14,085 bases of DNA from Candidatus Tenderia sp. (GTDB lineage Bacteria; Pseudomonadota; Gammaproteobacteria; Tenderiales; Tenderiaceae): contig JANOSY010000077.1 of NCBI GenBank assembly GCA_031416075.1, positions 1 through 14,085 on the forward strand, in the 5' to 3' direction. This document shows, one piece after another, positions 1 through 14,085 of the stretch. The notes below the pieces were generated by a model. That model was not told the origin of the DNA, ran no database searches, and saw only the letters and a program-made list of their open reading frames with translations. Made by a program: the position numbers and the translations under genes. How positions within the stretch are numbered: the stretch's first letter is position 1; every line of letters starts with the position of its first letter.

Positions 1-482
1 TACCCTCCGCTCATAATTGATTACTCGCCGCGCCCAACTCGCTAGGGGTTGGGGGAGGTTCGTCTCTCGTTCCAATATTTGAGCTTGCCTGTCTGCTTCA
101 TTGTTTCAGCGGCGTTTGTGAAAAGATCAGGTTAGGAGAACTTCGTTCGTGGCCCTACATACATGCCCAACTCGATGAGCTAAAACGATGCAACCGTGTG
201 TTGAATGATGAACTCCAAAAAGAGTAAAGGCACTTGGTCAAATTGACGTTTTTGGTCTGATCGCCAGACAGCTAATCAGCGACTTCAGCCAAACCGATGA
301 CCCGCTATTACGTGAGTTTAGTGAAAGACTACATGCCGCGATAAATGACTTGTCTAGAATCAAGCCCCCTCGTTTTTGACGGTAGTCGGGCGATCTAACA
401 GGAAAACGGTCGGCTTCGTCAATCATCGTCAATATCATCCCGGCTGAAACCATGCGGTGGCCGATGGATGAGGTTGGCCCGC

Positions 483-647
483 GGCGAGTGGGTGCAGGTA
501 TTCGGCGATGCGAAGATGACGACTGCCCTACTGGATCGCGTCACCCGCCACTGCGACATCCTGAAGACGGGGAACGATTCCTATCGCTTCAAGCATCGTA
601 AAAATACCTCTCAGAAAACTAAAAAACTGGAATGTATTGGACGCTGA
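483..647 (+). pseudogene. istB: 3' remnant of IS21-family helper ATPase IstB
   Basis: Manual translation [40 protein letters not shown]...* matches the IstB C-terminal signature ([31 protein letters not shown]). Upstream sequence does not continue the protein, so it is 5'-truncated. Confidence 0.9.
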
Positions 648-677
648 TTAGTGGAAAGTATTGGATGCTGTTTGACA
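628..677 (+). mobile_element. IS21-family right end with tandem subterminal repeats
   Basis: TGGAATGTATTGGACGCTGA (628-647) and TGGAAAGTATTGGATGCTGT (652-671) repeat with a 24-bp period and end in ...TTGACA (677), overlapping and following the istB stop. This is the usual IS21 end layout (terminal CA, multiple repeats). Confidence 0.85.
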
Positions 678-691
678 CAGAGAAAACAGCA

Positions 692-737
692 ACATTATGG
701 AGCGCCCGCAAGTGATTGCTTTGGCGCTCCATAATGT
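692..737. repeat. Perfect 15-bp inverted repeat overlapping the TA promoter
   Basis: ACATTATGGAGCGCC (692-706) / GGCGCTCCATAATGT (723-737), with an inner GCAA-GTGA-TTGC mini-stem (708-719). Confidence 0.85.
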
Positions 738-755
738 ATATACTTTTGTTTAAAC
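716..755 (+). promoter_or_regulatory. sigma70 promoter and probable autoregulatory operator of the TA operon
   Basis: TTGCTT (716-721)-17 bp-TATACT (739-744). Palindromes GTATATAC (736-743) and GTTTAAAC (748-755) overlap or adjoin the -10. RBS AGGAG at 767-771. Confidence 0.7.
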
Positions 756-777
756 GTCTTTCATTCAGGAGCTGGTC

Positions 778-1032
778 ATGATTGAGGTGGTTCTCGATAT
801 CAAAAAGTGGGGCAATAATCTCGGTGTTCGGTTACCTGCCGCCATTGCCCGTGAAGCGCATCTGCACGCCGATCAGAGTGTGCGCATTTCAGTATCAGGT
901 AATCAGGTGATTATTTCACCAATCACCGATGAGCCACTCACGTTGGAGCAACGGCTGGCCTGTTTCGACCCGGCACGTCACGGTGGCGAAGTCATGGCAT
1001 CTGGTCAGGCAGTAGGGGCTGAACGGTGGTAG
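778..1032 (+). CDS. mazE: AbrB/MazE/SpoVT-family antitoxin
   Basis: 84 aa with N-terminal KKWGNNLGVRLP swapped-hairpin motif and C-terminal LTLEQRLA...HGGE...GAERW. Overlaps the toxin start. Confidence 0.92.
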   Translation: MIEVVLDIKKWGNNLGVRLPAAIAREAHLHADQSVRISVSGNQVIISPITDEPLTLEQRLACFDPARHGGEVMASGQAVGAERW

Positions 1033-1424
1033 CAACAAGGCCAGGTTCAATGGGGAAACAGAGGGCGTGGGTGCCTGATCGCCAGGGCATCATCTGGATC
1101 GACTGTAACCCCCAGATCGGGCAGGAAATGCGCGATATTCACCCGTTTCTGGTTCTGTCACCGCGTATTTTTAACGAGAAAACATCGCTGGTCATCGGGT
1201 TTCCCATGACAACAGCGGAATATAACGCCGACAACCCCTTTGCCGTAGTCGTTGGAAAGTCCGCGGGCCGTAAAACAGGAAAGACAAGCTACGTTCTCTG
1301 CCATCAACCGAAGTCATTCGACTGGCGATTGCGGGGAGGCAAGGCTCACCCGCTTAAGTCGTTAGCTGATGACCTGTTTGTGCAGGTATGTGAGCGCCTG
1401 AATCAGATTATTCAGATCGCGTAA
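1026..1424 (+). CDS. mazF: PemK/MazF-family endoribonuclease toxin
   Basis: WVPDRQGIIWIDCNPQIGQEMRDIHPFLVLS, PMTT and LCHQPKSFDWRLR are PemK-type motifs. GTG start overlaps the antitoxin 3' end; an alternative ATG is at 1050. Confidence 0.92.
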   Translation: MVATRPGSMGKQRAWVPDRQGIIWIDCNPQIGQEMRDIHPFLVLSPRIFNEKTSLVIGFPMTTAEYNADNPFAVVVGKSAGRKTGKTSYVLCHQPKSFDWRLRGGKAHPLKSLADDLFVQVCERLNQIIQIA

Positions 1425-1475
1425 GCTGGTAAAAATCAGTATCAAGATTCTTCACCACGATAGCAAAAATGGGTG

Positions 1476-1508
1476 AAAAACCCCCGGTCCGCAAACGCGA
1501 TACCGGGG
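1476..1508 (-). terminator. Rho-independent terminator between convergent toxin and helicase genes
   Basis: CCCCGGT (1482-1488) / ACCGGGG (1502-1508) stem, with A5 at 1476-1480 forming a U-tract on the minus strand. Confidence 0.65.
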
Positions 1509-1517
1509 TGAATGACA

Positions 1518-3281
1518 TCATGCAACCAACTGCTTGGCCAGGGCGATCTCGATGCTGTCACCGTCCTGGTTCAGAACATCAAGGCCCGTATCGGGTGTGT
1601 CGCCAGAGGTGGACTGCGACACCGCGATCTTCTTGGCCATGAGGGTCAGGCAGGGGATCTGCGCCGATTTTTCATACCACAGGAAATACACGTCTACGGG
1701 TTGCTTCTGGCCGATTCGCCATGAGCGGTGGGCGGCCTGTTGCAGGGTGTAGACGTTGTAGCCGGTCTGGACAAACACGATGGTCGGAAAGTCCAACAGA
1801 TCCAGGCCTGTCTTGACCAGCTCGGGGTTGGTAATCAGCATATCCACCCCGCGCTCGAGCTGGTCCAGGATCCAGTCCTCCCGCTTACTCGTGTCCACCG
1901 TGGCCCGTAACACCGACGCCTTGAACCCGGCCTGTGACAGCAAGGCCTTCAGGCGTGACGCGGTATCTCGGGTCCCCGTGTAGGTCGTGTAGACCAGCGC
2001 ACGCCGGCCACGGGACTTTTCGGCCCGGCAGATCTCCAGCAAACGCACCTCCTTGGGGCTCGCCTCATCCTCGCCGAAGACGGTTGGGACAAAGGCCAGC
2101 AGCTGCCGTGCGCGCGGATGTTTGACCACCTCCTCGCGGAAGCAGCAGTCCGGCCACGCCAGCAGCACGTTGAGGACCACACCCAGCAGGCTCTTATCAC
2201 CGCGCCGCAGGGCCTCTTTCAACCCCCCTTTAAGGTTCATCGCCAGTGCCTCGTAACGCGACTTCTGCTCACCGGCCATACCGACCTCGACGTAATGCTC
2301 CTGGTAAGGAGGCAATACATCTCCGCCGATCTCTTTCAGCTTCAGGAACACCGTATAGGGCAACACATACCTGGCGATGCCCTTGGGGCCGAAGCCTGAT
2401 CCCTTCTTGGTGTGGACTGTGACCTTTTTGCCCCGCGCGGTACGATGGCTAGCCCCTTCGGTCTCCTTGTAGACATCGATCAGGATCCCATGCTCACGCA
2501 TGAAGCCCATGCTGGTCGTCCCCAGGCTGCCGTGGCGGTTGCGGGTGTAGCCGTCCTCGATCATCTGCCGTGGCATGATGCGTCAGAAAAGATGAAACAG
2601 GTCGTCGGCATACCCTCCCATCAAGGTGCCCGTGAGGAGCAGCACCTTTTTAATCTTCGCCGCCAGGACCCCCATCGCCTGGCCCTGAGCACTCCCTTCG
2701 TTCTTGTACTCGTGTGCTTCGTCCACGATGAGCAAGTCGAAGTATCCCTGTGGCAGATACCGCTTCACAAACTCCGTGGGTTGGTATCCGCCCTGGCCAA
2801 AGGCGAACTCGGTGGTGCCCAGTGCCCGCTCGATGCGTTTTGCCTGGCTGTCGGAGAAGACCAGCTCGCCATCGCTGTCCATGAGGTTGACGAACTCATA
2901 GACATTGTCGGCCAGCATCCCCGTCAACAGCGCTTCGCCGAAGCGCTGCAGCAGTCGCTCCGCAGTTTTTGGACCAATGGTAGGAATTTGGCACAGGGCC
3001 TCCTTCATCACCGCCTGCCGGTCCTTGGGTTGGCCCGGGCGCATCAGCGTCCAGAGCGGTTCCCTGCATTGATTGCAGACACTCCGCCGATCCCCGGCAT
3101 GTTCCGCGAACCGATCAAGAGGGATGTAACTACCCTCATCATCGGTGACCGGTGTACCACAACGGCCACAGGCCGCCACCTTGATGGACTCCACGAAAGA
3201 GGGCGATGACTCATTGCCTTCCTCCGTGAAGCGCCGGCGGTGGAGCACCCGTACCGACACCGCTGGCCGCCAGTGAAACCC
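1518..3281 (-). pseudogene. ICE-associated SNF2/DEAH-like helicase, 5'-truncated with a premature stop
   Basis: ORFs 2583-3260 and 1518-2576 share one frame, separated by a single TGA (2583-2585: DLFHLF*RIMPRQMIEDGY). Motifs present: IVDEAHEYK, LTGTLMGGY, LVKTGLDL, RSWRIGQ, CxxC..CxxC and an HhH-like IPTIGPKTA. Similarity extends up to GFHWRPAV (~3281), where the IS21 end cuts it; motif I is missing. Confidence 0.85.
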
Positions 3282-3285
3282 CCTT

Positions 3286-3370
3286 TGTTGTCGCTGACCG
3301 AAAACTGACCCATTTATAGGCGTTGTGCCGATCCAAAATTGACCCAGGTGTTCTACTTGCCCTGCCTAAC
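3286..3370 (+). mobile_element. IS21-family left end
   Basis: Starts TGTTG at 3286. Subterminal repeats GCTGACCGAAAACTGACCCA (3293-3312) and GCCGATCCAAAATTGACCCA (3327-3346). Runs on into the istA RBS and start once the nested IS110 element is removed. Confidence 0.85.
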
Positions 3371-3480
3371 GAATGAAAGGGACTTCCCCGTCCCGAGGCG
3401 GCGGAGAAGTTTCCGCGAACGGCAACAAGTGCCATGATGGAATTTTGATCATTTCATCAACACCACAAAAGGGGAAGTCC

Positions 3481-4461
3481 ATGAACATTATCACCGTAGG
3501 AATCGATCTCGCCAAGAGCGTATTTGCCGTACATGGCGTCGATGATAGCGGCAAAGCCGCGCTGATCAAACCGAAAGTTTCACGCGCGGATTTGCTACCG
3601 CTGATCGCGCAACTGTCGCCGTGCCTGATCGGCATGGAAGCGTGTTCAGGTGCGCACCACTGGGCGCGGCTGTTCCGGCAGTATGGTCACACCGGCAAGC
3701 GCGGCAAGAACGATGCGGCGGATGCCGCCGCCATCTGCGAGGCGGTCACTCGCCCCACTATGCTGTTCGTCCCGGTCAAGGAAGAGCAACAACAGATCAT
3801 CCTGTGCCTGCACCGCACCCGGCAAGGGTTCGTCGAAGAGCGCACCGCCAGCTACAACCGCCTGCGCGGCCTGATCGCCGAGTTCGGCATCGTCCTGCCA
3901 CAGAAAGTCACCTGCCTGCGCCGCGAGATCGGCGCGCACCTGGAAGCCCTGCCGGGCTATGCCAACCTGTGCGTCGGTGACCTGCTGGCGCACGCCGATC
4001 AACTCGATGTGAAGATCGCCGAATACGAGCGCGCCATCGCCCAGGCAGCGCGTTACGATGCGCGCAGCCAACGGTTGATGACACTCCCCGGCATCGGCCC
4101 GGTCACCGCCAGTGCCATGCTGGCCAGCATCGGCGGCGGCCACGACTTCAAGAACGGACGCCAGGTGGCGGCGTGGATCGGACTGGTGCCGGGGCAATAC
4201 AGTAGCGGTGGCAAGGCGCGGTTGGGACGTATCACCAAGGCCGGAGATCATTACCTGCGCAGCCTGCTGATCATGGGCGCGCGAGCGATACTAAACAGTT
4301 TGGGCGACAAACAGGATCGCTTCAGCCGTTGGGCCAGATCATTACAGGAGCGGCGCGGCTACTGGCGCGCAGTGGTTGCCATCGCAGCGAAAAATGCGCG
4401 GCTGGCCTGGGCGGTGTTGAAGTACGGCGAAGATTTCAAACGGGAGCCGGGCAACATCTGA
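3481..4461 (+). CDS. IS110/IS1111 DEDD recombinase (326 aa), probable short in-frame deletion
   Basis: GIDLAK, MEACSGAHHWAR and KNDAADA form the DEDD tetrad; LPGIGP, GLVPGQYSSGGK (catalytic Ser loop), GDHYLR and AIAAKNAR are present. The ATG at 3481 follows AAGGGGAAG; the ORF-track start at 3373 lies inside the element end. Confidence 0.92.
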   Translation: MNIITVGIDLAKSVFAVHGVDDSGKAALIKPKVSRADLLPLIAQLSPCLIGMEACSGAHHWARLFRQYGHTGKRGKNDAADAAAICEAVTRPTMLFVPVKEEQQQIILCLHRTRQGFVEERTASYNRLRGLIAEFGIVLPQKVTCLRREIGAHLEALPGYANLCVGDLLAHADQLDVKIAEYERAIAQAARYDARSQRLMTLPGIGPVTASAMLASIGGGHDFKNGRQVAAWIGLVPGQYSSGGKARLGRITKAGDHYLRSLLIMGARAILNSLGDKQDRFSRWARSLQERRGYWRAVVAIAAKNARLAWAVLKYGEDFKREPGNI

Positions 4462-4549
4462 ACGAACAAAAAACCAAAACCGTCTGCCAACGAGAAGAGA
4501 CTCGAAAGGAATAGATACACCGCCGAGCGGCGATTAAAGAATCACCGAT

Positions 4550-4720
4550 GCACTGCCAGCGTTGATGTGAAGCGGGTTGGACCCGCGCCGGGAGAGCCTG
4601 ATCAACTTTATGGGGAGAAGTAGACCCCGACTAACGATTGAGGTCCCGGCGCGCGTCTTTCATCAGGGTCCGGGCGAATGCCCAATATGACCGTTTGTAG
4701 TTTAGCAGTCCTTCACCTTC
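4550..4720 (+). ncRNA. Putative bridge RNA / seekRNA of the IS1111 element (boundaries approximate)
   Basis: Perfect 10-bp stem CGCGCCGGGA (4584-4593) / TCCCGGCGCG (4644-4653) encloses an internal loop and a GGGG/CCCC hairpin. A second module has GGTC/GACC and GGGC/GCCC stems. Loop segments match target and donor junction sequences. Confidence 0.7.
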
Positions 4721-4842
4721 TTACACGATGCAAGCAGCGCGATTTGAAACGGAACAGAACAGGAAAAAACAATGAACTAAAAAAACATCAACAGCACTTG
4801 CGAATTTGGGGAAGCCCTTGTAGTTTAGGCAGGAGATAAAAG

Positions 4843-4908
4843 GTGATCACTATGGAAATGTTTGGAAAGATTCGACGGATGTATTTTCGCGACAATCTGT
4901 CGCTGCAT
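4843..4908 (+). pseudogene. istA: 5' stub of IS21-family transposase IstA
   Basis: RBS AGGAG (4831-4835) and GTG at 4843 give MITMEMFGKIRRMYFRDNLSLH, a typical IstA N-terminus. The sequence then switches abruptly to the opposite-strand deacetylase. Confidence 0.8.
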
Positions 4909-5251
4909 GTAGACGTTGAGGTAGCCGTCGTCCATGGTGAGGGCGATGGTTTTATCGGGCAGCGCTTTGCCGTGGCGTAGCTGTTCTATAGTCTTTGCCA
5001 GTGGCCAGACCTGGAAGTTGTTTTCTTGTAAAAATTTTAGCTGTGCTTCGAACTGATCGAGCCGGACGCTGGTGGTCGGGTAGCGGTCCTCGCCGACGTG
5101 GTGATACATCACCGCTACGGCGGAGTGCTGTGCGGCGTGGCTGCTGTTTATCTGGCTGAGGAACATGCTGGCCAGCAGGATGAGAGGGAGGTAATGGTTG
5201 AATATGGTGATTTTTAAACTGGCAGGAGGGGGTGTTGGGCGATGATAACAT
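4909..5251 (-). pseudogene. Polysaccharide deacetylase (NodB/PgaB-like) N-terminal fragment, 3'-truncated
   Basis: VMYHHVG, SVRLDQFEAQLKFL and KTIALTMDDGYLNVY (TFDDGY-type motif), then reads into antisense istA. A signal-peptide-like stretch (LPLILLASMFLSQINSSHA) precedes the domain. The true start is uncertain. Confidence 0.8.
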
Positions 5252-5262
5252 CGCCCAACACC
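5231..5262. repeat. Perfect 14-bp inverted repeat
   Basis: GGTGTTGGGCGATG-ATAA-CATCGCCCAACACC just after the ATPase stop codon, with no clear U-tract. Confidence 0.8.
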
Positions 5263-5268
5263 TTACGG

Positions 5269-7722
5269 TTATTTGATACAGACAGTCCGTATTTGTGTCA
5301 GGTCGGTGTAGCCTTGCAGGATCTTTTCGATGCCATCCTGCTTCAGGGTACGCATGCCGTCATTGAGGGCCGCTTTCTGGATTTTGTAGGCAGGGGCGTG
5401 TTCGAGAATCATCTGTTTGATGTGTGGGGTGGCGATCAGGAGTTCGTGCAGGCCGATGCGGCCATGGTAACCGGTATCGTTACACTCTTTGCAGCCGGGT
5501 GCTTTATAGAGTGTGAGCTTGCCGTTTTTGCCAAACCGCCGTACCCACTGTTCTAGCTGTTGGTCGATAACGGCTTTTGTCTCTTCGGCAGTGGCGTTGT
5601 CGGGGATGAGTCCGGCGCAATACTCGTGGGCTAGCTGATGAATCTCACGGACGTTGGAGTGGTAGGGGCGCTTGCAGCTGGGGCAGAGTGTTTTGGCCAG
5701 CCGCTGGGCGAGTATGCCGACCAGGGCGTCGGCAAAATTAAACGGGTCCATGCCCATGTCGAGCAGTCGTGTGACACTTTCGGCGGCGCTGTTGGTATGC
5801 AGTGTTGAAAGTACCAAGTGGCCGGTGAGCGAGGCCTCAATGCCGACACCGGCGGTTTCGGCATCACGCATCTCACCGACCATGATGATATCGGGATCGG
5901 CGCGCAGAAAGGCCCGCATGGCGGTGGCAAAGTCGAGACCGATCTTGGGGTTGACCTGTACCTGACGCAGCCCGCTCTGGGTGATCTCGATGGGATCTTC
6001 TGCGGTCCAGATCTTGCGATCGGCATTATTCAAGTGGCCCAGTACGGAGTGCAAGGTGGTGGTTTTACCTGAGCCTGTGGGGCCACAGACGAGAAACAGG
6101 CCATAGGGCTGGGCGATGGCAGCGAGCAGTTTTTCAGCGTTGCTACTGCTCAGGCCGAGGGCGTTGATGGGGATGTTTTTACCGCTGCTGAGTATCCGCA
6201 TCACCACATCTTCCAGTCCGCCGGCGGTGGGCAGGATGGCAATGCGCAGCTCTATGTTGGCCGGGCCATACTGTTTGAAGTTGATTTTGCCATCCTGTGG
6301 TTTACGCCGCTCGGAGATGTCGAGCCGTGACATGACTTTGATACGTGAGATTAAGGCGTTGCGGTATTGGGGCGGGAACTGGTGGTAGACCGCCATGGTG
6401 CCATCTTTGCGAAAACGTACAACCACCTTTTTGTTGCCAGGGTTGGGTTCGATATGAATGTCGGAGACCCCTTGCTGGTAGGCGTCCATGATGATTTTGT
6501 TGATGATTTTAACAACGATATTGTCGGTGACTTCGCTCTCTTCGTGGCTGGTAAAACCATCACTCTCAAACTTGCCGCTGTTGAATGAGCTGTCATCCGG
6601 CTCATCCCCTTCTGGTTCGATGGCGTTCAGTATATCTTCTGATGAGTAGTAGAACTGTAACGCCCAGTTGATATCTTCGGTGATGCCGATGACAGGCTCT
6701 ATATATTTGTTGGTATGAAAACGCAGTGCATCCAAGGCCTCCCAATCCATTGGGTTTTCGATGGCCACCGCCAGCTTGCCCTCATATTGATAGAGCGGGA
6801 TCACCTTGTGTTTGAAGGCTAGGTTGGCCGGTATTTTGTGAATGATGTCCGGGCTGACTTTGAACTCCTGCAAATTAACAAAGGGGATGCCGAGTTTTTT
6901 GGCCAGCGCCTGCTGAATCTGTTCGCGGCTGACAATGCCGTTGTCGATCAGGATTTCGCCCAGCGGTTTGCGGCGCTCTTTTTTTTGCGTCATCAGGGCA
7001 TCTTCAAGCTGTAGCTCATCGATCAGATTTTCGCTGATCAAAATTTCGCCGAGTTTGAGGCTGGGCATCGCCTTCTGCTGTTTTAATGCCTTTTCCAGCT
7101 GGCTGGAGTCGACAATGGTGTGGCTGATCAGGTACTCCCCCAGGGGTTTGGTTCGGGCGCTGTGCTGGATCTCCAGTGCACTGGCAATCTCCTCACGAAC
7201 CACCCCTTGGTTCTTGATTAAAATCTCGCCAATGGGTTCGCCAATGATGTTGCTATGAATGGCGCTTTTGGGGATAAACAGATGTAGGTATTGGGGCAGG
7301 TACTGGTTGGTATTGTGCTGTTTAAACAGATGAATGCCCTGCTGATCGACCCGGCTGCCGTAGGTTTTACCACTAAACTTACTGTTGTCTTTGAAGGTGA
7401 TGGTGAACTCTTGTGGCTCGGTGGATGAGGTGATCGATTTTTTATTGCCCCAGCTGATGGCTGGGTCGGGCGTGAAGGGGATGGGTTGTGTGAGCTGCAT
7501 GGTTTTGATGTCGGCCATGTTCACCTCATGCAGTTCGCCACCCTCTTTATGGCTCAGGCCGATGATGGCGTTGCCAGTATCAAACCGGGTAAGTTTGCCC
7601 TCTATCTTTTTACCGCTCACTAAAAACAGAACAATGGCCGCATTATTAAAAGTGGCCACGTTTTCTGGATTTGAGAGTGGCGGGAGCGGCAGGATAATTT
7701 TATCATTCAGGTCCATCATCAT
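5269..7722 (-). CDS. GspE/PulE/PilB-family secretion or pilus ATPase with MshEN-like repeats and an N-terminal extension
   Basis: SDIHIEP, LDISERRKPQDG, Walker A GPTGSGKTT, TAEDPIE, Walker B IIMVGEMRD, His box GHLVLSTLHTNSA and CPSC..CKEC. AAGGA spacing favours the third ATG (7716) as start. Confidence 0.93.
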   Translation of the reverse strand: MMMDLNDKIILPLPPLSNPENVATFNNAAIVLFLVSGKKIEGKLTRFDTGNAIIGLSHKEGGELHEVNMADIKTMQLTQPIPFTPDPAISWGNKKSITSSTEPQEFTITFKDNSKFSGKTYGSRVDQQGIHLFKQHNTNQYLPQYLHLFIPKSAIHSNIIGEPIGEILIKNQGVVREEIASALEIQHSARTKPLGEYLISHTIVDSSQLEKALKQQKAMPSLKLGEILISENLIDELQLEDALMTQKKERRKPLGEILIDNGIVSREQIQQALAKKLGIPFVNLQEFKVSPDIIHKIPANLAFKHKVIPLYQYEGKLAVAIENPMDWEALDALRFHTNKYIEPVIGITEDINWALQFYYSSEDILNAIEPEGDEPDDSSFNSGKFESDGFTSHEESEVTDNIVVKIINKIIMDAYQQGVSDIHIEPNPGNKKVVVRFRKDGTMAVYHQFPPQYRNALISRIKVMSRLDISERRKPQDGKINFKQYGPANIELRIAILPTAGGLEDVVMRILSSGKNIPINALGLSSSNAEKLLAAIAQPYGLFLVCGPTGSGKTTTLHSVLGHLNNADRKIWTAEDPIEITQSGLRQVQVNPKIGLDFATAMRAFLRADPDIIMVGEMRDAETAGVGIEASLTGHLVLSTLHTNSAAESVTRLLDMGMDPFNFADALVGILAQRLAKTLCPSCKRPYHSNVREIHQLAHEYCAGLIPDNATAEETKAVIDQQLEQWVRRFGKNGKLTLYKAPGCKECNDTGYHGRIGLHELLIATPHIKQMILEHAPAYKIQKAALNDGMRTLKQDGIEKILQGYTDLTQIRTVCIK

Positions 7723-7892
7723 TCCTTGTCTATCATGGCATTGCAGATCACGGGGAATGGTGTGATGACGACTATTGAACTGTTGTCACTGTGTAAACGC
7801 ACCGGGTTATTTGATGCATGGATTCTCCCCTGTTGAGGTGAGTATCGGCCAAAGGAAAGGGGATGTTAGTAGGGGGGGTGCAGGGAGCGAAT

Positions 7893-8861
7893 CTACTGCC
7901 CGCTAATGGTAAACGGATCGGCGTAAATCTCCTGGAAACCGGCACCGGCAAGAAAGCAGTCCCGTTTAGTGTTGTTCACCATCTCCGGATGGCCGCAGAG
8001 GTAGACACTCCAGCCGTTCAGTTTGGGAAACTGCTTCAGGGCAATATCATTGGCGCGGCCTGCTGTGATTCCCTGGCTATTGTTGCCGGAGAGGCAGGGG
8101 GTGTAGTGAAAATTGCTGTGTTGTCTGGCCAGTGCATTGAGTTCATCCACCAGATAGAGCCGTTCTGCTGAGCGACTGCCGTGGAAAAGGTGGATCTCCC
8201 CTTGGTGGTGCTGTTCCAGCGCGGCACGGGCGATCCCCCAGAGTGGTGCCAGACCGGAGCCGGTACCTATCAGTAACATATTTTGTTGTGGCTTCTCGCC
8301 TAGATAAAAACAGTCACCATGGGCACCATCAATGTTGAATTGGTCGCCAGGATTGATCTGATCGTGGAGCCATTGGCTCATCTGGCCATTGGGGAGGAGC
8401 TCTACATGTAGCTCCACCACCCCTTCGCTGGGCAGACTGGCAATGGAGTAGCTGCGGATCAAACCGTCGGGACGGTGCAGGTTGATAAACTGGCCTGCTT
8501 GAAACTCAAAGGGCGACGCGGGTTGTAAACGCAGGCGCAGGGTTTGGGGATTTAATTGGGTTTTACTGATAACGGTGACCAAAACCTTAGGTAGGGCCTC
8601 ATTGCCCGCCAAGGCAACCTGCATATCGGTTGTTGTTCTGCAGATGCAGGGCAGGAAAAAACCGCGATGTTGCAGCGTGGATTTTAGCCCTTTTTGTGAA
8701 TCTGCTGGGGGAGTCCCCTCAACTGCACGCATCATACAGGTCTGGCAGCTACCGCTGCGGCAGGAGGAGGGTGGCTCCGCACCCTGGCGTATCAGCGCCT
8801 CTAAAACAGTTTCATCAGCATGACAACTGTATGTAGTTCCAGAGAAGGTGATTGTTGCCAT
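7893..8861 (-). CDS. 2Fe-2S ferredoxin / FAD-NAD(P)H oxidoreductase (FNR-like)
   Basis: CRSGSCQTC...LPC plant-type 2Fe-2S motif; RSYS and GQMS (FAD); GTGSGLAP and YLCGHPEM (NAD). Confidence 0.93.
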   Translation of the reverse strand: MATITFSGTTYSCHADETVLEALIRQGAEPPSSCRSGSCQTCMMRAVEGTPPADSQKGLKSTLQHRGFFLPCICRTTTDMQVALAGNEALPKVLVTVISKTQLNPQTLRLRLQPASPFEFQAGQFINLHRPDGLIRSYSIASLPSEGVVELHVELLPNGQMSQWLHDQINPGDQFNIDGAHGDCFYLGEKPQQNMLLIGTGSGLAPLWGIARAALEQHHQGEIHLFHGSRSAERLYLVDELNALARQHSNFHYTPCLSGNNSQGITAGRANDIALKQFPKLNGWSVYLCGHPEMVNNTKRDCFLAGAGFQEIYADPFTISGQ

Positions 8862-8879
8862 GGTGCGGGCCGCTCCTGT

Positions 8880-9248
8880 TTAGCGTCCGAGTACGTCTTT
8901 GCGGGTGCTTTCGGCAATAGCGGCAGCTTGCCCGATTAGTTCGGCAGGCACACCCAGCTCAGTCAAGGTGGCACCAAGGTGTTCCATAACGGCGTCGAAA
9001 TGGCTGTCATTTAAGCCGTTAACAACAAGATGTGCGTGGGCGGCACGCATATCTTTACCGGTGTAGCTGTGTGGGCCGCCCAAGGCCATGGTCAGAAATG
9101 CCTTCTGCTTGGTATGTTGGCGCGCCATGTCAGTGGTGGTGAAAAACTGGTTGATACGGGTATCAGCCAGAACTTTGCGGTAAAACAGGTCAACGGCGGC
9201 ATCAACAGCGGCTTCGCCACCAATTTTTTCATATAGACTTTGGGTCAT
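8880..9248 (-). CDS. glbN: Group I truncated hemoglobin (trHbN/GlbN-like)
   Basis: SLYEKIGG, FY (TyrB10), FF (CD1), LGGP..YTG, MRAAH (proximal HisF8), HFDAV..HL. RBS AGGAG upstream. Confidence 0.93.
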   Translation of the reverse strand: MTQSLYEKIGGEAAVDAAVDLFYRKVLADTRINQFFTTTDMARQHTKQKAFLTMALGGPHSYTGKDMRAAHAHLVVNGLNDSHFDAVMEHLGATLTELGVPAELIGQAAAIAESTRKDVLGR

Positions 9249-9323
9249 TTGTACTCTCCTGAAAAAGTGTTGTTATCTATCACGAGCCATTGGGGATTTG
9301 GTGTGGTCTGTGCTGCTTGATAA

Positions 9324-9346
9324 ATAATGTATTTAAAATACATCTT
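9324..9346. promoter_or_regulatory. NsrR-like binding site
   Basis: Minus strand AAGATGTATTT-T-AAATACATTAT fits the 11-1-11 NsrR consensus AAGATGYATTTnAAATRCATCTT, with a perfect 8-1-8 core at 9327-9343. It lies upstream of a globin gene. Confidence 0.8.
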
Positions 9347-9359
9347 ATATCGTGACTGC

Positions 9360-9388
9360 ATTATTCACGGCAATTTACTGGTTGTCAA
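9360..9388 (-). promoter_or_regulatory. sigma70 promoter for the globin-reductase operon
   Basis: Minus strand TTGACA (9388-9383)-17 bp-AATAAT (9365-9360). The NsrR-like box lies just downstream of the predicted transcription start. Confidence 0.65.
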
Positions 9389-9505
9389 TAGGGCTGTTGA
9401 TGAGGTGTTGCCTATTGATGGGTGATCACGGAGTCAGGCAAAAACTGCTGAAAAAGTATAAAATCGGCCCCACTTAAATTATTGTATCAAATCAAGTAGA
9501 TCACT

Positions 9506-11092
9506 ATGTTGACCATTATTGAACAACAGGCCAAACGACGCCGCACCTTTGCCATCATCTCCCACCCGGATGCCGGTAAAACCACATTGACTGAAAAGCT
9601 GTTGCTATTCGGGGGTGCGATCCAGATGGCCGGTACCGTCAAGGGGCGCAAGGCGGCACGTCACGCCACCTCCGACTGGATGGAGCTGGAGAAGCAGCGC
9701 GGCATCTCCATCACCACCTCGGTGATGCAGTTCCCCCATGGCGACAAGATCATCAACCTGCTCGATACCCCCGGCCACGAGGACTTTTCGGAAGATACCT
9801 ATCGCACCCTGACGGCGGTCGATTCGGCGCTGATGGTGATTGACAGCGCCAAGGGTGTTGAGGATCGCACCATCAAGCTGATGGAGGTGTGCCGTCTGCG
9901 CGATACACCGATCATCACCTTTATTAACAAGATGGACCGGGAAGGGCGTGAGCCGATCGATCTGCTCGATGAGGTGGAGGAGATCCTCAAGATCAAATGC
10001 GCCCCTATCACCTGGCCGATTGGCATGGGCAAAAACTTCAAGGGAGTGTTTCATCTCGCCGATGATCGCATCCATCTCTTCAGCTCCACCCATGGTGGCA
10101 AGATCATGGCGGGCGAGGAGATTAAAGGGTTGAACAATCCACGTCTTGATGAGTTGTGGGGTAGCCACATGGCGGCGCAGGTGCGTGAGGAGATCGAGCT
10201 GGTGCGTGGCGCCAGCCATGAGTTTGACCATGACGCCTATCTGCGGGGTGAGGTGACACCGGTCTTTTTTGGTTCCGCCATTAATAACTTTGGTATTAGG
10301 GAACTGCTCGACGCCTTTGCCGAGTGGGCACCAGAACCGCAGTCACGCGAAACCAAAACACGGGTGGTGGAGCCAAACGAAGAGAAGTTCACCGGTTTTG
10401 TCTTTAAGATTCAAGCTAACATGGACCCACAACATCGCGACCGTGTCGCCTTTCTGCGAGTCTGTTCCGGCAGTTACACCAAAGGCATGAAGGTGCGCCA
10501 TGTGCGCATCGCGCGTGACGTGCAGATCGCCAACGCCATCACCTTTATGGCCAGTGATCGTGAGAACATTGAAGAGGCGTTTCCTGGTGACATTATCGGC
10601 CTGCACAACCACGGCACCATCCAGATCGGCGATACCTTCAGCGTGGGTGAGGAGTTGAAATTTACCGGCATCCCCAACTTTGCCCCAGAGCTGTTCCGGC
10701 GCGCCCAGTTGAAAGACCCAATGAAGATGAAGGCGTTGCAAAAAGGGTTGCAGCAGTTGTGCGAAGAGGGGGCAACCCAGCTCTACAAACCGCTGATCAA
10801 CAATGAGCTGATCCTCGGTGCCGTCGGTGTATTGCAGTTCGAGGTGGTGGCTCATCGCCTGCAGGGTGAATACAAAGTTGAGTGTGTCTTTGAACCGGTG
10901 CAGGTCTCAACCGCGCGCTGGGTGATCTGCAAGGATGAGAAAAAACTCGCCGAGTTTAAACGCAAGGCCGAGGATAATCTTGCTATCGACGGTGCCGGAC
11001 AACTGGTCTACATCGCCCCGACACGGGTTAACTTGCAGCTGGCGATGGAGCGCTATCCGGATGTGGAGTTTGTGTCGACACGTGAGCACTAA
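9506..11092 (+). CDS. prfC: Peptide chain release factor 3
   Basis: [72 protein letters not shown] and C-terminal TREH; 528 aa. Confidence 0.99.
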
Positions 11093-11129
11093 GAGTCTGT
11101 TCTAAGCAGCGGTTGGCTCGATCGGTTTG

Positions 11130-11165
11130 ACCACAAAGGCGCAGAGATGCGCCTTTGTGGTTTTT
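11130..11165 (+). terminator. Rho-independent terminator of prfC
   Basis: ACCACAAAGGCGCA-GAGA-TGCGCCTTTGTGGT: 14-bp stem with a GNRA loop, followed by a T-tract. Confidence 0.9.
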
Positions 11166-11401
11166 GGGTTAAGTAGAGTGTAGTGAGCTGCGAATAGAGT
11201 CGTTGTGTTGGATAAAAACCATACATGACGATGCCTGTTAGATAGTCATCCCAATAGATGTTGTTATTTTCCGTTCCATATTGAACTATAGCGTGTGATC
11301 CAGTAACCACCGTAGAGCGGAGGGGTCTTGGATTGTGCAGAACTGATGGGGCCGTGACCAGTAGGGTTGCGGATCAATGCAATCTTCGGGGACAACAATC
11401 T

Positions 11402-12382
11402 ATGAAAGCGATTATGTATGAACGATATGGGCCACCTGAGGTGCTCCAATTGCGGGAGATTGAAAAACCGTCCCCCAAGGATAATGAAGTTTTAATTAAA
11501 ATATGTGCAACGACAGTGACATCTGGCGACTGGCGGGTGCGAAGTCTCACCGTGCCCGTTGGCTTTAGGCTCATCATGCGTTTGGTGTTTGGTATATCAA
11601 AACCAAAACAACCGATACTCGGCACAGAGTTGGCTGGGGTGGTTGAAACGATTGGTAAAGAGGTGAAAAAATTTAAAGTAGGTGATCAGGTTTTTGCGTT
11701 CAATGATGCGGCAATGGGGTGTTATGCCGAGTATAAATGCATGGCAGAAGATGGTGCGATTGCATTAAAACCACCCAGCCTAACCTATGGTGAAGCCGCC
11801 GCGCTCTCTTTTGGCGGAACAACGGCGCTGGATTTTTTTAGAAGAGCAAAACTTCAGAGGGATGAAAGAGTCCTCGTTAATGGTGCTTCTGGCGGGGTAG
11901 GTACGGCTGCGGTGCAGCTTGCCAGACACTTCGGTGCAGAGGTGACCGGAGTGTGTAGTACTTCTAACGTGGAGTTGGTGAGAGCTTTGGGGGCCAGCCA
12001 TGTGATTGATTATACCCAGGCAGATTTCACACAGAATGGTGAGGCCTATGATCTTATTGTGGATACTGCTGGCTCGGCCCCGTTCTCTCGCTGCAATGGG
12101 TCGTTGAAGAGTGGAGGACGGCTGCTGATGGTGTTAGCTGGATTGCCAGAGATGCTTCGAGCGCCATGGGTGTCGATGACAAGCAGTAAAAAAATCATCG
12201 CCGGACCAGCATCCGCATGCGTAGACGATTTGCATTTTCTCGCGGGGCTGGCGGAGGCGGGGGAATTTAAACCGGTGGTTGATCGGTGTTATCCGTTTGA
12301 GCAGATTGTTGAGGCCCACCGTTACGTTGATGCTGGGCATAAGAGGGGCAATGTCATTATATCTCTTGAGAAGGGAGTCTGA
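11402..12382 (+). CDS. MDR-superfamily NAD(P)-dependent alcohol dehydrogenase / quinone oxidoreductase-like protein
   Basis: MKAIMYERYGPPEVL start, ILGTELAGVV, FKVGDQVF, NGASGGVGTAAVQLA and GHKRGNVII. The structural-Zn Cys cluster is absent. ATG 11402 is preferred over the ORF-track start at 11333. Confidence 0.92.
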   Translation: MKAIMYERYGPPEVLQLREIEKPSPKDNEVLIKICATTVTSGDWRVRSLTVPVGFRLIMRLVFGISKPKQPILGTELAGVVETIGKEVKKFKVGDQVFAFNDAAMGCYAEYKCMAEDGAIALKPPSLTYGEAAALSFGGTTALDFFRRAKLQRDERVLVNGASGGVGTAAVQLARHFGAEVTGVCSTSNVELVRALGASHVIDYTQADFTQNGEAYDLIVDTAGSAPFSRCNGSLKSGGRLLMVLAGLPEMLRAPWVSMTSSKKIIAGPASACVDDLHFLAGLAEAGEFKPVVDRCYPFEQIVEAHRYVDAGHKRGNVIISLEKGV

Positions 12383-12585
12383 AAAATCACTGCTGTCTGT
12401 AGACACACGGTAGTCGTCGGAACGTGTTAACACTATTGTTTGAATAGGCCTTGTTGGCATGTGTACACGATTCTCTATGGTATGAATTATTTGCCAGTGA
12501 TAATCGCAGAAACTATTGAATCCGCGTTGCTTGGTTAGATGTAGTTGGCCGGACGCTTACCAATGATTGCGGACATTCACGTTTT

Positions 12586-12604
12586 GATAATGAAGATGAT
12601 TATT
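12586..12604. promoter_or_regulatory. Fur-box-like site
   Basis: GATAATGAAGATGATTATT matches 15 of 19 positions of GATAATGATAATCATTATC, but it lies between two convergent 3' ends. Confidence 0.4.
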
Positions 12605-12613
12605 CAGAACAGT

Positions 12614-13309
12614 TCATCCAGCACTGGCCTCTTTCTTAGGCCTGCCCACCCCTTTCGATACCGAGCGGCGTTGGGCTAGACGCTCGATCTGTTCCTTGAA
12701 CCGTTCACTACCCAGCGCCCAGCCCTTGTGCGTGCACTCCCGAATTTCTTTCAACGCGTCGTTTGAAACAGCCGCCCTGAACAATTGCCGATAGGCGCTT
12801 TGTCGGTCCGTCGCGCTCCGGCCCAGGCGCTGATACTCCTTGTGGGGCGTCAACCAATCCGCGTTCGCACCGGTTTCGCCCTGCGCATTGAAGGCGTAAC
12901 TTGACCAGGAATAGTCCCTTGGGTGCGCCGCCATGTCAGCCCGCACGGGATTGAGTTCGATATAACGCATCAAGGTCAGCAGGTACTGCTCACTATCCAC
13001 CACCGTCGCGCGGTAGCGCCCTTCCCACAAGGTGCCGCTGCGCTTGTAGGTGTAGTTGAAGTACTGCACGTATTTTCTGCCAACAGACTGGAAGACCTTG
13101 CTAATGCTGTCGTCGTATTCAGGGGTGGCCAGCAGATGAATGTGGTTGGTCATCCAGACATAGGCGTGAATGGCCAGGCCTTGCTTAAGCGCGGCATCAA
13201 CCAGCGCATCACGGAAGAACTGATAATCCGCCTCGGCGGCAAAGATGGCCTGCCGGTTGTTGCCACGCTGGATGATGTGCTGCGGCTGGCCAGGGATAAC
13301 GGACCCCAT
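12614..13309 (-). CDS. REP-associated tyrosine transposase (RAYT; Y1 HUH), N-terminus apparently altered
   Basis: HIIQRGNNRQ, MTNHIHLL (HUH), LWEGRY, YIELNPVRA (catalytic Tyr), YSWSSY and C-terminal GRPKK. Confidence 0.9.
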   Translation of the reverse strand: MGSVIPGQPQHIIQRGNNRQAIFAAEADYQFFRDALVDAALKQGLAIHAYVWMTNHIHLLATPEYDDSISKVFQSVGRKYVQYFNYTYKRSGTLWEGRYRATVVDSEQYLLTLMRYIELNPVRADMAAHPRDYSWSSYAFNAQGETGANADWLTPHKEYQRLGRSATDRQSAYRQLFRAAVSNDALKEIRECTHKGWALGSERFKEQIERLAQRRSVSKGVGRPKKEASAG

Positions 13310-13350
13310 TTTTCACATTTTTCGCCATTTTTCTGTGACCCCATTTTTCA
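13302..13350. repeat. REP-like half sites with short tandem repeats at the RAYT 5' end
   Basis: GACCCCATTTTTCA direct repeat at 13302-13315 and 13337-13350. CATTTTTC occurs four times (13307, 13316, 13326, 13342). Confidence 0.7.
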
Positions 13351-13434
13351 TAGATGGTGTTGAGTTCCATCGGTTAGGGAAAGCCGTTCGCGAAGCGTTT
13401 TGGCTACGGAGGGCTTATTTAAAGATTCCTTAAT

Positions 13435-13485
13435 GGGTCCAAAAGCGCTATCGCACCCAAGTGCGATAAAGCGCTTAAAAGACCC
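13435..13485 (-). terminator. Long hairpin, probable terminator of the repeat-protein gene
   Basis: AAGCGCT-ATCGCAC-CCAA-GTGCGAT-AA-AGCGCTT (13443-13476), flanked by GGGTC/GACCC, just downstream of the stop at 13501. Confidence 0.55.
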
Positions 13486-13500
13486 CCTAACTTTCCCTGG

Positions 13501-14085
13501 CTACTGTGTGGTAACGCGGACACTGTATGCGCCAGCGAGCGTCGTCGTCGCATTATTGTGGGCCACTGCGATGTAATAGGTACCACCCGCGCCCGCCGTC
13601 ACCGTGAATTCCGTTTGACGCGAAACGTTGCCAACACCATTGGGTGCGCACTGTTTCGTGATCTCATCCCCATTGTTATTCTGCACGACCAGATAAAGGC
13701 CAGAATAATGAGGGCCACCGGTACAGGCTGCGCCAGATTGATTGGCCAACACCGCCGCAACGTCGAATAACTCGATCACGTAGGTGACGCCTGCGGTGGC
13801 TTGAAAGCGGTACCAATCCACATCGGCGTTCACCGTGTGGTTCACCGATGAGCGACGTGCTTCGATGGTGCTGGTAAACGCATTGCTCAACCCCACCTGC
13901 AACTGATAGGCATTGGCCGCGACGTTATTCGGCTCGTGGGTCGCGTCCCACGCCGCGGCCGCGTTATCGTGCTTGGGCAGGATGCGGATACTGTAGGCGC
14001 CAGTGAGCGTCGTCGCCGCACTATTGTGGGCCACCTTGATGTAATAGGCACCACTCGCCGCCGCCGTGAATTGCGTTTGGCTCGC
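13501..14085 (-). CDS. 3' end of a probably extracellular protein with tandem pre-peptidase C-terminal (PPC)-like beta-domains (partial)
   Basis: Frame is open to the window edge (195 codons including the stop). EPNN...DVDWYRF...GVTYVIE...GTYYIAV..GAYSVRV pattern with a 468-bp (156-aa) internal repeat period. Confidence 0.75.
   Translation of the reverse strand, partial: ASQTQFTAAASGAYYIKVAHNSAATTLTGAYSIRILPKHDNAAAAWDATHEPNNVAANAYQLQVGLSNAFTSTIEARRSSVNHTVNADVDWYRFQATAGVTYVIELFDVAAVLANQSGAACTGGPHYSGLYLVVQNNNGDEITKQCAPNGVGNVSRQTEFTVTAGAGGTYYIAVAHNNATTTLAGAYSVRVTTQ

Follow-up and report, generated by a model that had tools for sequence, protein, structure and literature searches.

An IS1111-type insertion sequence in the leader hairpin of an IS21-family element: a probable half-match landing

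Is an insertion sequence that sits exactly in the leader of another insertion sequence programmed for such leaders, or did it land there astray? The question is raised by a 14,085-nucleotide stretch of Candidatus Tenderia sp. DNA (contig JANOSY010000077.1; hereafter the window), in which a 1452-bp IS1111-type element interrupts the leader of an IS21-family element. The initial annotation of this DNA proposed that the element may be programmed for an IS21 leader. Our preferred reading, to which we give a probability of roughly 0.78, is a one-off, half-match off-target landing in the IS21 loop with no evolved targeting of IS21. All coordinates are window positions, on the + strand unless stated.

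The interrupted leader and its empty site

Read directly from the sequence, positions 3361-3371 are CCTGCCTAACG and positions 4824-4833 are TTTAGGCAGG. As the initial annotation saw, excising 3372-4823 leaves a perfect 9-bp stem (3361-3369 with 4825-4833) with a C-G-T loop, its right arm overlapping the AGGAG at 4831-4835. An uninterrupted IS21 element carrying this same site is present in the same genome, on contig C83 (locus L006): window 3286-3371 aligns with C83:1561-1646 (minus strand) at 99% identity and window 4824-4909 with C83:1475-1560 (minus strand) at 100%, and the two matches abut directly on C83 with nothing between them. A DNA contig from run X2 has the joined form too, skipping the 1452 bases with a shorter side of 59 letters. 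Measured against the C83 empty site, the junctions are base-exact and a target duplication is absent; the boundary is uncertain by one G (3371 and 4823 are both G), giving either 3372-4823 or 3371-4822. The IS1111-type element is single-copy in its own genome, a 95-contig draft. This comparison and the Pfam and NCBIfam matches given below uphold the earlier call of an IS1111-type element inside an IS21-family leader. The IS21-derived parts and their surroundings are as follows.

3287..3371, + strand: left end and leader of the IS21-family element, with terminal TGTTGTCGC...; 99% identical to C83:1561-1646
Within 3287..3371, after the terminal TGTTGTCGC, + strand: two AAAA(C/T)TGACCCA repeats, a layout common to 77 related leaders
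3361-3369, + strand: left hairpin arm, followed by loop bases CG at 3370-3371 (part of 3287..3371)
4824..4909, + strand: rest of the leader and 5' stump of istA; 100% identical to C83:1475-1560
4824, + strand: loop base T, followed by the right arm (4825-4833), the Shine-Dalgarno sequence AGGAG (4831-4835), a GTG (4843) and an ATG (4852)
4910..5166, - strand: 5' part of a truncated chromosomal gene that is intact, at 366 aa, in a same-genus genome

Elements of the IS21 family encode IstA, with an N-terminal helix-turn-helix, and then the ATPase IstB, and they have a TG terminus and repeated subterminal motifs. The N-terminal 159 aa of the C83 IstA scored 126.4 bits against NF033546, the cut-off of 160 being set for the whole protein, and an ORF that looks IstB-like, with GGPGIGKTH, was also seen. 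The window copy keeps only 172 bp: homology stops at 4909, and the stump, about 20 istA codons, is fused at 4909/4910 to the cut-down chromosomal gene. The product of that gene looks polysaccharide-deacetylase-like when judged from sequence alone, and Pfam returned no match for its 113-aa stump. The earlier statement that the insertion leaves the IS21 end and the istA frame uninterrupted holds for the end, which is intact, but not for istA, which is cut at 4909.

A tblastn search returned 530 relatives of the IS21-family element. Our survey covered 80 related loci, 77 of which have at least 54 nt of leader. Across 47 distinct leaders, 96.7% of the hairpin's pair cells hold standard pairs, compared with 37-54% paired in slid registers, and three pairs carry 16 double-sided changes, a figure equalled by 0 of 500 shuffles. 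These compensatory changes confirm that the insertion splits a real, conserved hairpin overlapping the istA Shine-Dalgarno sequence. Minimum free energies were -22.6 kcal/mol for the empty leader (81 nt) and -11.5 kcal/mol for the occupied one (91 nt); the folding models predict that interruption abolishes the leader structure. The GTG is replaced by ATG in three of the aligned leaders (L110, L120 and L121). In this IS21 subgroup, the conserved pairing over the istA ribosome-binding site stands as a regulatory feature in its own right, open to testing.

The loop of the hairpin is mostly TTT among the 77 leaders, with CTT in three (L089, L099 and L117) and CGT in none; the usual TTT loop lacks the CTAACG motif. 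None of the 77 related leaders is interrupted. Searches for the 20-mer across the junction and for the 21-mer of the reconstructed empty site with its CGT loop found no match in the collections of genome contigs and metagenome contigs, so the empty site was seen in no further record; an exact 19-mer of the IS21 left arm likewise had no match in the genome contig collection.

The IS1111-type element and its predicted guide RNA

The interrupting element and its parts are listed below; the guide assignments are predictions.

3372..4823 (or 3371-4822), + strand: IS1111-type insertion sequence, 1452 bp, delimited by the empty site and by end-to-end alignment with 43 relatives
3377..3389, + strand: left subterminal inverted repeat AAGGGACTTCCCC, complementary to 4808-4819 bar one extra base
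3481..4461, + strand: tnp, DEDD (IS110-family) transposase of 326 aa (PF01548 and PF02371; NF033542)
4551..4719, + strand: conserved core of a predicted seekRNA/bridge-RNA-like RNA with two guide-bearing internal loops (44-sequence alignment)
4600..4611, + strand: putative right target guide GATCAACTTTAT, in the target loop's 5' strand; the right flank expected from its complement is TAAAGTTGATC
4612..4628, + strand: predicted hairpin capping the target loop (alignment columns 68-70/86-88; one pair changes from GC to AU in 2 sequences)
4631..4643, + strand: putative left target guide CTAACG (4631-4636) with extension ATTGAGG (4637-4643)
4656..4663, + strand: putative right donor guide TCTTTCAT, near-invariant in a 33-sequence alignment
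4667..4692, + strand: predicted hairpin capping the donor loop (pairs 132-135/141-144, with compensatory changes)
4695..4708, + strand: putative left donor guide TTGTAG, identical to the right end of the element, with extension TTTAGCAG
4798-4803, + strand: -35-like TTGCGA, read from the sequence
4808-4819 (in 4798..4819), + strand: right subterminal inverted repeat GGGGAAGCCCTT, read from the sequence

The transposase matches Pfam PF01548 and PF02371 and scores 330.6 bits against NCBIfam NF033542 (cut-off 140), and the exact, site-specific insertion without target duplication is that of the IS1111 group. Of 78 loci drawn from the best 80 of 312 relatives, 43 could be aligned over their full length and were scored; these 43 show 72-85% nucleotide identity and all have the termini AATGAAAGGGACTT...GGAAGCCCTTGTAG. 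The subterminal repeats agree at 12/13 positions with one extra base, and because of this one-base gap the automated repeat search omitted them. The excerpted text of PMC11187229 gives the IS1111 group subterminal inverted repeats of 11-13 bp and asymmetric terminal extensions of 7 (or 6) bp on the left and 3 bp on the right. Here the extensions are 5 and 4 bp for 3372-4823 and 6 and 3 bp for 3371-4822, the one ambiguous G deciding. The non-coding sequence amounts to 362 nt past the tnp stop (4462-4823) as against 109 nt ahead of the start. The element is a further example of IS1111-type elements, an already known kind.

At 326 aa, the transposase falls below the 330-350 aa described for IS1111 transposases (PMC11187229) because of a 15-aa in-frame deletion (45 bp) at about 3690/3691, which marks a defective member rather than another family. 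All six aligned relatives (about 337-341 aa) carry TVKLMAPKFVAPYRM at this point, and a contig of a relative from run X4 also has extra letters there. The deletion lies between the second and third acidic catalytic residues and aligns with the TV.V.NP strand region of the solved ISCro4 chain 9t56; this alignment and the conservation suggest that it inactivates the transposase. Both elements would then be fossils here, the transposase without 15 conserved residues and the IS21 copy cut about 20 codons into istA, and the proposal that the nested element could hitchhike on the IS21 element founders on the same two points. Among 17 genomes of the same taxonomic family, a full-length copy was found only in the window's genome; none of the other 16 has one, and among these a same-genus genome (G002) has two weak matches of about 45 bp (E ~5e-4).

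For this family, circular intermediates carrying a promoter at their junction have been described (PMC12288879). In the window element, circle formation would place a 17-bp spacer after TTGCGA and would join TAG to AAT, yielding TAGAAT as a putative -10 box. An outward promoter, TTGCGA-17-TAGTTT, from the right end of the element into istA was below the promoter-scan threshold and is therefore not claimed.

The consensus fold of 33 sequences of the predicted RNA contains 40 pairs, 5 of them with compensatory changes; the outer GGTC/GACC pairing of the donor-loop hairpin was read by eye from the sequence. When the whole window was scanned against Rfam (E up to 1), three weak chance matches came up, none inside the element. 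The candidate RNA is presumed to be made and to guide insertion. The more 5' of the two target guides is the right one (4600-4611), which is complementary to the top strand; the left one (4631-4636) has the top-strand sequence. This top-/bottom-strand guide order is reversed relative to IS621 in IS1111-type RNAs, which also lie after tnp (PMC11187229). The last 7 nt of TCTTTCAT, CTTTCAT, are complementary to ATGAAAG at the left end of the element. The left guide has the same sequence as the left flank both in the window (6/6) and in 21/37 other unique loci (best 80 of 312 relatives), and the extension ATTGAGG, which resembles the left-end AATGA, matches the end at 4-5/5 positions in 34/38 loci. 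In 30 unique guide-flank pairs from the same relatives (best 80 of 312), the right guide covaries with the right flank: the mean match to the own flank was 5.6/11 compared with 4.58 for crossed pairs, and 0/10000 permutations were as high. With the flanks of the 43 relatives (best 80 of 312), both the target guides and the donor guides of an IS1492-like seekRNA can thereby be read off from sequence.

Fit of the IS21 site to the guides

Judged by its guides, the window element would be expected to target CTAACG|TAAAGTTGA. At the IS21 site the left guide matches at 6/6 positions and the right guide at only 3/11, a count that depends on register because several relatives have their guides displaced by 1-2 nt; the best shifted register, found by hand, gives 4/11. 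The genome contains 716 CTAACG sites, of which 197 surpass the IS21 site in their match to the right guide. Three of these fit it at 9/11 and one at 8/11, two being REP-like hairpins, and all are empty. Only two of the 716 sites are followed by TTTAG; both are IS21 leaders, and one of them is occupied.

In the 43 scored relatives (best 80 of 312), the left junction has AACG in 39 and CTAACG in 26, and the IS21 arms occur at the junction of none. Right flanks fold at <= -15 kcal/mol in 28/37 unique loci and left flanks in 1/37 (best 80 of 312); the relatives usually lie at the edge of GC-rich REP-like hairpins. Two relatives, L027 and L028, have guides identical to those of the window element and are located elsewhere.

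These observations fit the following course of events. Two base changes in the IS21 loop of this genome (TTT to CGT) would have created CTAACG followed by T, and the element would have landed because the CGT loop gave it its left half-target. The guide RNA encoded after tnp would specify CTAACG|TAAAGTTGA, found at REP-like hairpin edges in relatives and in this genome; the IS21 site satisfies the left guide only, which would make the single insertion into the loop of the Shine-Dalgarno-occluding hairpin a half-match off-target event. The IS21 copy would have been cut off in istA before or after this insertion, which may have occurred in another host, before the copy arrived here. Half-match insertion has been shown for IS621, which inserts at one-arm matches (bioRxiv 10.64898/2026.08.31.748434, from its excerpted text); IS621 belongs to the IS110 group and is not an IS1111-type element. 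That a half match suffices in the IS1111-type group, and the order of events, are what we infer. One of only two CTAACG+TTTAG sites is occupied and better-matched sites are empty, which would be surprising had the site been drawn at random from the half-sites.

In itself the locus is probably an ordinary fossil, one inactive insertion sequence within another, and its value is that of a worked example: on the evidence of the guides, apparent targeted parasitism of IS21 turns out to be a stray landing at a half match. The case touches on the reliability of natural insertion sites as guide read-outs for RNA-guided recombinases and on off-target rules for engineered bridge/seek systems.

Alternative routes to the insertion and known systems

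A second RNA segment may have contributed to the landing. The first five bases of the donor-loop extension TTTAGCAG, UUUAG (4701-4705), equal the first five bases right of the insertion, TTTAG, and could act in a handshake-like manner after strand exchange. This would refine the half-match explanation rather than oppose it, and we give it a low probability. The 5/5 match, which continues with CAG past a one-base bulge, is unique among 38 loci (best 80 of 312), the other 37 unique loci matching at 4/5 in 4, 3/5 in 13 and lower in 20, and the confinement of CTAACG+TTTAG to the two IS21 leaders points the same way. The target-loop extension matches the left end of the element as would be expected of a handshake-type segment, and IS621 has such guides, its handshake segment lying beside the guide and fitting non-cognate DNA (PMC11208158, from its excerpted text). 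However, the right guide already accounts for T1, A4 and G5 of TTTAG, which leaves only two extra bases for the segment to explain; with 14 sites having T..AG, the chance expectation is about 1 in 16. The extension has only three variants in the relatives and tracks their flanks poorly (best 80 of 312), and IS621 has handshake guides of 2 nt in a different arrangement. It is conceivable, though we would not bet on it, that the nesting is a natural record of IS1111-type half-match recombination with a decoy left half-site and a UUUAG-assisted landing; if so, a handshake-like segment can replace the right target guide and shape natural off-target choice.

It is improbable that structure directed the insertion, with the transposase complex recognising an extruded hairpin or cruciform and the IS21 hairpin mimicking a REP-like target. 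The IS21 site is itself a perfect hairpin, strong hairpins follow most relatives, and ISKpn4 and ISPa11 insert in potentially folded targets (PMC11187229). Yet the relatives lie at the outer base of a long hairpin and the window copy in the loop, 9/37 flanks (best 80 of 312) lack a strong hairpin, and the guide-flank sequence covariation accounts for flanks without structure. ISPa11 (PMC11187229) and ISPpu9 (PMC12288879) are described as occupying a fixed position in a short palindromic repeat, with a small RNA gene after tnp; the window relatives similarly lie at GC-rich hairpins and the window element has a predicted RNA in the same place, whereas the window copy lies in another insertion sequence. 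The REP-like repeat is rare in this genome, with about 2-3 copies compared with the hundreds reported for Pseudomonas (PMC12288879). ISPpu9 is of the IS110 group and, unlike the window element, has no subterminal repeats.

Programming for IS21 leaders, on the pattern of IS4321/IS5075 on Tn21-type ends, is largely refuted already, and we consider it very improbable. The nested position is exact, the IS21 end is kept intact, the element occupies one of two sites available to it in the genome, and targeting of mobile elements, attC or REPs is known for some IS1111 members (PMC11187229). But the right-guide match here is far below the 9/11 at empty sites of the same genome, L027 and L028 lie elsewhere with the same guides, the usual TTT loop is without CTAACG, and the junction occurs in no other record. 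Repeated independent occupation of IS21, for which the initial annotation had suggested collecting the flanks of relatives, was found in none of 77 leaders or of the 43 full-length relatives (best 80 of 312), and the junction had no match in either of the two collections. IS4321 and IS5075, of the IS1111 group, nest exactly and without duplication near the 38-bp ends of Tn21-family transposons, as here near a mobile-element end; they recur at one position across many independent transposons (IS4321 with nearly 900 insertions, PMC11187229), whereas the window provides one case only, in a host element whose usual sequence is without the target motif. No paper on an IS1111-type element in an IS21 leader was found among the matches listed, judged by title and start of abstract.

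The least probable explanation, that repeats were wrongly joined in the assembly to give the nesting or the IS21 truncation, could draw on the 95-contig draft state and on Logan contigs of run X1 that have 29 letters past the right junction and 30 before the 4909/4910 join (criterion 31), but the element lies mid-contig (14 kb) with unique flanks, is single-copy and has base-exact junctions against the empty site, and X1, which may be the source sample, has difference-free contigs across 4724-4852 and 4880-5021. We also considered that an earlier insertion, followed by excision, in an ancestor with a CTT loop had left the CGT loop as its footprint; since G stands at both junctions of the occupied copy, a pre-existing G is simpler.

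The bridge RNA of IS621 has two guide-bearing loops, target and donor, as predicted here (PMC11208158). The right guide of the window element seems longer than that of IS621, at about 9 nt by covariation. The closest named relative is IS1492 (IS110 family; annotated on Pseudomonas putida plasmid pWW53, NC_008275.1), on which our literature search found no paper; its transposase and that of L009 share about 74% amino acid identity. IS1492 is 1467 bp long with an intact transposase gene, in contrast to the 1452 bp and 45-bp deletion of the window element. It has the termini of the window element, AATGAAAGGGACTTCCCC ... GGGGAAGCCCTTGTAG, and a like overall layout, and the conserved core of the RNA downstream of tnp is shared as well, with the donor-guide segments TCTTTCAT and TTGTAG in it. 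In IS1492 the left guide reads UUAGCG next to the flank TTAGCG; the right guide and the right flank are likewise unlike those of the window element.

The nested element and its host site

Judged by its sequence, the element inserted in the IS21-family copy shows the marks of the IS1111 group that are listed in PMC11187229, i.e., the domain, the subterminal repeats, the downstream non-coding region, and the lack of a target duplication. The features of the element and of its host are as follows.

3372-4823 (+): IS1111-type insertion sequence, 1452 bp, no target duplication
3481-4461 (+): tnp ORF, with an IS110-family DEDD domain and PF02371
3377-3389 and 4808-4819: subterminal inverted repeats of the nested element, 12/13 positions agreeing, with one extra base
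3287-3371 plus 4824-4909: IS21-family left end, leader, and first istA codons, matched by contig C83

The tnp product scores 330.6 bits against NCBIfam NF033542, "IS110 family RNA-guided transposase" (cut-off 140), and the non-coding stretch 3' of tnp is 362 nt long. The boundary of the element is ambiguous by one G, and if the alternative, 3371-4822, is taken, its terminal extensions are of 6 and 3 bp, as for some IS1111 members (PMC11187229). The nearest named element is IS1492 of plasmid pWW53, which has ~74% amino acid identity to one relative (L009) and identical termini. The nested element is single-copy in its own genome.

On C83, another contig of the same genome, both flanks are joined (C83:1561-1646 and C83:1475-1560 abut), so the empty site is CCTGCCTAA-CGT-TTAGGCAGG, as the initial annotation had reconstructed it. 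Left of the IS21 copy, 2500-3286 is missing in G002 and G004, strong only in G003, and weak and partial in G005 (four genomes of the same genus), which suggests a variable island. Elsewhere in the window, 778-1424 (+) holds a pair of MazE-like antitoxin and PemK/MazF-like toxin, and a 32-bp palindrome at 5231-5262, between a truncated gene and a T2SSE-type ATPase gene, has a self-match on the opposite strand.

The predicted guide RNA and the targets of relatives

Relatives of the nested element were collected as 78 loci (from the best of 312), 43 of which aligned end to end at 72-85% nucleotide identity. The conserved core of their non-coding regions corresponds to window 4551-4719, and a consensus fold of 33 sequences has 40 pairs, with compensatory changes in 5. 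The predicted RNA has the following parts.

4580-4593/4644-4657: closing stem, surrounding the first internal loop
4600-4611: right guide GATCAACTTTAT, 5' strand of the first loop, complement of the relatives' right flank, with which it covaries
4612-4628: hairpin capping the first internal loop (consensus fold)
4631-4636: CTAACG, 3' strand of the first loop, same as the left flank
4657-4663: CTTTCAT in the second loop, complement of the IS left end (last 7 nt of TCTTTCAT, 4656-4663)
4667-4692: hairpin capping the second loop (consensus fold)
Second loop: TTGTAG, same as the IS right end

The top-strand match lies 5' of the bottom-strand match, the same order as in the IS1111-type seekRNAs of PMC11187229. 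IS1492 has TTAGCG in both its left guide and its left flank. Guides and flanks were scored for 30 unique pairs, seven loci being omitted (three with the guide pattern unmatched, four with too short a flank). The right guide fitted its own right flank at a mean of 5.6/11 in a fixed register, which a shift of 1-2 nt would improve at several loci, versus 4.58 for 828 crossed pairs, and 0/10000 permutations of the 30 unique pairs reached the own-pair mean.

The left junction was AACG in 39/43 end-to-end relatives and CTAACG in 26/43. A strong hairpin (MFE no higher than -15 kcal/mol over 50 nt) was present in the right flank at 28/37 unique loci and in the left flank at 1/37; thus, members of the family mostly border GC-rich REP-like palindromes, a siting known for ISPa11 (PMC11187229) and ISPpu9 (PMC12288879).

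Six copies of one relative (L010-L015) lie in a single 954-kb MAG contig, five of them with a near-identical REP-like right flank (ttaaattgaggggctggcgtagccagtccctctcgaatgt), and this lineage has the left guide TCAACG versus CTAACG in most left flanks. At L036:2882-2930, the last 16 bases of another relative (GGGGAAGCCCTTGTAG) recur in at least three further tandem copies directly after the element. In the window, a 231-aa ORF at 12614-13309 (-) with a Y1 (IS200-like) transposase domain (PF01797) may encode a REP-associated tyrosine transposase; if true, this would be noteworthy in view of the REP-like targets.

The IS21 leader as a proposed target

The proposal in the initial annotation that the nested element is programmed for the IS21 leader did not hold up. 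The right flank predicted by the window's right guide is TAAAGTTGATC, with which the IS21 flank TTTAGGCAGGA agrees at 3/11; two relatives (L027 and L028) share this guide, and L028 adjoins tggAGTTGAgg (7/11). None of the 43 end-to-end relatives has IS21 arms on either side. Among 80 IS21 loci collected as relatives of the C83 IstA N-terminus (68-82% identity), the 77 with at least 54 nt of leader include no interrupted leader. Neither the junction 20-mer nor the empty-site 21-mer had a match in genome_contigs and metagenome_contigs, which possibly do not cover the window's own genome.

That genome holds 716 CTAACG sites on both strands, and 197 of these agree with the right guide at more positions than the IS21 site does. 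The best four (three at 9/11, one at 8/11) are all empty, and two of them are REP-like hairpins of the relatives' kind, a repeat with only ~2-3 copies in this genome. CTAACG is present in this IS21 leader because its loop is CGT; the loop in the 77 other leaders is mostly TTT, with CTT in three and CGT in none. From the poor right-guide match, the better sites standing empty, the CGT loop, and the lack of matches in both collections, we conclude that the nested insertion was a one-off landing on a half-site. Recombination at sites fitting one arm only was recently shown for IS621 (bioRxiv 10.64898/2026.08.31.748434). The insertion may have happened in another host.

A refinement would be a handshake-like aid to half-site choice from the donor loop, where the UUUAG after TTGTAG (4701-4705) equals the TTTAG of the window's right flank at 5/5, the only case among 38 unique loci, and CTAACG+TTTAG occurs in the genome, besides the occupied copy, only at C83. 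The first-loop extension agrees with the IS left end at 4-5/5 positions in 34/38 unique loci, reminiscent of the IS621 handshake guides (PMC11208158). The UUUAG/TTTAG match adds weak evidence, because T1, A4, and G5 of TTTAG fit the right guide too and 14 sites carry T..AG; we retain the handshake-like aid as a competing refinement of the half-site reading.

On two further contigs of the genome (C70:10445 (+) and C74:48880 (-)), the ~80 bases after CTAACG|TA(A/G)AGTTGAG are identical (ATACCGTCTTGCCTGTCAAG...). This shared sequence adjoins the cognate target motif 10 nt in and is possibly a further mobile element that makes use of the same repeat.

The leader hairpin and the decay of both elements

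The 9-bp stem that the initial annotation placed over the istA RBS is borne out by comparison of leaders. Across 47 distinct IS21 leaders, pairing over the nine pairs reaches 96.7%, with 16 double-sided changes at three pairs (e.g., CCT/AGG to CTC/GAG), while 0/500 shuffles were as high and slid registers were 37-54% paired; by this comparative evidence the hairpin is real. Its right arm (4825-4833) shares bases with AGGAG (4831-4835). The istA start codon is likely the GTG at 4843, 7 nt 3' of AGGAG, and ATG replaces GTG at exactly the equivalent position in three IS21 relatives. IS21 makes two IstA forms from in-frame starts close together. The predicted leader MFE goes from -22.6 kcal/mol in the empty copy (81 nt) to -11.5 kcal/mol in the interrupted copy (91 nt). 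The folds also pair upstream GGTGTTCTACTT with AAGGTGATCAC around the GTG (window 4842-4851 with 3346-3359; leaders L006, L088, and L134). As modeled, the whole leader may hide the SD and the start codon alike.

Read from their sequences, the nested element and the IS21 copy are both dead here, so in the window copy it no longer matters whether the insertion changes istA expression. The transposase is without 15 residues (TVKLMAPKFVAPYRM) that are present in 6/6 relatives compared and align with the TV.V.NP region in the ISCro4 transposase structure. A contig from sequencing run X1, possibly the window's source sample, carries the deletion with no differences; a relative's contig from run X4 has extra letters there. 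The IS21 copy ends at 4909 and runs directly into the 5' portion of a gene whose intact form (366 aa) occurs in a same-genus genome. With that cut and the transposase deletion, the suggested hitchhiking on IS21 is now impossible. The C83 IS21 copy is also decayed, its istA being internally deleted and open for only 220 aa and its istB-like frame broken. In the second subterminal repeat, C83 (locus L006, 2183 bp) differs from the window IS21 copy by one base.

Follow-up and report, generated by a model that had tools for sequence, protein, structure and literature searches.

[quoted passage not shown] The same genome also holds the uninterrupted site on another contig (C83), which reads ...CCTGCCTAAC-G-TTTAGGCAGG..., and the insertion sequence is the sole difference between the filled and the empty site, with one G shared and no duplication. 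The empty site thus gives the bounds of the element as 3372-4823 and fixes both junctions independently of any guide match. The interrupted DNA is the left end of an IS21-like element, and C83 also encodes an IstB-like gene (PF01695, E 1.3e-48). The element and its flanks comprise the following features:

[quoted passage not shown]
3366-3371, + strand: CTAACG, the flanking left half-target, which the empty site also contains and which is identical to the guide at 4631-4636.
3377-3389, + strand: left subterminal inverted repeat AAGGGACTTCCCC, conserved in relatives and preceded by the 5-nt extension AATGA (3372-3376).
3481-4461, + strand: gene for a DEDD recombinase of 326 aa (PF01548, PF02371), from which 45 bp are deleted in frame at 3693|3694.
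4798-4823, + strand: right end, made up of TTGCGA (4798-4803), a 17-nt spacer that includes the right subterminal repeat (4808-4819), and TAG (4821-4823).
4824-4907, + strand: right-hand portion of the interrupted left end of the IS21-like element, colinear with C83 and with its first open reading frame starting at 4852; the left-hand portion is at about 3287-3371.

The subterminal repeats (3377-3389 and 4808-4819) are within the 7-17 bp of the IS1111 criterion and are flanked by terminal extensions of 5 and 4 nt. The non-coding part is 109 nt long upstream of the gene (3372-3480) and about 360 nt long downstream (4462-4823), with the longer side downstream as in IS1111. The recombinase, the subterminal repeats, the 3′ non-coding region (NCR) and the lack of a duplication match the definition of the IS1111 family within IS110, as far as the available text of Siddiquee 2024 (PMC11187229) and of Durrant 2024 sets out its defining features. 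Circle formation would join the TAG of the right end to AAT (3372-3374), giving a -10-like hexamer that may form a promoter-like sequence together with TTGCGA.

The recombinase has a RuvC-like N-terminal domain and a C-terminal PF02371 domain, with matches to PF02371 (E 4.5e-28) and PF01548 (E 2.1e-10). IS1111 recombinases are expected to have 330-350 aa; this one has 326 aa against about 340 aa in relatives because of a 15-residue deletion. An alignment with four relatives places the absent residues (VKLMAPKFVAPYRMS in the relative L026) between T71 and G72, just before GKRGKNDAADA, and contigs of relatives from public runs have the extra letters at 3691-3698. A PDB sequence search with L026, used only for placing the deletion, found ISCro4 (E 2.4e-12) and IS621 (E 8.5e-10), and alignment to the solved ISCro4 protein maps the deletion to the RuvC-like domain, ahead of the aspartate motif. 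Recombinase activity is likely lost and, with 15 conserved residues of the catalytic domain gone, this copy is probably immobile on its own. The search for a helper copy in the same genome found only a 264-aa, N-terminally truncated IS110-family open reading frame on contig C45, with 69% identity over 179 nt.

A scan of one genome per species gave 80 related loci with 70-87% protein identity, mostly in Gallionellaceae, Rhodocyclales, and other Betaproteobacteria. The ends of the insertion sequence are common to all 80 loci, the left flank reads ..CTAACG in almost all of them, and the central 190 nt of the NCR are about 80-94% conserved. Plasmid records add distant members that have the same RNA scaffold and other flanks (ISPsy16, and elements from Paraburkholderia, Cupriavidus, and Burkholderia glumae). 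There are two still more distant members, L091 on an E. coli plasmid and L092 on a Klebsiella plasmid (49% protein identity), and the comparison set comes to about 85 related elements in total. Some relatives (L035, L042, L040, and L056) have tandem right-end repeats or second partial copies. A literature search in a limited collection returned nothing on this betaproteobacterial lineage, nor on an extended handshake in IS1111.

The first-pass annotation had drawn attention to segments of the NCR that resemble the two insertion junctions, and all of them are present. The segment CTAACGATTGA (4631-4641) is identical to the left junction CTAACGAATGA (3366-3376) at 10 of 11 positions, and TTGTAGTTTAG at 4695-4705 is repeated at the right junction (4818-4828). 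CTTTCAT at 4657-4663 is the reverse complement of ATGAAAG (3373-3379), and AAC is found at 4604-4606. The right-junction 11-mer occurs twice in the window, with 0.00 occurrences expected from 200 shuffles; the left-junction 11-mer, with at most one mismatch, also occurs twice against 0.15 expected, a count reached by 1 of 200 shuffles. The longest substring shared with the left-junction string, the only string tested, is about 6 nt on average and up to 8-10 nt in 100 shuffles of the NCR, so the 7-nt matches CTAACGA and CTTTCAT are by themselves within chance. A substring test on single elements recovers the four matches in the expected order in only 4 of 10 elements, partly because the NCR stretch used clipped one guide in L092; greater weight is given to the tests on aligned columns. 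Significance derives from comparison across the family and not from the window sequence alone.

That comparison defines a conserved RNA scaffold downstream of the gene, with four predicted guides in a fixed order (right-target, left-target, right-donor, and left-donor). The features of the RNA are:

4561-4717, + strand: conserved RNA scaffold of about 157 nt, the putative long form of the seekRNA or bridge RNA, delimited by alignments and covariation.
4584-4653, + strand: target-binding stem-loop, with an outer stem (4584-4593/4644-4653), a short helix (4596-4599/4641-4644) and an inner hairpin (4612-4615/4625-4628).
4601-4610, + strand: right-target guide ATCAACTTTA, which in relatives is complementary to right-flank positions of about +1 to +11 on the top strand.
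4631-4636, + strand: left-target guide CTAACG, in left-flank sense, with the crossover G as its last base.
4637-4641, + strand: post-crossover segment ATTGA, similar to the left end AATGA of the element; its last base is in the short helix.
4657-4663, + strand: putative right-donor guide CTTTCAT, complementary to the left end ATGAAAG (3373-3379) and 98% conserved.
4667-4692, + strand: hairpin between the donor guides (4667-4670/4689-4692 and 4672-4675/4680-4683) with compensatory changes, for example GC in 22 and AU in 6 sequences at one pair.
4695-4700, + strand: putative left-donor guide TTGTAG, in the same sense as the right end of the element (4818-4823) and 94-96% conserved.
4701-4705, + strand: TTTAG, conserved scaffold that in this copy equals the right flank (4824-4828), a 5-nt run unique among 61 sites.

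The 10-bp stem that had been proposed from the single sequence (4584-4593 with 4644-4653) is real, with compensatory changes at 5 of 9 alignable pairs among 29 relatives; at one of its pairs, 14 sequences have CG and 12 have GC. Covariation in the 29 sequences extends to the short helix, the inner hairpin, and the hairpin at 4667-4692. Over the named structure of 33 pairs, 97.3% of the cells are paired and 10 pairs are changed on both sides, a result reached by 0 of 500 shuffles, and slid controls are 36-50% paired. Folding and aligning the NCR with its homologues, as had been suggested, thus reveals a structured and covarying RNA. A donor multiloop would be closed by an outer helix (4567-4571/4712-4716 and 4579-4582/4708-4711), but this helix is invariant or broken in the alignment, which leaves multiloop closure unsupported, and RNAalifold favours an alternative pairing that hides CTTTCAT. 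The fold of the single sequence (4462-4830) is uninformative, with a z-score of -0.79. Scanned against Rfam with a threshold of E <= 1, the window gave nothing in the insertion sequence and three weak matches elsewhere, all far below their gathering scores. Conservation is 0.94-0.98 in the donor guides and lowest in the right-target guide, where mean column identity is 0.44.

A sigma-70 scan found no promoter-like site on the + strand upstream of the RNA; the one + strand match (4744-4773) lies 3′ of it. RNA expression would thus need read-through or the circle junction, and the missing upstream promoter agrees with possible co-transcription from a junction promoter or by read-through. Contigs from two metatranscriptome runs of one study (X17 and X19) cover 4542-4703 and 4542-4757 with at least 85% likeness, which indicates presence of relatives in an RNA library and is not proof of transcription. 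Bins without cover at 4758-4811 and depth differences between bins carry no weight as evidence, and the runs X15 and X16 are probably DNA.

The target guides follow the insertion sites across the family. Left guide and flank agree at 6 of 6 positions in 34 of 64 distinct insertions, at 5 in 19, at 4 in 9, and at 3 in 2; one of the low scores, L082 (CTGAG against the flank CTAGAG), has 3 of 6 in the fixed register because of one indel. There are four specificities other than CTAACG that fit their own flank at 6 of 6 positions, in five loci: TAATCG (L081 and L087), TTAGCG, CCAAAG, and CCGCCG. L010 (TCAACG) and L046 (CCAACG) also have 6 of 6 with their own flanks. The right guide matches its flank at a mean of 6.78 of 10 positions in 55 distinct pairs, compared with 5.50 +/- 0.15 when pairs are permuted (0 of 10000 permutations reach the observed mean; the permutation ignores kinship). 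In 44.5 of 54 sites, its best register is offset by 0 to +2 relative to the crossover G. Strong fits occur in L057 (10 of 10) and in L081, L069, and L075 (9 of 10 each), and ISPsy16 and L088 match over at least 9 consecutive letters.

Both target guides have been altered to fit other targets in ISPsy16 (L085), L086, and L088. L081 and L087 have changed their left guide, and the right guide fits at 9 of 10 positions in L081 and loosely in L087; L089 and L090, which have no left flank, contribute right-guide data only. These independent changes in distant relatives are a stronger argument than the permutation tests. The covarying scaffold and the target guides that track their flanks support the claim of the first-pass annotation that the NCR encodes a structured, bispecific guide RNA, and the covariation between loop segments and insertion-site flanks that it had named as a check is found in the family. 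Its assignment of CTAACG as left-target guide holds. The assignment of AAC (4604-4606) as right-target guide does not, as covariation defines the 10-mer 4601-4610 and a 3-nt match carries no information. The AAC-GTT register, shifted by about 5 nt, gives 7 of 10 at the window site, and only 3 of 54 sites reach 7 of 10 there.

Evidence for the donor guides comes from conservation and from two distant relatives. [quoted passage not shown] L091 has a right end ..CTTATAG and an internal segment TTATAG. L092 has a left end ATGGAAT with an internal ATTCCAT and a right end ATCTATG with an internal ATCTATG, and its longest matches between NCR and junctions are ordered as in the window: TTTATTCA (complement of the right junction), GCTTTGTT (left flank), ATTCCAT, and ATCTATG. 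Donor guides and ends are nearly invariant elsewhere, so most relatives are uninformative on pairing as opposed to plain conservation, and covariation in two relatives supports donor pairing less strongly than the target guides are supported. According to the available part of Durrant 2024, many IS1111 RNAs are predicted to have donor-binding nucleotides in a multiloop, and the covariation in L091 and L092 fits this remark. For ISEc11, the short seekRNA, which has the target part only, is sufficient for transposition, and the available text of Siddiquee 2024 (PMC11187229) does not establish the role of the long form. The case for donor pairing in IS1111 thus rests here on the two covarying relatives and the prediction of Durrant 2024.

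The sufficiency of the ISEc11 short form also fits an alternative in which only the target stem-loop guides, the ends are bound by protein through the subterminal repeats, and CTTTCAT and TTGTAG are kept for processing, as scaffold, or for protein binding. How the ends are bound is stated to be unknown in the available text of Siddiquee 2024 (PMC11187229), the roughly 85 relatives show hardly any variation in the donor-like segments and the ends, and a lone 7-nt match is within chance. We nevertheless consider this alternative unlikely, since L091 has TTATAG at its right end and internally, the ends of L092 are matched by its own internal segments in the order seen in the window, and donor-binding nucleotides in a multiloop have been described for many IS1111 elements (Durrant 2024). 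An origin of the internal strings as relics of nested or tandem ends, or by chance and with no function in an RNA, could be suspected from the tandem right-end repeats and second partial copies in the four relatives named above. This is contradicted by the covariation of guides and structure: the strings have constant positions within a structure that covaries, two of them read as reverse complements, and the flanks that they follow differ from element to element. We give a relic origin next to no credence.

The first-pass annotation went further and read CTAACG plus AAC, pairing with the GTT of the target, together with the 10/11 and 11/11 matches, as guides with a functional extended handshake that is longer than in IS621. 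The strings exist and the 11-mer is far beyond chance in the window; the 10-mer that contains AAC, with its register shifted by about 5 nt, matches 7 of 10 positions across the crossover. Among 56 related RNAs, the segment after CTAACG is ATTGA in 24, AATGA (exactly the end of the element) in 22, and one of six other forms in 10. There is also weak covariation of the donor post-crossover letters with the flank (1.96 of 4, where permutation gives 1.75 +/- 0.08 and 88 of 10000 permutations equal or exceed the observed value; kinship ignored). Against this, the best register is 0 to +2 in most sites and the shifted one is rare, as given above. Positions 2-3 after CTAACG vary and the end of the element is constant, so a handshake of 1-2 nt at most is supported. 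After TTGTAG, nearly all relatives read TTT or TAC irrespective of the flank; agreement is 81% of 53 pairs at the first letter, a figure explained by the T with which most flanks begin, and 30-43% at later letters. The contiguous match after the crossover is 0 nt in 10 of 61 sites, 1 in 31, 2 in 9, 3 in 6, 4 in 4, and 5 in 1, the last being the window. A handshake longer than that of IS621 is not supported: TTTAG is kept regardless of the flank, the match is 0-1 nt in 41 of the 61 sites, and the 5-nt flank part of the 11/11 match is conserved scaffold, seen in 1 of 61 sites and consistent with chance. A long TTTAG match as compensation for a poor right-guide fit was considered and rejected (no trend; Spearman 0.04, p 0.78). 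A dinucleotide handshake as in IS621 (Durrant 2024, Hiraizumi 2024, in the parts available) is about what the present data allow. The extended handshake appears slightly less probable to us than guidance by the target stem-loop alone, and the long junction-like matches in this copy are best read as guide plus scaffold plus coincidence.

Under the preferred reading of the NCR as a bispecific guide RNA, the lineage appears to aim at CTAACG and a variable stretch after it; in many relatives this target seems to be an end of an integron attC site. For many relatives, the reconstructed empty site folds into a long, imperfect hairpin with GCCTAAC at its start and the complement of GCCTAAC at its end. 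Under a strict attC-like test, only 18 of 48 sites have, 25-153 nt downstream, the 7 nt that precede the crossover in inverted form; a control motif scores 8 of 48. In one genome, three copies share a contig with an integron integrase gene (TIGR02249, 490 bits; cut-off 265), at distances of 4-52 kb. With these integrase neighbours and attC-like sites, the lineage appears to behave like the attC-targeting IS1111 elements ISKpn4 and ISPst6. Post and Hall (2009) and Tetu and Holmes (2008) are cited in connection with attC-targeting IS1111 members.

The window copy itself sits in a 21-nt hairpin in the IS21-like end and not in an attC. We take this hairpin to imitate the two attC core boxes. The left guide fits its flank at 6 of 6 positions, but for the right guide only 3 positions of 10 fit in the register most often seen in the family, and 4 of 10 in its best register, which makes the site look like a half-matched insertion. 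The right guide of the window is identical to those of L021, L025, and L026, and it fits the attC-like flank of L026 at 7 of 10 positions. A good left arm with a poor right arm is also seen at L032, L033, L034, L074, and L080. By eye, the right guide has a possible second match about 14-26 nt downstream in the flank (ATAAA...TGATC), outside the register of the family. IS621 can insert at sites that match the core and one arm only, according to the available part of a 2026 preprint (bioRxiv 10.64898/2026.08.31.748434). Our preferred reading, drawn from this one site and a few similar ones, is that the window copy would be a half-matched insertion. A broader proposal, to which we give slightly less than even odds, is that, within one closely related lineage, the left guide is fixed on the conserved CTAACG attC core and the 10-nt right guide diversifies rapidly after the variable inner attC of host integrons; sites with left-guide match and crossover would still be usable, and the window copy would be a natural half-match insertion of IS1111 type in an IS21-like, attC-like hairpin.

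The seekRNA or bridge RNA system has already been published (Siddiquee 2024, PMC11187229; Durrant 2024), and we add a member, not a mechanism. The closest parallels in targeting are ISKpn4, ISPst6, and ISPa25, IS1111 members that target one attC end (Siddiquee 2024, PMC11187229, available text). These share with our lineage the IS1111 family, an RNA from the 3′ NCR, a probable attC end as target, and the same order of matches; copies of the lineage of the window lie in an integron cassette array, although the window copy itself is not in an attC. The order in question places the top-strand match 5′ of the bottom-strand match, as described for IS1111 seekRNAs (same source, PMC11187229). A blastn search with the NCR scaffold of the window found no match in Klebsiella or Escherichia plasmids. 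ISEc11, as far as the available description goes, resembles the window element in family, in the order of target matches, in the lack of a duplication, and in a circle-junction promoter, which is described for ISEc11 and predicted here. Its seekRNA has a short form of 82 nt and a long form of 154 nt, and the stem-loop of about 70 nt and the conserved RNA of about 157 nt are of similar size. It differs in its target, and the role of its long form is left open in that description, whereas here two relatives show covariation between the ends and the donor-like segments in the 3′ half.

ISPsy16 (a name taken from the annotation of Pseudomonas plasmids) has 67% DNA identity over 93% of the insertion sequence and the same scaffold and ends, but its target differs, with a left guide TTAGCG and a right guide AAAAATCGTA that both fit its own flanks. 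The bridge RNA of IS621, in the IS110 group, is likewise bispecific, with left and right guides for target and donor (Durrant 2024, Hiraizumi 2024, and the 2026 excision paper, in the parts available). Common to IS621 and the predicted RNA are left guides in top-strand sense, complementary right guides, and short handshake letters after the crossover. Unlike in IS621, where the RNA is encoded 5′ of the gene, the RNA of the window lies 3′ of it, the guide order in the loop is reversed, and a multiloop holds the donor guides; a single G forms the crossover overlap in place of a CT core, and the right-target guide is 10 nt long instead of 4. The half-match work on IS621 describes insertion with core and one arm, to which the left arm (6/6) and right arm (3-4/10) of the window correspond; that work was done in vitro and in E. 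coli, whereas for IS1111 in nature we infer the same from insertion sites.

Our explanation for the locus is that the 3′ NCR (4462-4807) of this IS1111 element encodes its guide RNA, and that the copy occupies what looks like a half-matched site and has a damaged recombinase; we put the probability of this whole at roughly 0.8. The 10-nt right-target guide, on the 5′ side of the stem-loop, would pair with the top strand right of the crossover, and the left-target guide CTAACG, on the 3′ side, would pair with the bottom strand left of it. In the donor multiloop, CTTTCAT would pair with the left end of the element and TTGTAG would match the right end, with a hairpin between them. A complex of recombinase and RNA may then join the circularised element and the target, with strand exchange at the single shared G and without duplication.

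For the lineage, about 60 natural insertions give a detailed picture of the guide positions that are read, namely 6 nt on the left side and, starting at +1 or +2, about 10 nt on the right, and they make the tolerance of mismatches visible. The covariation of donor-like segments of the long RNA with the ends of the element bears on a point left open for IS1111 elements. The window copy and similar sites are natural candidates for half-matched, off-target insertion, which may be relevant to the design of bridge-recombinase editors.

The IS1111-family insertion sequence (IS, window 3372-4823) is inserted into an IS21-like element at its left end (flanks 3287-3371 and 4824-4907). This host element is itself truncated in the window about 56 nt into its first ORF. 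The same IS21-like end occurs without interruption on contig C83 of the source genome (G000, locus L003), along with an IstB-like gene (PF01695), and contains the uninterrupted target site, a 21-nt hairpin. Variants of this empty hairpin are present in metatranscriptome and metagenome contigs, with a loop of T or TTTTA that replaces the CG-containing loop.

As assembled, the recombinase gene has a 45-bp in-frame deletion at window 3691-3698 that removes 15 conserved residues. The sole other relative found in the source genome is an N-terminally truncated IS110-family ORF of 264 aa (L002, G000:C45:105000-108178).

Four neighbouring genes, annotated with Pfam, appear to be unrelated to the IS:
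5269-7722, reverse strand, T2SSE/MshEN-type secretion ATPase
7893-8861, reverse strand, ferredoxin-NAD(P) reductase-like protein
9506-11092, forward strand, release factor RF3
11333-12382, forward strand, zinc-type alcohol dehydrogenase
A weak match to part of the hammerhead ribozyme HH9 model (window 206-240; 21.2 bits, E 0.26, gathering score 52) is probably a chance hit.

In some relatives the guide-RNA region recurs as an additional, incomplete copy, or the right end is repeated in tandem, directly 3′ of the IS (L040, at about 2600 and 3075; L056, at about 1 and 2585; L035 and L042, in the right flanks). The right-end repeat unit is GGGGAAGCCCTTGTAG. Recombination that was aberrant or took place between two donors may have given rise to these partial copies and tandem ends.

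Another genome (G001) carries six IS copies in two clusters on a single contig (L007-L012), and an integron integrase gene (G001:C6:660934-661875) adjoins one of these clusters or copies. The guide that reads the left flank is TCAACG in this set, whereas the flank is CTAACG in four of the six distinct tabulated flanks (L007, L008, L011 and L012) and likewise in L009, which was left out of the flank table as a duplicate key. Guide and flank in those four tabulated copies match at 4/6 positions, which shows that mismatch at -5 and -6 is tolerated.
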